Origin: Promethearchaeota archaeon
Lineage (GTDB): Archaea > Asgardarchaeota > Lokiarchaeia > Sigyniarchaeales > SOKP01
Length of the DNA: 64,000 nt
Assembly: GCA_030599585.1 (NCBI GenBank)
Contig: JAUVNS010000005.1
Coordinates: forward strand, 64,001-128,000
Reading direction: 5' to 3'
Shown: piece after piece, positions 1 to 64,000 of the stretch
Numbering within the stretch: position 1 is the stretch's first letter
Layout: every line of letters starts with the position of its first letter
Notes under the pieces: model-generated
Seen by the model: only the letters and a program-made list of their open reading frames with translations
Told to the model about the DNA's origin: nothing
Databases searched by the model: none
Position numbers and translations under genes: made by a program

Positions 1-177
1 GACAATGTATAAAACAGAAAAAGAAATTCCTAAATTTTTCTGGGATACTCTTTTTATGCAACGCTCAAGATTGAATGTTTTGCTAAAAAAAACGAGTAAA
101 GAAGAAATTAATCCCTTTGAACTAGTCTAACTATTATTAGAAGGAAAATAAATTTCAATAAGAAATAATAGAAAACT

Positions 178-858
178 CTATATCAAGAGTTTTAATCCCT
201 GTTTTACTTTGTAGCTCCTATTTAATCGATCTACTTCGATGAATCTCTTAATTTCTAGATTATTTAATAAATCTCTCATTTCAACAGGGTTTTTACTAAG
301 TTTTGCTGCTAATCCCTCAATATCCGTTTCATATGAGCGAAGCACCGTAAGGAGAGATGAGTAATGATCAAAAATTTGATTCACAATATATTTGAGAGCT
401 TCATTCAAATTCTCTCCCGTCCGTGTACTTGTTGGAAAAATCATTGCGTCGTCTCTTAAATAGTTTTGAGATCTTACTATTTCAGTATGCCTGGCCCCAG
501 CCTTATCTTGTTTATTTGCCAAATAAACTATAGGAGTGCCAAGCCCTATCGTTTTTCGAAGAGAGTTTAGAATAATTATTGCGTCCTCATCTTTTTCTGG
601 GTGGGCCGCATCAAATAAAAAAACAAGACCATCAGAACCTCGGACTACTACATCTCTCATAACATTAAACCTTAATAAACCGGGCGTGCCAAACAGAAAG
701 ACATCAAATCCATTTAATTTTACGCTTCCTAAGTCCATTCCAACGGTGTAATATTTATTATCTCTGGCTTTTGCTTCTACATTTAATGCCTTGTCATCAA
801 AATATTTAATAAAACTCGATTTACCGCTTTGGGTTGGACCTGATACTGTAATTTTCAT
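178..858 (-). CDS. Small GTPase (MglA/Arf-like) with probable C-terminal winged-helix extension
   Basis: P-loop GPTQSGKSS, TVGMDLG, FGTPG, NKQD; ~60-aa helical C-terminal tail. Confidence 0.8.
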   Translation of the reverse strand: MKITVSGPTQSGKSSFIKYFDDKALNVEAKARDNKYYTVGMDLGSVKLNGFDVFLFGTPGLLRFNVMRDVVVRGSDGLVFLFDAAHPEKDEDAIIILNSLRKTIGLGTPIVYLANKQDKAGARHTEIVRSQNYLRDDAMIFPTSTRTGENLNEALKYIVNQIFDHYSSLLTVLRSYETDIEGLAAKLSKNPVEMRDLLNNLEIKRFIEVDRLNRSYKVKQGLKLLI

Positions 859-1138
859 GATTGTTAACTCTACTTTTAAACAAACGATACCAAATGAAGC
901 TTTTGTCGGTATATAATTGAAAGTGTTTTTATTACTTGATTATTAACTTAATTAGCTTTTTATTTAGCATTAATATATAGATAATATAATTTTATGTTTT
1001 AGGAAAAATACTGCAACAATATTAAATTCAATAATGATAATTATAAAGCTCGTTTCCTTTAGCTCTTATCACTAAAGGTAGTTATAATCCTTGAAAAATT
1101 GACGAATAATCACTTGTAGGATTTAAAGATTTGCTACT

Positions 1139-1190
1139 AAAGATCAAAAAGAAATATTTAATAATGCTAATAAAAGATCAAAAAGAAATA
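1139..1190 (+). repeat. 18-bp direct repeat AAAGATCAAAAAGAAATA x2, 34-bp period
   Basis: Exact copies at 1139-1156 and 1173-1190 in the divergent intergenic region. Confidence 0.85.
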
Positions 1191-1342
1191 ATTGATATTG
1201 AAACTGATATTATTCGTCATGGAATTTTAGAAAAAATAAAGAATAAAGGTATATTATCAAACAAAAACTAAAAAAACTAAAAATAAAGGGATTATAACTG
1301 TTCCAAATATAATTTGAACAAGTATAATTAAATATTAATAAA

Positions 1343-4075
1343 ATGAGTAAAAAAAATTCTGTTTTAGTTGTAGGTAGTGGTATAGACGGTATACAAGCTT
1401 CTATCGGTTTAGCAGACTCTGGGTTTAGAGTATATTTAATAGAAAAAGCCCCTCTAACAAGAATCAATACAAATCAAGAAAAAATCTTAGTTAATGATTG
1501 TACTACATGCCTCATTCCCCTAAAATTTGCTGGCCTTAATGGATATGATAATATAGAATTGATAAGAAACGCAGATATCATAAGTTTAGAAGGAGAACCC
1601 GGGAAATTCAAAGCAACCATCTATAAGAAGAGTCTTAGTCAGGTTGAAACTATTAATCCTGAGGATAAAGATTGCATAAAACAGTGTCCGTTTATAGATC
1701 TTTTAAAGAATAGAGATAAAATAAAAGAATTGGATGGCAATAATTCTCAATTTTCAGCAATTGCTCCATTGAAAATTCTAATTGAAAAACGAAGGATTCC
1801 ACCATGTGAAAACGCATGCCCTGCTCATGTTAAGAGTCAGGATTATGTTGATTTAATCATCAAAGGGCAATACCAAGAATCCCTCAATGTCATTCGAGAA
1901 AGATGTCCGCTCCCTTCTGCTATTGGGAGGGTCTGCCCTCATCCATGTGAATCAGCTTGCAATAGAGGGGAAATAGAAGAACCCGTTAATATCTGTGGTT
2001 TAAAGAGGTTTGTTGCTGATTATATAAGAGAAAATTCAAATGAAGAGATTAAATACTTAGAAAATAAGAAAGAAAAAAAGGTAGCTGTTATAGGCTCTGG
2101 TCCTGCAGGTTTAACCGTAGCATATCATCTGGGAAGGTTGGGTTATCCAGTTACTATCTTTGAAAAATCTCCAGTTGCTGGTGGAATGTTAAGATTAGGA
2201 ATCCCAGATTATAGACTACCTCCCGAAATTTTACAAGCAGATATCGATCATATCAAAAGGTATGGTGTTGAAATAAAACTAAACTCTCCTATCGGTCCAC
2301 TTGGACCCACTATTGATGATCTCCTTAAAGATTTCGATGCGGTCTTTATTGGCGTGGGATTACAACTTGCCAGAGAGCTAAAAATTGAAGGAAATGATCT
2401 TGAAAATGTTCTTTACGGAATAGATTTTCTTAAAAAATGTGGTTTGGGGGAAGAGGTTACTGTAGGTAAGAATGTTTTAGTGATTGGAGGTGGAGACGTT
2501 GCTGTCGATGTAGCACGAACTGCATTAAGGAAAGGAGCCGAGGAGGTTCACATGGTCACATTAGAATCCGAAGAGATTCTTCCTGCCCATCCATGGGAAG
2601 TAACAGAGGCAAGGGAAGAAGGAATTGTATTTCACACTAGTTTAGGTCCAGATAAATTTGTAGGGGAAAATGGTAAAGTTATCGGTTTAGAAACAGTTGT
2701 TTGTGAGTCGGTTTACGATGACAAGGGCCGTTTCAATCCTGTATTTGGAGCATGCTCAGAAGATATGCTTAAGTGTGATATGGTCTTTGTTACTATTGGT
2801 CAAGCTGCTGATTTATCGTTTTTAGATAAGGACATAAATGTTGGTAGGGGAATAGAGATAGATCGTGGTAATTTTCAAACCTCAAAAGATGGTGTATTTG
2901 CTGGAGGTGAAGTTGTTACTGGCCCTGGTGCGGCTATTGATGCAATGGCAACTGGTAATAAAGCTGCAATTGTTATTAATCAATACCTAAAAGGAGAGAA
3001 ATTATCATTTGTAGAGACAATTCCGGATTATAATGAGGAAGATTTAGTAACATTTGAGGAGTTGAAAAGAAGGGAACGAATAGAACCAGAACCTCGGAAA
3101 AATCCTGAACACATACCTCCAGATGAAAGAAAAACTAATTTTAAAGAATTTGCACTAGAATGGGATGAGAACCTTGCTATCGCGGAAGCGAATAGGTGCC
3201 TTAGTTGTGGGATTTGTACTGAATGCTCCGAAAATGTGAAAAAATGTGTTGCTAATTCTATTGATAGTAGTCAATTTAGTGAAACGATATCTATTGACAT
3301 TGATAATGTAATTTTAACTCCAGGTGAGTGGTTATCATGTTTTGATCTTCGAAAATTAACTGACTATAGATGGGAAATCGTTAATCCAATTGCACATGTA
3401 GATACTGCATTATGTATTGGTTGTAATAGATGCGCTGATACTTGTAACTATAATTCTGTAGGTGTAAAATATGAAGCTGGCTTAAATGTTTCGAAGGTGG
3501 ACCCTCAGCTATGTAAGGGTTGTGGCGACTGTGTCGCAGAATGTCCTGGAGAAGCCATAACCATGAGCCGTTTTGGTAGGGATCGAATAGAACAAATCAT
3601 CAATTACACTCCACAGGATAAAAAAGATGAACTGCATCCTAAAATCCTAGCGTTTCTATGCAGCTGGTGTAGCTACTCTGGAGCAGATTTAGCAAGTCTA
3701 TACCAATTTCAAAGTTCGCTTAATGTGCAAATTATTCGAGTGATGTGCTCTGCAGCCATAAGTAAAAGTTTTATACTCCAAGCTTTTTTAAATGGAGCTG
3801 ACGGAGTGATAATAGGAGGATGTCATCTTGGTAAATGCCATCATGTTGAGGGTAATTTGGATACTCAGAGGAGATTCAGACAAATTGCCAAAGGATTAAG
3901 AGAAATTGGAATCAATCCTGAACGATACAATTTAGAATGGTTCTCTCCTAGTGAAGAAAAAGTATTTTCAAAAATTATGAATGATTTTATTACTAAAATT
4001 AAAAATTTAGGATCAATTGAAACTGATTTTAAGTCAATAAACACGTCGCCTAAAAGGGCAAGTGCTAAAAATTAA
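1343..4075 (+). CDS. HdrA/HdrL-like flavoprotein with GltD-like NAD(P)H module, ferredoxin domain and fused MvhD
   Basis: N-terminal VVGSGIDG; PPCENACP/GRVCPHPCE Fe-S; GSGPAG and GGGDVAVD; two CxxCxxC...CP motifs; C-terminal FLCSWCSY...RVMCS...GCHLGKCH (MvhD). Confidence 0.8.
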   Translation: MSKKNSVLVVGSGIDGIQASIGLADSGFRVYLIEKAPLTRINTNQEKILVNDCTTCLIPLKFAGLNGYDNIELIRNADIISLEGEPGKFKATIYKKSLSQVETINPEDKDCIKQCPFIDLLKNRDKIKELDGNNSQFSAIAPLKILIEKRRIPPCENACPAHVKSQDYVDLIIKGQYQESLNVIRERCPLPSAIGRVCPHPCESACNRGEIEEPVNICGLKRFVADYIRENSNEEIKYLENKKEKKVAVIGSGPAGLTVAYHLGRLGYPVTIFEKSPVAGGMLRLGIPDYRLPPEILQADIDHIKRYGVEIKLNSPIGPLGPTIDDLLKDFDAVFIGVGLQLARELKIEGNDLENVLYGIDFLKKCGLGEEVTVGKNVLVIGGGDVAVDVARTALRKGAEEVHMVTLESEEILPAHPWEVTEAREEGIVFHTSLGPDKFVGENGKVIGLETVVCESVYDDKGRFNPVFGACSEDMLKCDMVFVTIGQAADLSFLDKDINVGRGIEIDRGNFQTSKDGVFAGGEVVTGPGAAIDAMATGNKAAIVINQYLKGEKLSFVETIPDYNEEDLVTFEELKRRERIEPEPRKNPEHIPPDERKTNFKEFALEWDENLAIAEANRCLSCGICTECSENVKKCVANSIDSSQFSETISIDIDNVILTPGEWLSCFDLRKLTDYRWEIVNPIAHVDTALCIGCNRCADTCNYNSVGVKYEAGLNVSKVDPQLCKGCGDCVAECPGEAITMSRFGRDRIEQIINYTPQDKKDELHPKILAFLCSWCSYSGADLASLYQFQSSLNVQIIRVMCSAAISKSFILQAFLNGADGVIIGGCHLGKCHHVEGNLDTQRRFRQIAKGLREIGINPERYNLEWFSPSEEKVFSKIMNDFITKIKNLGSIETDFKSINTSPKRASAKN

Positions 4076-4099
4076 GATATCTAAGAGGGATTAAACAAA

Positions 4100-4795
4100 A
4101 TGATAATTACAGAACTTAAAAATATAGAAGAAATATACGATATGGTAAAACAATACTCAAAAATTTTAGTTGCTGGGTGTGATGGATGTTGCCAACCCCC
4201 AAGATCTATAGCTGAAGCGAAAAATCTTGGTCAGATGCTCGAATTAAAAGCAAAAGTCGAGGGTAAAGAGTTAAAATGGAAAGCTATAACAGTACTTAGG
4301 CAATGTGATGATAGAATTGCAGCAACTACCGTTCAACCTTTTATTGAGCAATACGATGCGATAGTATCGTTGTCCTGTGGATTAGGTGTCGTCATGATGA
4401 ATCGAATATTTGAAAATATTCTTACCTACCCTGCTCAAAATAGTATGTTTGGAGGGGCAGAAAATAATGCAGAAAATAGTTTTGCTGAATATTGTGAAAC
4501 ATGCGGGGAATGTTTACTTGGTGCTACTGGTGGAGTGTGTCCTATGGCCGGATGTGCTAAAAACTTGAGTAATGGACCATGTGGTGGGACCGTTAACGGT
4601 AAATGCGAAGTTGGTGGATATATACACGAATGTGCTTGGATAAAGATATACGAACGCTTAAGAAAATTTAATAGAATGGATCTTTTTACTAAATACCGTC
4701 CACCAAGAAACTACAGACTTTGGTCAAGTCCACGGTTTATTGAGATTAATAAATCTTATACGAACGAAGAAGAACCAATAAAGGAGGAGAAATAG
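4100..4795 (+). CDS. metV: Methylenetetrahydrofolate reductase small subunit MetV
   Basis: GCDGC, RQCD, SCGLG, CETCGEC...CP...C...NGPCGG...C...CAW; directly upstream of metF. Confidence 0.85.
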   Translation: MIITELKNIEEIYDMVKQYSKILVAGCDGCCQPPRSIAEAKNLGQMLELKAKVEGKELKWKAITVLRQCDDRIAATTVQPFIEQYDAIVSLSCGLGVVMMNRIFENILTYPAQNSMFGGAENNAENSFAEYCETCGECLLGATGGVCPMAGCAKNLSNGPCGGTVNGKCEVGGYIHECAWIKIYERLRKFNRMDLFTKYRPPRNYRLWSSPRFIEINKSYTNEEEPIKEEK

Positions 4796-4798
4796 AAA

Positions 4799-5737
4799 AT
4801 GGTAAAACGACCAGCATATAGTACTTTAGTAAAAACTATGAGGGAAGGTAAATTTTTATTCACTGGTGAATTAGAGCCAAAAAAGATGATTGATTTGTCT
4901 TCTATCCTACATTCTGCGGAAGAAATGAAAAAAACGGGAAAGATTGTTGCTGCTAATGTGACAGATGGACCACAAGGAGATGCTTACACTTGTTCCATGG
5001 TTCCTTGCTACTTAGTTCAAGAAAAAGTTGGCTTGGAAGCGATTTGGCAGATGACTGTTCGAGATAGAAATCGAATTGCTTTATTTGGCGATATATTAGG
5101 TGGAGCGATACTTGGCCTAAAAAATTTACTTGCTTTAACTGGAGATCATACTGCTCTTGGAGATCATCAAAATGCGAGGCCTGTATTCGATTTAGACTCT
5201 ACACAGTTAATCGATCTCGTTTCTAAAATGGTAGATGACGGTACGGATTTAGAAGGAAATGAAATTGAAGGCGGAAAAATCGAAATGAATGTGGGATGTG
5301 CCGCTAATCCAAATTCAAACCCAAGAGAGCCCGAAATCTTAAAAGTAGGAAGAAAAGTAGAAGTTGGCGCCGATTTCATTCAAACTCAAACATCTTTTGA
5401 TATAGATGATGCCAAAGAATTCCTAAAAGAATTAGAAAAATTCAATGTTCCCGTATTGCTAGGACTATTTCCTATAAAAAATTACGGCATAGCTTGGTAT
5501 TTCAATGAGTATATCCCTGGCGTTTCAGTTCCAAAGGATCTCTTAAAAGCTTTAAAAACTGCAAAAAAGGAGTACAAAGATGATAAAAAAAAGCGGAATG
5601 AAGTTATCGATAAGATTAATATTGACTTTTATGAACCATTTATCAGGGAAATTCAGAAAACCACTAAAGCTGCGGGTATTCATTGCATGGCTGTACATTA
5701 CGAAAGACTATTTGAGCCTTTATTAAAGAACTTCTAA
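4799..5737 (+). CDS. metF: Methylenetetrahydrofolate reductase
   Basis: TGELEP, NVTD, RDRNRIAL, LTGDH, GADFIQTQ. Confidence 0.9.
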   Translation: MVKRPAYSTLVKTMREGKFLFTGELEPKKMIDLSSILHSAEEMKKTGKIVAANVTDGPQGDAYTCSMVPCYLVQEKVGLEAIWQMTVRDRNRIALFGDILGGAILGLKNLLALTGDHTALGDHQNARPVFDLDSTQLIDLVSKMVDDGTDLEGNEIEGGKIEMNVGCAANPNSNPREPEILKVGRKVEVGADFIQTQTSFDIDDAKEFLKELEKFNVPVLLGLFPIKNYGIAWYFNEYIPGVSVPKDLLKALKTAKKEYKDDKKKRNEVIDKINIDFYEPFIREIQKTTKAAGIHCMAVHYERLFEPLLKNF

Positions 5738-5839
5738 CAGTAATGAGGAAAGCAATAACATGAAAAAATTTTTCCAAAAAATTTTATTTATTTAATAAAA
5801 CTTACATTTATTCTATTTTTTAACTATCCGCTTAATTTC

Positions 5840-6862
5840 TTAACTTGTATAAAAAAAATGTCCGTTCTTTTCAAATTTCTGTACTTTTCCTTGATGTTCC
5901 AGAAATAGTAAGTGTCCTAGAATTTCACTTAAAGCCATGAAAGAGTTAATTTCGTCTAATTCAGTTCCAAAATGAATTTGAGAAATTTCAAAGGGGGTCA
6001 TAGGTTTTTCTTTGATTAAATTTGAAATTTCAGATAGTCTATTCTCGTGATGCTTCTTTATTTCTAAAATCCGTTCATGTGGATTATATATTATGTCTTG
6101 ATGAGCAGGAAAAATTATCTTTGCATTTAACTTATCAATTCGATCTAGCGAGTTTAGATAATGGTCTAAAATGTTATTAAAATCGTACTTCTCATATTCA
6201 TCCTTAAGAGTATTGGGGATTAAAAAATTCCCGATATGGGGCGTAATTCTCGAAAGGATGTGATCTCCAGAAAAAAGATATTTCTTTTTAGCATCAAAAA
6301 TGGCTGTATGGCCAAAACTATGACCTGGAGTCCAGATTACTTCTAAATCGTTCAAAAACGTGTCATTATCGCGCACAATTACATCTGGTTTTTGGTAGCG
6401 CAAAAGTCTTGGCCAAAAAGTGAAGAATTGAACCATCTTTTTCCCTTCTTCTTCGCTAATTCCATATTTTATCATCAGATTCGCAACTTTTTTCGCTTCA
6501 GTTTTTATTTCTTCCATACTTGAATCGTGTGTTTCCCATCTCAAAATCTTATGGGTTATATCGTTCATCACTATTTTCAAGTTTGGGTTTTTTCTTTTAA
6601 GCGTTTTTACTAATCCCATGTGATCTAAATGAAGATGGGTAATAAAACAATAATTAATATCTTCAATGGGTATATTTATATCATTCAACGCTTTAAAAAG
6701 GAGTTTACTCCAATTTCCCATATTTAAACCTGCATCTATTAGAATATATTGATCATTAAATTTAAAAAGGTAAAGACAAACGAACTTTACGGCAAATGGA
6801 ACGTCAATTTTTATTCGGTAGACATCGTCAATTTTATTGACTTCAGATTTAAATTTATACAA
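5840..6862 (-). CDS. MBL-fold metallo-hydrolase
   Basis: THLHLDHMG, TPGHS, SGDH, PAH motifs. Confidence 0.9.
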   Translation of the reverse strand: MYKFKSEVNKIDDVYRIKIDVPFAVKFVCLYLFKFNDQYILIDAGLNMGNWSKLLFKALNDINIPIEDINYCFITHLHLDHMGLVKTLKRKNPNLKIVMNDITHKILRWETHDSSMEEIKTEAKKVANLMIKYGISEEEGKKMVQFFTFWPRLLRYQKPDVIVRDNDTFLNDLEVIWTPGHSFGHTAIFDAKKKYLFSGDHILSRITPHIGNFLIPNTLKDEYEKYDFNNILDHYLNSLDRIDKLNAKIIFPAHQDIIYNPHERILEIKKHHENRLSEISNLIKEKPMTPFEISQIHFGTELDEINSFMALSEILGHLLFLEHQGKVQKFEKNGHFFYTS

Positions 6863-6971
6863 TAAAAGTACCTAGCTCCCAAATTTGATTCTTATTTGAA
6901 AAAATAAATAAAACCATTTTTAATTTATTATTTGAAAAAAAAAAATGAAAAAAAAGATTTTTAATATAATT

Positions 6972-7676
6972 CTAATCTTTTAAACCATAATACATAAACC
7001 AGAAGCTGCTTAAATAACCGATTCTAACAAATATTACGGTGAATCCCGGAACAATTAAGCCTTCTAATAAGCCAAATATACAAAAACAAATCGCTCCCAT
7101 TGATAGAAGGAAAAATTTTTTCTTTAAAATCCCTGTAGACTGAAAACTCTTTATTAAAAAGCCAAACCCAAGGAGAATTATAATGAGTATTAAGAATATC
7201 CCCATTATCATACCAGCTAAAGAGAAAATATTTAGGTTGTAATCAATTAATCCATCTCCTGATACAGGAGGAGGGTTAAAATTAAATGCACTAAATGGGT
7301 CCATAAATATGATGATGTAAAAAACTATGCTTAGGGCTATAAATACTGAGACTATATACCATTTGGCTTTAGGGACCAATAATGCTCCACCGATATAAAT
7401 CGCAGTTACAACAGCAGGAGCCAACCAAATGTAGCTTAAAATACCCACCATACCATATGTATTATCAAAATTAGTGCTGGTAAATATAACGAGAAAAAAA
7501 TCTAAAAAAACTCCTAAAAATGTTAATCCTGCGAATAAATTTGCCAATCCTAGAGTTGTCAGCATTTTAGCTCCAGTTTTTTTCGATTTATAGATAAAAA
7601 ACAACCCGAATAAAAACCCGAAGATTACTACTCCCGAGGCAGTAAGGCCGTCAATCCAAAAAATTAAATCTACCAT
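6972..7676 (-). CDS. Multi-pass (~7 TM) membrane protein
   Basis: About seven hydrophobic segments; GAGTGA SD-like sequence upstream. Confidence 0.7.
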   Translation of the reverse strand: MVDLIFWIDGLTASGVVIFGFLFGLFFIYKSKKTGAKMLTTLGLANLFAGLTFLGVFLDFFLVIFTSTNFDNTYGMVGILSYIWLAPAVVTAIYIGGALLVPKAKWYIVSVFIALSIVFYIIIFMDPFSAFNFNPPPVSGDGLIDYNLNIFSLAGMIMGIFLILIIILLGFGFLIKSFQSTGILKKKFFLLSMGAICFCIFGLLEGLIVPGFTVIFVRIGYLSSFWFMYYGLKD

Positions 7677-7706
7677 TCCATAATCACTCTTCGTTTTTAA
7701 TTTTCA

Positions 7707-7741
7707 AAAACTAATAATAAAACTAATAATAAAACTAATAA
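7707..7741 (+). repeat. 12-bp tandem repeat AAAACTAATAAT x~3
   Basis: Read directly from sequence upstream of the membrane-protein gene. Confidence 0.75.
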
Positions 7742-7903
7742 AAAAACTCTAATATAAATTAGCTCCATCACCTTATAAATGAAAGTGATAATCGTTTGTT
7801 AACACAATAAAATTAATGAATAAATACTACGGAATTTATATAAACAGATTGGGTTCGAGTGATAATATATGTCTGCTTCTCCTGCATTACAGCAGAACGG
7901 AGC

Positions 7904-8170
7904 CTATATTTTTTTCATGATATTCTTCTTCATATCAAATTCTAAATCCCGCAATTTGATCTTAATTTCTTTTGGATTATAGTCTTTTTTTAGCAAATCA
8001 ATTATTGTCTCTTTCAAAGACTCTAGATTATCAACTGCGCATTGGTAAAATATGTTATCTTTATCCAAATTCATATTCAAAATTTCATACAATCCGTTGA
8101 GAGAATCACGAATCTTTTCGTAGTGCTCCCACGCTTTATCTAAATCAGACCCAGTTTCTTGATTAGCCAT
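7904..8170 (-). CDS. Small helical hypothetical protein
   Basis: 88-aa ATG ORF, native codon style, co-oriented with neighbours. Confidence 0.7.
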   Translation of the reverse strand: MANQETGSDLDKAWEHYEKIRDSLNGLYEILNMNLDKDNIFYQCAVDNLESLKETIIDLLKKDYNPKEIKIKLRDLEFDMKKNIMKKI

Positions 8171-8315
8171 TACTATAATAAAAAAAGAAGTAAAATAAAA
8201 CTTTTTCCTTATGAGGTTATAACACCTTTTTTGAAAAAATGTAAGAAAAAAAGAATTATCTACTCCAAAAATGTAGGTGAAAATCTAAAAAGAATTCATA
8301 AATTATTGAATTAAA

Positions 8316-9434
8316 TTAAATCAATTCAAGAAATGTTTTCGTTCCAATTTTAAACTTTTCTGTGGGAATATTGTCTCTGACTTTTACTAATTTTATAGCA
8401 TCATTAGGGCAATTAGCTGCGCAAACTCCGCACCCCAAGCAATAATCTTCGTTTATAAACATGTGTTCATCAGAAGAATCTGGTTCGTTAGGAAGTTTAT
8501 GATAAATAACACCCATTGGGCATTTATTTAAACAAATTTCGCATTTTGTACATAAATCATTATTTATTTTAGGTGTATAGTTGGATGCTAAAGTGGCATA
8601 GTATTTATGTTCTTTGGCGGCTACAAGGGCTCCACAATGGCAGCTACAACAATTACATACGAATAAAGTGGATTCAATGCTACTGTCGGCAACACAATGG
8701 TGAATCAATCCTGCCTTCTCTGTTTTTATAAGATATTCAACTGCTTCTTCCTTATTAAGCTTTGGTGCTCCTCGTTCGATACTTGACCGAGCTCCTTCTC
8801 CCGCTAAAAAGCAACCCATCTCTGGTGATGCCACCTGACATGAGTCTCCAGTGTACTCGGCAATTAAGCGGCATTGACATGGAATGACCGTGAAAATGTC
8901 GTAATTATCAATTAATTGAGACATTAATTCATATGGTAAAATTTGAGATTCGACATCAAGAGATTTATCAATTTTAATTAATTTTTCCTTTGCGTTAATC
9001 GGTAACCGCGGTCTAAAAAATTTTAAATTTGTTTCAACTAAGAATGGTGGTAGAAAGCTCTTAAAAAACCATCTGAATATTTCCGCTACTTTTGTTAAAT
9101 TTTCCTCAGAATCGTTCCTCCTAATAAAATATCTTTCAAAGATGCCTGGAAGAATTGGGACTAAACCATACCCATCAACTACTTTAGCAATTGTACCTTT
9201 GGCGTATAATCTATCTAAAATAGATATCAATTCATCTTTTGAAATTCCTGTTGATTCTTCTAAACTTTTAAGCGAAGTATATTTATCAGCGCCTTCAAAC
9301 TTGGAAATAATTTCAATCTCCTCTTCATTCCATAAGACTTTCATCAGTTCAAAGATTTTCTTATGTTTTGGTGCGTATAATGACCCGAGACTTAATTTTT
9401 GTCTTACAATCTCATAATTATCAATTTCCAACAT
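8316..9434 (-). CDS. 4Fe-4S dicluster protein with N-terminal HTH-like region
   Basis: CQCR, CNCCSCHC and two CxxCxxCxxxCP motifs. Confidence 0.85.
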   Translation of the reverse strand: MLEIDNYEIVRQKLSLGSLYAPKHKKIFELMKVLWNEEEIEIISKFEGADKYTSLKSLEESTGISKDELISILDRLYAKGTIAKVVDGYGLVPILPGIFERYFIRRNDSEENLTKVAEIFRWFFKSFLPPFLVETNLKFFRPRLPINAKEKLIKIDKSLDVESQILPYELMSQLIDNYDIFTVIPCQCRLIAEYTGDSCQVASPEMGCFLAGEGARSSIERGAPKLNKEEAVEYLIKTEKAGLIHHCVADSSIESTLFVCNCCSCHCGALVAAKEHKYYATLASNYTPKINNDLCTKCEICLNKCPMGVIYHKLPNEPDSSDEHMFINEDYCLGCGVCAANCPNDAIKLVKVRDNIPTEKFKIGTKTFLELI

Positions 9435-9574
9435 GATTTTATAAAAGGATGTCTTGTTTAATTATTAATCGAAAATCAAATAGAATGTTTACATCAAAAT
9501 TTTATATCACTATTTCTATTATTCTAACTATATCTTTATTAAATTTTACAGAAAACGAACGGATGAAATTTAAC

Positions 9575-11050
9575 ATGGTAAAAGATTTAGAAAAAGACTT
9601 ATCTAAAATAATTAAAAAGGAACGGTTCCAAGGGAAAATGGTCAAGTATGTCAGTGGCGTTGGTAAAGTTCTATTATTCGTACTTCCTATTCTACTATTA
9701 ATAGTAACCATCCTAGCTTTTATATCAGTATTGGACTTCACGTTAAAAATTGTATTCTTCGTAATCTTAGGATTATATGCCTTCAATTCAATAATGCTAT
9801 TTCTAGGAGCAAATTCTACAAATTCTTCTCTTAAATTACGATTAAAAGTTGAAAGAAAAAGAGGAAGGCCAATAGACAGCCTTGATGGTTTTGAAATGTT
9901 ATTTTCTAGCGTGAAAAGAGTTGTTAACTTGCTAAAAATTATTGCCACAATATGTTTTGTAGCACTTATTTTGTTCGTAGTAATGTTATTACAGGGAGAT
10001 TTAAACTTAGGATTCGCAGCAGCAGGATTTGCACTAATTGGGTTAGGTTTAGCAATTATTATTCGTAGCCTAAACCTCAATATTCACGATGTCAACGGTC
10101 TTCAAGATTTTTATAAACCTACTACGCACCAAATTTTCTTAGACAATTTTTTTGGAGAAATATTTTCGGATCATTTAGATCCTATTACATTTCTTAAATG
10201 GGACGAATACTTAGCAGGGATAGATAAACTTTTAACGCCAACCTTTATTCAAAAGGTTAAAGAAGCCGAGGAAGATGAATTACCAATAACTTTTGGAATT
10301 GAATCAATATTATTCTTATACTATTTACAATACCAAGGCGTTTTAACTGAAGAACAATTTACTCGTGAATTAAAAGAAGTAATTAATGTAGATTCTGCTT
10401 CTTTTGATATCAAAAGAGGTTTGTTAATTGATGGTATGTGGTATTTCTCTACTGCTGATATCTATAAATTATTCAATTACATTAAAAAATACACCCCTGG
10501 CTTTTTTAACATTATAGACCGCTTACAACTTGAATTGGCAGATAACATTACCCGACTGTCTAAGGATCCTATTTACATGGATTCTTCAGCCCAAGAAGTA
10601 GTATTTTTGAATGCGGAACTCAATATTTTGATCTTTCTATATAATAATGCCCCAGATGAAAAAAAATACACTATAAAAGTAGTTGCCCCGGGATTTGAAC
10701 CTAGCAAATTGAAGTTAGATATCAAAGTTGAAGGAAGAGGAAGCTTTTTAATTCCAAATAAACCCATTCCTCTAATTTCTTCTGGAAGTACTGATATTGC
10801 AGGTGTATTATCAACAATGTTAGAAAACGGAGATACAACTTGGTTAACTTTAGAACCAAGAGAGACGGGAGAACAGACGATTCAAATTTTCTTGATGTCC
10901 TCTGATGGAACTATTATCGAAGGGAAAACAAGAACTATAAAAGTTACCAAAAACATGAAGACCTATTTAAAAAAACTTACTTCTATTGGCTCTCTACTTG
11001 GTGGGTTGGCCGTTCCATTAGCAAAAATCCTTCCTACTTTACTACAATAA
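9575..11050 (+). CDS. Membrane protein, four N-terminal TMs plus soluble domain (start likely 9575 or 9638, not 9449)
   Basis: Long ORF with hydrophobic segments; 9449 would leave only 14 bp to the divergent gene. Confidence 0.7.
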   Translation: MVKDLEKDLSKIIKKERFQGKMVKYVSGVGKVLLFVLPILLLIVTILAFISVLDFTLKIVFFVILGLYAFNSIMLFLGANSTNSSLKLRLKVERKRGRPIDSLDGFEMLFSSVKRVVNLLKIIATICFVALILFVVMLLQGDLNLGFAAAGFALIGLGLAIIIRSLNLNIHDVNGLQDFYKPTTHQIFLDNFFGEIFSDHLDPITFLKWDEYLAGIDKLLTPTFIQKVKEAEEDELPITFGIESILFLYYLQYQGVLTEEQFTRELKEVINVDSASFDIKRGLLIDGMWYFSTADIYKLFNYIKKYTPGFFNIIDRLQLELADNITRLSKDPIYMDSSAQEVVFLNAELNILIFLYNNAPDEKKYTIKVVAPGFEPSKLKLDIKVEGRGSFLIPNKPIPLISSGSTDIAGVLSTMLENGDTTWLTLEPRETGEQTIQIFLMSSDGTIIEGKTRTIKVTKNMKTYLKKLTSIGSLLGGLAVPLAKILPTLLQ

Positions 11051-11102
11051 TCATTTATCTCTTTTTTTTATTTTATTTGTGTCTTAAAAGTTAAATGATT
11101 CA

Positions 11103-11894
11103 CTAACTAACTTTTGGGAAGTAATCATTGTCTCTTCCAGGCTTAAAGTGCGATGTAAATTTGCTAAACTCTAAATATGAAAGCCTATCTGTGTTAATTG
11201 TAATGGTCCATAAATTTTTTAAACTCTCGTAATTATCTATTTTTTCAACAGGATTATTCAGTACGTTTAATTCCTCTAATTTCACGAGTTTTTCGAGACC
11301 TTTAACTACTTTAATCTGGTTTTCGTATAAATCCAGTCGTTTAAGGTTCGACAAATCTTGAAGTCCACTCATATCTTGAATCTGATTATTGGATAAGTTT
11401 ATTTGGATAAGCTGCTTCAAATTACTAAGATTTTTTATTTCCTTTATCCTATTACAAGAAAAGTCTAAATCTTCGAGCTTATGTAACGAATCCAGTCCCG
11501 ATATTCCACTGATTTCGCCATTTCTTAAAAATAAATTTCTTAAATTCCCCAATGAATTAAGCCCTTCAATTTTCTTAATACTTTTACACTCGTTTAAGCT
11601 TAGAATCTTTAACTTCTTGAGATTGTCTAAACCTTCAATTTTCCGAATGTTATTTCCATTTAAAATCAAATATTCCAGGTCTATTAGGTTTCCGAGGCCT
11701 GCGATTTTGGTTATTTTATTACTCTTTAAATTCAATGAATTCAGGTTTTTTAGCTTTTCTAGGTTTTTAATCTCTGTGATATCTTCAATCCCTACTCCAG
11801 AAAGATTTAAGTAATCCATGTGGCCTGAATCGCTTAAAATCTCATATTGAACGCCTTTATATTCAACAAATCTAATATCCGACATGATAGACAC
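11103..11894 (-). CDS. Leucine-rich repeat protein (SDS22-like)
   Basis: About eight 22-aa LxxLxxLxLxxNxIxxIxGL repeats. Confidence 0.92.
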   Translation of the reverse strand: MSIMSDIRFVEYKGVQYEILSDSGHMDYLNLSGVGIEDITEIKNLEKLKNLNSLNLKSNKITKIAGLGNLIDLEYLILNGNNIRKIEGLDNLKKLKILSLNECKSIKKIEGLNSLGNLRNLFLRNGEISGISGLDSLHKLEDLDFSCNRIKEIKNLSNLKQLIQINLSNNQIQDMSGLQDLSNLKRLDLYENQIKVVKGLEKLVKLEELNVLNNPVEKIDNYESLKNLWTITINTDRLSYLEFSKFTSHFKPGRDNDYFPKVS

Positions 11895-12209
11895 GTTAAA
11901 TGGTTTTTACCATCAAAAATATTTATAGATTTCATATTAAAGAATGTTAGGTTTTGATAGGAAAGAATCAAAATAATTTTAAATAAAATACTATATCTAA
12001 TTTAGGACAAATTCAGTTATACATTTTTTAAAAACAAATTCTACCATCTGTAACTACAATAAGCACAAAAAAACATTTTGAAGCAGTTCTTGAAGCGATA
12101 AATCGGATAAATCATCGGTTTCCGTTCTAATCCTAAAAAATTTTCATATTATGGCTTTTTTTAACTCATTAGTAAAAACTTTAAAAATGATAGATGTAGA
12201 ATTGAATTT

Positions 12210-13736
12210 ATGGAGAAATTTGATTTAGTAGTAGTTGGATCTGGAGCGGGGCTAAATGTCCTTAATTATGGACTTCAAATGGGGTTAAAATGCGCTTTAG
12301 TTGAAAACGCGAAACTTGGAGCAACATGTTTAACTCGCGGTTGTATTCCATCAAAAGTATTGGTTCACCCTGCAGACTTAATAAGAGAAGCAGAGCATGC
12401 AGCTAAGGTTGGGATAAAATTTAGACTCGAAGGCATTGATTGGGAATTAATTGGTAAAAGAATGTGGAGTCAAATAGATGAAAGCAAAGAAATGGAAGAG
12501 GGGCTATCACACGTACCAAACTTAAAACTTTATAAAGGCGTAGGTGAATTTATTGGAGATTATGAAATGCTGGTTAAATCTGTAGGGTCTGATAAAATTA
12601 TCGGTCACTTTAAAGGAGAAAAATTTGTCTTAGCTTCTGGTGCGCGTTCTTTTATTCCTCCTATACAAGGATTAGACGAAATCGAATACATAACAAGTGA
12701 GAATTTCTTTGATGATAAATTTCCTAAGAAGCCGTGGGAAAGTCTAATTATTATTGGAGGTGGAGTTATTGCCGCTGAATTTGCCCATATTTTTTCCGCT
12801 TTTGGCACGAGAGTAACTATTGTAGAAATGTTACCTCGTCTAGTCATGACTGAGGAACCAGAAATAAGCGAATTACTGGAACGTAATTTTAAGAAAAATA
12901 TGACTGTGTTTGTAAACCATAAGGCGATTAAAGTAGGTGCTAAAAAGAAATTGAAAACGGTTACAGTTCAAGATGTTGAGAGTGGAAAAGAAATTGAATT
13001 ACAAGCAGAAGAAATTTTAGTTGCTGCGGGGCGTCGTTCTAATGCTGATTTATTAGCGGTCGAGAAGACTGGAGTTGAAACTGATGAAAGAGGTTGGATT
13101 AAAACCAATAAATACTTAGAAACTACAAAGTCGAACATCTGGTGCTTTGGGGACGCTAATGGTCTTTATCAATTCAGACACAAAGCCAATTATGAAGCGG
13201 ATCTTTGTGCTAACAACATTTTCGGTCCTGAAAGCGATAAAAAGGAAGCTGATTATTCAGTAATACCTTGGGCTATATTTACATCACCTCAAATAGGTCA
13301 CGTCGGCATGACAGAGGCAGAAGCTATAGAGAAGGGTCACGAGATATTCGTTGCTGTTAATCATTACTCTGGAGTAGCGAAAGGATTTGCAATGGGCTAT
13401 GAAAGTGAGGATGTAGACGATGGTTTTGTTAAACTAGTCATCGATAAATCATATAAATTATTAGGTGCACATGCAGTTGGGCCTCACGCTGTGATACTTG
13501 TTCAACCCTTTGTATATTTAATGAATGCTGGATACACTTGTGATTCTCCCGATTTTCCTGCAAGAACGGGCGCTAATAAGTTGGGTAGAGCTTGTCCTGA
13601 GGCAGGATCTTTTATGCCGGTTTATAAATCGATGGTGATTCATCCCTCCCTTAATGAAGTGGCTGGCTGGGCTATTGGTAAAATGCGACCTGTAAATATT
13701 AAATCTCACGGCCATGAACATCAACACGAGCATTAA
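12210..13736 (+). CDS. Class I pyridine nucleotide-disulfide oxidoreductase (dihydrolipoyl dehydrogenase/mycothione reductase-like)
   Basis: GSGAG, TCLTRGCIPSK, GGGVIAAE, HPSLNE; His-rich tail. Confidence 0.85.
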   Translation: MEKFDLVVVGSGAGLNVLNYGLQMGLKCALVENAKLGATCLTRGCIPSKVLVHPADLIREAEHAAKVGIKFRLEGIDWELIGKRMWSQIDESKEMEEGLSHVPNLKLYKGVGEFIGDYEMLVKSVGSDKIIGHFKGEKFVLASGARSFIPPIQGLDEIEYITSENFFDDKFPKKPWESLIIIGGGVIAAEFAHIFSAFGTRVTIVEMLPRLVMTEEPEISELLERNFKKNMTVFVNHKAIKVGAKKKLKTVTVQDVESGKEIELQAEEILVAAGRRSNADLLAVEKTGVETDERGWIKTNKYLETTKSNIWCFGDANGLYQFRHKANYEADLCANNIFGPESDKKEADYSVIPWAIFTSPQIGHVGMTEAEAIEKGHEIFVAVNHYSGVAKGFAMGYESEDVDDGFVKLVIDKSYKLLGAHAVGPHAVILVQPFVYLMNAGYTCDSPDFPARTGANKLGRACPEAGSFMPVYKSMVIHPSLNEVAGWAIGKMRPVNIKSHGHEHQHEH

Positions 13737-13831
13737 AAAAACTCCTTTTTTTTTATCATTTCTTTAATGAAGAAAATTAAATCTATGTAAAAACTTCAAA
13801 TATTTAGCTTCTTTCAACAATCTAGAAAATA

Positions 13832-15763
13832 ATGGATTTGCATAAAAATCGATTAAGCCAAATTTTTACACCTGATTATATAGCGGAGTTTATGGTTAAA
13901 AACATTAAGCAACATTATTTGTCCACACATAATGAGGTTTCCATTGATAAGATTAAAATCCTTGAACCTAGCGCAGGTAAAGGAATCTTTCTTAATTATA
14001 TCTTAGACGAAGGATTTACTGATGTTATTGCTTATGAATTAGATCAAACTTTAAAAATTTCCCTTTTAAAACATTATCCGAATATAGAGCTTAAATTTGA
14101 AAATTTCTTAGGATCAGACGCTAACGAAAAGTTCGATATCATTATAGGAAATCCACCTTATTTAGGACAAAACTATAACGCCGTAATTTTTCAAGAGCTT
14201 GTAAAGAACTATTCGATTTGCAAAAAATATTTCGTTGGAAATATGGATTTATTTTATTTTTTCATTCATTTAGGAATAGAAAAACTAAAACCGGGAGGGT
14301 TATTATCTTTTATAACTACCAATTACTGGTTAACTAAATCTAAGAAGACAGGGATAAAGTATCTTAAACCTCACATCACAAACGATTGCTTCATGATACA
14401 ATATATTGATTTATCAAAAATTAAAGTTTTTAAAGATGCTAAAGGTCAACATAATTGTATTTTTGTGCTGCAGAAAAAGAATTCACTTGAAAAAGAAAAT
14501 ATCACTGATAAACACATCCAAATCGTTCAGATAAATAAAAATAAAGATTCTAACTCATTTGATCATCAATATAATAAACTCTTGTTTTCAAAAATCCTTG
14601 ATAATTCTAATTATAAATCTATTAAAAAATACACTTCAGGTTTAACTAATAATGATCTTTCGCTAAAAAGCAATTGGAACCTGTTATATCCAAGAGAGAT
14701 TAAAGAGATCATCATGCAAATTGATCGTTTTTGTATGAAGAATAATAATTTGAATTTATTAGGAGATTATTTCAGTATAAGGAACGGATTAATCCTAATA
14801 AAGGACGAGATTTTTATTTTAAAGGAAAATGAACAAATAAAATTTGATGGGGATGACATTTTAATTAAAATTAATAATAGATTCACCAAATTAAATCCAC
14901 TTGAGAAAAAACAGTTAAAAAAATTTTACAAGAGCCGAGTTATTAAACCGTATGGATATCTACAAGAAGAGCAGGAAGGATATTTACTCTTTTTTAATAA
15001 ATCGAATTTCAAGCAATACGAGATTGGAGAAAGAGATTATCAAATCTCTAGGATATATCCTAACCTTTCTAACTATCTAAAACAATTTGAACTAGATCTT
15101 AAGGAAATATTAAAAAATGCTAATGAAAACCGTCATGATTTCTATTTCCCCCGAAGAGGAAGTCATATTAGGCAGAATACTGATAAAAAATTAGTTAATT
15201 TAGAACCATTATATGATGATGGTCCAAAGATTTTTTTTAAGTTTATTTCGCAGGAAAATGTATTTGGATATACTTCAGACCAATATTATGCAACATCAGA
15301 CACCTATTTTCTGTGGTCTAAAAAACCTACTGATTTTTCTCTCTTATTTTTACTCGCTTATTTAAATTCTAAAATCGTAGCCTTTCTTTTTAAATCGAAA
15401 AGTTTAGCCGTAAAAAGAAGCAAAACAAAAATAGAAAATGGAATTCCCCTACCTGTGCTTGATAAATTCAAGTCTACGGAAAAAAAATCAATTATTGAAT
15501 TGATTCAACTATTAACCAAATGTCTCGTTTATTCCGTAAATTCATTCAAGGGGTCTGATGTTTACAAATTTAGTAGTCAATTAGAGTCTTCTTCTTATTT
15601 ACAAACAGCTGAGACATTAACAAGTAAAGAAATGATTATTAAAGCGATGAATGATAAGAATGATGAATTAATCCAAGAATTCATCAATAACCTTTTTTAT
15701 CAACTATTTGATTTGGATGGAAATCGAATAGATTATTTAATAAAGGAATACTATAATGCTTAA
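13832..15763 (+). CDS. N6-adenine DNA methyltransferase (gamma class, TaqI/Eco57I-like)
   Basis: QIFTP, LEPSAGKG (motif I), GNPPY (motif IV), C-terminal LLAYLNS TRD-like region. Confidence 0.85.
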   Translation: MDLHKNRLSQIFTPDYIAEFMVKNIKQHYLSTHNEVSIDKIKILEPSAGKGIFLNYILDEGFTDVIAYELDQTLKISLLKHYPNIELKFENFLGSDANEKFDIIIGNPPYLGQNYNAVIFQELVKNYSICKKYFVGNMDLFYFFIHLGIEKLKPGGLLSFITTNYWLTKSKKTGIKYLKPHITNDCFMIQYIDLSKIKVFKDAKGQHNCIFVLQKKNSLEKENITDKHIQIVQINKNKDSNSFDHQYNKLLFSKILDNSNYKSIKKYTSGLTNNDLSLKSNWNLLYPREIKEIIMQIDRFCMKNNNLNLLGDYFSIRNGLILIKDEIFILKENEQIKFDGDDILIKINNRFTKLNPLEKKQLKKFYKSRVIKPYGYLQEEQEGYLLFFNKSNFKQYEIGERDYQISRIYPNLSNYLKQFELDLKEILKNANENRHDFYFPRRGSHIRQNTDKKLVNLEPLYDDGPKIFFKFISQENVFGYTSDQYYATSDTYFLWSKKPTDFSLLFLLAYLNSKIVAFLFKSKSLAVKRSKTKIENGIPLPVLDKFKSTEKKSIIELIQLLTKCLVYSVNSFKGSDVYKFSSQLESSSYLQTAETLTSKEMIIKAMNDKNDELIQEFINNLFYQLFDLDGNRIDYLIKEYYNA

Positions 15764-15798
15764 TTAGAAAAACCAATAATTCAAGGTCTTACAGTTAA

Positions 15799-16851
15799 AT
15801 GATAGAGTTTCCAAAATTCGATGATGTTGGTAGTTTTCCATTACCGGATTACATTGATTTTGACAAGTTCAACCAATTCTATTGGGTAGGATACAAGGGA
15901 ATTATTAATAAGGCTGATATTTTTGAGAATAGGGGAATTTACAATTTTTTCATCCATCCGTTTCTCCAATCGTTTCAGTTAAAATTAAACGCTGGGGTAG
16001 AAGTAATCAATTATCCCCAACATATGGATATGTATACCCAATTTTTAAAACCTATCGAAGATTATGCAATAGAGCCTTCTCTGATTGACTCCAAAAAAGG
16101 AATTATTCCAGAACTCTTCATATTAGACTCTTTTGCGAAAGATTATTATGAAAGAACTGGAAATGCCCTTAAAATAAAAGTATGCATTACTGGACCCATA
16201 GAATTATACATAAAAAAGCATGGTTTTACTTTATACCCCGATATTGTCTTCAATTTTGCTCAGTCTTTAAACAGAATATTGAAAAATTCAATAAAGAATA
16301 CGAAATATCTTCAAAATTCCATCATCTCGATTGATGAACCATCATTTGGGTATGTTGACATGTTTAATGTCGAAGAGGATGATTTGATTAAAGCATTTGA
16401 TAAAACTGTGGAAGGGATAGATAGTCTTATTCAAATCCACCTTCATACTTTAAAAAAATTCATAATTCCTATTCAAACAAAAAATATTGACATACTCACA
16501 TGTGAATACGCCTCTGATCATTCTAATATCATTCCAAAAAATGACTTAGAAAAGTATGATAAATACATCCGTGTTGGCATCACGAGAACGAATATAAACA
16601 GTATCTTGGCTGAGAAATTGGACGCGGGGGCTTCACTTGATGAATTTAAAACGTTTGAAGGCACGATGAGCTTAATTGATTCAGAAAAATTCATCAAGAA
16701 GAATTTGCTTTTTGCTCTTAAGCATTATGAAGATAGGGTTAAATTTGTAGGCCCTGATTGTGGACTCAAAGGATGGAACCCCCCTCAAGTTGCTTACGAA
16801 TTGCTAAGAAGAACTTATAAAGTCATTAAGGATGTTAGAAATACTTTGTAA
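15799..16851 (+). CDS. Core (single-domain) MetE-like methionine synthase
   Basis: DDVGSFP, TGP, IDEP, HLH, CE, GPDCGL; only 350 aa. Confidence 0.75.
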   Translation: MIEFPKFDDVGSFPLPDYIDFDKFNQFYWVGYKGIINKADIFENRGIYNFFIHPFLQSFQLKLNAGVEVINYPQHMDMYTQFLKPIEDYAIEPSLIDSKKGIIPELFILDSFAKDYYERTGNALKIKVCITGPIELYIKKHGFTLYPDIVFNFAQSLNRILKNSIKNTKYLQNSIISIDEPSFGYVDMFNVEEDDLIKAFDKTVEGIDSLIQIHLHTLKKFIIPIQTKNIDILTCEYASDHSNIIPKNDLEKYDKYIRVGITRTNINSILAEKLDAGASLDEFKTFEGTMSLIDSEKFIKKNLLFALKHYEDRVKFVGPDCGLKGWNPPQVAYELLRRTYKVIKDVRNTL

Positions 16852-17043
16852 GCAAATTTTAATTATTTTGATTAAGATATTTGTAATAAAAATTATAAAT
16901 TATCTATTTATTGAAGCAAAACTCTGTTATGCTCAATTCCTTGCGTATACTTCTTATTATTCTTATAATTTATTTGGAAAAAAAAAATCGAAATTAATAT
17001 ACTTCTAATTAAAATATAAGACAAAATCGCAATATAATTAAAA

Positions 17044-17637
17044 ATGATAATAGATCATTTGAACCAAACTATTCAATTAAAAATTTGCTATTTTGGACCG
17101 GCACTTTCAGGTAAGACTACAACTCTAAAAGCCTTATTCAAACACTTTGGAAAAGAGGATAAAGTATTAAGTATTGAAAGTAGTATAAGAAGAACTCTAT
17201 TCTTTGACTACGGTACGATCTCATTCGAAAATAAGCAATGGCGGCTTAAGATTCACATATACTCTACGACTGGTCAAGATTTCTACATAATCACCAGGCC
17301 TGTTACACTACAAGGGATAGATGGAATTGTTTTCGTTGCTGACTCTCGACAATCAACCTATTATCGAAATTTGACCTCATGGAATGAATTGGGTAACTAT
17401 TTCGAAGAGTATTTCATTGATTTACCGAAAATTTTAGCTTTTAATAAACAAGATTTGCACGAAAAGTTTAATTCAACCGATTTCTTAGAAAATATCAATT
17501 CTTTCAAATTTAAGAATTTTAAAACTAAAAAGACTGTAGCAACTCACGGGTATGGCGTTGTAGAATCTTTTGAACAGCTTATGGAACTTATCTTGGAAAA
17601 AATATACAAATCACAAATTGTGTCAATTTTCGATTAA
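17044..17637 (+). CDS. MglA-like small GTPase
   Basis: GPALSGKTT, RTLFFDY, TTGQ, NKQD. Confidence 0.85.
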   Translation: MIIDHLNQTIQLKICYFGPALSGKTTTLKALFKHFGKEDKVLSIESSIRRTLFFDYGTISFENKQWRLKIHIYSTTGQDFYIITRPVTLQGIDGIVFVADSRQSTYYRNLTSWNELGNYFEEYFIDLPKILAFNKQDLHEKFNSTDFLENINSFKFKNFKTKKTVATHGYGVVESFEQLMELILEKIYKSQIVSIFD

Positions 17638-17782
17638 GTAGTTAATCATTCTTAAAACATATCCATGTTATTAATTTAAGGATAATTCATTTCAGAATCT
17701 TATTTTAAATTATTATTGAAAGAATAAAATGATTGAAATTCAATTTTAAAGTGTACACAGCTTATTTTTAAAAATCAATAAG

Positions 17783-17838
17783 TTTTTATAGCTTTTTTGC
17801 CATATTACTAATGTCAATTGTCAATTGTCAATTGACAA
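17783..17838 (+). promoter_or_regulatory. TATA box plus TGTCAAT heptad array/palindrome (putative repressor operator)
   Basis: TTTTTATA at 17783-17790; TGTCAAT x3 from 17812; perfect palindrome TTGTCAATTGACAA at 17825-17838. Confidence 0.65.
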
Positions 17839-17857
17839 AAATAAAAAGGTGATATTC

Positions 17858-18481
17858 GTGTCAGATGAGTATGATGATGATTATAATGATTTTTTAGAGC
17901 GAATTAAAGAATATCTTAATTTAGATCAAGGAGCTTTTGATGTGGATTTTTTATTTCTACCTGAACCGAATTTTGGTCCAAAAACAAATCGTAATGATGA
18001 TAAGTTTAAAGGGTTTAAAGTAAGTTATCATTTTGAATCTGGAATGAATAAACCAGAAATAAAAATTGAAGGTAATTTTGATGAAAAAAGGCTTCAGGAA
18101 TACATTAAGAAAATGAATCTTTCTAAACATTCACAACTTAAACGGTTAAATCCTTCAAGGGATAGGCAAGCTATTGATGTAAGTACGCTTTCCTTACAGC
18201 CTAATTACGAAAAAAGAGATAATATAGCAAAAGATCATTATTTTGAAACAATTTTTTATAAAGATTCTGCTGAGATTATTATCGAAGCTCCAGGAATTGA
18301 AAAAGGGCATATTTTGCTAAGTTTAACTGAAGATGGAAGAACTCTTAGAGTATCAATCGAAATCAATTTTAATAATATAGAAAAAGAGATATTATTACCT
18401 TTTGAATCTACAATGGACGATCACATTTTAGAATTTAATAACGGAATAGTAACAATTATAATGCGAAAGAAATATATTTGA
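17858..18481 (+). CDS. Hsp20/alpha-crystallin-like small heat shock protein (GTG start 17858)
   Basis: C-terminal IEAPGIEK...ILLP...FNNGIVTI; AGGTGA SD before GTG 17858. Confidence 0.7.
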   Translation: MSDEYDDDYNDFLERIKEYLNLDQGAFDVDFLFLPEPNFGPKTNRNDDKFKGFKVSYHFESGMNKPEIKIEGNFDEKRLQEYIKKMNLSKHSQLKRLNPSRDRQAIDVSTLSLQPNYEKRDNIAKDHYFETIFYKDSAEIIIEAPGIEKGHILLSLTEDGRTLRVSIEINFNNIEKEILLPFESTMDDHILEFNNGIVTIIMRKKYI

Positions 18482-18494
18482 GTGTGGTAATTAA

Positions 18495-21116
18495 ATGAGT
18501 GAAATTTATAGAGGGGTAGAAGGAAGAGATAAGCGCTTGCGGGTTAAAGATGCATTTAAAGATGACAGTGGGCTCGGTCGAATTAGGATTGACGCTGAAT
18601 TCGTAAAAAAGTTGAAATTAAAAAACGGTGATGCAATAGAAATATCTAACCCTATTTCAAAATTAAAAACTGCTGCATTGTTATTTCCAAGTAAACCTGA
18701 AGATACTGGGACTGGTGTAATTCGGCTAGATCCATTTCTACGAAGAAATATCGATACTGCAGTGGATGATTCTGTTGAGATTCGTAAAATTAAAGTTTCT
18801 TTAGCGGAAAAGGTAGTATTCGCAGGATTAACAGAATCGGTTGTAATTAGCCCGAAGCGACTAAACTCCCTTTTAGAGAATAGAGTCCTTACTAAGAACG
18901 ATATATTAAGCTTTTACTCGTACAATAAGAAATATGATTTTATAGTTATTGATTTTTTACCAAAAACTGCCGCAGTAAGAATTCATGCTGATACGGAGAT
19001 TAAATTAAGTGAAAAAACCCATAAAGAAATTATAGAAAGAGAAAAATCAAGGGTAAGCTACGAAGATATAGGAGGATTAGCAGATGAAATTCAGAGAATT
19101 CGTGAGATGATCGAATTACCAATAAGACATCCAGAAATATTCAAAACTATCGGAATCGATCCCCCTAAAGGTGTTTTATTACATGGTCCTCCTGGAACGG
19201 GAAAAACTTTGTTAGCCAGAGCAGTTGCATTTGAAACTGACGCCCACTTTATAACTATTAGCGGTCCTGAAATCATGAGTAAATTTTATGGACAAAGCGA
19301 ACAAAATTTAAGAGATATTTTCGAGGATGCTAAAAAAAATATGCCTTCAATTATCTTTATCGACGAATTAGATTCAATTGCTCCAAAAAGAGGCGAAGTG
19401 ACTGGAGAAGTAGAAAGAAGGGTAGTAGCTCAGTTGTTATCTTTACTCGATGGATTAGAAGGGAGAGGCGAAATTATCGTCATCGGAGCTACGAACCGAG
19501 TTAATGATATAGATATCGCATTGAGAAGACCTGGTAGATTTGATAAAGAAATTGAAATAGGGGTTCCAGATACTGATGGTAGGCTAGAAATCTTGCAAAT
19601 TCATACTCGGGGTATGCCATTATTTGAAGATGTTGATTTAAGAACATTAGCAGAGAAAACCCATGGTTTCGTTGGTGCTGATGTTGAAGCATTAGCTAAA
19701 GAAGCAGCGATGTTAGCCATTAGAGAAATGCTGCCAAAGATCGATTTAGATAAACCGATTCCTTTTGAAATTTTAAGTGCTTTAAGAATTAAAATGGAGA
19801 ACTTTACTTCTGCGTTAAATAGTATCGAGCCTTCAGCATTAAGGGAAGTAGTAATTTCTCAACCCAAGGAAACATGGGAAGACGTAGGTGGGCTGGAAGA
19901 TGCTAAATTACAATTAAGAGAAGTTATCGAGTGGCCTTTTAAGTATCCTGAATTGTATAAACATTTATCTTCAAAACCTCCAAATGGAATACTACTATAT
20001 GGACCCCCTGGAAGTGGAAAAACTTTATTAGCTAAAGCACTAGCCCATGAAAGTGAAATTAACTTTATCTCAGTAAAGGGACCAGAATTTCTCTCCAAAT
20101 GGGTTGGAGAGAGCGAAAAAGCTGTAAGAGAAACCTTTAGGAAGGCAAGAGCTGCGGCTCCATGTATCGTATTCTTTGATGAAATTGACGCGATCGCAGG
20201 AATGAGAGGCAGATCTGCAAGCTCCGAGGTTACTGATCAAGTGATTTCTCAATTATTAACCGAAATGGACGGTTTAGAAGATTTAAAAGGCGTAATTTTA
20301 CTTGCAGCTACTAACAGACCTGATATGTTAGACCCTGCTTTACTTCGATCCGGCAGGTTTGGTAGGCATATCGAGATTTTTATACCTGATTTTGAAACAC
20401 GGAAGGAAATATTTAAGATTCATCTCAAGAATAAACCTTTGGCAAAGGATGTAAATTTTGATAAACTCGCTGAAGCTTTAGAAGATTATACAGGGGCAGA
20501 TATCCAAGCAATTGCTGAAGAAGCTACTTTATTAACAATTCGAAAGGCAATCCCCATTGTTAATAAGAAGAAGGTAGAATTACAAGAGCTCATGGATCAT
20601 CTGGAGCAATTAGAATCAGACTATCAAGAGCAGTTAGAGCAACATCAATTAAAGCAATCACAACTAGAGAAAGGCTATCAAGAGCAATTAGAGCAATATC
20701 AATTGAAGCAATTACAATTAGAGAAAGACTATCAAGAGCAATTAGAGCAATATCAATTGAAGCAATCACAAGTAGAGAAAGACTATCAAGAGCAATTACA
20801 ATTAAAGCAATTGCAATTAGAGAAAAACTATCAAGAGCAATTAGAGCAATTACAATTAAAGCAATCACAATTAGAGAAAGACTATCAAGAGCAATTAGAG
20901 CAATTACAATTAGAGATAATACAATTAGAGAAATCTAGTAAAGATATCAGCGAGTTAGAAGATAAAATTAAGAATGCTCGATCCAAGCTCGTAGCTAAAA
21001 TCGAGATTAAACAAGCAGAGTTCGACGAGGCAATTGATAAAATAATTAAAGGAGCAAACAGGGCGAAAAAAGTTCACGATCAATATTCAAAAGAGTCAGA
21101 GGAAATGTATAGGTAA
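18495..21116 (+). CDS. cdc48: CDC48/VAT family AAA+ ATPase with C-terminal coiled-coil repeat insertion
   Basis: N-domain; two AAA modules [31 protein letters not shown]. Confidence 0.95.
20622..20936 (+). repeat. Coding tandem repeat, 54-bp/18-aa unit (YQEQLEQxQLKQxQLEKx) x6, one unit 15 aa
   Basis: CTATCAAGAGCA recurs six times in frame inside cdc48. Confidence 0.95.
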
Positions 21117-21140
21117 TAAAATTTAATAACCGAAAATGAA

Positions 21141-21935
21141 GTGATGTATATGGAAATAGAAGAAAAAAATCAAAACAAACAATTCATAAGTTTAGATAAT
21201 CTATTAGAAATTTTAGGTAATCCAACTAGACGGATTATATTGTCTAAATTAGCAAAAGTTCCACATTCCGCTTCAGAATTATCTAAAATTTTAGGCATTT
21301 CGAGACAAGCCGTACACAGTCAGTTAGAAATTTTAGGTTCAAGTAATATTCTTGAGAGAATTGGAGATGAAAAGCGAGGGAGCAAATTTCGAATAAAAAG
21401 TAATCTTTCTATAAGGATTGATATTACTCCAGATTATTATAACATCCAATACAGCATGGCTCAAATCGACAGCGACGCAAAATCCATCAATCTTAAAGAC
21501 ATTGGATGCTCTATCAAATACGAAAATATTAAAACTCCAGATAATAAAATTAGATTTTTGGGGGAACAGATTAGAGATATCGAGCATAATATTAGGGATT
21601 TAGAAGGAGATAGACGTAAATTACTGCAGAATAAAGAGTGCTTTATAATCGAACTTAAGAGTATCATTAATCGAACTTACCAAAAACATTTCCTAAAACC
21701 AAAAGCTGAGGTCGAAAATTTAGAACGGGAAATTTTCTATACATTATTTTACAATCCAGTACAATTTCGTAAAAGAATTAGCATAGATAATCTCATGGAT
21801 AGATTATTCTTTTCAGATCTAGATCCGTTTACCAGAGAATCTAAAATAGGAGACGTTAAAAGCCTTCTAAGGGATATGTCATCATTCATGGATTTTCTTT
21901 GGGAGGATGATGATGATTGGTTCTTTGATTTTTAA
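21141..21935 (+). CDS. ArsR-family wHTH transcriptional regulator with coiled coil (Phr/HSR1-like context)
   Basis: ILGNPTRRIILSKL...SELSKILGISRQAVHSQL. Confidence 0.8.
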   Translation: MMYMEIEEKNQNKQFISLDNLLEILGNPTRRIILSKLAKVPHSASELSKILGISRQAVHSQLEILGSSNILERIGDEKRGSKFRIKSNLSIRIDITPDYYNIQYSMAQIDSDAKSINLKDIGCSIKYENIKTPDNKIRFLGEQIRDIEHNIRDLEGDRRKLLQNKECFIIELKSIINRTYQKHFLKPKAEVENLEREIFYTLFYNPVQFRKRISIDNLMDRLFFSDLDPFTRESKIGDVKSLLRDMSSFMDFLWEDDDDWFFDF

Positions 21936-22001
21936 AGCCGGATTAGTTACATTATTTGTTTTTATTCAATTTTAAAAAATAGTATCATTAGGAAGAGATA
22001 T

Positions 22002-22502
22002 ATGAACCTTAGGGATCTAAAGCAGGAAATGCCCGAAATATTTGAAACCGTTAAGAAAGATGTTAGACAGATATTAGGGCGTCATCGTGCGGGTTTGAGT
22101 TTAGGACTTGCCGAAATGGGAATGTTCCAAGGTGGATTTATAGGAGGAATGCATTTTCACCCTGGCACAGATATAGTAATGAATACTTCTCCTTTGAAGA
22201 TCATTTTAAAAACACAATCAGACGATATTGTTTGGGCATACACTTATCACATTCTACTTCACGAATACATCCATTCCCTTGGTGTTATTGATGAACGGCA
22301 GTGTAGAACTATTACGCTTAATATTAGTGAGGAAATTTTTAAAGACAACGACCATCCTGCACTAATACTCGCAAAAAGCGGAATTGGCGTATTTATACCC
22401 GATTTGAAAATTGTCTTTGTACCTCCTGAACGGCGTCCAGATGGTATGCTTATTGAATATGTATATGGTTTTGATAGAGAAAGTCAATCTTATTTTTCTT
22501 AA
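22002..22502 (+). CDS. Putative zinc metallopeptidase-like protein
   Basis: HEYIH motif. Confidence 0.6.
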   Translation: MNLRDLKQEMPEIFETVKKDVRQILGRHRAGLSLGLAEMGMFQGGFIGGMHFHPGTDIVMNTSPLKIILKTQSDDIVWAYTYHILLHEYIHSLGVIDERQCRTITLNISEEIFKDNDHPALILAKSGIGVFIPDLKIVFVPPERRPDGMLIEYVYGFDRESQSYFS

Positions 22503-22598
22503 ATTATATTGCTAATTTTGTTTAAGAGTTAAAATTAATTAATCAGCACAATTTAAATTAATTAGAAAAGTTTTAAATACATTCTCGGGAGAATCAAA

Positions 22599-23672
22599 AT
22601 TACTGAATCTTCAGATCAAGATAAATTAGATCAAGATAAAGAAGAAGAGATAGAAAAAACTTTAGATGTAGCTGGAGATCAGTTAGTTTTAAATTGGCAA
22701 TATAAGGATGTTAAGAAGAAACTAACGTACGATATTAAAAAATGTATCGGGTGCAGTTTATGTAAACTTGTCTGCCCGGTTGACGCCATTGAACTTGGCC
22801 CAATCCCAGAAATTGCCCAAAATATATTGGACGATTCAAACCCTAAACTCTTTATTGATCACGATAAATGTTGTTATTGCATGCTATGCGTCGTTGTTTG
22901 CCCCACCGATGCGTTCCATGAAAATATTGAGCCAGAAGGACAAATTGTTATGGATGAGTTTCCTACTATAGAGAAATTCTATGAAATCAATTTTGATAAG
23001 TGTACAGAAGATAAGGAAAATAAAATTTGTCAATTATGCTTAACAGTAAGGGAAAGGAATCACATCCAAGAGTATTTTAAAATTTCAAAAGAATGCCCTG
23101 CTGATTGTTTTTCTATCAATACTCCAATCGAAGGAGAAGTGGTTATTAAGAAAAACATGTTACATAAATGCGATCCACAAGGTTGTAAAGCTTGCGTTAA
23201 TATCTGCCCCGTAGAATCTTTTTATATTCCTGAGAGTGCTGTAGATGTCCTAAAATATGGTAAGATTGCGTGTAACGAAAAAGAATGTTTTTATTGCGGA
23301 GCATGCGAAAACTCTTGCCCTGACGATTTAATTATTGTTAAAAGGAAAAATATTCAAATTAAAGATCCGAAAAAAAGCGAGCCTTATCCTTGGATAGAAG
23401 GTTGGGTCAAGAATATTGAAGAAGTATTAAGAAAAGCTCTTACTGAAGGAAAAGAGCAAATAGAAATCCCATCTATCGAAGAACATATTAGAAAAATCAG
23501 CAAGTCAAAAATTGAAAAAGTTCCTCAGCTATCTGAGGAGGATAAACTAATATTAAAAGAACTTAATGGTAAAATTCAATCCCTATTACAATCCTCAAAA
23601 ATAAGATATTGGATTAAGGATAAAAAAGTAGATAACATTCTCAAAGAATTAAAAAAAAAAATCCAAAAATAA
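22599..23672 (+). CDS. Polyferredoxin (FwdF-like); start extended to ATT at 22599
   Basis: Several CxxCxxCxxxCP motifs; in-frame CIGCSLCKLVCP lies upstream of the ORF-track start; GGGAGA SD; in-frame TAG at 22563. Confidence 0.75.
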   Translation: MTESSDQDKLDQDKEEEIEKTLDVAGDQLVLNWQYKDVKKKLTYDIKKCIGCSLCKLVCPVDAIELGPIPEIAQNILDDSNPKLFIDHDKCCYCMLCVVVCPTDAFHENIEPEGQIVMDEFPTIEKFYEINFDKCTEDKENKICQLCLTVRERNHIQEYFKISKECPADCFSINTPIEGEVVIKKNMLHKCDPQGCKACVNICPVESFYIPESAVDVLKYGKIACNEKECFYCGACENSCPDDLIIVKRKNIQIKDPKKSEPYPWIEGWVKNIEEVLRKALTEGKEQIEIPSIEEHIRKISKSKIEKVPQLSEEDKLILKELNGKIQSLLQSSKIRYWIKDKKVDNILKELKKKIQK

Positions 23673-23709
23673 TTAATATGCTTAATTATGAGAACTGAGT
23701 GAAAATGGA

Positions 23710-24045
23710 TTGGAAAACATCAACAATAATGAAACAGTCATAATTGAAATACTGGAAACAGTTAAAGGGTTAATTCTAGAACCAAGAACCGACATTTCGT
23801 GGTCAACATTTGACAGTAAAAATGATTTGATTTTTGAAATAGATGCTCATATCCAAAAATTAAAACTCAGAGATTTTTCAAAAGTTAAAGACCTTATCCT
23901 TCTATTTGCACCCACATCAGATTTTCAAGAAATTTCACTGTCCAGTGGATGGAGTAATCATTATTTAAACATTTCTGAGAGATTTGATATTGCTATCAAA
24001 GGTTTATGTAAAAAATATAATTTAAAACCGTTTTTTGGTATATAG
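23710..24045 (+). CDS. Hypothetical protein
   Basis: 111-aa ORF co-oriented with neighbours. Confidence 0.65.
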   Translation: MENINNNETVIIEILETVKGLILEPRTDISWSTFDSKNDLIFEIDAHIQKLKLRDFSKVKDLILLFAPTSDFQEISLSSGWSNHYLNISERFDIAIKGLCKKYNLKPFFGI

Positions 24046-24183
24046 ATTTCGTTTTTTTTTGCCCTTTATATTAAAATTTGGAAAATTTTTATCGAAATTA
24101 AAAATATCCTCGTTTTTATAATTAGAGTTAGATGTATGGTTAATTCATAAAAGAAAATAGAAATATATTTCCCGTCAATTAGC

Positions 24184-24471
24184 ATGATACTAAAATTAAA
24201 AATAAAATCAAATAACAAAACAAAAAAGAAGCAAATTTTTGTTTGGATTGAAAAGAATAAAGCGTTTAAAGAAGATGTCCAGCAATTAATAGACTTCTTT
24301 AAAGATCAGATTCAAGTAAAAAAGAGGATTGGGCGCCATGTATATTACAAAATTACATCAGATAATCCCGCAATAATGTTATCTCTTCTTACAACAGTTC
24401 AAGATTTAATTCCTGATATCTATTTCAATAGTAATCAATCTGTCGATGTTGAAGAATTTCCCAAAATTTAA
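24184..24471 (+). CDS. Hypothetical protein
   Basis: 95-aa ATG ORF. Confidence 0.65.
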   Translation: MILKLKIKSNNKTKKKQIFVWIEKNKAFKEDVQQLIDFFKDQIQVKKRIGRHVYYKITSDNPAIMLSLLTTVQDLIPDIYFNSNQSVDVEEFPKI

Positions 24472-24554
24472 CTCTCTTTCTTTAATGCGAGAATTACCTA
24501 TTTTTTTGAGTGTAGCTTTAGCGTAACTAATCCAAATAAGAAAAATCATAAAAA

Positions 24555-24628
24555 TGGGAGAGGGGGGATTTGAACCCCCGGCCACCTGGTCCCAAACCAG
24601 GAATCATACCAAGCTAGACCACCCTCCC
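24555..24628 (-). tRNA. tRNA-Pro(UGG), intronless, CCA not encoded
   Basis: GGGAGGG/UCUCCC acceptor stem, CCUGG-UU(UGG)GA-CCAGG anticodon arm, GGUUCAAAUCC T-arm. Confidence 0.97.
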
Positions 24629-24820
24629 GTTAAATCTGTGAAGGAATTTGATATTTTAATTAAGAAAAATAAGATCAAAAAATATCTAATAAAGATACAA
24701 ATATTTTTTCGATTTTTAATTTTTTTATTTCTTTATTCCATCTATTAGTAGTTTTTGTTAAATCATATAAAGTAGTTTATATTTAAATTCCTTAGGAAAT
24801 CTCTTACACTTAGTTTTGAA

Positions 24821-25387
24821 ATGAAGAAAATAATTTACTTACAGAAAATTGGAGATATTGATCCTGGGATATTAATAGTATTAAAAAAAGATTTGAAGTG
24901 GTTCTTTAAAAAATATAACATCAAAGTTGTTATCCTTCCTGATCAGTTTTCAGTGTTGGCTTCCGAGTATGACTCCGAAGAGAGAAAATACGATGCGATA
25001 CAAGTTAAAAAAAGGTTAATCACTCATGGTAAGAATAAAAATTATTATCGCATTCTGGGGGTTATGAATATTGATATTTCGACCAAAGCTTCTAAGTTTT
25101 TATATGGTGTTGCTGATCTGCCTAAAAATAAGTCTTTTGGAGTGGCACTAATTTCAGTTATTCGTTTAAGAGATGAATTTTATGGATGGACGGAAAATAC
25201 AGCTCAATTTGAGCAAAGGGTCCTCAAAGAAGCAATTCACGAGCTTGGTCACACTTTTGGCTTAAAACATTGCGAAAATCTATGTGTGATGCGATCTTCA
25301 AACTCTTTAGTAGATACTGATCAAAAACCGCCAAAATTTTGCGAAAAATGTGCTAATAGAATTGACATCTTTATAGATAGTTTTTAG
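24821..25387 (+). CDS. amzA: Archaemetzincin (peptidase M54)
   Basis: HELGHTFGLKHC..CVM and FCxxC. Confidence 0.9.
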   Translation: MKKIIYLQKIGDIDPGILIVLKKDLKWFFKKYNIKVVILPDQFSVLASEYDSEERKYDAIQVKKRLITHGKNKNYYRILGVMNIDISTKASKFLYGVADLPKNKSFGVALISVIRLRDEFYGWTENTAQFEQRVLKEAIHELGHTFGLKHCENLCVMRSSNSLVDTDQKPPKFCEKCANRIDIFIDSF

Positions 25388-26399
25388 TAGAATTTGTTTT
25401 ATATCTCTCTTTGAATTTTAACCATAGTTCTTCCCCAATTTTTAAGATATCTTTGTACCCTCTTACTAATTGTATCAGATCACGGGGTATATTTCCTTTA
25501 CCGAAATAAGCTCCTGCTAAGCTACCTCCTATAGCCCCCACAGTATCACTATCACCGCCTGCGGTCGATAATTGGAAAATGCACTCTTCGAATGAATTTA
25601 AATATTTTAAAAAGATGAAAATTGCGCAAGCTACAGTGCTCAGAGTGTAAGGATGAACAAATGCTTTACCTAAATAGTCTTCGATAAAATAAGGTGATTT
25701 TACGCCCGCTTGAGAGAATTTGATTAACCCGGCTTCTAAAGAGATGTTAAGATTATTCTTTACTTTATTTAAAATCTCTATAAATTCATCCCATATTTCT
25801 TCTCTCGAATTAGAGATAGGAGAAATAATAACATCAAAAAAATTATCAACTGAAAACCCTGTTTCTATTGTTTTATCTATTAAAAAAGCAATTGCTCGTG
25901 CGATCACTATCGCCCCTGCAGAAGCTGCTGGATGAGAATGAGTAATAGTACTTGAATGTAATGCGAAATTCGTTAGATTTTTTATATCTCTATTGTAAAA
26001 TAATCCAATAGGTGAAACTCTCATAGTTGTACCGTTTCCTCCTGAATTTGAAGCGGCCTTTTTCCACGGAATCCCGTATTTTAGTTTTTGAATCGACGAG
26101 ATACATCCAAATCCGGGACCTATAGGAGGGTCTTCAAGCCACTTGACATATTCTCTGATAATATAGTCTTCATTAAAACCAGATCCTTGAATAAGCGCTT
26201 TTGCTGTGTGTAATGTTAATTGAGTGTCATCAGTATAAGTATTAAATAACTTTTTATTACTTATTATAAATTCTTTAAAGTCACTAAAGCGGGAGTATAT
26301 TTGTTCCCTAAGAATCCCTTCAAAAGGATGACCTAATGTATCTCCTACTGCAACACTAATAAGACACCCTTGAAATTTATCTAAATAATCAGTCTTCAT
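25371..26399 (-). CDS. ADP-ribosylglycohydrolase family protein
   Basis: GDTLG, YTDDTQ, GNGTTMR, GGDSDT. Confidence 0.92.
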   Translation of the reverse strand: MKTDYLDKFQGCLISVAVGDTLGHPFEGILREQIYSRFSDFKEFIISNKKLFNTYTDDTQLTLHTAKALIQGSGFNEDYIIREYVKWLEDPPIGPGFGCISSIQKLKYGIPWKKAASNSGGNGTTMRVSPIGLFYNRDIKNLTNFALHSSTITHSHPAASAGAIVIARAIAFLIDKTIETGFSVDNFFDVIISPISNSREEIWDEFIEILNKVKNNLNISLEAGLIKFSQAGVKSPYFIEDYLGKAFVHPYTLSTVACAIFIFLKYLNSFEECIFQLSTAGGDSDTVGAIGGSLAGAYFGKGNIPRDLIQLVRGYKDILKIGEELWLKFKERYKTNSTKNYL

Positions 26400-26625
26400 A
26401 GTTAAAAATGAACTTTATAAAAAAATCATAATTAACTTCTTATTTAATTTTATTCTTAAATTTCAACACTTTCTCTACGGTTGAATTATTAGTATTTGTA
26501 AACGGGATTGTAATATAAGGTGTAGTTTATGACTAGTTTAGCAATAATCCTTATAAATGTCTTTTACCTAATTAAGAGATAATCACTAATTTTTATTTAT
26601 ATTTACAGAACAAGGATATTTAGTT

Positions 26626-27525
26626 ATGAAAAAATTAGATAAGTTACGAAATGTAATTACGGCAATGATTACTCCTTTTAATGAAGATCTAACCATCGAC
26701 GAACCAAAATATCGTGAATTCATCAGATTTCAGATACAAAATGGCTGTCAACCACTAACTATGGGCACCACGGGAGAATCCGCAACCCTTTCTCACAAAG
26801 AACACCATATTGCTATGGATATTACTGTTGATGAGGGCAAAAAGAGCGGAAAAGATCCCTTTGTTTTGGCAGGTGCTGGGAGCAACTCAACTAAAGAAGC
26901 AATTTCTCTCTGTCAATATGCTGAAAATGCAGGAGCAGACGGGTGTTTAGTAGTTGTACCGTATTATAACAAACCTGTCCAGCATTCATTAATCGATCAT
27001 TTTTCTGCAATAGCAGATTCAGTTTCTTTACCGATTATTCTTTATAATGTTCCCGGTCGAACGGGGCGTAATTTGGAACCTGAAACCGTATCCAAATTAG
27101 CTTATAAAAAAGACAACATAGTTGGGATTAAATGTGCGAGTGGGAATATAGATCAAATTACGAAGTTTATAAAAACAACACCAGATGATTTCATAGTACT
27201 TAGTGGTGATGATGGAATGACATTTCATATAATGGCTCTAGGTGGTAAAGGTGTTGTAAGCGTGGCGTCAAATATCATACCTGCTAAGTTAATGGATTTC
27301 ACAAACACAATGCTGAATGGAAAATGGGAGCGAGCGAGAGAAATGCAATTAGAGCTTTTTGATATTTTTAAGATATTATTCGTTGAAACCAATCCCGCTC
27401 CCGTGAAACTTTCCGCTGAATTGATGGGTATAATGAATAAAAGGATGAGATTACCTTTAACGCCACCTTTGGAAGAAAATCAAGAAAAAATAAAAGCAGT
27501 ATTGAGAAGTTTAAATTTAATCTAA
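26626..27525 (+). CDS. dapA: 4-hydroxy-tetrahydrodipicolinate synthase
   Basis: GTTGES, PYYNKP, YNVPGRT, GIK, SGDD, ETNPAPVK. Confidence 0.95.
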   Translation: MKKLDKLRNVITAMITPFNEDLTIDEPKYREFIRFQIQNGCQPLTMGTTGESATLSHKEHHIAMDITVDEGKKSGKDPFVLAGAGSNSTKEAISLCQYAENAGADGCLVVVPYYNKPVQHSLIDHFSAIADSVSLPIILYNVPGRTGRNLEPETVSKLAYKKDNIVGIKCASGNIDQITKFIKTTPDDFIVLSGDDGMTFHIMALGGKGVVSVASNIIPAKLMDFTNTMLNGKWERAREMQLELFDIFKILFVETNPAPVKLSAELMGIMNKRMRLPLTPPLEENQEKIKAVLRSLNLI

Positions 27526-27551
27526 TTGCCAAACATAATCGAGTTGTTAAA

Positions 27552-28373
27552 ATGATAAAATTATTAATATTAGGGCCTTCTGGAGCAACCGGAAGATTAA
27601 TTTCTTCATTAGCGTTGACCGACGATGAAATTAATGTAGTAGCGGCGTGTGATCTTGCGCATATAGGTGAAGATCTAGGGTCCTTGTTAGCATCTCCTAA
27701 CCCTGATAATATAAAGATCAAAGACGTAAATCAGCTTCAAGAAATCATTGATGAAACTAATCCAGATGTGGTTGTAGATTTTACAATCGCGAGTGCAACA
27801 GAAAAAAACTGTAGAATCTGCGTTAAGAATGGAATCAGATGTGTAATTGGAACAACTGCCATGTCGAAGGAATTCTTGGAGGATTTTGAAGAACTCGTAG
27901 AAAAGCATAATGCTCCTTCAATAATATCACCAAATATGGCAACTGGAGTAAATGTTCTGTTTAAAATTGCTGGAATTTTGACGAACTATTTAAATGAATG
28001 GGATATTGAAGTAATTGAAGCCCATCATCATAGAAAAATGGATTCACCTAGTGGTACTGCCTTGAAAATTGGAGAAGTTATAAGTAAAGCTCTAGATGTT
28101 GATTTAAATGCAATTGCTAAGTTCGGACGCAATAAAGGTCCAAATAAACGCTTAGTTGGAGCTAAAAACGAAATAGGGATCCATTCAGTTAGGGGTGGTG
28201 ATATTGTTGGCGACCACACTATTTTATTTGCAGGATCAGGGGAACGCATTGAATTAAAGCATCAAGCCCATAACAGAACATGTTTTGCTACAGGCGCTAT
28301 TAAAGCTATTAAATTTATCTCTCAAGCTACAGAAAATAGGATTTATAGTACAAACGATGTATTAGGTTTGTGA
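27552..28373 (+). CDS. dapB: 4-hydroxy-tetrahydrodipicolinate reductase
   Basis: DFT, GTT, EAHHHRKMDSPSGTA, RGGDIVGDH. Confidence 0.95.
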   Translation: MIKLLILGPSGATGRLISSLALTDDEINVVAACDLAHIGEDLGSLLASPNPDNIKIKDVNQLQEIIDETNPDVVVDFTIASATEKNCRICVKNGIRCVIGTTAMSKEFLEDFEELVEKHNAPSIISPNMATGVNVLFKIAGILTNYLNEWDIEVIEAHHHRKMDSPSGTALKIGEVISKALDVDLNAIAKFGRNKGPNKRLVGAKNEIGIHSVRGGDIVGDHTILFAGSGERIELKHQAHNRTCFATGAIKAIKFISQATENRIYSTNDVLGL

Positions 28374-28527
28374 GAGAGATAAAATTATAAAAGATCAGGG
28401 CAGATCAGTCTTATCATCAATCTATATTATACAGATTTCATATTGCCAACTCTTCATTTAGAAGGTTTAAAGGGTATCCAGTCCTTAAAGCTTCCTTATT
28501 TATAATTCTATCTCGTGATAATAAATG

Positions 28528-29496
28528 TTATAAAAGATTTAATTCTTTTTTCTTTTTCCACATTCGATCAGTTAATATTAGTACAATCATGATTCCTAAT
28601 TGAATTAAATCTGATGCAAGAGTCGAAGGTAAGAATTCATATGTTATATTTCCAATCGTATGCATTAACGCAGTAGCTAAAACGCTTCCTCCAGTACGAT
28701 TATAAAGCCAAGTAAGAATTATGGCTATTTTTATTGTGTTTAATAAAAAAATACCAAATTGAGAACCATATTGAGGTAGGTATATAGGCGCATGCCAAAA
28801 CCCCCATATTAAACCTAAAATTATACTTGCGATAAGAGGTGAAAATTTTGTTTGCAATCTTGGTAATGCAAAACCACGCCATCCAGGTTCTTCGTTAGTT
28901 CCTGCACCATAGAAAAATGTGTACATAAAAGTAATAGCTATTAATCCGATAAGTTCAAGACCAATAGGTAAGCTTATCCAGTAAACATCTTGACCTAGAG
29001 ATAATGTAAAAATAGTACCTAGTAGAAGAGAACTGGGTATCAATAGAATTGCTATGAGATACCAAACAAAGTGTCCTTTTGGCTTTATATATGATCGAAA
29101 AACCATTTTGACATCAGGGTTATTTGAAAAACCAGATGATATCACAAGTGCTGGTAATAACCCTAAAAAAATAGCTCCCACTATGATTACAATTGATAAA
29201 TCCATTGTTCTTATGTTTATGATAAACGTTAGTGTAGCTATTATCCATACTACTGTAAATATAGCCCACTTTAATTTTTTCCTACTGTCATTTTGCTGAA
29301 GACCAGTCATTCTTGAAATAATTAACGCAGTAATTGCAGGTGCGTAGATACCAATAAAAATTAAAAGTTGACTAATTACATTGAGAAATAGTAAATAAAT
29401 GAAGAAAAAGACCCATGAGATTATAAAAGTGAAAAGAAAGAAAGTAAGAAGAGGGTATTTTTTAATATAACTTATTGAATTAGCTATATCTATCAC
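28528..29496 (-). CDS. CPBP (CAAX/Abi) intramembrane glutamic protease
   Basis: EEPGWRG, WGFWH, HTIGN motifs; many TMs. Confidence 0.9.
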   Translation of the reverse strand: MIDIANSISYIKKYPLLTFFLFTFIISWVFFFIYLLFLNVISQLLIFIGIYAPAITALIISRMTGLQQNDSRKKLKWAIFTVVWIIATLTFIINIRTMDLSIVIIVGAIFLGLLPALVISSGFSNNPDVKMVFRSYIKPKGHFVWYLIAILLIPSSLLLGTIFTLSLGQDVYWISLPIGLELIGLIAITFMYTFFYGAGTNEEPGWRGFALPRLQTKFSPLIASIILGLIWGFWHAPIYLPQYGSQFGIFLLNTIKIAIILTWLYNRTGGSVLATALMHTIGNITYEFLPSTLASDLIQLGIMIVLILTDRMWKKKKELNLL

Positions 29497-29536
29497 ACTT
29501 TTAACATTTTTATTATTCTATTATAATAAATACATG

Positions 29537-30847
29537 TTATAAATGTTCTGGAACTTTTTGACCTTTTAGAAGTTCCTCGAAAGTTTCTGCCTTCCTAATC
29601 TCATAAACTGATTTATTACTAATTAAAACTTCAGCAGGTCTAGGTCTAGAATTATAATTGCTACTCATCGTAAAACCATATGCTCCTACATCGAGAATTG
29701 CAAGTACATCCTTCTCTTCTAACTTATCTAATTCTCTATTCTTGCCTAATATATCACCTGATTCACAAATTGGCCCTGTGACATCATAAGTTAATGTTGA
29801 TGTTTTACCTTTCTTATTACACGCTATAATATGATGATAAGAATTATATAACGTAGGCCTTAATAGCGTATTAAACCCAGCATCAACTCCCGCAAATAAT
29901 TTAAATCCATTGTTTTTGATAGTGTTTATTTGTGTTAAAAGTATGCTTGACTCGGCAGTTAAATACCGTCCAGGTTCAATTTTAAAAATAGGTTTGCCGA
30001 TATCCTCAGAATTTACCAATTGTTTAAAGGGCTTTATCACCACATCTTTGTAGATATCAAAATCTAAAGGTTCCTTTAATGGACGATACGGAATACCCAG
30101 ACCACCACCAAAATCTATAAAGTCAAATTCAATCTCGAGAGACTTAGCAACTTTTTTGATAATACTAATGTATTTCTCTACTGGTTTTTTGAAATCTTGA
30201 GCGTTTAACACTCCTGAACCAATATGTTGATGAATCCCAAACTTCTCAAAACCATGTTCTTTTGCTTTGCTATACGCTTCGATCGCTTGTTCTTCTAAGA
30301 TACCAAATTTAATCGTTTTTCCCGCTGTAATTGTATGAGAGTGGTGTCCAGCACCAAACTCTGGGTTTATTCTAAAGGAAATTATTGATTTTTCCCTCCC
30401 AAGGTCTTCATGAATTTTCACTAATCTTTTTAATTGACTTACGCTGTCAAGATTTATTAGAACTTTATTTTTAACTGCGAACGTAAAGTCTTCATCTGTA
30501 AACATATTTCCAGTATATATTATCTTTTCAGGAGAAATATCTGCTTTAAAACACGTATATATTTCACCCATAGATGTACAATCAAAAGACGCCCCTTCTG
30601 AATGAAGTATTTTTAAAATTGATAAGTTTGAGTTTGCTTTAACAGCATAATGTATTCTATTATTCTCGTATTCTGAATTTAGTAGATTTTTTAAAATTCT
30701 ATACCGTTCTCGTATCGTGTTTTCGTTAATCACATAAATTGGAGTACCATATTCTTTAGAAATTTCTAGTGTATTTTTACCGGCAAAATAAAGCACATCG
30801 TCGCGATACTCTAAAGCTTTCATGGTTAGCCATTCTGAATAATTCAC
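29537..30847 (-). CDS. lysA: Diaminopimelate decarboxylase
   Basis: YAVKAN, HIGSG, GGG, EPGR, GPICESGD, GAYG. Confidence 0.95.
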   Translation of the reverse strand: MNYSEWLTMKALEYRDDVLYFAGKNTLEISKEYGTPIYVINENTIRERYRILKNLLNSEYENNRIHYAVKANSNLSILKILHSEGASFDCTSMGEIYTCFKADISPEKIIYTGNMFTDEDFTFAVKNKVLINLDSVSQLKRLVKIHEDLGREKSIISFRINPEFGAGHHSHTITAGKTIKFGILEEQAIEAYSKAKEHGFEKFGIHQHIGSGVLNAQDFKKPVEKYISIIKKVAKSLEIEFDFIDFGGGLGIPYRPLKEPLDFDIYKDVVIKPFKQLVNSEDIGKPIFKIEPGRYLTAESSILLTQINTIKNNGFKLFAGVDAGFNTLLRPTLYNSYHHIIACNKKGKTSTLTYDVTGPICESGDILGKNRELDKLEEKDVLAILDVGAYGFTMSSNYNSRPRPAEVLISNKSVYEIRKAETFEELLKGQKVPEHL

Positions 30848-30897
30848 TTTTTTTACCTCAAATTTAGCATTACAATTAACATAAATACATTATAGAA

Positions 30898-31779
30898 TCA
30901 AAATTCAATTCTATCGATAACTCCTTTAAACACTTTTACTGCGGGACCTTCCATAAATACTGTTTTGCCGTTATAAGTGATTTTCAAGTCACCTCCGTCG
31001 TTATGTACAGTTACCGGAGTGTTTAGATCAAATAATCCTAAAATAGTTCCCGCTACCACAGCAGCACAAGTACCAGTTCCGCAAGAATTCGTTACTCCTA
31101 CACCTCTTTCAAACACTCTTAGAACTGCCTCTTCTTTGGATATCACTTTTACAAATTCCACATTAGTTTTTTTAGGAAATATCTTATTAGATTCAATTGC
31201 AACTCCATATTTCTTTAAATTCTCATCGTTTATGACATTTTGGGTAAAAATAATCGCGTGAGGATTGCCCATTGACACCGCAGTGAATTTGAAAATTTTA
31301 TCTAATACCACAATGGATTCATTTACACAGCGATTAACAAGGCTATCCAAATTCACTGGAATGTTATCACAATCCAAAATCGGGGGGCCCATATCAATAT
31401 TTACTGTTTCAACTTTATTATTCACTACTTTAAGTTTCGCAACAACGATACCTTTTAGCGTTTCAATTTCAATCTCTTCTTTCGGATAGATACCATTTTC
31501 ATAAATATATTTTGCAAAACACCGTACTCCATTTCCACACATTTCTGCTTGAGAGCCATCAGGATTAAACATCTTAATCCTCACTTCGGTTGATTTTGGA
31601 TGACAGACAAATAAAACTCCATCTGCGCCGATTGAGAAGTGGTGTTTACATAATTTTATAGCTAAATCAGCTTTTTTATCGTCCGGAATACCCCACTTAA
31701 GATTATTTATTAATATATAATCGTTGCCTAAGCCATGGTGCTTCTCAAAATCCAAATTTTCTAATAAAATCTTGCCCAT
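30898..31779 (-). CDS. dapF: Diaminopimelate epimerase
   Basis: HGLGND, EMCGNG, GNPH, ERGVG.T.SCGTG. Confidence 0.95.
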   Translation of the reverse strand: MGKILLENLDFEKHHGLGNDYILINNLKWGIPDDKKADLAIKLCKHHFSIGADGVLFVCHPKSTEVRIKMFNPDGSQAEMCGNGVRCFAKYIYENGIYPKEEIEIETLKGIVVAKLKVVNNKVETVNIDMGPPILDCDNIPVNLDSLVNRCVNESIVVLDKIFKFTAVSMGNPHAIIFTQNVINDENLKKYGVAIESNKIFPKKTNVEFVKVISKEEAVLRVFERGVGVTNSCGTGTCAAVVAGTILGLFDLNTPVTVHNDGGDLKITYNGKTVFMEGPAVKVFKGVIDRIEF

Positions 31780-32016
31780 TTTATCGACACTTGCTAAAAT
31801 TTCTATTTATTATATGTTATTATTTGTTCTTATACATTAATTGTCCCCTTATTGAAAAAAATTACGATTTCAAATTGAAGATAACATAAATTTGCTATAA
31901 TATTAATTCCTATTTTCATTCTTGTAAGCAATTAAAAGGTTAAACCTAACAATTCAATAAAGCTTAATTTAGGTTCAACATTATATCAAAATTAAAATTA
32001 CTTGGTAAACTGAAAT

Positions 32017-32547
32017 ATGAAGCGCAAATATCTTACAGTTCCTATTCTCGCTCTAATGGCTCTCATTCCAATGGTAAGTATTTTTGGATTTGAGTATATT
32101 GACAACATAAACGATGGCATTTCCGTGTATTTTCTAGTAGATTTAGAAGCGGGTGAGAATATTGAAATTAACATAACCCATACCGGGGATGGGAACTTTA
32201 CGCTTTTTCTATTCGATTCACGTCCTTCTCAAACTTATGTAAACGATGATAAAACTCTTAACCCTATCATATTCCAGGTAGCCTTAAATTACAGCGTAGA
32301 TGACAATCCTTATATCAACTTTACCGTATCACAACCAAAAATATATTACATAGAACTGATTTTAATCGACAATGGGCCAGATACATTCTTCTTAGTATCT
32401 AATATTGACGAGCTAACGAGATATTATCTCCCAATTGTACCAGGATATCAAATAGAACTTGTAATCCTCGCATTCGTGCTAACTACGGGTCTACTTCTCT
32501 TGTATAAAATGAAATCAATGAAAAAGATTAAATCTAATAGTAATTAA
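32017..32547 (+). CDS. Exported protein with C-terminal VPGY-TM-basic anchor
   Basis: N-terminal signal-like segment; IVPGY followed by TM and lysine-rich tail. Confidence 0.7.
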   Translation: MKRKYLTVPILALMALIPMVSIFGFEYIDNINDGISVYFLVDLEAGENIEINITHTGDGNFTLFLFDSRPSQTYVNDDKTLNPIIFQVALNYSVDDNPYINFTVSQPKIYYIELILIDNGPDTFFLVSNIDELTRYYLPIVPGYQIELVILAFVLTTGLLLLYKMKSMKKIKSNSN

Positions 32548-32770
32548 ATCTCCAATCATCTATTCGTAATTTCTTATTGTTTGACGGATTCCGAAGTGCA
32601 CTATATTTAAGTGATAGCTGATTTTGATAATTTTTTACTACTTTTCTTGTTCAAATCTAACAAAATCATCATTTTAGGCGATCTCTGATCATCCTCCATC
32701 ACATAATTTTAAATTTAATTCACCAATAGCCTACTTATAGATTTTATATAAAGAAATAAAGTGTAGAAAA

Positions 32771-33961
32771 ATGGCGTTCGATGAAATTAGTAAAAAATTG
32801 GCCCAACTAATGAAGGAAACAGAAGAAATTGAACTGCAAGATGTAGAACTCTTTGCCGAATACTTAGAATTTCAAATGCTACCTGGTATTATTCAATCTG
32901 CAGCACAAGCAGTTCTTCCTGGTATCGGAAAAGCAGAATGGACACCAACAAAATTTTCTCTCGACTTGGATTTTCCGGGACAAATTGAAACTGTCGAATT
33001 TATACGTTCTAACGGAAAGAAAGCAACAATCGGTGGAGAAAAGGTACCTCCGTTCTATAACTTCCTGGGGCTTGATAAAAGAAACCCAAACCCCCCTCTC
33101 GTTACATACGATGTATTCGATATGGGCTCTAAAATGATGTTACCAAAACCTATTAAGAAAGAGTACGGAGAAGTCTTAGGGGATCCCGCAGAATGGGCTA
33201 AATTAGCGGTTAATAAATTTGGCGCAGAAAGTATAACTTTCCACTCTCTAGAAATCGATCCTGGAATGGGCGACGCACCTGTTTCTCAATCTCTAAAATA
33301 TTTAGAAGATATATTGCAAGCAGTTGATGTTCCGGTCATTATTGGTTGTTCGGGAAATAAAGAAAAGGATGTAGAGTTATTTAAAGTCACTGCGGCTGCT
33401 ACTGAAAGCGAAGTATTGATGCTTTCTGCTGCAGACAAAGCTACATGGGAGGAAGTAATTCCATTAGCAGTTAAATACGATCACAATTGCTTGCTATGGA
33501 CGAGTTTGGATTTAAACAACCAAATAAAAATGAACAAAGACGCTCTAGAACTGGGACTCCCTAAAAATAGAATAGTTATGGATCCAACTTGCGCTACATT
33601 GGGCTACGGTATGGAATACTCGTTCAGCATTTATCAAAGAATGCGGATCGCTGGATTGTTGGGAGAAACTGACCTAGCATATCCAATCAGTGGTGGTACA
33701 ACTAACGCATGGGGTGCTCGTGAAGCTTGGATGAGCGAAAAAGTAGCGCCTCAATGGGGGAAGAGAGAGTACCGAGGACCAATTTGGGAAATTATTAATG
33801 CTTTAAGTTTAACTCTTGTAGGCTTAGATCTTGCTATGATGTTCCATCCTATAGCCGCTAAACACGTTAAGGAAATAACAAGTCAATTCTTTGCAGAAAT
33901 TCCTAAACACTTAGAAGGTAAAGGTTATTACGACTGGGTTTCAGCAAGAATTAAGAAATAG
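32771..33961 (+). CDS. cdhD: CO dehydrogenase/acetyl-CoA synthase delta subunit (corrinoid Fe-S protein small subunit)
   Basis: DPAEWAK, VDVPVIIGCSG, IVMDPT, LGYGMEYS, AWGAREAW. Confidence 0.9.
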   Translation: MAFDEISKKLAQLMKETEEIELQDVELFAEYLEFQMLPGIIQSAAQAVLPGIGKAEWTPTKFSLDLDFPGQIETVEFIRSNGKKATIGGEKVPPFYNFLGLDKRNPNPPLVTYDVFDMGSKMMLPKPIKKEYGEVLGDPAEWAKLAVNKFGAESITFHSLEIDPGMGDAPVSQSLKYLEDILQAVDVPVIIGCSGNKEKDVELFKVTAAATESEVLMLSAADKATWEEVIPLAVKYDHNCLLWTSLDLNNQIKMNKDALELGLPKNRIVMDPTCATLGYGMEYSFSIYQRMRIAGLLGETDLAYPISGGTTNAWGAREAWMSEKVAPQWGKREYRGPIWEIINALSLTLVGLDLAMMFHPIAAKHVKEITSQFFAEIPKHLEGKGYYDWVSARIKK

Positions 33962-33995
33962 ATTTCTCCTTTTTTCTCATTTTTTTTTAATTAAT

Positions 33996-34880
33996 TCATT
34001 TAGAACTACGATCTTTTAATTCTATACTGTAGACTAAGTCTTTATTCATATCTAACTTAATCAATATTTTTTCTACGATTGTTCTGACTCGGGGTTTATA
34101 ATATTCAAGAATCATCACGCCAGGAAAAGCTGAACCTGCTGCAATAAGAGGGCTAATTATTTGAATTATTACTGCCATTTCGAATTTACCACTTTGTATT
34201 ACAGGGGTTACCCAAAAAATAATCATTATAATTAAATTATATATAAACCCAATCCCGGCATATCCTTTAATTACTTTATATAAGCGGCTACTAGCTAAGT
34301 CAGCGGCTTCAAATTGAACGCCTTTAATCTTTTTAGTCGTTACAACACCAGAATCCATCATTACCCATATAGGAATAACGATAAGAGCACAAGGGATTAC
34401 TACGATCCAGGCTAATTGCCACATTGTAGATACATCGGGTAGCGAATATGTAATTGATGGGTTTACACTTCTCATAAATTCGACAATAGTTTCTTGTCCT
34501 GATAATGTAAAGCAAATATTACCAACAAAAAATCCTAAAATGATAGATCTTATCCAAATTCTACGGTATAATAAAGATCCGCTTAATTTTTCCACATTTA
34601 CAAGTCCTACTTTATTTTTTTTACTAAGTGTTTTCACATATCTCTTGATAAAAATTGGCGAGATAAAAAATATAGAAATTAATCCCGCAATCGTACCAAA
34701 TACCCCTGACATTACTATCGTAAAGACCCATTCAACTTGGACGTTTCCAGGAGTAATAAATTCCCCTTCTGGGTTTGGCATGGGGTCTATCATAAAAGAA
34801 AAAGCTACAATCGTAAGAATTATTAACAATACATAAAGGACTATAAAGAATAAATAGACTTTCCGCGTTTTACCATTCAT
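33996..34880 (-). CDS. Multi-pass membrane protein
   Basis: About six hydrophobic segments. Confidence 0.7.
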   Translation of the reverse strand: MNGKTRKVYLFFIVLYVLLIILTIVAFSFMIDPMPNPEGEFITPGNVQVEWVFTIVMSGVFGTIAGLISIFFISPIFIKRYVKTLSKKNKVGLVNVEKLSGSLLYRRIWIRSIILGFFVGNICFTLSGQETIVEFMRSVNPSITYSLPDVSTMWQLAWIVVIPCALIVIPIWVMMDSGVVTTKKIKGVQFEAADLASSRLYKVIKGYAGIGFIYNLIIMIIFWVTPVIQSGKFEMAVIIQIISPLIAAGSAFPGVMILEYYKPRVRTIVEKILIKLDMNKDLVYSIELKDRSSK

Positions 34881-35028
34881 AAATCATACATCTATTTTAT
34901 ATATTTAAAATTAATCTATAAACAAGTTTATGAAAAGAAATTGCACTCCAAAACTATATACATAAGATTTAAATAATCTATTTTGTCATCTAGATTGGAA
35001 TTTGTAATGTATTTAGGGGGAAACTAGG

Positions 35029-35136
35029 TTGAAAGCGGTAAATATATATGAAATTATTATGACAATAATCGGATTAACTGCCTTATTTGCTTTAGGCTAT
35101 GTGATCCTTGCTATTGCAAGTCTGTTTTCTCTCTAA
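35029..35136 (+). CDS. Small single-TM protein (35 aa), missing from ORF track
   Basis: AGGGGG SD, TTG start, MKAVNIYEIIMTIIGLTALFALGYVILAIASLFSL*. Confidence 0.5.
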   Translation: MKAVNIYEIIMTIIGLTALFALGYVILAIASLFSL

Positions 35137-35165
35137 TTCAAATAAAAAGGATAATAAAAATAAGT

Positions 35166-35414
35166 TCATGTAAGCTTTTTAATTTTGATGTAGTAATCTT
35201 CCCCGTTGATCTTAAACTCTAGTACAGAGTCTCCATGCTTTTCGACATACCTCTTAACATTCTCCCCTGATTCTCCAAAATCACCTGTTACTTCAAGGAT
35301 ATCTCCAGATTCCATTTCTCTTAATTTTTTTTTTGTTCTTGCTACTGGTAATGGGCACACTAATCCATTGCAATTCAAAGTATAAGATTTACTAATAATT
35401 ACCACCTGTTTCAT
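35166..35414 (-). CDS. TusA/SirA family sulfur carrier
   Basis: GLVCPLP motif; GDILEV. Confidence 0.88.
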   Translation of the reverse strand: MKQVVIISKSYTLNCNGLVCPLPVARTKKKLREMESGDILEVTGDFGESGENVKRYVEKHGDSVLEFKINGEDYYIKIKKLT

Positions 35415-35416
35415 TT

Positions 35417-35776
35417 CTAACTGAATAACACATTATCGGCTTCTACACACATATTAACAAAACCGTTCATGGTGGTTATTTCAATACCAGGAATTAGTTC
35501 CTCAGCTGCAACGCCTCTTGCTTTAGTGCATACGCCACAAGCTTTAACAACTCCACCTTCCTCGATTATATCTTTAAGCCACTTTTCAAGGTTGTCATAA
35601 GATGAGGGATTCTGATGTTTTTTTCCTACAAACACTCCATCTTCTACTAAAAAGATATTTATTTTATGCCCTTCTAGTAACGATGTAAATGCGAACCTTA
35701 GCATTGTATAGGGCCTTTCGGAAGTATAGGCACCATCACCAATTACGATTGTAAAAGTTTTTATCTTATCGGTCAT
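35417..35776 (-). CDS. DsrE/TusD family protein
   Basis: IFLVEDGV, ACGVCTKARG. Confidence 0.88.
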   Translation of the reverse strand: MTDKIKTFTIVIGDGAYTSERPYTMLRFAFTSLLEGHKINIFLVEDGVFVGKKHQNPSSYDNLEKWLKDIIEEGGVVKACGVCTKARGVAAEELIPGIEITTMNGFVNMCVEADNVLFS

Positions 35777-35960
35777 GTTGGGTCAAATTTTTAACTAATT
35801 TAAAACAATAGGTTATATTATAGAAATTAAAAAGTATTTATTAATTTTTTCGTATTAATTTATTTATTATTTCGATAAATTATTTAATATTGTAAAGGCG
35901 TTACTTATTTGAACAAGAGAATTATTTTTAACTTAATAGTAAAGAGAAGATAATAGGACG

Positions 35961-36863
35961 ATGAAAATCGAATATCTAAGGAACTTTATAAAATTAGTGA
36001 ACTACAAAAGTTTTTCAGAATTGGCACGCGACATTGCAATTTCCCAGAGTACTATTTCTCATCAAATTTCTCAACTTGAGAAAATTTTTGGAGTAACCTT
36101 GATTAACAGGAGTACAAAAAAGTTCGAAATTACAGAAGCTGGAAATACCTTATTAGATTATTCACAACAAATTATTGATTTATACGATTCTTGCGTTATA
36201 AATTTAGAAAAGTATGGAAACGCAAAATTTGAAGAAATTGTAATTTCGGCGTCCACAACGCCGGGATCTCATATTTTACCAAGATATATCGCAAAGTTCC
36301 GAGATAAAAATCCCAATGTGAATTTCAAAATTAAAATTAATAATTCACTGAAATCGATAGAAAATATCGTTAAAAACTTGGCGGATTTTGCTGGCATAGG
36401 CAGTTTTATAAATTACAATAAGGATGATTTTGATTTCATCAAAATTGGAGAGGATCAGCTTAAATTTATCTGTTCTCCTAATCATAAATTACTTGAAAAT
36501 ACAAAGAGTTTAGTTAATTTCGCAGATATTGTTAAATTCCCTTTTGTTTGGCGAGAAAAAGGTTCAGGGATGAGGAATGCATTTGAACGCCAATTTCCAG
36601 ATTATAAAAAGCTAAAAATTAAACTCGAGATGAATGACAACGATTCCATTATTTCAACAGTTAGCGAATCGAAATATGTTAGCATTATGAGTGAAATGAT
36701 GGCAGTCAATGCCGAAAAGGCAGGATTAATTAAAATTCTAGAAATTATTGGTTTTCCTCAGATTGTAAAAAGAGATTTATTCTTTATCAAATCAAAAAAT
36801 AAAGAATTAAGCGAATTAAAGACTAGTTTTTGGGAATATATAAAAAAAAAATATGATAATTAG
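35961..36863 (+). CDS. LysR-family transcriptional regulator
   Basis: SFSELAR..ISQSTISHQISQLE HTH; ASTTPG; REKGSG.R. Confidence 0.92.
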   Translation: MKIEYLRNFIKLVNYKSFSELARDIAISQSTISHQISQLEKIFGVTLINRSTKKFEITEAGNTLLDYSQQIIDLYDSCVINLEKYGNAKFEEIVISASTTPGSHILPRYIAKFRDKNPNVNFKIKINNSLKSIENIVKNLADFAGIGSFINYNKDDFDFIKIGEDQLKFICSPNHKLLENTKSLVNFADIVKFPFVWREKGSGMRNAFERQFPDYKKLKIKLEMNDNDSIISTVSESKYVSIMSEMMAVNAEKAGLIKILEIIGFPQIVKRDLFFIKSKNKELSELKTSFWEYIKKKYDN

Positions 36864-36877
36864 TTGAGTAAGTTTTT

Positions 36878-38314
36878 CTATTTAATTAGCCCTGCATTAT
36901 CGAAATTCAGAAAGTAGCTAATTTTTTCTTTCAAAGGATATATACCCTCTTTAAATAATGTGATAAGAAAGATTACGATAAACACAATAGAACCTAGCCC
37001 TGGAGCAAAATTTCCCATAAAATCAACAGCAGTAGAAGTGGGATCCAAAGAAAATAGAGTATATATTAACGATCCGACCGCAATGATGACTGATAGGAAT
37101 GAGATCACGACTGCAACTTTTTTGCTGATATTTAGATGGAACGGCCCGATATCCAAGCGAAAGTGTTTAGGCTGGACTATTATCGATAAAACGCTGTGAT
37201 TTATAATATTCTCTTCAAATTCGATATAGACGTGCAAATACCTCCTTTCTCCCATTTTCTTTTCTTTCTTAGTTTTGTCCTTTTTTTTAACGGGTAATAC
37301 CGAGAATATCATAACGGGTGGATTGATAGCGTCTTTTTTAATTTCTACTTTGCCGTGTAAGGGGTGAACTTCAAATCCTTCTCCTTTAACTTTTAAGTCT
37401 ACTATAGGAGGTTCTTTCTTTGTAGTAACAATTTGAAAGGATGTTTCAAAAACCGTTTTACCTTCCTCATCAACGATTTTGAGTTCCTTATGTGACAAGT
37501 ACACATAAAACAAATAGCTCGATTGTTCCATCATGACAGAATAATATTGAAGTCCCATATTTATATCGTAGGTCGTGCTTTGAGGTTCTTCCGAAAGATC
37601 TTCTTTTCCTCGTAATGGGCTTTCTTCTTCTGGTTTAAGGGTTTCTCCATACCCCCCTAGAACCTCGCTGGCTGCTTTCGGAGGTCCTCCACCTGGGGCT
37701 ATTGACGGTCGAGAAGGAGGCGCAGGAGCAGAACCAAACGATTCACTTGAAGCATTGTCCATACTGCGAGCTTCCTCCATAAACATGTCTTCATCAATAG
37801 ACTCTTCATCCGCAGCGTATTTCATTGCTTTAGATTCTTGTCTTTTCCCCTTTTTTTTAGCTTTCGGGGCATCCACCATGCGTTCTTTTTTGTCTTGGAA
37901 ATCATAGGCTTTTCCCGATTTTCTGCGTAAAAGATTATCATCTACAGTAATTTTAGAGAGTGTCGCAGGTTCGTCTGAAATGACTATAACTTCCTTTTCT
38001 TTAGCTTTTTCTTTTTTGCCTTCTTTCTCTTTTTTAGAAATTAAATTAAGGTTTTTAAGTTTAGTCTTCTCTAAAAGGGGTGTGAGGGTGACGAAGTCTA
38101 CAAACGAAATATTCGCTCTATTTAATTGAATATCTCCAAATGACTTGTAAATATCATCTAAAACCTTACCCAACTTGGCATTTTTTTTATAATTTCCAAT
38201 AAAGATAAAATCAAGAATGTATACTGAAAGAATTTGAGTTTTTTTGTCATAAAATATTTTATTTGTTTCAATTTTAAGTTCATTAATTGCTTGTAGAGTT
38301 TCCATATTTTCCAC
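36878..38314 (-). CDS. Hypothetical protein with charged/Pro-rich linker and two C-terminal TMs
   Basis: 478-aa ORF; composition. Confidence 0.7.
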   Translation of the reverse strand: MENMETLQAINELKIETNKIFYDKKTQILSVYILDFIFIGNYKKNAKLGKVLDDIYKSFGDIQLNRANISFVDFVTLTPLLEKTKLKNLNLISKKEKEGKKEKAKEKEVIVISDEPATLSKITVDDNLLRRKSGKAYDFQDKKERMVDAPKAKKKGKRQESKAMKYAADEESIDEDMFMEEARSMDNASSESFGSAPAPPSRPSIAPGGGPPKAASEVLGGYGETLKPEEESPLRGKEDLSEEPQSTTYDINMGLQYYSVMMEQSSYLFYVYLSHKELKIVDEEGKTVFETSFQIVTTKKEPPIVDLKVKGEGFEVHPLHGKVEIKKDAINPPVMIFSVLPVKKKDKTKKEKKMGERRYLHVYIEFEENIINHSVLSIIVQPKHFRLDIGPFHLNISKKVAVVISFLSVIIAVGSLIYTLFSLDPTSTAVDFMGNFAPGLGSIVFIVIFLITLFKEGIYPLKEKISYFLNFDNAGLIK

Positions 38315-38340
38315 TACATTATTCTTTGTTTTTTATTATT

Positions 38341-39348
38341 TTACGAATTTAAATCTCTTAAATAAGCCTTAAATTCTAAGATGTGTTTTTTAATATCTTT
38401 TATTTTTTCTATTTTTAAATCTTTTCCTATAATTTTTTCAATTGCATCATTCATCAATTGCAGATCCTTATAAGCCTTAAAATTATCGTAGGAGGTAGAT
38501 TCGAACTTAGATTGCCAAGGCTTTAGTTTTGGTCTGGATTCTATTCCTCTTAACTCCCATCTAATTTCGTTTTTAAACGCTTTAGTTAGCGGTTTTATGC
38601 TAAATTCATCCCACTTTTGAATAATCCAAGGTGCATACTTGTGAAGCTTGTCATAATCTAACTCTAAATCGTCTTTCCATTCAAATTGATGGTCCCAATT
38701 TGCAATAGCGATAATATTATTGTTTAATGTTTTTTCTATTGGGAAGAATCTCCAAGAATTTCTGTTAATTTTCTCACTTTTAAAAGGAAATCCTTCTGCG
38801 TATTGAAAATAATATCCTATTACCTTAAATTCCTTAGTATTTGTTGTGCTTAACCTCAGGTAGACCTCGATTTGAGCGATATCTATTTTGCTTTTAAAGA
38901 GTTCTTCTTGAAGTAATTTATATAGCACATTCTTTGCTTGGTTTGGATGACATTTTCCAGAAAAAACGGGAAAATAAGTGAAACAGTAAAAAACATTAGT
39001 TCCTTGAGTTTCTCCCTTATAAATTTCCACCCAATTTTCCAAAGGCTTGATTAAAACGTGAGAACGCAGGTAAATAAAAATTAAAACGATATCCACTACG
39101 GCAGCGATACTAATTACCGCAATAAAAAGAATTAGAAATGTTTCTGCTACTCTAAAGATAATTGATAAAGATACAAAAATGAACAAACCTCCAGTTAGAA
39201 AGAAAAAAGCTATTAAAGAATTCAAAGCTTCATGTTCTTTGTCTTTCTTTGAGTATAGGAAACTTGGAGAGTTGTCAACAATTACTTTCTTGCTAAATTC
39301 ATCAATGAAATCTTGAAAAATTACTTTATTCCAATCTGAATCTGACAT
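38341..39348 (-). CDS. Hypothetical protein with two N-terminal TMs
   Basis: 335-aa ORF. Confidence 0.7.
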   Translation of the reverse strand: MSDSDWNKVIFQDFIDEFSKKVIVDNSPSFLYSKKDKEHEALNSLIAFFFLTGGLFIFVSLSIIFRVAETFLILFIAVISIAAVVDIVLIFIYLRSHVLIKPLENWVEIYKGETQGTNVFYCFTYFPVFSGKCHPNQAKNVLYKLLQEELFKSKIDIAQIEVYLRLSTTNTKEFKVIGYYFQYAEGFPFKSEKINRNSWRFFPIEKTLNNNIIAIANWDHQFEWKDDLELDYDKLHKYAPWIIQKWDEFSIKPLTKAFKNEIRWELRGIESRPKLKPWQSKFESTSYDNFKAYKDLQLMNDAIEKIIGKDLKIEKIKDIKKHILEFKAYLRDLNS

Positions 39349-39543
39349 TTTATTCAGAAAAAAACTTCAATTTAATAGATTTAATTTAATCTCAATAAGG
39401 GGTACTTATTTTTATATTTTAGTAGGTAATTAAGGTCATGTTTTAACAGCTTTATCTTAAATTCAAGCAATAGGTAAATTAAAAAATCGAAGCTCTTTTG
39501 AAATTTTTAATTAATATATTTCATTAATTCTCTTGAGCTATTT

Positions 39544-41871
39544 ATGGTGGATTTTGAAGATTTTCTAAACTATCTCAAGTCTCAAGATTATTATTGCGGT
39601 CAAATACATCATATCGAGCATTTACCCGAATTAAAACCTCGGTTTGAAAATCTGGATAAACCTTTAAGAAGAAGGCTAGAAAGATGGCTAGACAATAAGG
39701 ATATACGATTGTGGAGACATCAAGCTGAAGCTGTGAATTCTATCAGGCAAGGAAACAACACTGTAATAGTTACTTCGACGGCATCAGGAAAATCTTTGTG
39801 TTACAATTTACCCGTATTAGATACTTTATTAAATGACGGGAAAACTACCGCTTTATATCTTTTCCCGACTAAAGCATTAGCCCGAGACCAATTTTTTCAA
39901 CTGAAAGAAATTCTAGCTGACACGAATATTAAACAAAATAGGATTGGAGTTTACGACGGCGATACTAACCCAAATGAAAAAAGATATATCTTAGCGAATG
40001 CTAATATAATAATAACTAATCCATACGGATTGCATTTCTATTTACCTTGGTTAAAACAAAAATGGCGTAGGGTATGTAGTAACTTAAAATATATTGTATT
40101 AGATGAAATTCATGTATACCGGGGAATTTTCGGCTCTAATTTTGCTTTATTATTAAGACGATTGAAAAGAATACTTGATTTTTTTGATGTTAAACCAATT
40201 TGGATCTTATCAAGTGCTACTATAAGTAATGCGAAACAATTCTGCGAAAAACTTATTGGCGAAGATTTTGTGGTTATAGATAAAGACGATTCTCCCTCGG
40301 GTGCTAAAAAAGTAATTCTATGGGATTTGCCATACGATAAAGTTTCGGGTAAATATAGATCCGCTCATCAAGAAACAAAGAACTTGTTTATTTCACACCT
40401 CAAATATAAACAAGGTATCCAAACGTTAACTTTTACCCTTTCAAGAAAAATGGCTGAGCTTCAGGCTATTTGGACAAGAAAAGCTTTACCAACTTTAAAA
40501 AACAAAATTTATAGCTATAGAGCCGGTATTAGTAAGGCCAAAAGGAGAGAAATAGAGGAAAAATTTAAGAGAAAAGAAATTCTAGGAATAAGTTCCACAA
40601 ACGCTCTAGAACTCGGAATTGATATAGGTTCCTTAGATGCTACTATTAGTTCTGGCTTTCCAGGAACTATTTCTAGCTTTAAACAGCAAATTGGTCGTTC
40701 AGGAAGAGGTTCCGATTTATCAATTTCGACATTCGTCCCAATGCAAAATCCATTAGATTTATTTTATGTTCATAATCACGACCAACTCTTCGGAAATATT
40801 CAAGAAGAAATTCTAATAACACTAAAAAACAAATATATTTTAAAAAATCATATGTGTTGCGCAGCTAAGGAGATACCAATAAGTAAAAACGAATACAAAA
40901 AGTTCGGCATAGAAGAACAAAAGCTATTTGACGATTGTATTGAAGAATTAATTTCTGATTCTTTACTAATGAAAAGGAATGAAAAATTTTATTGGAAAGG
41001 GGCATTTTTTCCAAACGAGAAGTATGGATTAAACGCGCTTTCTTCTAAGAGTTATAAAGTAATTCTCAAAGTAAATGATACTGAAACCCTCCTAACAGTG
41101 GAGGATCAAAGCTATGTTTTTCGAGATTTACACCCTGGAGCAGTTTATCTTTATGAAGCTGAAACTTATGTGGTCCAAGATTTAGACTTAGATGAAAGGG
41201 TAGTTTACTTATTACGATCCGATGTTGAATTTTATACTCAATCACTTAAACATACGGATATATATCCACTTGAAATAATATTACAAGATACTACGGGACA
41301 AAAGAATTTAATTGAGAAATTCTTTGGAAAAGTAAAAGTTGAACACGAGTACTATTCTTACAAAGTCATAGATACATTTTCTCAAGAAACCTTATCTCGT
41401 CACCCATTAGATAACATTCCTATTATCGAGTTTGAAACTCAAGCTGTTTGGTTTGGAATTCCCTTTGAATACCAAAAAGAGCTAGAATTGGAAGGATTCG
41501 ATTTAGGGGGTACTATTCACGCTGTTGAACACGCTATGATCGCAATGGCTCCAGCATTAGCTCAAATATCGAGATGGGATTTAGGTGGTGTCTCTATCGA
41601 TTTCGATCCAGTAAAGCAACAACCCCTTATTTATGTTTACGACGCATTTAGGGGGGGTATAGGAATCTCCGAACAATTATATTTTCATTTAATAGATTTA
41701 CTCCATTTATCTTTGAAATTAATCGAATCGTGTAGCTGCAAAACTGATAACGGATGCCCAGCATGTGTGATGAGTCCAAAATGCGGCAATAATAACGATC
41801 CTTTAGATAAGGAGGGCGCCCTTTTTCTTTTAAAAAAACTCCTTAATATCGATCAAGAGATTACCAATTAA
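39544..41871 (+). CDS. Hrq1/MrfA/SftH-like SF2 helicase with C-terminal DUF1998 Zn domain
   Basis: TASGKS, DEIH, SAT, LELGIDIG, QQIGRSGR, CSC...GCPACV.SPKCGNNN. Confidence 0.92.
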   Translation: MVDFEDFLNYLKSQDYYCGQIHHIEHLPELKPRFENLDKPLRRRLERWLDNKDIRLWRHQAEAVNSIRQGNNTVIVTSTASGKSLCYNLPVLDTLLNDGKTTALYLFPTKALARDQFFQLKEILADTNIKQNRIGVYDGDTNPNEKRYILANANIIITNPYGLHFYLPWLKQKWRRVCSNLKYIVLDEIHVYRGIFGSNFALLLRRLKRILDFFDVKPIWILSSATISNAKQFCEKLIGEDFVVIDKDDSPSGAKKVILWDLPYDKVSGKYRSAHQETKNLFISHLKYKQGIQTLTFTLSRKMAELQAIWTRKALPTLKNKIYSYRAGISKAKRREIEEKFKRKEILGISSTNALELGIDIGSLDATISSGFPGTISSFKQQIGRSGRGSDLSISTFVPMQNPLDLFYVHNHDQLFGNIQEEILITLKNKYILKNHMCCAAKEIPISKNEYKKFGIEEQKLFDDCIEELISDSLLMKRNEKFYWKGAFFPNEKYGLNALSSKSYKVILKVNDTETLLTVEDQSYVFRDLHPGAVYLYEAETYVVQDLDLDERVVYLLRSDVEFYTQSLKHTDIYPLEIILQDTTGQKNLIEKFFGKVKVEHEYYSYKVIDTFSQETLSRHPLDNIPIIEFETQAVWFGIPFEYQKELELEGFDLGGTIHAVEHAMIAMAPALAQISRWDLGGVSIDFDPVKQQPLIYVYDAFRGGIGISEQLYFHLIDLLHLSLKLIESCSCKTDNGCPACVMSPKCGNNNDPLDKEGALFLLKKLLNIDQEITN

Positions 41872-41883
41872 TTATTTTATTCA

Positions 41884-43716
41884 TTAGAGAGTATCTAATC
41901 CTAACTGTTTAAGCTTATTTTTACTTGGTTTCCCGGTATTTAATTCCCAATCGCGAAATTTGTAAAAGAGCTCCTTAAGTTTAGCAAAATCGGGAGTCTT
42001 TCCCGCAGAACCACCGCTATTAAAAGGCCTCGTTAAAATTTTAGGTAACCTATCATCTTTAGGAGTTAAGCCCATTTTAATATTAAAAAGTCGTTTCATA
42101 TTGGCTATTCTTTCTCCGTATAACTTAACTTCTTCAAGGCCAAATTTAATTCCTACCGCGTTTTGTATTAACTCGGCATTATGGGACGGTAATGGATTAC
42201 AGAATGAACACATGATCATTGAACTATATAACGCTCTGTAATCCATAATTAAAGAACACACCTCCGCCATTTCTTCGTTATCATTATATTTGTCAATGTT
42301 TTTTATCCCAATTTCTTCTAACGGAACTCCTAATAATACATAGTAGGCATCTAATAAGTTATGAGATGGACCCTTTGATCCAATGCCATATGCTAGTGCC
42401 ATACCATAATTAGAGCGAAGATCGTGATATGTAACTTCTAAACCATTAACCGTAGCAATTTCTTCTTGCGAAATATTAAATTTTTTAGCCAGAGCGTTAG
42501 ATCCTTCTGCTAACACTTTGCCAATTCCTTCCTTGAACACAATTTTTTCTAATAGCTCTTCAACAACCTTAAGATTACCCCAATCAAGCTTTAACCCGTC
42601 AATATCATCCGTTGTTATATTTCTCTGCTTGAAATGGTGTATCAGACAAGAAATGGTAGCTCCTGAACTTATTGTATCAATTCCGTAATCAAAACATTTT
42701 TTATTGATGTAAACAATCCATTCCAAGTTGTCGTTTAGAAGTAATGCTCCGTAGGATACAAGAGTTTCATATTCTGGACCTTCCATCTCGTCTGTTTTAT
42801 ACATACCTTCTTTAATAGCAACCCTTCTACCACAGCCAATAACGCAAGAGTGGCAAAATCTATTTTTTACTAAAATTGTTTCTGCCATCGTTGCACCAGA
42901 TATTTTGCCAGCGCCTTCCCATTGAGGTTGAGAAAAATACTTAATTGGTAGTTCACCAGTCATATTATACATATCCATCGCACCAGATGTTCCTAATTCT
43001 CCTATCATCTGCGAGACAAACGACGATTTTACGTAGTCCCTTGCTGTTATTATTGCCTTTCGTAATTCCTCTTGGTTTGTTACTTCCAATTTAATTTTTG
43101 TTCCTTTAACAATTATTGCTTTAAGTTTTTTTGAACCAAGAATAGCTCCCATTCCTGTTCTCCCGGCAGCCCTTTCTTCGGAAACAATATTAGCATATTT
43201 TACGAGATTTTCGCCTGCTTGACCGATACAGGCAACCTTAGCTTTTTCGTCTCCAAGAAGTTTTTTTAATTTTTCAGTAGTATAGAATGTCCCTCTTCCC
43301 CATAAAAAATTAGCGTCTTTGAGTTGAACCTTATCATCTTTAATTTCTAGATAAACTGGTTCATCTGATGTTCCAGATATTATAATACCATCATATCCCG
43401 CTTTTTTTACCTCCGCTCCAAACCAGCTCCCGCAATTTGATTCTCCCCAAATACCTGTGTAGGGTGATTTTGAACAGACGACCCATCTTCCGGTATTTGG
43501 TGCAAAAGTTCCATTTAAAGGACCAGTCATTATCATAACAATATTTTCTGGAGACAGTGGATCAGTATCTTCGCTTAATTTATCGTACAAATAACGACAA
43601 GCATAACCGGATCCCCCCAAAAAGTGCTTTGCTATATCCTCTACAATTGGATCAACTGAAATGTGTTTAGTAGTTAAATTTATGTTTAATAACTGACCTC
43701 TAAAACCTCCTAAAAT
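41884..43716 (-). CDS. aor: Aldehyde:ferredoxin oxidoreductase (W-dependent AOR family); start extended to ATT at 43716
   Basis: KSPYTG, GRTGMGA..GSKKLK, CHSCVIGC, GPEYET, DTIS, DDRLP; frame open upstream (ILGGFRGQLLNINLT) with GAGGTGA SD. Confidence 0.88.
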   Translation of the reverse strand: MLGGFRGQLLNINLTTKHISVDPIVEDIAKHFLGGSGYACRYLYDKLSEDTDPLSPENIVMIMTGPLNGTFAPNTGRWVVCSKSPYTGIWGESNCGSWFGAEVKKAGYDGIIISGTSDEPVYLEIKDDKVQLKDANFLWGRGTFYTTEKLKKLLGDEKAKVACIGQAGENLVKYANIVSEERAAGRTGMGAILGSKKLKAIIVKGTKIKLEVTNQEELRKAIITARDYVKSSFVSQMIGELGTSGAMDMYNMTGELPIKYFSQPQWEGAGKISGATMAETILVKNRFCHSCVIGCGRRVAIKEGMYKTDEMEGPEYETLVSYGALLLNDNLEWIVYINKKCFDYGIDTISSGATISCLIHHFKQRNITTDDIDGLKLDWGNLKVVEELLEKIVFKEGIGKVLAEGSNALAKKFNISQEEIATVNGLEVTYHDLRSNYGMALAYGIGSKGPSHNLLDAYYVLLGVPLEEIGIKNIDKYNDNEEMAEVCSLIMDYRALYSSMIMCSFCNPLPSHNAELIQNAVGIKFGLEEVKLYGERIANMKRLFNIKMGLTPKDDRLPKILTRPFNSGGSAGKTPDFAKLKELFYKFRDWELNTGKPSKNKLKQLGLDTL

Positions 43717-43930
43717 AATAACTCACCTCAAAGAAAATAAATTTAATAATTTGGATACTAAAACGCAATTTTAGTTTATCTTTTTTACCCTTTAACTTTA
43801 TAAATGACAAAAAGAAGGTATAAAACGAAATTACTAAAAATCGCCAAAATTGTCTAATAAATCTGCTTGAGTATTATTATTATAAATCATTAATACAATT
43901 TTTTTTAAAGGGGAAAAATATTATAAAAAT

Positions 43931-44431
43931 ATGATGAAAGATCTAGATATAAAGTGGACCGATCTTGTATCTCCTACGATGTCGCCTGATGAGTATCTAA
44001 GAGAATTCGGAGAAAAAATTAAATATAACTATAAGGTTTACGAACCAAAAGCTGATACAGTAAAAGAAATTAACGCGCTTTTAAAAAGTAAGAATGAACA
44101 GCTAAAAATAGTTGCTTTTGGCGCTGATTGGTGTCCCGATTGCCACAAAAATACACCACGCATGATTAAACTTATAAAACGGATGAAAACCAACGATGTA
44201 GAGCTTCGCATTTTGTATGGTATAATGGTAAATGCTTTACACAAATCAGGAGAAACTCCATGGCATAAAACAAGGTCTCCCCCGGAAGCAGTTAATCCTA
44301 AGTTTGAGTTAAAAGCAATTCCAACGTTCTATTTCTTTAACAAAAATGAAGAATATCTCGGTCAGATTATAGAACATCCCAAAGAAACAATGGAAGAAGA
44401 TACTCTAGAAATATTGAAAGAAAAGCTATGA
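43931..44431 (+). CDS. Thioredoxin-family protein
   Basis: WCPDC; IPTF cis-Pro motif. Confidence 0.85.
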   Translation: MMKDLDIKWTDLVSPTMSPDEYLREFGEKIKYNYKVYEPKADTVKEINALLKSKNEQLKIVAFGADWCPDCHKNTPRMIKLIKRMKTNDVELRILYGIMVNALHKSGETPWHKTRSPPEAVNPKFELKAIPTFYFFNKNEEYLGQIIEHPKETMEEDTLEILKEKL

Positions 44432-44517
44432 ACAGAATAATATAATATCCTAACTGTTCATTATTATTTTTTTTTAAGGAATCAAAATTTAAATTAGTAA
44501 ATCGATATATACTTTTT

Positions 44518-46566
44518 ATGTCGAAATTAAATGTCAAGAAAGTCATAATTTTCAAACACGGAGTCTCTTATTACATTCATGAAGGTAATGTAATAGGAAC
44601 CGATACCTTTGAGTTAGAGTTTAAAATTGACGAAATGGATGACGTGTTAAAATCGCTCTTTGTTTTGGATACAAGCGAAAAGGGTTATATTAGTTCGATT
44701 TCATACGATGCTGCTTTAGAAACCTCCCAACTTTTAAAATCAATAATGCTCAATATTCCTGATAGAGGGTCTTTATCGTCACTTATCACGCAGATAAAAG
44801 GAGCAGATGTTAAATTAACCGTTGCAGGGGGAAAAACTATAGTAGGGACGATCATTGGAATTGAAGAAATAGAAAAGATGAATAAAAATGAAAAAACAGT
44901 GGAAAAATTGCTAATTTTACTCCAAGAAAATGACGAAATATCTAAATTCAATTTTTCTGACTTCAAATCTTTTGATATTCTGAATGAGGACATTAAAAAA
45001 GATCTTAAATTCTTTTTGGATACCGTTATATCGGGGAAGAAAAAAGACGCAAAAAAAATCAAAATTAATTGCGAATCAGGAGGGGACGACGAAGTTGAGA
45101 GGATCATTTTTGTATATTATATCCGAGAAAGTCCAATTTGGAAAACATCTTATCGCTTAATAATGAGCAAAGAACAAGCTCAAGAAGAAAAATGTCTACT
45201 TTCTGGTTGGAGCCTTATAGAAAACACAACCAATCAAGATTGGGAGAATGTAGAGTTATCCCTCGTAGCTGGAATGCCTGTCTCTTTTAAATACGAATTT
45301 TATCGCCCAATTTTTATACAACGCCCCGTAATACGACCTCCAAGAGTCTTAAGCGTAAAACCAACTGAAATCGAAGAAGGTTTAAAAAGTGAGGATTATG
45401 GAGAGTACGAAATGGACGCTCTAGAAGCCGCACCTAGAGATATGATGAAAAAGGCGAAAATGGGACGGAGGGGGATCCCTCAACCCGCACCTGCTGCGCC
45501 TGCTGGATTTGGTGGGAGGTTGATGGGTATTATGTCTGATGATGCTCTGTTAGAAAAGGTAAAGTCCCAAACGCAAGTACAAACTAAAGATTTAGGAGAA
45601 CTCTTTGAATATAATATATCTAACCCAGTCACCATAAAAAGGAAACAATCTGCGTTAGTCCCAATTTTAACAGAGGTGATTAAAGCGAGGAGAGTGTTGT
45701 TGTATAACAAAAACGAATACGACAAAAATCCAAACGCATGCCTTGAAATCACAAATAATACGAATCTAACGCTTGAAAGAGGACCTGTGACAATTATTTA
45801 CGACGATAATTTAGCAGGCGAAGCAATCGTTCCATTTCTCAACAAAGAAGACACGCGCTTGCTAAATTATGCTGTGGAGCAAGCAGTTTTAATTAGGCAC
45901 GAAACTAAAACCGAAAGCTTAAGCGTACATAAAGTTACTATAGGAAGCGGTTATTCTTACGAATATTACTACACGAACATGATGACTACATACAAAATAC
46001 AAAATAAAACAAGTGAAGAGAAGGAACTCTATCTAGATCACCCTAAAACCCATGGATATAAATTTATTGAAAAACCTATTGATCCCGAAGAAACACCAAA
46101 TTACTGGCGTTTTAAAATCACATTGAAGCCCAAAGATGCTATAACTTTTAAATTGAAAGAACAAAGAGAGGATAACTCAAGCAACTACTTAAGAAATTGG
46201 TCTAGAGATGATATATTTAAGAGAGTTGGATTTTATGTCAAACAGAAATTTATTAATGAAAAATTGGAAAACCAATTAAAAGAAATTGCAGAATCTATCC
46301 AAGATTTAAATCAAAAGAAGCAAAAAAAATCTAAATTGGTTGAAGAGAGAAACCAAATGTCTGACGAACAATCAAGACTTAGAGAGAATATATCTGTATT
46401 AGGAGAGGATACCCAATCTATCGCTTTGAAGGAGCGATATATCAAAAAGTTCAACGATCAAGAGACTAGGTTTGAGAAAATTTCTGTAGAGACTAAAAAA
46501 TTAACACAAGAGATTGATTCACTCAACAAAAAGATCGAGACCAAAATGAACAAACTAAAAACTTAA
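44518..46566 (+). CDS. DUF4139-like protein with C-terminal coiled coil
   Basis: W..SYRL, ENTTNQDWENVELSLVAG.P, QSALVP. Confidence 0.7.
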   Translation: MSKLNVKKVIIFKHGVSYYIHEGNVIGTDTFELEFKIDEMDDVLKSLFVLDTSEKGYISSISYDAALETSQLLKSIMLNIPDRGSLSSLITQIKGADVKLTVAGGKTIVGTIIGIEEIEKMNKNEKTVEKLLILLQENDEISKFNFSDFKSFDILNEDIKKDLKFFLDTVISGKKKDAKKIKINCESGGDDEVERIIFVYYIRESPIWKTSYRLIMSKEQAQEEKCLLSGWSLIENTTNQDWENVELSLVAGMPVSFKYEFYRPIFIQRPVIRPPRVLSVKPTEIEEGLKSEDYGEYEMDALEAAPRDMMKKAKMGRRGIPQPAPAAPAGFGGRLMGIMSDDALLEKVKSQTQVQTKDLGELFEYNISNPVTIKRKQSALVPILTEVIKARRVLLYNKNEYDKNPNACLEITNNTNLTLERGPVTIIYDDNLAGEAIVPFLNKEDTRLLNYAVEQAVLIRHETKTESLSVHKVTIGSGYSYEYYYTNMMTTYKIQNKTSEEKELYLDHPKTHGYKFIEKPIDPEETPNYWRFKITLKPKDAITFKLKEQREDNSSNYLRNWSRDDIFKRVGFYVKQKFINEKLENQLKEIAESIQDLNQKKQKKSKLVEERNQMSDEQSRLRENISVLGEDTQSIALKERYIKKFNDQETRFEKISVETKKLTQEIDSLNKKIETKMNKLKT

Positions 46567-46691
46567 TAAAAAGTTTTAAAACCCCATATTTTCTTTTTTA
46601 TTACAGAAATTATTTGTTTACAAACTCTATAAAAAAATAAATATTATTTCAAAAATAAGATCTAATGGTATTATTACGATAGGTGTAAAAA

Positions 46692-46916
46692 ATGAGTATT
46701 GATGAACTTCAAGAACAAGTAGAAAAATTTAAGGGTGAAATGGACACGCTCGAGGAAGTTTGCGATACACTTCCAGAGTGTAAAGAAGACGATGCTTGCG
46801 AAACATGCGAAACCTACAAAAAAATTGATGCCCTTAACGCTAAAATCGAAGAATTAGAAGAAAAAATCGAATCTATCCTGAGCGAAGATGACGACGACTA
46901 CGAAGACGACGATTAA
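46692..46916 (+). CDS. Small acidic coiled-coil protein with central Cys4 cluster
   Basis: AGGTG SD; Cx5Cx5Cx2C between heptads. Confidence 0.75.
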   Translation: MSIDELQEQVEKFKGEMDTLEEVCDTLPECKEDDACETCETYKKIDALNAKIEELEEKIESILSEDDDDYEDDD

Positions 46917-46988
46917 TTCCTACACGCTTTAATTGCTCTCTATATTATTTTTTTTTCTTTTATATTTTTTTTTCAAACTTTTACAAAT

Positions 46989-47891
46989 TTAGAAAGATAT
47001 TTTCTTTAGTTCCGCTATAGACAAATCAATTCCCTCATCAAATGTTATTTTTGGTATAAATCCAAGCATTTTTATTGCTTTACTAGGGCTTGCGTAAAAT
47101 TTGTTGACATCATAAGATCGTGGCTTAGTAAATTCAACTGTGCTTTTACTTCGAGTCTTTTTAATAATTGTATTGGCTAATTGTTTTAATGAAATTGGAA
47201 CACCTGTAGATATGTTGAAATCGTCAAAAAGATGAGTGTCCCTCTCTATTTCCTGAATGCAGCCCCATATTCCTTGAATCGTGTCATCAATATAAGTGAA
47301 GTCGAAAATTTCCTCTCCTGTCCCGTTAATAATCAAATCTTCTTCTTTAAAAGCCTGTAAAATAAACTTTGGTATGACTCTATCTAAATGATCGTTTTTT
47401 CCAGTATAAACATTTGAAAATCTTAATACTCTTACTTTTAACCCATAGTTTTCGGAGTACACTTTGCACAATTCCTCTCCCGATAGTTTAGAGACTCCAT
47501 AGACGTTAATGGCTTTACGAATTGACGATTCATTAACTGGCAAGATTGCAGACTCACCATATACCTCACGAGAGGAACCAAATATCACCCAAGGGTAATT
47601 ATTATCTGTATATATCAGCCTTGCAGACTCGAGCACGTTAATCATACCTCCAATATTAGTATTAACGCATTCTAAGGGATTTTCATGAGCAATTTTCACT
47701 CTACTCACAGCTGCTAAATGAACAATGCCATTTATGCCTAATACTTTTGATTGTAAAGCTGAAAAATCTCGAACATCCTCCAATGTGTTATCTTTGATAT
47801 CAAAAGGTATAACTTCAATATTTTTTTCTTCTAGTAATCGCTTTAGGGCAGAACCAATGAAACCAGAGCTTCCAGTGAGTAAAATTTTCAT
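46989..47891 (-). CDS. NAD-dependent epimerase/dehydratase
   Basis: TGSSGFIG, HLAA, YGVSK, DFTYIDD. Confidence 0.92.
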   Translation of the reverse strand: MKILLTGSSGFIGSALKRLLEEKNIEVIPFDIKDNTLEDVRDFSALQSKVLGINGIVHLAAVSRVKIAHENPLECVNTNIGGMINVLESARLIYTDNNYPWVIFGSSREVYGESAILPVNESSIRKAINVYGVSKLSGEELCKVYSENYGLKVRVLRFSNVYTGKNDHLDRVIPKFILQAFKEEDLIINGTGEEIFDFTYIDDTIQGIWGCIQEIERDTHLFDDFNISTGVPISLKQLANTIIKKTRSKSTVEFTKPRSYDVNKFYASPSKAIKMLGFIPKITFDEGIDLSIAELKKISF

Positions 47892-48102
47892 AGTAGTATA
47901 AAATAGCTTGGATAATAATTAAGATTTATCTTAAATAGAAACAAATTTAAAAAAAAAAGTGATGAAGAAATTGGATGTTTTATATTACTTTTTTTTATTA
48001 TTTTATTCACAATAAACAAAATTAAAAAAAGAATTTGTATTTCTCTTAGTAAGACTATTTCTCTAGTTAATTTCAATAATATTCAATATAGGAGGTTTAA
48101 AA

Positions 48103-49410
48103 ATGGAAGAAAATAAAAAGAAAAAAAAATTTATGACTCAAGCTATAAGTGACGAAATCCTCGAAAAGTTAAGTTTAAAAAACAGATATTCGTTTTTAAA
48201 TACGAACCTAACGGCTATTTTGGAACCAAAGGAGTTTAATTTTTTACGTAAAGCTCAAAAATTCTGCATGCGTTTCGAAAAGAAAAACGAGATTACACAC
48301 GGTCCTGAAGAAGATGTTTACGATTGGATCCCCGCATTTGGAGCCGAAGGATACCTAACTAGATCTCACAGTTTCGACCTGGTTGATGTTAATTACACCG
48401 ATTATGGTCTAACCATGGAATTGATGAGGAATTTAGCCGTAGGTTTTTTTGACCCCCAGTTTGCCATGGCTGGTGGGGCAACCCAATTAGCTATTAATCC
48501 TCTTTTAGAACACCACGAAAATGTCCCAATCAGGTTAGAGGTACTAAAAAAATTTGTAACAGGAGAAACGCCAGGAGCAATATTAATCACGGAACCCGAA
48601 AGGGGCTCGGACGCAGTTCATATGTTAACCACATGTGATGAACAGCCTGACGGATCTTTTCTTCTAAACGGAGAAAAAATATACAGCACTAACGCTCCTA
48701 AAGCAGGATACGTTGTTGCTTACGCTACAGCAGAGGAAAATAACGGGAATACGATGGCTCAGTTCCTTATAGACACATCGTGGGAGGGTTGGAAGGTTGA
48801 ACGAGTTTATATTCCTTATGTCCCAAAAGTGTGGTTAGGTAAAGAATGGTTTAATAACCTTAGAGTACCAAAGGAATACGTGTTAGGTGGTGTAGGTAAG
48901 GGACGAGAACATCTTTTTGAAGGATTGGTTCCGGAAAGAATAGGGATAGCAATCGATTGTATTTCCAAATGTTGGAACGCAATTGCGTATGCGGCTATAT
49001 ATGTAAATAACAGAAAACAATTCGATCAAATGATTTTGAAATTTCAAGGGGTAGGTTTTACTTTAACTGACCTTTGGGCAAGATTAACTAACCTCACGCT
49101 CGGACTTTTAATGTTTTGTAAAAATTATGATGGCAAAATGGAAAAGTTTGGTGGGGAGCTTCCCAGAAATATTTCACAAGCCTTAGTAGCTTCTGCTAGT
49201 CAGTTCAAGTATCATGTTGCTAAACTTACAGAAGAGATTTGCTATGAAGCTGCCAATCTAATGGGGGGCGCGGGCCTATGCGACAACACTTTAATGCACG
49301 ACCTGGTAAACATCTCTAGAATCGCAGAAATCATAGGTGGGAGTAGACAAATTCAAAACTATGTCATGTCGATGTCGTTACGTCAAGTTTACAAGATGTC
49401 TGGTATCTAA
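48103..49410 (+). CDS. Acyl-CoA dehydrogenase family protein
   Basis: ITEPERGSD, LNGEKIY, RKQF, GGAG, EIIGGS. Confidence 0.9.
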   Translation: MEENKKKKKFMTQAISDEILEKLSLKNRYSFLNTNLTAILEPKEFNFLRKAQKFCMRFEKKNEITHGPEEDVYDWIPAFGAEGYLTRSHSFDLVDVNYTDYGLTMELMRNLAVGFFDPQFAMAGGATQLAINPLLEHHENVPIRLEVLKKFVTGETPGAILITEPERGSDAVHMLTTCDEQPDGSFLLNGEKIYSTNAPKAGYVVAYATAEENNGNTMAQFLIDTSWEGWKVERVYIPYVPKVWLGKEWFNNLRVPKEYVLGGVGKGREHLFEGLVPERIGIAIDCISKCWNAIAYAAIYVNNRKQFDQMILKFQGVGFTLTDLWARLTNLTLGLLMFCKNYDGKMEKFGGELPRNISQALVASASQFKYHVAKLTEEICYEAANLMGGAGLCDNTLMHDLVNISRIAEIIGGSRQIQNYVMSMSLRQVYKMSGI

Positions 49411-49505
49411 AACTGTCAATTTATAACTTTTACATTTTTTTTATTTATTTATACATTATGGTTGTCTAAAGCATCGAGTTCTTCGTAAAATTGTTATAAA
49501 CGCTT

Positions 49506-50249
49506 TTACATTATCAGATTTTTGAGTCTCTTCGAAAACTTTTTAGATATTATCAAACTCGTCTCGAATGGACAATTTTTCTTGAACTGGATTATAGATA
49601 TAAAGTTGTCAATTCCAACTAAAGATAATATACCGTATTCCTCGAGTGATATTAATTCACTAATTCTTGAATTCCCAATTATAAATCTACTCTCTAATAA
49701 TCTTATTATCTCTGAAAGGACATTGGAACTAAGGTATGATACGATAACTCTTCCAGTTTGAGTCAATAATGCGGATGAGATTACAAAAGAGGAAAAAGTA
49801 TGAAGTTCCTTAAAGACTTCAATTAGATCCTTTTGAATTTCTTCTGAAACTAACTTCTTGCTCTCTATTATTTCATCGACATTTTTCTCGAAATTTTGAT
49901 ATATCGAAACTTCGCCATTAAAATTATCCGTTAAGTTTTTCAAATCAAATTCGGATATAAACTCGCTTTTAATTTCCCGTAACTGGTTTCTCAGCTCTAC
50001 AAGATTATCAGTTCTATCGCTAAATAGAGCAAACATGAGCTCACTAGAATTAGCTTTTTCTACTTCAAAGATGAATCTAAAAGGTCCAACCTCAATTTCA
50101 GATAACTCTTTAGTTTTCAAAGTTTGTTTAACAAATGAGAAAATTGCGCTTAAAAAGCTACTTGTAAGTTTTATGTCAAAAATATCCTCGTAAGCTTTAT
50201 AAAAAAGTAGTTCGCCCGTTGATTTCATAATAAAGATATTTTTAATCAT
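49506..50249 (-). CDS. Longin-like plus roadblock-like domain protein
   Basis: N-terminal IFIMKSTGELLF...SSFLSAIFSF pattern; C-terminal SALLTQTGRVI pattern. Confidence 0.6.
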   Translation of the reverse strand: MIKNIFIMKSTGELLFYKAYEDIFDIKLTSSFLSAIFSFVKQTLKTKELSEIEVGPFRFIFEVEKANSSELMFALFSDRTDNLVELRNQLREIKSEFISEFDLKNLTDNFNGEVSIYQNFEKNVDEIIESKKLVSEEIQKDLIEVFKELHTFSSFVISSALLTQTGRVIVSYLSSNVLSEIIRLLESRFIIGNSRISELISLEEYGILSLVGIDNFISIIQFKKNCPFETSLIISKKFSKRLKNLIM

Positions 50250-50434
50250 TGGAACTCAAGGAAAATTAGGTTAATAACTCAATAATTAAGGTTTTATATT
50301 CTTTTAATAAAAGTTTAGATTTAAAAATTCTTGTATAAATCATTCTATTGGTATAAAACCGATGAAATTACGCTTTTCTTTCTCCGGACTAAAAATATAA
50401 AAAATTTAATGTTATTGTATTGATATTTTTTAGG

Positions 50435-51205
50435 CTAAAATCCATCAAATTTAGCCCATTCGTCGTCATCATCGATTTCCTCGTCATCATCGTAAAGAGT
50501 CTCAGATTTCTCGGCTTTTACGCCTTCAGCTGACTCTTCTTCATAATCGTCGTACTCGTCATCAAAACTTATAGCTTTATCTAAATCCACTGCTACTTCT
50601 CCTTCGCCCACTTGAATTTCTGGGATAGGTTCCTTCTTTAATTTTTTCTTTTCAACTAATTTGAGGTAATCGCCGTGAATTTTAATCGTAATAGGAGTTT
50701 CTTCTTGTAAAAGCCGTACCACTACTTCTTCGCTACTCGATGTATCGTGTGGCATACGCATAACGAGCGCTCTTGAACCTTCGAATACACCACTTATTAT
50801 TTCAACGGTATCACCCGATTCTAAATATTCGGTGACGCTTCTTGGTAGTAAAACGTGTTTTAACTCATCTAAATCGATATTTTGGACGATTCTTCCTTTA
50901 ATATGGGGAATTCCTTGTACAGCAATTTGAACAGATCTTTTTTGAGGTGCTTCAAAAAATACATAACCGGGTAATAAAGGAGATACAAGCATGGCTCTAA
51001 TATCGGGAACTACATCTAAAATTTTAAACCGGTAAAAAATTTGTCGTAATATGTTACTTTCTTGGTTTATCGTAGTTCTCACAGCAAAAAGTGTTGTAGA
51101 AGGTTCACCTTCCTCGAGATCATTGATTTCTGTCGCTGCAAGATCAACATCTACTTTTAATTCTTCTTCTTTATTGTTTTCAGACTGTTCCTCTTGGTTA
51201 ACCAT
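50435..51205 (-). CDS. spt5: Transcription elongation factor Spt5 with acidic extensions
   Basis: FAVRTTINQE, PGYVFFEA (NGN), GDTVEIISGVFEG (KOW). Confidence 0.9.
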   Translation of the reverse strand: MVNQEEQSENNKEEELKVDVDLAATEINDLEEGEPSTTLFAVRTTINQESNILRQIFYRFKILDVVPDIRAMLVSPLLPGYVFFEAPQKRSVQIAVQGIPHIKGRIVQNIDLDELKHVLLPRSVTEYLESGDTVEIISGVFEGSRALVMRMPHDTSSSEEVVVRLLQEETPITIKIHGDYLKLVEKKKLKKEPIPEIQVGEGEVAVDLDKAISFDDEYDDYEEESAEGVKAEKSETLYDDDEEIDDDDEWAKFDGF

Positions 51206-51386
51206 ATTTTCTCACTTTTTTCTTATTTGAATTATCAAGATTTAGAATGCTTTTATATTGATTTCTTAAAAAAGTAGGATATTATATAAAGGAAATTCTA
51301 AATTATAAAATTTTGCTTTTTAAGGAGATTTTAGTTATGAGAGTAGGTTCCTCAATGTTCAATCAACCTTATCTTCCTATTAATTT

Positions 51387-51767
51387 CTAGAAAGGTATGT
51401 TATTTACATCTAACATTTCAGGAATTCTTCTGTTTCTTTCGAGCCAGGATATTTCTGCCCTAGTATATCTCCAGGTTATTTCGCATTTTCCCAGTTTACC
51501 TTCGACTGGTGTTTCCCAATCCCACGGAGATACTATAACTAAGTCCCCTTTTCTTACCCAAACGCGTTTTTTAATTTTACCGCGAATCCTGCCTACTCGT
51601 TGCTTACCATCCGCGCAAAATACGCCCATTCGTTCGTTCCCATATATCTCAACGACTCTAGCAAACATTTCTCCTATCCTCCTATTGGGAAACTTAACAC
51701 GCGTGACTGGTGGTGGGACATATGGCCCCTTACCTCTCTTCACTTGCTTTCCTTTTTTTTTTGCCAT
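51387..51767 (-). CDS. eif1a: Translation initiation factor aIF-1A (start likely ATG 51767)
   Basis: CADG..R.GRIRGKIKKRVWVRKGDLVIVSPWD. Confidence 0.92.
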   Translation of the reverse strand: MAKKKGKQVKRGKGPYVPPPVTRVKFPNRRIGEMFARVVEIYGNERMGVFCADGKQRVGRIRGKIKKRVWVRKGDLVIVSPWDWETPVEGKLGKCEITWRYTRAEISWLERNRRIPEMLDVNNIPF

Positions 51768-51797
51768 AATTTTTTCCTTCAAATAATGTGTATAATA

Positions 51798-52133
51798 TTA
51801 GTATTTATCATCAGGTTTATAATCACCTTTAATAAAGACGATTTTTATAGATTTTTGAGAGTCGTTCCGAATATTATGCATTTCTTTTGGTTCCACCAAG
51901 AATACACTCCCTTCTAAAGCACCGAATTCTTTGTCATTTACAATCATGACACCATCACCCTCAACGAAATAAAATGTTTCATCAAGTAAATTGTGCCCGT
52001 GAGCTTTTTCAGCCATTTTTTCTCCAGGTTTTAGTAGAATTAAGCCCCAATCTATACTCGGTCCGCGCATCAAATATTTAACACCAGACTCTCCTCCTCT
52101 GAATGGAATCTCTTTTTCATTTACCCGTTTCAT
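51798..52133 (-). CDS. Cupin domain protein
   Basis: HGH...ETFYFVEG; EMHNIRN. Confidence 0.85.
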   Translation of the reverse strand: MKRVNEKEIPFRGGESGVKYLMRGPSIDWGLILLKPGEKMAEKAHGHNLLDETFYFVEGDGVMIVNDKEFGALEGSVFLVEPKEMHNIRNDSQKSIKIVFIKGDYKPDDKY

Positions 52134-52232
52134 TTTTTACCGATAAACCTATATCTTATTTACTAAAAACAAATTATCTAAATTAATTTAAGTTAAAAAT
52201 CTTATTAATTTAAATTCTAAGTAGGGTAGTAA

Positions 52233-53420
52233 ATGGTTACTAATTTTAGATTTGCAAGAATACCTAATATAATTTTTGGAGCTGGTAAATTTAGCGAATT
52301 ATACGATATTATCGCAAATTTCGGAAAAAATGTGTTATATGTTATCGGAGGTTCATCGCTTAATGCCTCTGGAAAATGGGATGAAATAGCAAACCAAATG
52401 CTCAGAAGGTCCATTAATTTCTATTCAATATCAATCGCTGGAGAACCTACTCCAAGCTTAATTGATGAGGCTGTTAAGAAATTTCGACAGAAAAAGTTAG
52501 CTTTAATTATTGGAATCGGGGGTGGTAGTGTTATTGATGCTGGAAAAGCTATCTCAGCAATGATTTTTAAGAGCGATTCAATAAAGGAATACCTTGAGGG
52601 CGTTGGAGATAAAATACACAATGGGGAAAAAATCCCCTATATAGCCATCCCTACTACTTCAGGGACAGGCAGCGAAGCAACAAAAAACGCTGTCATAACT
52701 GAGGTGGGTCCTGAAGGATTTAAAAAATCTTTACGGCACGATAATCTGGTCCCAAATTATGCTATAGTGGATCCCAAACTCGTTGTATCCTGCCCACCCT
52801 CAATTACTGCAGCTTGTGGGATGGATGCTTTCACACAATTACTAGAAGCGTATGTATCTCCTCTTTCAAGTCCTATTACTGATGCGTTAGCATATAATGG
52901 AATCAAACAAATGAAAGAAAATATTATATCCGTTTATGGCCGTAAATCTTCAGACATCAATGCAAGATCCACCATGGCCTATGGTTCTTTAATCTCTGGT
53001 ATCGTTCTTGCAAACGCAGGATTGGGAATTGTCCACGGTTTAGCATCTTCAATAGGTGGATTGTTTAACATTCCTCACGGGACTGTATGCGGAACGCTGC
53101 TTGCTGAAAGTACAAAAATGAATGTAAAGCGATTAGAGCAAGCTGGTCGCGGTGGTGAGCATGGGTTAATGAAATACGCAATAGTAGGGGCATTAATCGC
53201 TGGTAAGAGTTATGAGCTAAATCTAGATGTGCCCTATTATTGTTCCGAGTTAGTAGAAACACTTGAAATGTGGACAAAACAATTGAATCTTGATACGTTA
53301 GGCAAATATGGAATAAGACCTAAAGATATTGAAAAAATCGTTAAAAAAACACAATTAAAAAATAATCCAGTTAACCTTAATCCTGAAGATATTAAAGAGA
53401 TAGTAGTAAATCGAATATGA
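52233..53420 (+). CDS. Iron-containing alcohol dehydrogenase
   Basis: GGGSVIDAGK, PTTSGTGSE, DAFTQ, HG...PHG. Confidence 0.93.
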   Translation: MVTNFRFARIPNIIFGAGKFSELYDIIANFGKNVLYVIGGSSLNASGKWDEIANQMLRRSINFYSISIAGEPTPSLIDEAVKKFRQKKLALIIGIGGGSVIDAGKAISAMIFKSDSIKEYLEGVGDKIHNGEKIPYIAIPTTSGTGSEATKNAVITEVGPEGFKKSLRHDNLVPNYAIVDPKLVVSCPPSITAACGMDAFTQLLEAYVSPLSSPITDALAYNGIKQMKENIISVYGRKSSDINARSTMAYGSLISGIVLANAGLGIVHGLASSIGGLFNIPHGTVCGTLLAESTKMNVKRLEQAGRGGEHGLMKYAIVGALIAGKSYELNLDVPYYCSELVETLEMWTKQLNLDTLGKYGIRPKDIEKIVKKTQLKNNPVNLNPEDIKEIVVNRI

Positions 53421-53852
53421 TTAATCAAAAGAAAGAAACTTTTTCTGTCGAAGAAATATAGTACTGACGCCAATTTTTCTCACTTTTCTGCGTAAATCAG
53501 CATCATTAGACGCTAAATAGACCCTCTTCTCGTTTTCTTTTAGTTCTTTACAATTTCTCACCAAAAAATCATCAGTAGTTTCCTCATTTGATTTTGTTTG
53601 ATGGTTGTAAATAAAATTATATTTTTCATTATTATTCTCTAAATATGAAAGGCCAGACTTTAGATTCATAGTAAACTTTGTAGCGTTTGGTTCTCGAATC
53701 CTTTTCGCTTCTAATTCATCTAAAATTTGCTTAAATAGAATAAAAACAGTGCGCCCCTCTAAACTACTATCTATATCATATAGATAATCAATTTTAAACT
53801 GAAATGGAAGTAATATGAAGTTCGCATCAATTACGATAAGATTTTCTAACAT
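53421..53852 (-). CDS. PIN domain protein (Fcf1/Utp24-like)
   Basis: IDANF, ELE, TDD, ASNDADLRR. Confidence 0.85.
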   Translation of the reverse strand: MLENLIVIDANFILLPFQFKIDYLYDIDSSLEGRTVFILFKQILDELEAKRIREPNATKFTMNLKSGLSYLENNNEKYNFIYNHQTKSNEETTDDFLVRNCKELKENEKRVYLASNDADLRRKVRKIGVSTIFLRQKKFLSFD

Positions 53853-53875
53853 TATTTCATTAATATGTTAAAAAA

Positions 53876-54394
53876 TTAATAACTTTGACGGTCTAATATT
53901 TTTGTTGTTAATAATTCAAAAGCCTTCTGGACATTTTCTCCAGATTTACTTGAAATTTTAAGATAATCAAATAATTTGAAAGCATCTTGAAAATCTGAAG
54001 CGTAATCATCGGTTACCATGATATCTTCAGTTAGATCGTTTTTTGTTCCTAAAAAAAGAATAGGCAAATCAGGATCACCTCTACGGCAAAGAGTTACCCA
54101 CTCTTCTAGTTTTTCTAAAGTCATTGGACGAGTTAAATCAAAAAGTAGTAAAGCTCCTTTCGCACCTAACACATAACTCTCTAACAGAAATCTAAACCTT
54201 TGTTGTCCTCCAAAATCCCATAATTGAAGTGTACAATGTTTGCTATCGATATTTACCTCTTTAAGAAAGAATTCCACCCCAATTGTCATCCTCGTTTCAG
54301 CACTAAACTTACCTTCTACGTAACGATGAAGAAGTGTGGTTTTTCCTACTCCTCCTTCTCCTGCAGTAAGTATTTTTAAGATAAACTTCTTCAT
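53876..54394 (-). CDS. Rab-like small GTPase
   Basis: GEGGVGKT, TIGVEF, WDFGGQ.RF, TKND, SSK. Confidence 0.92.
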   Translation of the reverse strand: MKKFILKILTAGEGGVGKTTLLHRYVEGKFSAETRMTIGVEFFLKEVNIDSKHCTLQLWDFGGQQRFRFLLESYVLGAKGALLLFDLTRPMTLEKLEEWVTLCRRGDPDLPILFLGTKNDLTEDIMVTDDYASDFQDAFKLFDYLKISSKSGENVQKAFELLTTKILDRQSY

Positions 54395-54755
54395 ATTTTC
54401 TTGTTTCTCGTTTTCTTAATTGTAGTTGTTATATTGTTGGTATTTATAGAGGTTATGAATATAAAATTTGCTAATTTTTCTTATTAAATGTTTAAAAATG
54501 TGTTTTAATATGTAATAAAAATTTTCATTTTTTACCTTTTTGATTTAGATAATTTAAATTCTATTTTTATTTTAAGGTTTTATTATCTTCTTAACTAATT
54601 TTAGTATCTTACACATATTTTATATTAATAATAAAATTTCTTCCATTAAATAAAGTCCGAAAGGCAATTATACAATTAGTATTTAATTTATTATTGCTTA
54701 TTGTTGATTAAGAAAATCATTGAAATTAGTTTTATCTCATATAAATGTGGTAGAA

Positions 54756-55034
54756 ATGAAAAAGAAAATACCTACTGAGGAAGAGTTAAATGAACTAGGA
54801 GTTAAATCCTGGGGCACATGGGAAAAAGAAAAAAGCGTTTTTGATTGGTCTTACAGCGATACTGAAACCTGTTATATTCTAGAAGGAGAGGTAGAAGTTA
54901 CTGATAATTCTACTGGCGAAAAACTCGAATTTAAAAAGGGAGATTTAGTTCAGTTTCCTAAAGGATTAGAATGCGTCTGGAATGTCAAAAAACCAGTTAG
55001 AAAATATTATAATTTCGGAGATTTGAAAATTTAA
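54756..55034 (+). CDS. Cupin (DUF861-like) protein
   Basis: W..WEKE.S.FDW.Y...ETCYILEG; GDLV.FPKG. Confidence 0.85.
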   Translation: MKKKIPTEEELNELGVKSWGTWEKEKSVFDWSYSDTETCYILEGEVEVTDNSTGEKLEFKKGDLVQFPKGLECVWNVKKPVRKYYNFGDLKI

Positions 55035-55185
55035 CAAGATTTACTTTTTTTTAAAATTTTTAATTGTTTCTGGTCAGTACACAAATCATTAAATAATCAG
55101 TTGATGAAATAATATTGAGATCCTATTATTTTTTGTTAGGTTAACAAATTACAAGTAAATAATAGAATTTAACCAAGTACTTTAG

Positions 55186-57297
55186 GTGAAACATATAGCT
55201 AACCTCGGAATAAAGCATTTCCTCTTGGATGAGAACATTAATCAGTTTTTCAACAGTATACCTATTCCATCATATATTTGGCAGAAAACTGAAAACGACT
55301 TTATATTGATTGATTATAACAACGCAGCTTTAAAAGTTACCAAAGGGAAGATTAAGGATCTCCTTCACGAAAAAGCTTCTGTAGTACATAAGGATCGACC
55401 TGATATCATAGATGCAATAAATAAATGTTTTCGTGAAAATAAAAGCGTTTCAGAAAAACTAGAATATCTTATGAAAACGACTGGAGAAAAGGTATTTATT
55501 TCTCTAAAAATTTACCACTTTCCTCCTGATCTGATAGTTGTTCATATAAAAGATATAACCCAATGGAAATTGGCAGAGAAAAAACTTAAAAACTCTGAGG
55601 AGAAGTATAAATTGTTATTCGAAAAGTCTCCAATTCCTATTGTGATTACTGATTTTAAGGGTATCATAATTGATTGTAATAAAGCTACTGAGCAACAGTT
55701 TGGTTACTTTAAAAAATATCTCTGCGGAAAAAACTACTTAAATTTAGGGATATATTCTCCGGATTTAATTCCATTACTTAAAGAAAGAATATCTCAACTA
55801 GAACGGGGCGAATCAACTAAACCCTTCGAACTTGAAATAACTAAAAAGGACGGAAGTATATCGTGGATATATAATCAAATGTCTTTAGTTAATGCGGGGG
55901 GGGGAAAATTGATTCAATCTTTTATAATGGATATCACGGAGCGAAAAAATTTCGAAAAAAAAATTCAGCGCAAACTTGAGAACGAAAAATTCATTTCCAC
56001 GATTTCTTCGAGTCTAATTCGTACTGTAGACATTGATAGAGCAGTAAGCAAGGCAGTCCTAGAAATGGGGGTTTTTATTGGAGCTGTACGCGCTTATATA
56101 TTACTATTCAACGAAGAAGAATCGCTTGAGTTTTACATTCAAGAATGGTGCCTTGAAGAAGTAGAACCTCAATTGATTAACTTAACGACTATAAGTAAAA
56201 ATAGATTTCCTTGGATATTTGATGTAGGGAGCAAAAATGAAATGATACTGATTAAGAACTTATCAGAAATTCCAAAGGAAGCAATCAAAACTAAGGAAGA
56301 ATTGGAAAAATTGAATATAAAATCTTTACTTGGTTTTCCAATTACTATAAACAAGGAATCCTATGGATATATAGGATTCGACAATATTCAAAATATAAGT
56401 GAATGGGAAAAAAAGGATTTCGAGATTTTTAAAACGACTTCTGAGATTATTGGTAATGCGTTAGAACGCAAATGGGCTGAAGAAACTTTAAAAGGAAGTC
56501 ATCAATTGCTTGCTGGTGTTATTTCTTCTTTAACTGAAGTAATTTATCTTGTGGATAACCATTTTAATGTTGTTTGGGCTAACAATGTAGCAAAACAAAT
56601 GTTTGGTTCACGATTAACAGGAAAAAAATGTTATGGAGTATTTTCACATAGGGGTAAACCATGTAAAGAATGTCTAGCTGTTGAAACATTTGAAGATGGA
56701 AAAATACATGAAAAAGAGAAAATCCTGACAAATATAGATGGGAAAAAGAAAATTTACTGGAGTACATCAAGCGTAGCAGGTTTTAACATAGAGGGAGAAA
56801 GGGAGTTAGCCGTTTTGATACTTCGAGACATCACAGAAAACAAAAAGATGGAAAAATCATTGATTGAATCTGAAAATAACTTAAGGTTGCTGAATAAAAG
56901 CCTTCTTGAAAAAATAGAAGAAAGAACCAAAGAATTAAAGATGTCTGAAGAGACATATAAGAAAATATTAAATGATTTAGACGTTGGATTTTACAAAGGT
57001 GAGTTCAAGGGTAAATTATTAATGCATAATTCTGCTCTCAACACTATCTTAGGATTAGATACATCGATATCTCTAATTGGTTCTACATCAACTCGGTTTT
57101 TTAATGATTTAAACGTACAAAAGCGTTATGATGATGAATTATTGGAGAAAGGTTATGTTACTAATTTTAAAGCCCAACTCAAGAATTCCAAAGGGGAGAG
57201 TATAACAGTTCATTTAAATTCTCACTTGATAAGGGATCATGAAGGTAATCCCAAAGAGGTCGAAGGAATTATTGTTAAATTTATAGAAGAAACCTAA
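55186..57297 (+). CDS. PAS-PAS-GAF-PAS-PAS sensor protein with no output domain
   Basis: Repeated DITE/DITQ PAS ends, GAF (YGYIGFD), GKKCY; no HisKA or HATPase motifs. Confidence 0.8.
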   Translation: MKHIANLGIKHFLLDENINQFFNSIPIPSYIWQKTENDFILIDYNNAALKVTKGKIKDLLHEKASVVHKDRPDIIDAINKCFRENKSVSEKLEYLMKTTGEKVFISLKIYHFPPDLIVVHIKDITQWKLAEKKLKNSEEKYKLLFEKSPIPIVITDFKGIIIDCNKATEQQFGYFKKYLCGKNYLNLGIYSPDLIPLLKERISQLERGESTKPFELEITKKDGSISWIYNQMSLVNAGGGKLIQSFIMDITERKNFEKKIQRKLENEKFISTISSSLIRTVDIDRAVSKAVLEMGVFIGAVRAYILLFNEEESLEFYIQEWCLEEVEPQLINLTTISKNRFPWIFDVGSKNEMILIKNLSEIPKEAIKTKEELEKLNIKSLLGFPITINKESYGYIGFDNIQNISEWEKKDFEIFKTTSEIIGNALERKWAEETLKGSHQLLAGVISSLTEVIYLVDNHFNVVWANNVAKQMFGSRLTGKKCYGVFSHRGKPCKECLAVETFEDGKIHEKEKILTNIDGKKKIYWSTSSVAGFNIEGERELAVLILRDITENKKMEKSLIESENNLRLLNKSLLEKIEERTKELKMSEETYKKILNDLDVGFYKGEFKGKLLMHNSALNTILGLDTSISLIGSTSTRFFNDLNVQKRYDDELLEKGYVTNFKAQLKNSKGESITVHLNSHLIRDHEGNPKEVEGIIVKFIEET

Positions 57298-57848
57298 GAA
57301 TACCTTTTTTTATCTCTATATTCTTTAACTGATACCTTTCTTCCTTTTAATCTATCGTTATTTATTAAGGTGTCTTCGATTGCTTTAATTTCCGCTCTTG
57401 TATTAATCTCAATGTTTTTCAGCTGCTCGAGGATTTCCTTTTCACCCAGCCCTTTATTATAAAACACCTTGAATCTCTTAATCACTTTCTCACTATAAAA
57501 AGAATAGTGCCCGTTATAAAAAATAATCAGCCAATCCTTCTTATTTTGATTTTTTGATAATTTGTACATTTTTTCTTGTACTTGAGCTAAGGGGCGTTTT
57601 AATCTTCGCGCCACTAGTTTATCTTCAATTACATTGATATTGCCTAAAAATTTATTCAATTTCTTAGAAAACATTAAAGTGGGAACATAGGAAATACCAA
57701 ATAAGACTATAGTAATAATTGTAATAATTATAGCAGCGATTTGATTGAAGAAAAATACGATGAGAATAATAACTATAAGAATTATGAACCACTTTCTTCC
57801 AATTGTCTTTAATGCTTTTGCAAATTTTCCGGGCATATAAATCTTCAA
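57294..57848 (-). CDS. Hypothetical basic membrane protein
   Basis: Two N-terminal TMs. Confidence 0.7.
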   Translation of the reverse strand: MKIYMPGKFAKALKTIGRKWFIILIVIILIVFFFNQIAAIIITIITIVLFGISYVPTLMFSKKLNKFLGNINVIEDKLVARRLKRPLAQVQEKMYKLSKNQNKKDWLIIFYNGHYSFYSEKVIKRFKVFYNKGLGEKEILEQLKNIEINTRAEIKAIEDTLINNDRLKGRKVSVKEYRDKKRYS

Positions 57849-57910
57849 CTTAGAGTTAATCTACTCTTAATATATCTTATAATGTATACTTTAAAAACAT
57901 TATTTATAAG

Positions 57911-57922
57911 AAAATAACAAAA
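57911..57922 (-). terminator. Oligo-T terminator-like tract downstream of the 5S precursor
   Basis: Minus strand TTTTGTTATTTT immediately after the outer stem. Confidence 0.45.
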
Positions 57923-58126
57923 TCAGTGATAATCATTAACCACATTTACGATTCCGGGTTCGGATGGTACCGGGTACTATCCTGAATTACCATGACCGTA
58001 GCCGAAGCTACAGTTTGCAAGTTCCCATAGATTTTCAACTACAGTACTATCTGCAACGCAAAACAGTTTAACTTCCGGCGTTGTAGCTAATTGCTACGAG
58101 ATTATGTGGTTAAAACTATCACTAAC
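57922..58126 (-). other. Precursor processing stem and BHB-like motif enclosing the permuted 5S
   Basis: 58126-58104 pairs with 57945-57922 (~23 bp, one bulged U); ACG-CCGG-AAG pairs with CCGG-AAU-CGU. Confidence 0.8.
57952..58072 (-). rRNA. rrf: 5S rRNA gene, circularly permuted (3' half - UUCG - 5' half)
   Basis: 58072-58007 GUUAA-helix II', helix V, AGUA/GAA loop E, helix IV, helix I 3' strand; UUCG 58006-58003; 58002-57952 helix I 5' strand, helix II, helix III with CCGAAC; 121 nt total. Confidence 0.85.
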
Positions 58127-58131
58127 AACCA

Positions 58132-58146
58132 TTTTATAACTTTGGC
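58132..58146 (-). promoter_or_regulatory. Candidate BRE-TATA for the 5S precursor
   Basis: Minus strand GCCAAAGTTATAAAA; an alternative TATAAA lies at ~58174-58169. Confidence 0.45.
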
Positions 58147-58363
58147 TATATTATCGTAAAATGCTTCATTTATATGGTTGTAAGTAATAGGAATAGTACA
58201 AGCTAGTAATTAAACTTTTTCATAATAAATCGTTAAACTTAAAAGACTATATATTGAATTGTTAGTTTTCTACATATCCCTTAAGATTTTTTTTATATGT
58301 ACTCATCTTATAAATAATTAAAAATAAGCATATGATTAAAAAGCTAAAACTCAAATATTTATT

Positions 58364-58591
58364 ATGCCACTTAGATTTAACACCTGTCCTTATTGTAATC
58401 AGAGGATAGTGTTTAGGATAGATGAAAAAGATGTAAATACCTCTCATTATCCCGCTCCGATTTATATTCATCATGTAAGCGAATCTTGTGGAAAAACATC
58501 AACTTTTTATGTCGATAGTCTTTTACGGGTGTCTTATAAAGAGCTAGAGAAGAAATCTGGGGCAATAAAAACATTAAAAACAATAGATTAA
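58364..58591 (+). CDS. Small putative zinc-binding protein
   Basis: CPYC...HH....C; 75 aa. Confidence 0.65.
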   Translation: MPLRFNTCPYCNQRIVFRIDEKDVNTSHYPAPIYIHHVSESCGKTSTFYVDSLLRVSYKELEKKSGAIKTLKTID

Positions 58592-58727
58592 CATTTCTCC
58601 CTAAGTCTTTATGAAAATCTTATTATTTGACGATTAATTAATTTACAATACTGCTTACAATTTTTGTAGCGAGTTAAGAACATTTTTTAAAATTATTATT
58701 AACTAAAGTAGAATATTTTAGGCTGAT

Positions 58728-60314
58728 ATGACTAACGATTTAGAAAAAGTTTCCGGAATAGGTAAAGCAACAGCAGACAGATTGAGAACGGCTGGCATTG
58801 ATACAGTTGAAAAATTAGCTTCAACGACAACAGAAGAATTAACTGAATTAAAAATTAAGGGAGTAGGCGAATCTACAGCTTCAAAGTATATTAAAAACGC
58901 TCAAAAATTAATTAAAGAAAAATCACCTGATCTTGAACCTCAAATAAAGAAAGAAGATCCTCCATCCAAGCCGGAAAAACATCAAAAACTTGAACCATCT
59001 AAAAAACAAAAGTCTGAACCAACTAAAAAACAAAAGCCAGCAAAAAGTGGAACTCTTAAAGAATTAATAAAAAAACAAGCAGAATGTAATATTGGACTAG
59101 TCGGCCATGTCGATCACGGTAAAACTACCCTAGTTAAAGCCCTTACGGGTGATTGGACTGATAGACACTCTGAAGAACAAGAACGGGGTATTTCTATTAA
59201 ATTAGGATATTCTAACGCAACAATTCTATATTGTCCTGAGTGCGACGAATATTTAACATACTATATGGCGGAGGTTGCTAGAAAAAAAGGACAACCTAGA
59301 TATAATTGTCCAAACTGTTCAAAAACCTTAGAATTTAAAAGAAATATCTCCTTTGTTGATGCTCCAGGTCACGAAATTTTAATGGCTACTATGTTGAGCG
59401 GGGCTTCTTTAATGAACGGTGCTTGTTTGTTAATTTCAGCTGATGAGAAATGTCCTCAACCACAAACTAGAGAACATTTAGAAGCGTTAAATATTGCTAG
59501 TATAAAAAACATCATAATTATCCAAAATAAAATTGATGCTGTTTCAAAAGAACAAGCTTTAGAAAATTATAAACAGATTAAAGAATTTGTGAAGGGTACT
59601 ATCGCTCAAAATGCACCTATTATTCCAGTTTCTGCCGTGTTTGGAGCAAATCTTAATTTAATCGTTCGAGCGTTTGAAGAAATAATTAAATCACCTGTAA
59701 TTCATGAGGACGAGGAGTTCCAATTTCTAGTTGCTCGTTCATTCGATATAAATCGCCCCGGCACACAAATTAACGATTTAAATGGTGGTGTTATTGGTGG
59801 ATCGGTTTTAAAAGGAACGGTTAAAGTTGGAGAAGAAATTGAGATCAGACCGGGATTACGAGTTAAAAATAAATATAAACCCATCAGAACCAAAATAGTT
59901 AGCATAAGTCAAGGATCTAATTTTTTAGAAGAAGCCAAGCCAGGAGGATTAATTGGATTAGGAACTATGTTAGATCCTGCTATGACGCGGGGAGATTCTC
60001 TTATAGGACACTTAGTTGGTAGACCGGGCACACTGCCTGAAATACTCTCTGAAGTCGAAGTTCAAGTAAATCTTATGGAAAGAGTGCTAGGTACCGAGGT
60101 TCAGATGAAAGTTCAACAGTTGAAACACAACGAGAAGTTATTACTCGTCGTTGGAACGGAAAAAACAGCTGGAACTGTAATAAAAATCTTAAAAGATTCA
60201 TATATTCTTAGTTTGAACCCTCCAATTTGTGCTCCAGTGAATTCAATTTTTGCGATTTCAAGAATTATAAATCGCCGTTATCGTTTAATAGGTTATGGTA
60301 AGGAGATAATCTAA
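58728..60314 (+). CDS. eif2g: Translation initiation factor aIF2 gamma with N-terminal helix-hairpin-helix domain
   Basis: GHVDHGKT, RGISIKLGY, Zn ribbon, DAPGHE, PQPQTREH, NKID, RSFDINRPG, YRLIGYG. Confidence 0.95.
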   Translation: MTNDLEKVSGIGKATADRLRTAGIDTVEKLASTTTEELTELKIKGVGESTASKYIKNAQKLIKEKSPDLEPQIKKEDPPSKPEKHQKLEPSKKQKSEPTKKQKPAKSGTLKELIKKQAECNIGLVGHVDHGKTTLVKALTGDWTDRHSEEQERGISIKLGYSNATILYCPECDEYLTYYMAEVARKKGQPRYNCPNCSKTLEFKRNISFVDAPGHEILMATMLSGASLMNGACLLISADEKCPQPQTREHLEALNIASIKNIIIIQNKIDAVSKEQALENYKQIKEFVKGTIAQNAPIIPVSAVFGANLNLIVRAFEEIIKSPVIHEDEEFQFLVARSFDINRPGTQINDLNGGVIGGSVLKGTVKVGEEIEIRPGLRVKNKYKPIRTKIVSISQGSNFLEEAKPGGLIGLGTMLDPAMTRGDSLIGHLVGRPGTLPEILSEVEVQVNLMERVLGTEVQMKVQQLKHNEKLLLVVGTEKTAGTVIKILKDSYILSLNPPICAPVNSIFAISRIINRRYRLIGYGKEII

Positions 60315-60341
60315 AGAAACATTGACAAATTCTGATAACTT

Positions 60342-60671
60342 TTATTGAGAGTAAGAAAGAAAAATTTCTCTGATTTTACCTTTCACTAATTTTAATGAAG
60401 TATCTGCTTTATCAAAAATGTTTTGCAGAGTATTAATTACATCGACATCACTATTAGAATCAATTACTTTTGAAATTTTTTGACTTGTTTCGTATAGGAT
60501 TAAAGTATCTCCGATTTTTGCTAAATAGTGAAGAACAATCTTAATTTTTATTTCTTTAGATAAATCAGTCTCGTCTTTTATCTCTTTAAATTCATAAAAC
60601 ACTTGATCCATTATTCTCTTGTCGAGAAAACTTAAGAAATTTTCAATGTCATCGATGAAAATTACTATCAA
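60342..60671 (-). CDS. Hypothetical protein
   Basis: 109-aa ORF overlapping the upstream stop by 4 bp. Confidence 0.7.
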   Translation of the reverse strand: MIVIFIDDIENFLSFLDKRIMDQVFYEFKEIKDETDLSKEIKIKIVLHYLAKIGDTLILYETSQKISKVIDSNSDVDVINTLQNIFDKADTSLKLVKGKIREIFLSYSQ

Positions 60672-62422
60672 TTTTTCTGAGATCTTTTCGTGTAGTTAAA
60701 ATATAAGATTAAACCTAACAGTATTAAAATACCGTTAATTCCCCCAAATATTAGAATCCAGATTGGAAAATGAAAAACATCTGTAATTAAATAGTTAACT
60801 TCTCTAAAAGTATTAATTTGAAATTCCGTAATTGGCTCAGTGCCTTGAAATACTTTAACAGTATAATTCCCATTAGGGACATTTTCGATTAAAATCTCCC
60901 CGTTTTCATCTGAGTACGCATAAGCCATTGGTTGGTTATAATCGTTCGAGATATACGTGCCATAATTTTTACCGTAATAGGTTAATTCTATTCTATATCC
61001 AACTAAAGGCATGAGAATATTATCGGTAATCACAAGCTTTAAGTCATTAGTAGCAGAATATTTCAAGGAGCATGGATTTGTTTCACCAAGAATTATATAT
61101 GGAATGGTAAGTTTTAAACCCTTCCTTTTCACCGCATTCTTAGTAAAAATCAAGCTGTTCTCGATGGTTTCTTGCGTTATTGAAATGATCTCATCGTAAA
61201 TGTTCAAATTTCGTCCAAATAATGAACTATTACTAATTATCTGATCTACGATTATTGTACTCTCAAGTAGTGTGATATCTTCGAGAAATATGTGCTCTGG
61301 ACCAGAGATAAGAGAGGGAAAGTAAATTCTTTCGCGAATATTTCTAGCTCCTATTAATCTATCAATAGCCCAGCTAAAATCAACCGAATCTTCAAACATA
61401 AAAGTAAAATTAGCACTAAATTTTAATGAAAAAAATTTAGCGTCAGCAGAAATTGTTACATTTATCTTTTTGTCTGGTTCTAAAAAATCAATTTTAGTTT
61501 GATTATCTATTTCTAAGATATGATCAAAAAATAAATCATTATCTAAGGGATTTACAATTACTTCTAAAACGAGATTATCAGCAGGTAATAGGGGGATTGA
61601 TAGGTTATCGGATATTTTTGTTCCAAACAAAGTAAAGTTATAATAAAATGAAGGACTAAAAGTTTGAGCTTGTTGCGTCAATAATAAAATATCCATAGGA
61701 TTTTGAGTTAAATCCCAAGATTCTAGTGTTAGAGTATACTCAAATATGAAGTAGATCGAAAAATTGTGAAAAGTTGTTGAGAAGAAATTCTCATAGTTGA
61801 ACACGAAATAATCATCAGAATCAATCGTGTAATCTCCTTCGTTAAGTTCCTCGATAATAGCACTAGAGCTATTTTTCACAAGTACCTGATTAAGGACTCT
61901 CGGATATAAAACGGAACTATAGATTAAATAACCCTCAGAATTTTCTATGGAAGTATTAAACTGAACACTAATAGATTCGTTAATCATCACCGTTATCTTG
62001 TTCGATTCAGGGAGAGAATCATCGAGATTATTAAATTGGGCGATTTCCGTAGTTTGAATATATTTAGTTTCTAAATATGTAATATTTAAAGCTCCAGAAC
62101 TTAAATCGTCAACGAGATTGGGGTAATTAACTGGTTGATTAAAAAAACCTTCTTCGTCAAATGAAAATTGTGTTATAGTGATGTTCCCAAGTCCCTGTTC
62201 AGGATCGTTAATAATAGGAGAGTAATCTTCTTCCGAAAAAGAACCAAGTTCGGGAACTATAAAGGTATCATCATTATCAAGAATTAAAGAGCTGTCCTTT
62301 AAAGAAGGATCTATAAATAACAATGTGATCACCGTGCTCATTAGTATTACAACGACTATAATAGATTTCCAGTGATTATTGTTTTTCATCGCTATTTTTG
62401 AAGTGAATTTTTTTAAACACAA
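60668..62422 (-). CDS. Membrane-anchored extracellular protein with carboxypeptidase-regulatory-like domain
   Basis: N- and C-terminal TMs; SDENG...VPNGNYTVKV; many NxS/T sequons. Confidence 0.7.
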   Translation of the reverse strand: MCLKKFTSKIAMKNNNHWKSIIVVVILMSTVITLLFIDPSLKDSSLILDNDDTFIVPELGSFSEEDYSPIINDPEQGLGNITITQFSFDEEGFFNQPVNYPNLVDDLSSGALNITYLETKYIQTTEIAQFNNLDDSLPESNKITVMINESISVQFNTSIENSEGYLIYSSVLYPRVLNQVLVKNSSSAIIEELNEGDYTIDSDDYFVFNYENFFSTTFHNFSIYFIFEYTLTLESWDLTQNPMDILLLTQQAQTFSPSFYYNFTLFGTKISDNLSIPLLPADNLVLEVIVNPLDNDLFFDHILEIDNQTKIDFLEPDKKINVTISADAKFFSLKFSANFTFMFEDSVDFSWAIDRLIGARNIRERIYFPSLISGPEHIFLEDITLLESTIIVDQIISNSSLFGRNLNIYDEIISITQETIENSLIFTKNAVKRKGLKLTIPYIILGETNPCSLKYSATNDLKLVITDNILMPLVGYRIELTYYGKNYGTYISNDYNQPMAYAYSDENGEILIENVPNGNYTVKVFQGTEPITEFQINTFREVNYLITDVFHFPIWILIFGGINGILILLGLILYFNYTKRSQKN

Positions 62423-62668
62423 AATTAAATAAAATTAATTAATTTTTCTTAGGATTTTAATTTTTACTTAAATTTCCGTGAATGACTGCTTATACGAATA
62501 TTTATATTTATTGAATATATTTTTATATCATTCATAATGTCTTTAAAAGGCATATCTATTACCTTAAAACACATTTTCAATAACGAGGTAAATAGGAAGC
62601 AAAGTATGATATATTAGATTTTTCCAATTACACCAGATTAAACACATTATTATCGAAAATCCTACAAA

Positions 62669-64000
62669 ATGATTTTTATGGGCACAAAACCAGATCGCAC
62701 TAAATTTTTAAAACACCTCAACACTGCTGTAGATTCCTTCGAGGATTATTCTAAAAATCTTTATAATAACGTTATTGCAATTTCACATAATGACGCAGAT
62801 GGAATTAGTAGCTTACAAATTATTCAAAATTTGCTCCATAAAATGAAATTCAATTATGATTATTTCATCTATAATCGATCTGTTTCATGGGGGAATTATT
62901 TAAATGGAATATTATCGAAAACTCAAAATAGTAGAACTGCACTAATCTTTACTGATGTGGGTTCTAATCTAGCTGAACTAGTGCCTATTATTAAGAAGCG
63001 AAAAGAACATTTTTACATTCTTGATCATCATGAAGTCGATTCCGATTTTGTTTTAGAAGAGCTTCCGGAAAATTTATTCTTTGTTAATCCTACGGTTTTT
63101 GGATTTGACGGCTTAGATCATGTATCGGGTGCTACTTTAGCTTATTTGTTCGCTAAAAAAATTAATTTATCGATTATAAAACAGGGTTGGCTAGCCGTTA
63201 TTGGAATCGCCGGAGACTCACTAAGGTCCATGGAAAAACTCCAATCTTTTAACAAGGAAATTTATCAAGAAATATGCGACGAAGAATTGGTCGTCGATAA
63301 AGAAGGGTTAATACTCTTTGGAAGCATGCACGAATCAATAAAAAATGGTTTAAAGAATAGCATTTTACCTTTCCTAATTGGATATGGTGGGGAAAATGAT
63401 CAAACCATTAAATCATTTTTAAATAACATAAACATAAACCCTAATAAGAAAGTTGTTGATTTAGAGCAAGATGAAATTCAGAGAATTCTTAAAAGCATTG
63501 ATATAGATGTCGGACACTTTGCTTTATTGCCTCAAAAGCAAGGCATACTAAGATTCGCGTTTGAACACGCAATACTACTAAATATCCTATCCTTTAAAAA
63601 TATTAGCGCTGCTATTTCGATCATCCACCAAAAGTCTATTACTAGATACGCTAAAGAACTATATAACGAATACATCAATACACTGGTTAAAAATTTAAAA
63701 ATATTAGCAAATGAATTGCCTCGTTACGAAACTAAAAATACAATCTTCATAGATGCAGGAAACGGCAAAATTCCGCCAAGTAATTGGTCAGACACAGCAA
63801 GTTTTACATCCGTCAACGGACTACTAAAACCCGATAAGATGTTGTTCTTAGGTGGTCTCGAGAAGAAAACTCAAATGGTTAAACTTAGTGTGAGGTGCTC
63901 TCGAAAATACTTAGAAGATGATCACATGGGTGTCAATGAGGTTATAAGCACGATCAAACAAAAACTTGGAGGAACGGGTGGTGGACATAAATTAGCCGGA
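62669..64000 (+). CDS. DHH-family phosphoesterase (RecJ/GAN-like), runs off the window end
   Basis: Manual translation: SHNDADG, FTDVGS, ILDHH, GGTGGGHKLAG (DHHA1). Confidence 0.88.
   Translation, partial: MIFMGTKPDRTKFLKHLNTAVDSFEDYSKNLYNNVIAISHNDADGISSLQIIQNLLHKMKFNYDYFIYNRSVSWGNYLNGILSKTQNSRTALIFTDVGSNLAELVPIIKKRKEHFYILDHHEVDSDFVLEELPENLFFVNPTVFGFDGLDHVSGATLAYLFAKKINLSIIKQGWLAVIGIAGDSLRSMEKLQSFNKEIYQEICDEELVVDKEGLILFGSMHESIKNGLKNSILPFLIGYGGENDQTIKSFLNNININPNKKVVDLEQDEIQRILKSIDIDVGHFALLPQKQGILRFAFEHAILLNILSFKNISAAISIIHQKSITRYAKELYNEYINTLVKNLKILANELPRYETKNTIFIDAGNGKIPPSNWSDTASFTSVNGLLKPDKMLFLGGLEKKTQMVKLSVRCSRKYLEDDHMGVNEVISTIKQKLGGTGGGHKLAG

What the first reader, a model, noticed from the sequence alone, without database searches (positions are those of the whole stretch)
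57948..58081. Gene ends form a BHB-like splice motif whose ligation exactly restores 5S as a 121-nt circle
Seen: CCGGAA occurs at both ends (58078-58073 and 57957-57952). Left ACG-CCGG-AAG-UU pairs with right AAC-CCGG-AAU-CGU, giving outer helix ACG/CGU, 4-bp central helix CCGG/CCGG, and bulges AAU and AAG. The inner side is relaxed (GUU/AAC pairing or an open loop). Established: the archaeal splicing endonuclease EndA cuts after the second bulge nucleotide and RtcB ligates. Inference: cuts at AA^G (58073/58072) and AA^U (57952/57951) release 121 nt, which circularise to ...CCGAACCCGGAA|GUUAA..., the canonical 5S sequence with no base added or lost. This precise fit suggests a functional pathway producing an end-less circular 5S rRNA using the tRNA-splicing machinery.
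Basis: partly seen in the sequence, partly recalled or inferred. Interest (0 to 1): 0.93.

Follow-up and report, generated by a model that had tools for sequence, protein, structure and literature searches.

The report
Back-to-front 5S rRNA gene, splice-closed
This Asgard (Lokiarchaeia) archaeon encodes its only 5S ribosomal RNA with the back part before the front part, and the flanks form a conserved tRNA-intron-type cut-and-join signal that would rebuild a normal 5S sequence as a 121-nt ring; no such archaeal 5S gene turned up in the papers searched.

Summary
Window 58072-57952 (- strand) is a circularly permuted 5S rRNA gene: 3' part, UUCG cap on helix I, then 5' part. Its flanks form ACG/CGU + CCGG/CCGG with bulges AAG and AAU, in the strand geometry of an archaeal bulge-helix-bulge (BHB) motif.

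It is the only 5S-like locus in a 100%-complete genome. The layout occurs in 118/131 sampled genomes of the family and in many other Asgard families.

- **Covariation:** the BHB covaries, for example CUGG/CCAG and GCG/CGC.
- **Breakpoints:** relatives have at least five different breakpoints. In each, cutting after the second bulge base restores the canonical 5S sequence exactly.
- **Enzymes:** the genome has two EndA paralogs and one RtcB.
- **Introns:** relatives carry BHB introns inside the same gene.

Weak points:
- No RNA data could be obtained.
- The inner helix is absent.
- In this genome the BHB fold lies 2.5 kcal/mol above the predicted optimum.
- Whether the ring is the mature form is inferred only.

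The mechanism is of a known kind (the permuted, circular SRP RNA of Thermoproteus). 5S would be a new member. This scan has already noted the same thing in at least 41 other genomes. No paper describing it was found.

The parts
58168..58176 (-). Putative archaeal TATA-like box (CATATAAAT) of a stand-alone 5S transcription unit
   Evidence: Inference only. The block ACCATATAAg..AAGCATTT is conserved upstream in relatives. No promoter tool for archaea was available.
58104..58126 (-). Leader strand of the long processing stem
   Evidence: Pairs with 57945-57922 in the MFE and the centroid (z = -5.3). UUAACCACA/UGUGGUUAA is conserved in relatives.
58083..58097 (-). Leader hairpin GUAGC-AAUUA-GCUAC, a look-alike of 5S helix I
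   Evidence: Predicted in the MFE. Function unknown.
58079..58081 (-). Outer BHB helix h, 5' strand (ACG)
   Evidence: Pairs with CGU 57950-57948. Covaries as GC/AU/UA/CG.
58075..58078 (-). Central 4-bp BHB helix, leader strand (CCGG)
   Evidence: Pairs with 57957-57954. Relatives have CUGG/CCAG, CUGG/UCAG and CUGG/CCGG.
58072..58074 (-). Bulge 1 (AAG); predicted cut between 58073 and 58072
   Evidence: Sequence. AAG in 30/30 type-A flank combinations.
57952..58072 (-). Circularly permuted 5S rRNA, 121 nt: 3' part 58072-58007, UUCG cap 58006-58003, 5' part 58002-57952
   Evidence: Two sub-threshold partial RF00001 hits. After rotation it folds as a three-helix 5S and aligns with canonical 5S. 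Permuted-core model R1 scores 105 bits. 16 of 28 core pairs are compensatory.
57954..57957 (-). Central BHB helix, 3' strand (CCGG); also the 3' strand of native 5S helix III
   Evidence: This strand covaries both with the leader and with the internal helix III strand.
57951..57953 (-). Bulge 2 (AAU); predicted cut between 57952 and 57951
   Evidence: Sequence. AAA, AAU or AAG in relatives.
57948..57950 (-). Outer BHB helix h, 3' strand (CGU)
57922..57945 (-). Trailer strand of the long processing stem
57893..57897 (-). T-run (UUUUU), likely transcription stop
   Evidence: Inference. Similar T-runs follow the trailer in relatives.

Best explanation
The 5S rRNA gene is circularly permuted. It is transcribed on its own as a precursor of about 230-260 nt.

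Leader and trailer pair in a long stem. The inner end of that stem is a relaxed bulge-helix-bulge motif: a 3-bp outer helix, a 4-bp CCGG/CCGG helix and two 3-nt bulges, with no inner helix.

The splicing endonuclease EndA cuts after the second base of each bulge. EndA here is probably a two-subunit, broad-specificity form. The cuts release 121 nt with 5'-OH and 2',3'-cyclic phosphate ends.

RtcB joins these ends. The join recreates the continuous strand ...CCGAACCCGGAA-GUUAAAC... of helix III, that is, a complete 5S sequence as a covalently closed ring. Helix I of the ring is capped by a UUCG tetraloop.

After ligation the 3' CCGG switches partner, from the leader to the internal CCGG, and forms native helix III.

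Shown here:
- the gene order
- the motif
- its conservation and covariation
- exact restoration of 5S at five breakpoint types
- presence of the enzymes

Inferred: cleavage by EndA, ligation, and that the ring, not a re-opened form, sits in the ribosome (my odds for this last step are about 0.6).
For: 1. **Only 5S.** RF00001 finds no other hit in G000, which is 100% complete. The permuted-core model R1 finds exactly one.

2. **Real 5S after rotation.** The rotated sequence aligns without a gap at the junction with canonical 5S genes of family f2 and folds into the three-domain 5S shape. 16 of 28 core pairs show compensatory changes.

3. **Distribution.**
   - 118/131 genomes of family f1.
   - f3 1/1 and f4 2/4.
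   - Other orders: f5 2/2, f6 2/3, f7 1/2.
   - Other classes: f8 4/4, f13 3/5, f20 2/4, f26 2/3 and others.
   - Records are titled Promethearchaeota or Promethearchaeia, for example Loki_b31.

4. **BHB covariation.**
   - The seven pairs are 100% paired in 16 rows, with both-side changes at four pairs. The covariation score is 0.455, against 0.19 in shuffles and at most 0.14 in slid controls.
   - Anchored without any pairing filter, 64/66 loci have a full central helix and 61/66 have three or more outer pairs.
   - The leader reads CUGG where the 3' end reads CCAG. It is complementary, not identical, so it is not a duplication remnant.

5. **Five breakpoint types.** All obey the same cut rule and restore the canonical sequence. 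Outer helices reach up to 16 bp.

6. **Enzymes.**
   - One EndA paralog keeps the catalytic residues Y/H/K. It is closest to the crenarchaeal catalytic subunit 3p1z_B (E = 1.4e-33).
   - The second paralog has Ser at the catalytic His position.
   - There is one RtcB.

7. **Introns.** Relatives carry 29-31-nt BHB introns inside the same gene. Removing them gives the intron-less sequence of relatives exactly.

8. **Cap.** Helix I is capped by UNCG-type tetraloops (UUCG in 62/114), or in two genomes by a longer capped extension. This is what one expects of a permanent cap.

9. **Precedent.** The permuted SRP RNA of Thermoproteus is cut at a BHB by the splicing endonuclease and works as a circle (PMC4731332).
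Against: - No RNA evidence. Junction scans of metagenome contigs gave nothing informative.
- The inner helix h' is missing (U.C in 30/30), so this is not a strict hBHBh' motif.
- In this genome the predicted optimum pairs the leader CCGG with the internal CCGG. The BHB fold is 2.5 kcal/mol less stable and has about 2-3% ensemble probability. Only 11 of 53 relatives have the central helix in their MFE.
- The outer helix here is only 3 bp before a hairpin interrupts it.
- Papers state that archaeal 5S, unlike 16S and 23S, is not matured through BHB circularisation (PMC12918454; bioRxiv 10.64898/2026.03.23.713588).
- A nick at this site, at the AA bulge of helix III, could be structurally tolerated, so ligation is not strictly required for folding.
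Confidence: 0.8

Rival explanations
1. The ring is only an intermediate. After BHB cutting and ligation it is re-opened at or near the helix I cap, giving a conventional linear 5S with ends in helix I. Permuted tRNAs and circular pre-16S rRNA are matured this way.
For: [quoted passage not shown]
Against: - The link between the 3' and 5' parts is only a 4-nt UNCG-type tetraloop, with no spacer or recognisable processing signal.
- In two genomes the helix is lengthened and capped again.
- Circular mature forms exist for Thermoproteus SRP RNA and for 23S rRNA.
Confidence: 0.13
2. The precursor is cut at the bulges but not ligated. The working 5S is a linear permuted molecule with a nick in helix III, comparable to the linear permuted mitochondrial 5S of brown algae.
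For: - Permuted 5S that stays permuted exists in stramenopile mitochondria (PMC4267664).
- The type-A nick lies at the AA bulge, flanked by helix III pairs that could hold the ends together.
Against: - Five breakpoint types all give ends that abut exactly, without a gap or overlap. One break lies inside hairpin loop C. This is hard to explain without ligation.
- EndA products carry the ends that RtcB joins, and RtcB is present.
- Other BHB-excised archaeal RNAs are found as circles.
Confidence: 0.05
3. The leader-trailer pairing is a generic processing stem cut by some other nuclease, and its likeness to a BHB is incidental.
For: - Canonical archaeal 5S is matured by other endonucleases.
- The inner helix is missing, and the BHB is not the MFE in this genome.
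Against: - The 3-4-3 spacing is constant relative to the 5S junction across classes, although the break moves.
- The four central pairs and the adjoining pairs covary.
- BHB introns occur in the same gene in relatives.
Confidence: 0.02

Closest known systems
Permuted, circular SRP RNA of Thermoproteus tenax / T. uzoniensis (Plagens et al. 2015, eLife, PMC4731332)
   Same: A structured non-coding RNA gene is permuted. The new ends lie in a functionally important region. [quoted passage not shown] The circular RNA is the functional product.
   Different: - The RNA family differs: 5S rRNA, a ribosome component, not SRP RNA.
- The trait spans many families and classes of Asgard archaea, not a few species.
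- There are several breakpoints and extra BHB introns.
- Circularisation is not yet shown here.
Circularly permuted tRNA genes (Cyanidioschyzon merolae, Soma et al. 2007; Thermofilum pendens, from my own knowledge)
   Same: The 3' half lies before the 5' half, a BHB forms at the ends, and a circular RNA restores continuity.
   Different: The tRNA circle is re-opened at the acceptor stem by end-processing enzymes. Here only a 4-nt tetraloop links the native 5S ends.
Circular pre-16S/pre-23S rRNAs, circular mature 23S rRNA (PMC12918454) and permuted 23S of Pyrococcus/Thermococcus (PMC7758197; bioRxiv 10.64898/2026.03.23.713588)
   Same: A leader-trailer processing stem carries a BHB, EndA cuts, ligation follows, and a ring-shaped rRNA can sit in the ribosome.
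   Different: Those genes are in normal order, and the ligation joins the native ends. Here the gene is permuted and the ligation repairs an internal strand. These papers state that 5S is not part of that pathway.
Permuted mitochondrial 5S rRNA of brown algae (Valach et al. 2014, PMC4267664)
   Same: A 5S whose helix I is closed as a hairpin and whose ends lie elsewhere.
   Different: It is organellar, the product stays linear and permuted with an open three-way junction, and it has no BHB and no ligation.
Low-abundance circRNAs from canonical 5S genes in Sulfolobus, Halobacterium and Pyrococcus (Danan 2012, cited in PMC12558985)
   Same: Circular molecules that contain 5S sequence.
   Different: They come from normal-order genes, have no BHB and have variable ends. 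They are interpreted as degradation or side products.

Membership tests
5S rRNA (Rfam RF00001) | Score at or above the curated gathering threshold (38 bits) | tested here: not met
   In genomic order there are only two partial hits, 16.5 and 14.7 bits. The failure follows from the permutation. The rotated sequence could not be given to Infernal.
5S rRNA (Rfam RF00001) | Three-domain fold (helices I-V) with conserved loop C, loop E and loop A sequences | tested here: met
   The rotated 117 nt fold as helix I, II-III and IV-V. They align with canonical 5S of family f2 with no gap at the junction. 16 of 28 core pairs are compensatory.
5S rRNA (Rfam RF00001) | It is the genome's 5S gene (no other copy) | tested here: met
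   No other RF00001 or R1 hit in G000, which is 100% complete in 52 contigs.
Archaeal BHB splicing motif (hBHBh') | Two 3-nt bulges on opposite strands separated by a 4-bp helix | tested here: met
   CCGG/CCGG with AAG and AAU. The central helix is paired in 64/66 unselected type-A loci and covaries.
Archaeal BHB splicing motif (hBHBh') | Outer helix h of at least 2 bp | tested here: met
   ACG/CGU here; 3-16 bp in relatives, with compensatory changes.
Archaeal BHB splicing motif (hBHBh') | Inner helix h' of at least 2 bp next to the bulges | tested here: not met
   The first inner position is U.C in 30/30 type-A and C.C in 9/9 type-B loci. It is therefore a relaxed motif, not a strict one.
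Archaeal BHB splicing motif (hBHBh') | Cleaved by EndA after the second bulge nucleotide | not testable with these tools
   Only indirect support: this rule restores an exact 5S at five breakpoint types. Two EndA paralogs are present.
Permuted ncRNA genes matured as circles (Thermoproteus SRP RNA type) | Gene halves in swapped order, with the native ends joined in the DNA | tested here: met
   Order is 3' part, UUCG, 5' part.
Permuted ncRNA genes matured as circles (Thermoproteus SRP RNA type) | Junction-spanning RNA reads or RNase R resistance | not testable with these tools
Metagenome-contig scans for the junction found no RNA-derived contig.

The most novel reading that the evidence does not exclude
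Ribosomes of most Asgard lineages carry a covalently closed, end-less 5S rRNA as the mature form.

The permuted gene is ancient in the phylum. It may predate the split of its classes, and so may lie near the archaeal ancestor of eukaryotes.

Its breakpoint has moved repeatedly because the ring can be re-encoded from any point, through tandem duplication or retro-copying. BHB introns have invaded the same gene.

This would also explain why 5S genes were reported as undetectable in closed Asgard genomes.
Probability: 0.5. Interest if true: 0.92.

Novelty: new member of a known kind. Interest (0 to 1): 0.85.

Why it matters
- 5S rRNA is treated as a linear RNA whose gene standard tools find easily (PMC4267664); a ring-shaped 5S built by the tRNA-splicing machinery would add a new kind of mature ribosomal RNA.
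- It occurs in the archaeal group closest to eukaryotes.
- It explains a practical puzzle. Standard models miss the gene (16.5 bits against a 38-bit threshold here). Authors of closed Heimdallarchaeum genomes wrote that 5S genes "could not be predicted" (PMC8813620), so genome-quality standards that ask for a 5S gene under-score these genomes.
- It gives a natural series of breakpoints for studying how EndA recognises relaxed motifs, how a ribosome assembles with a circular 5S, and how permuted genes arise.
- It is directly testable in existing Asgard cultures or enrichments that carry the permuted gene, with divergent-primer RT-PCR.

Tried and rejected

2. **Junction scans of JGI metagenome contigs.**
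   - A genus-specific 34-mer gave 0 hits.
   - A broader pattern gave 17 hits. Sixteen are DNA contigs with loop-C-break (type B) permuted genes, in which that stretch is contiguous. One is a normal-order 5S of another archaeon.
   - This is no RNA evidence either way.

3. **Rfam at gathering threshold.** No 5S in the window, only one tRNA-Pro.

4. **First automatic BHB finder.** With loose rules it gave about 70 chance candidates per AT-rich locus. I replaced it with anchoring on 5S motifs.

5. **Canonical 5S in congener G014 (51.9 bits).** It follows a bacterial-looking 23S end, so I read it as contamination and not as a second 5S.

6. **Leader CCGGAA as a leftover of a tandem duplication.** Rejected, because in the CUGG/CCAG species the leader is complementary to the 3' end, not identical.

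7. **Pseudogene or assembly artefact.** Rejected on conservation in more than 100 genomes and compensatory changes.

8. **Literature.** Searches for permuted or circular 5S in archaea or Asgard found no report. The library lacks most subscription journals.

Full report
**What is in the window.** On the - strand, 58072-57952 reads GUUAAACUG...loop E...GGGAAC...CUGUAGC-UUCG-GCUACGGUCAUGG...ACCCGGUACCAUCCGAACCCGGAA. This is a 5S rRNA with its 3' part (58072-58007) before its 5' part (58002-57952). The two helix I strands are joined by a UUCG tetraloop (58006-58003).

Rfam sees only two sub-threshold pieces, 16.5 and 14.7 bits against a gathering score of 38. At gathering threshold the window shows only a tRNA-Pro.

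Rotated to the normal start, the 117 nt align with canonical 5S genes of a sister family with no gap at the junction (CCGAACCCGGAA|GUUAAAC against CCGAACACUGAAGUUAAGG). They fold into the three-domain 5S shape.

The window's genome is 4.85 Mb in 52 contigs and 100% complete. It has no other 5S-like hit and exactly one match to a model of the permuted core.

| Element | Left (leader) side | Right (3') side |
|---|---|---|
| Outer helix | ACG 58081-58079 | CGU 57950-57948 |
| Central helix | CCGG 58078-58075 | CCGG 57957-57954 |
| Bulge | AAG 58074-58072 | AAU 57953-57951 |

On each strand the order 5' to 3' is helix, 4-nt helix, 3-nt bulge, helix. That is the arrangement of the archaeal BHB at a tRNA intron after position 37, where the cut falls after the second bulge base (established knowledge).

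Cuts at 58073/58072 and 57952/57951 give 121 nt.

Further out, leader 58126-58104 pairs with trailer 57945-57922 in a long stem. A hairpin (58097-58083) sits between that stem and the BHB (z = -5.3).

The inner helix is missing. The base next to bulge 1 faces C, so this is a relaxed motif.

**Relatives.** I built a covariance model of the part common to all permuted forms: helix II 3' strand, helices V and IV, capped helix I, helix II 5' strand. It rests on alignment A1, in which 16 of 28 pairs are compensatory.

| Group searched | Genomes with a match |
|---|---|
| Family f1 (12 genera) | 118/131 |
| f3 | 1/1 |
| f4 | 2/4 |
| f2 | none (one weak cross-hit to a normal gene) |
| Other orders: f5, f6, f7 | 2/2, 2/3, 1/2 |
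| Other classes: f8, f13, f20, f26 | 4/4, 3/5, 2/4, 2/3 |
| f24, f9, f11, f18, f27 | present |
| f10, f12, f17 | 0/13, 0/26, 0/19 |

Family f2 has canonical 5S genes of 53-68 bits.

Public records with the family-type pattern are titled Promethearchaeota or Promethearchaeia (Asgard, Lokiarchaeia), for example Loki_b31 and Loki_b32.

**Covariation of the BHB.**
- On 16 intron-less type-A rows from seven genera, the four central and three adjoining outer pairs are 100% paired. These rows were preselected by my BHB filter. Changes on both sides occur at four pairs:
  - columns 10-145: GC 8, AU 7, UA 1
  - columns 11-144 and 12-143
  - columns 14-138: CG 9, UA 7
- The covariation score is 0.455, against 0.19 in shuffles. 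Slid partners give 12-44% pairing.
- Without any pairing filter, anchoring only on GUUAAAC and GAAC-NNNN-NA, 64 of 66 distinct type-A loci have all four central pairs and 61 have three or more outer pairs. Central helices are CCGG/CCGG 37, CUGG/CCAG 16, CUGG/UCAG 6 and CUGG/CCGG 5.
- The leader is complementary to the 3' end, not a copy of it, so it is not a duplication scar.
- The same 3' strand also covaries with the internal strand of native helix III. This implies a partner switch after ligation.

**Moving breakpoints.** This is the strongest argument.

| Group | Break | Central helix | Notes |
|---|---|---|---|
| f1, type A | GGAA\|GUUAAAC | CYGG/CCRG | the window's type |
| f1, some genera (including a congener) | loop C, GGUC\|CCAUCC | leader CYGG with the other helix III strand | type B |
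| f5, f6 | GGAAG\|UUAAGC | UCCG/CGGA, GUCG/CGGC or GCCG/CGGC | |
| f8, f13, f20, f24, f26, f11 | GGA\|AGUUAAGC | CGUG/CACG | outer helices 8-15 bp |
| f3 | loop B, GGAA\|ACACCC | CCGA/UCGG | |

In every case the central helix sits in the register that makes "cut after the second bulge base" give ends that abut exactly in a canonical 5S. Ends that need not be joined would not be held to this precision, least of all inside a hairpin loop.

**Machinery and introns.** The genome encodes one RtcB and two EndA-domain proteins of about 200 aa.
- One keeps the Tyr, His and Lys of the active site. It is closest to the catalytic subunit of the Aeropyrum heterotetramer (3p1z_B, E = 1.4e-33).
- The other has Ser where M. 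jannaschii EndA has the catalytic His.
- This suggests a two-subunit enzyme. According to PMC5829648 (abstract), that type cleaves non-canonical motifs, which would fit the missing inner helix. This point is inference.

In relatives the permuted gene also carries 29-31-nt inserts bounded by good BHBs, in helix IV, loop D and loop C. Removing them recreates the intron-less sequence of sister species to the base. So 5S precursors of this lineage look like regular EndA substrates.

**Ring or not.** The link between the native 5S ends is a 4-nt UNCG-type loop across the phylum (UUCG in 62 of 114 family loci). In two genomes it is a longer helix that is capped again. There is no spacer of the kind that end-processing enzymes use on permuted tRNAs. 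I therefore favour a mature ring (about 0.6), with re-opening as the main rival.

**Weak points.**
- There is no RNA evidence.
- In this genome the predicted optimum (-73.9 kcal/mol) pairs the leader CCGG with the internal CCGG. The BHB conformer is -71.4 kcal/mol and has about 2-3% of the ensemble.
- Among 53 relatives, 11 have the central helix in the optimum, and the median penalty is 2.5 kcal/mol.
- The outer helix here is only 3 bp.

**What is known.**
- I found no report of a permuted or BHB-flanked archaeal 5S.
- A 2026 paper states that 16S and 23S "but not 5S" are matured through circularisation (PMC12918454). A 2026 preprint notes that 5S lacks BHB motifs.
- Authors of closed Heimdallarchaeum genomes could not predict 5S genes (PMC8813620).
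- The closest precedent is the permuted SRP RNA of Thermoproteus. It is cut by the splicing endonuclease and is functional as a circle (PMC4731332).
- Brown-algal mitochondrial 5S is permuted but stays linear (PMC4267664).
- Circles from normal-order 5S genes are rare, have ragged ends and are read as decay products (PMC12558985).

**Earlier notes of this scan.** The scan has flagged the same layout in at least 41 other genomes. Those notes agree with this report but are not independent evidence.

**Verdict.** The mechanism belongs to a known kind, with 5S rRNA as a new and very widespread member. RNA-level proof is the missing step.

Noticed in passing
L014:1488-1669 (G012), L090 (G082), L091 (G044), L068 (G102), L071 (G035), L057 (G124), L019/L020 (G008/G005), L079 (G072): Inserts of 29-31 nt lie inside the permuted 5S genes of relatives, in helix IV, loop D and loop C. 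Each is bounded by a BHB with a good inner helix, for example CUGC-AA^A-AGUGC..GCACU-GCAG-AA^U. Removing an insert gives the intron-less sequence of sister species exactly. I know of no report of introns in archaeal 5S genes.
   Followed up: partly
L011 (G015, same genus), L064-L066, L093, L094, L097, L101, L081, L083; metagenome loci L221-L237: A second permutation type within the same family has its break in loop C (GGUC|CCAUCC). Its own BHB (leader CYGG-AA^C, end CCGG-UC^N) is also common in JGI metagenome contigs.
   Followed up: yes
L079 and L080 (G072, G053, genus g14): The tip of helix I carries an extra stretch of about 30 nt instead of the plain tetraloop. It looks like a helix extension capped again by UUCG, and no clear BHB was found. 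An expansion at this spot is possible only if the native 5S ends are never free.
   Followed up: partly
window 58083-58097 (-): The leader hairpin GUAGC-AAUUA-GCUAC repeats the sequence of 5S helix I (GUAGC/GCUAC). Relatives have an equivalent hairpin with other sequences. Its role is unknown.
   Followed up: no
G000:C24:165764-165988 and G000:C35:67256-67504 (L116, L117): There are two EndA paralogs of about 200 aa. One has the full active site. The other has Ser at the catalytic His position, which suggests a heterotetrameric, broad-specificity endonuclease in this Lokiarchaeon.
   Followed up: partly
L008 (G014:C263:6954-7076): The only canonical 5S hit in the genus follows a bacterial-looking 23S 3' end on a low-GC contig. 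It is probably contamination of that MAG.
   Followed up: partly
G026:C1:1399892-1400758 (L005, L028): A single-contig 4.4-Mb genome of sister family f2 has three tandem normal-order 5S genes about 375 nt apart. Tandem copies are the usual proposed route to permuted genes.
   Followed up: no
L183 (DATKTW010000142.1): One contig with the Lokiarchaeial permuted-5S pattern is filed under a 'Candidatus Nanopelagicaceae bacterium' MAG. This is probably a binning error.
   Followed up: no
window 57836 downward (-): A small hydrophobic ORF starts about 55 nt after the 5S terminator T-run (MPGKFAKALKTIGRKWF...). The same gene follows the 5S in other genera (L080, L085), so the synteny is conserved.
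   Followed up: no
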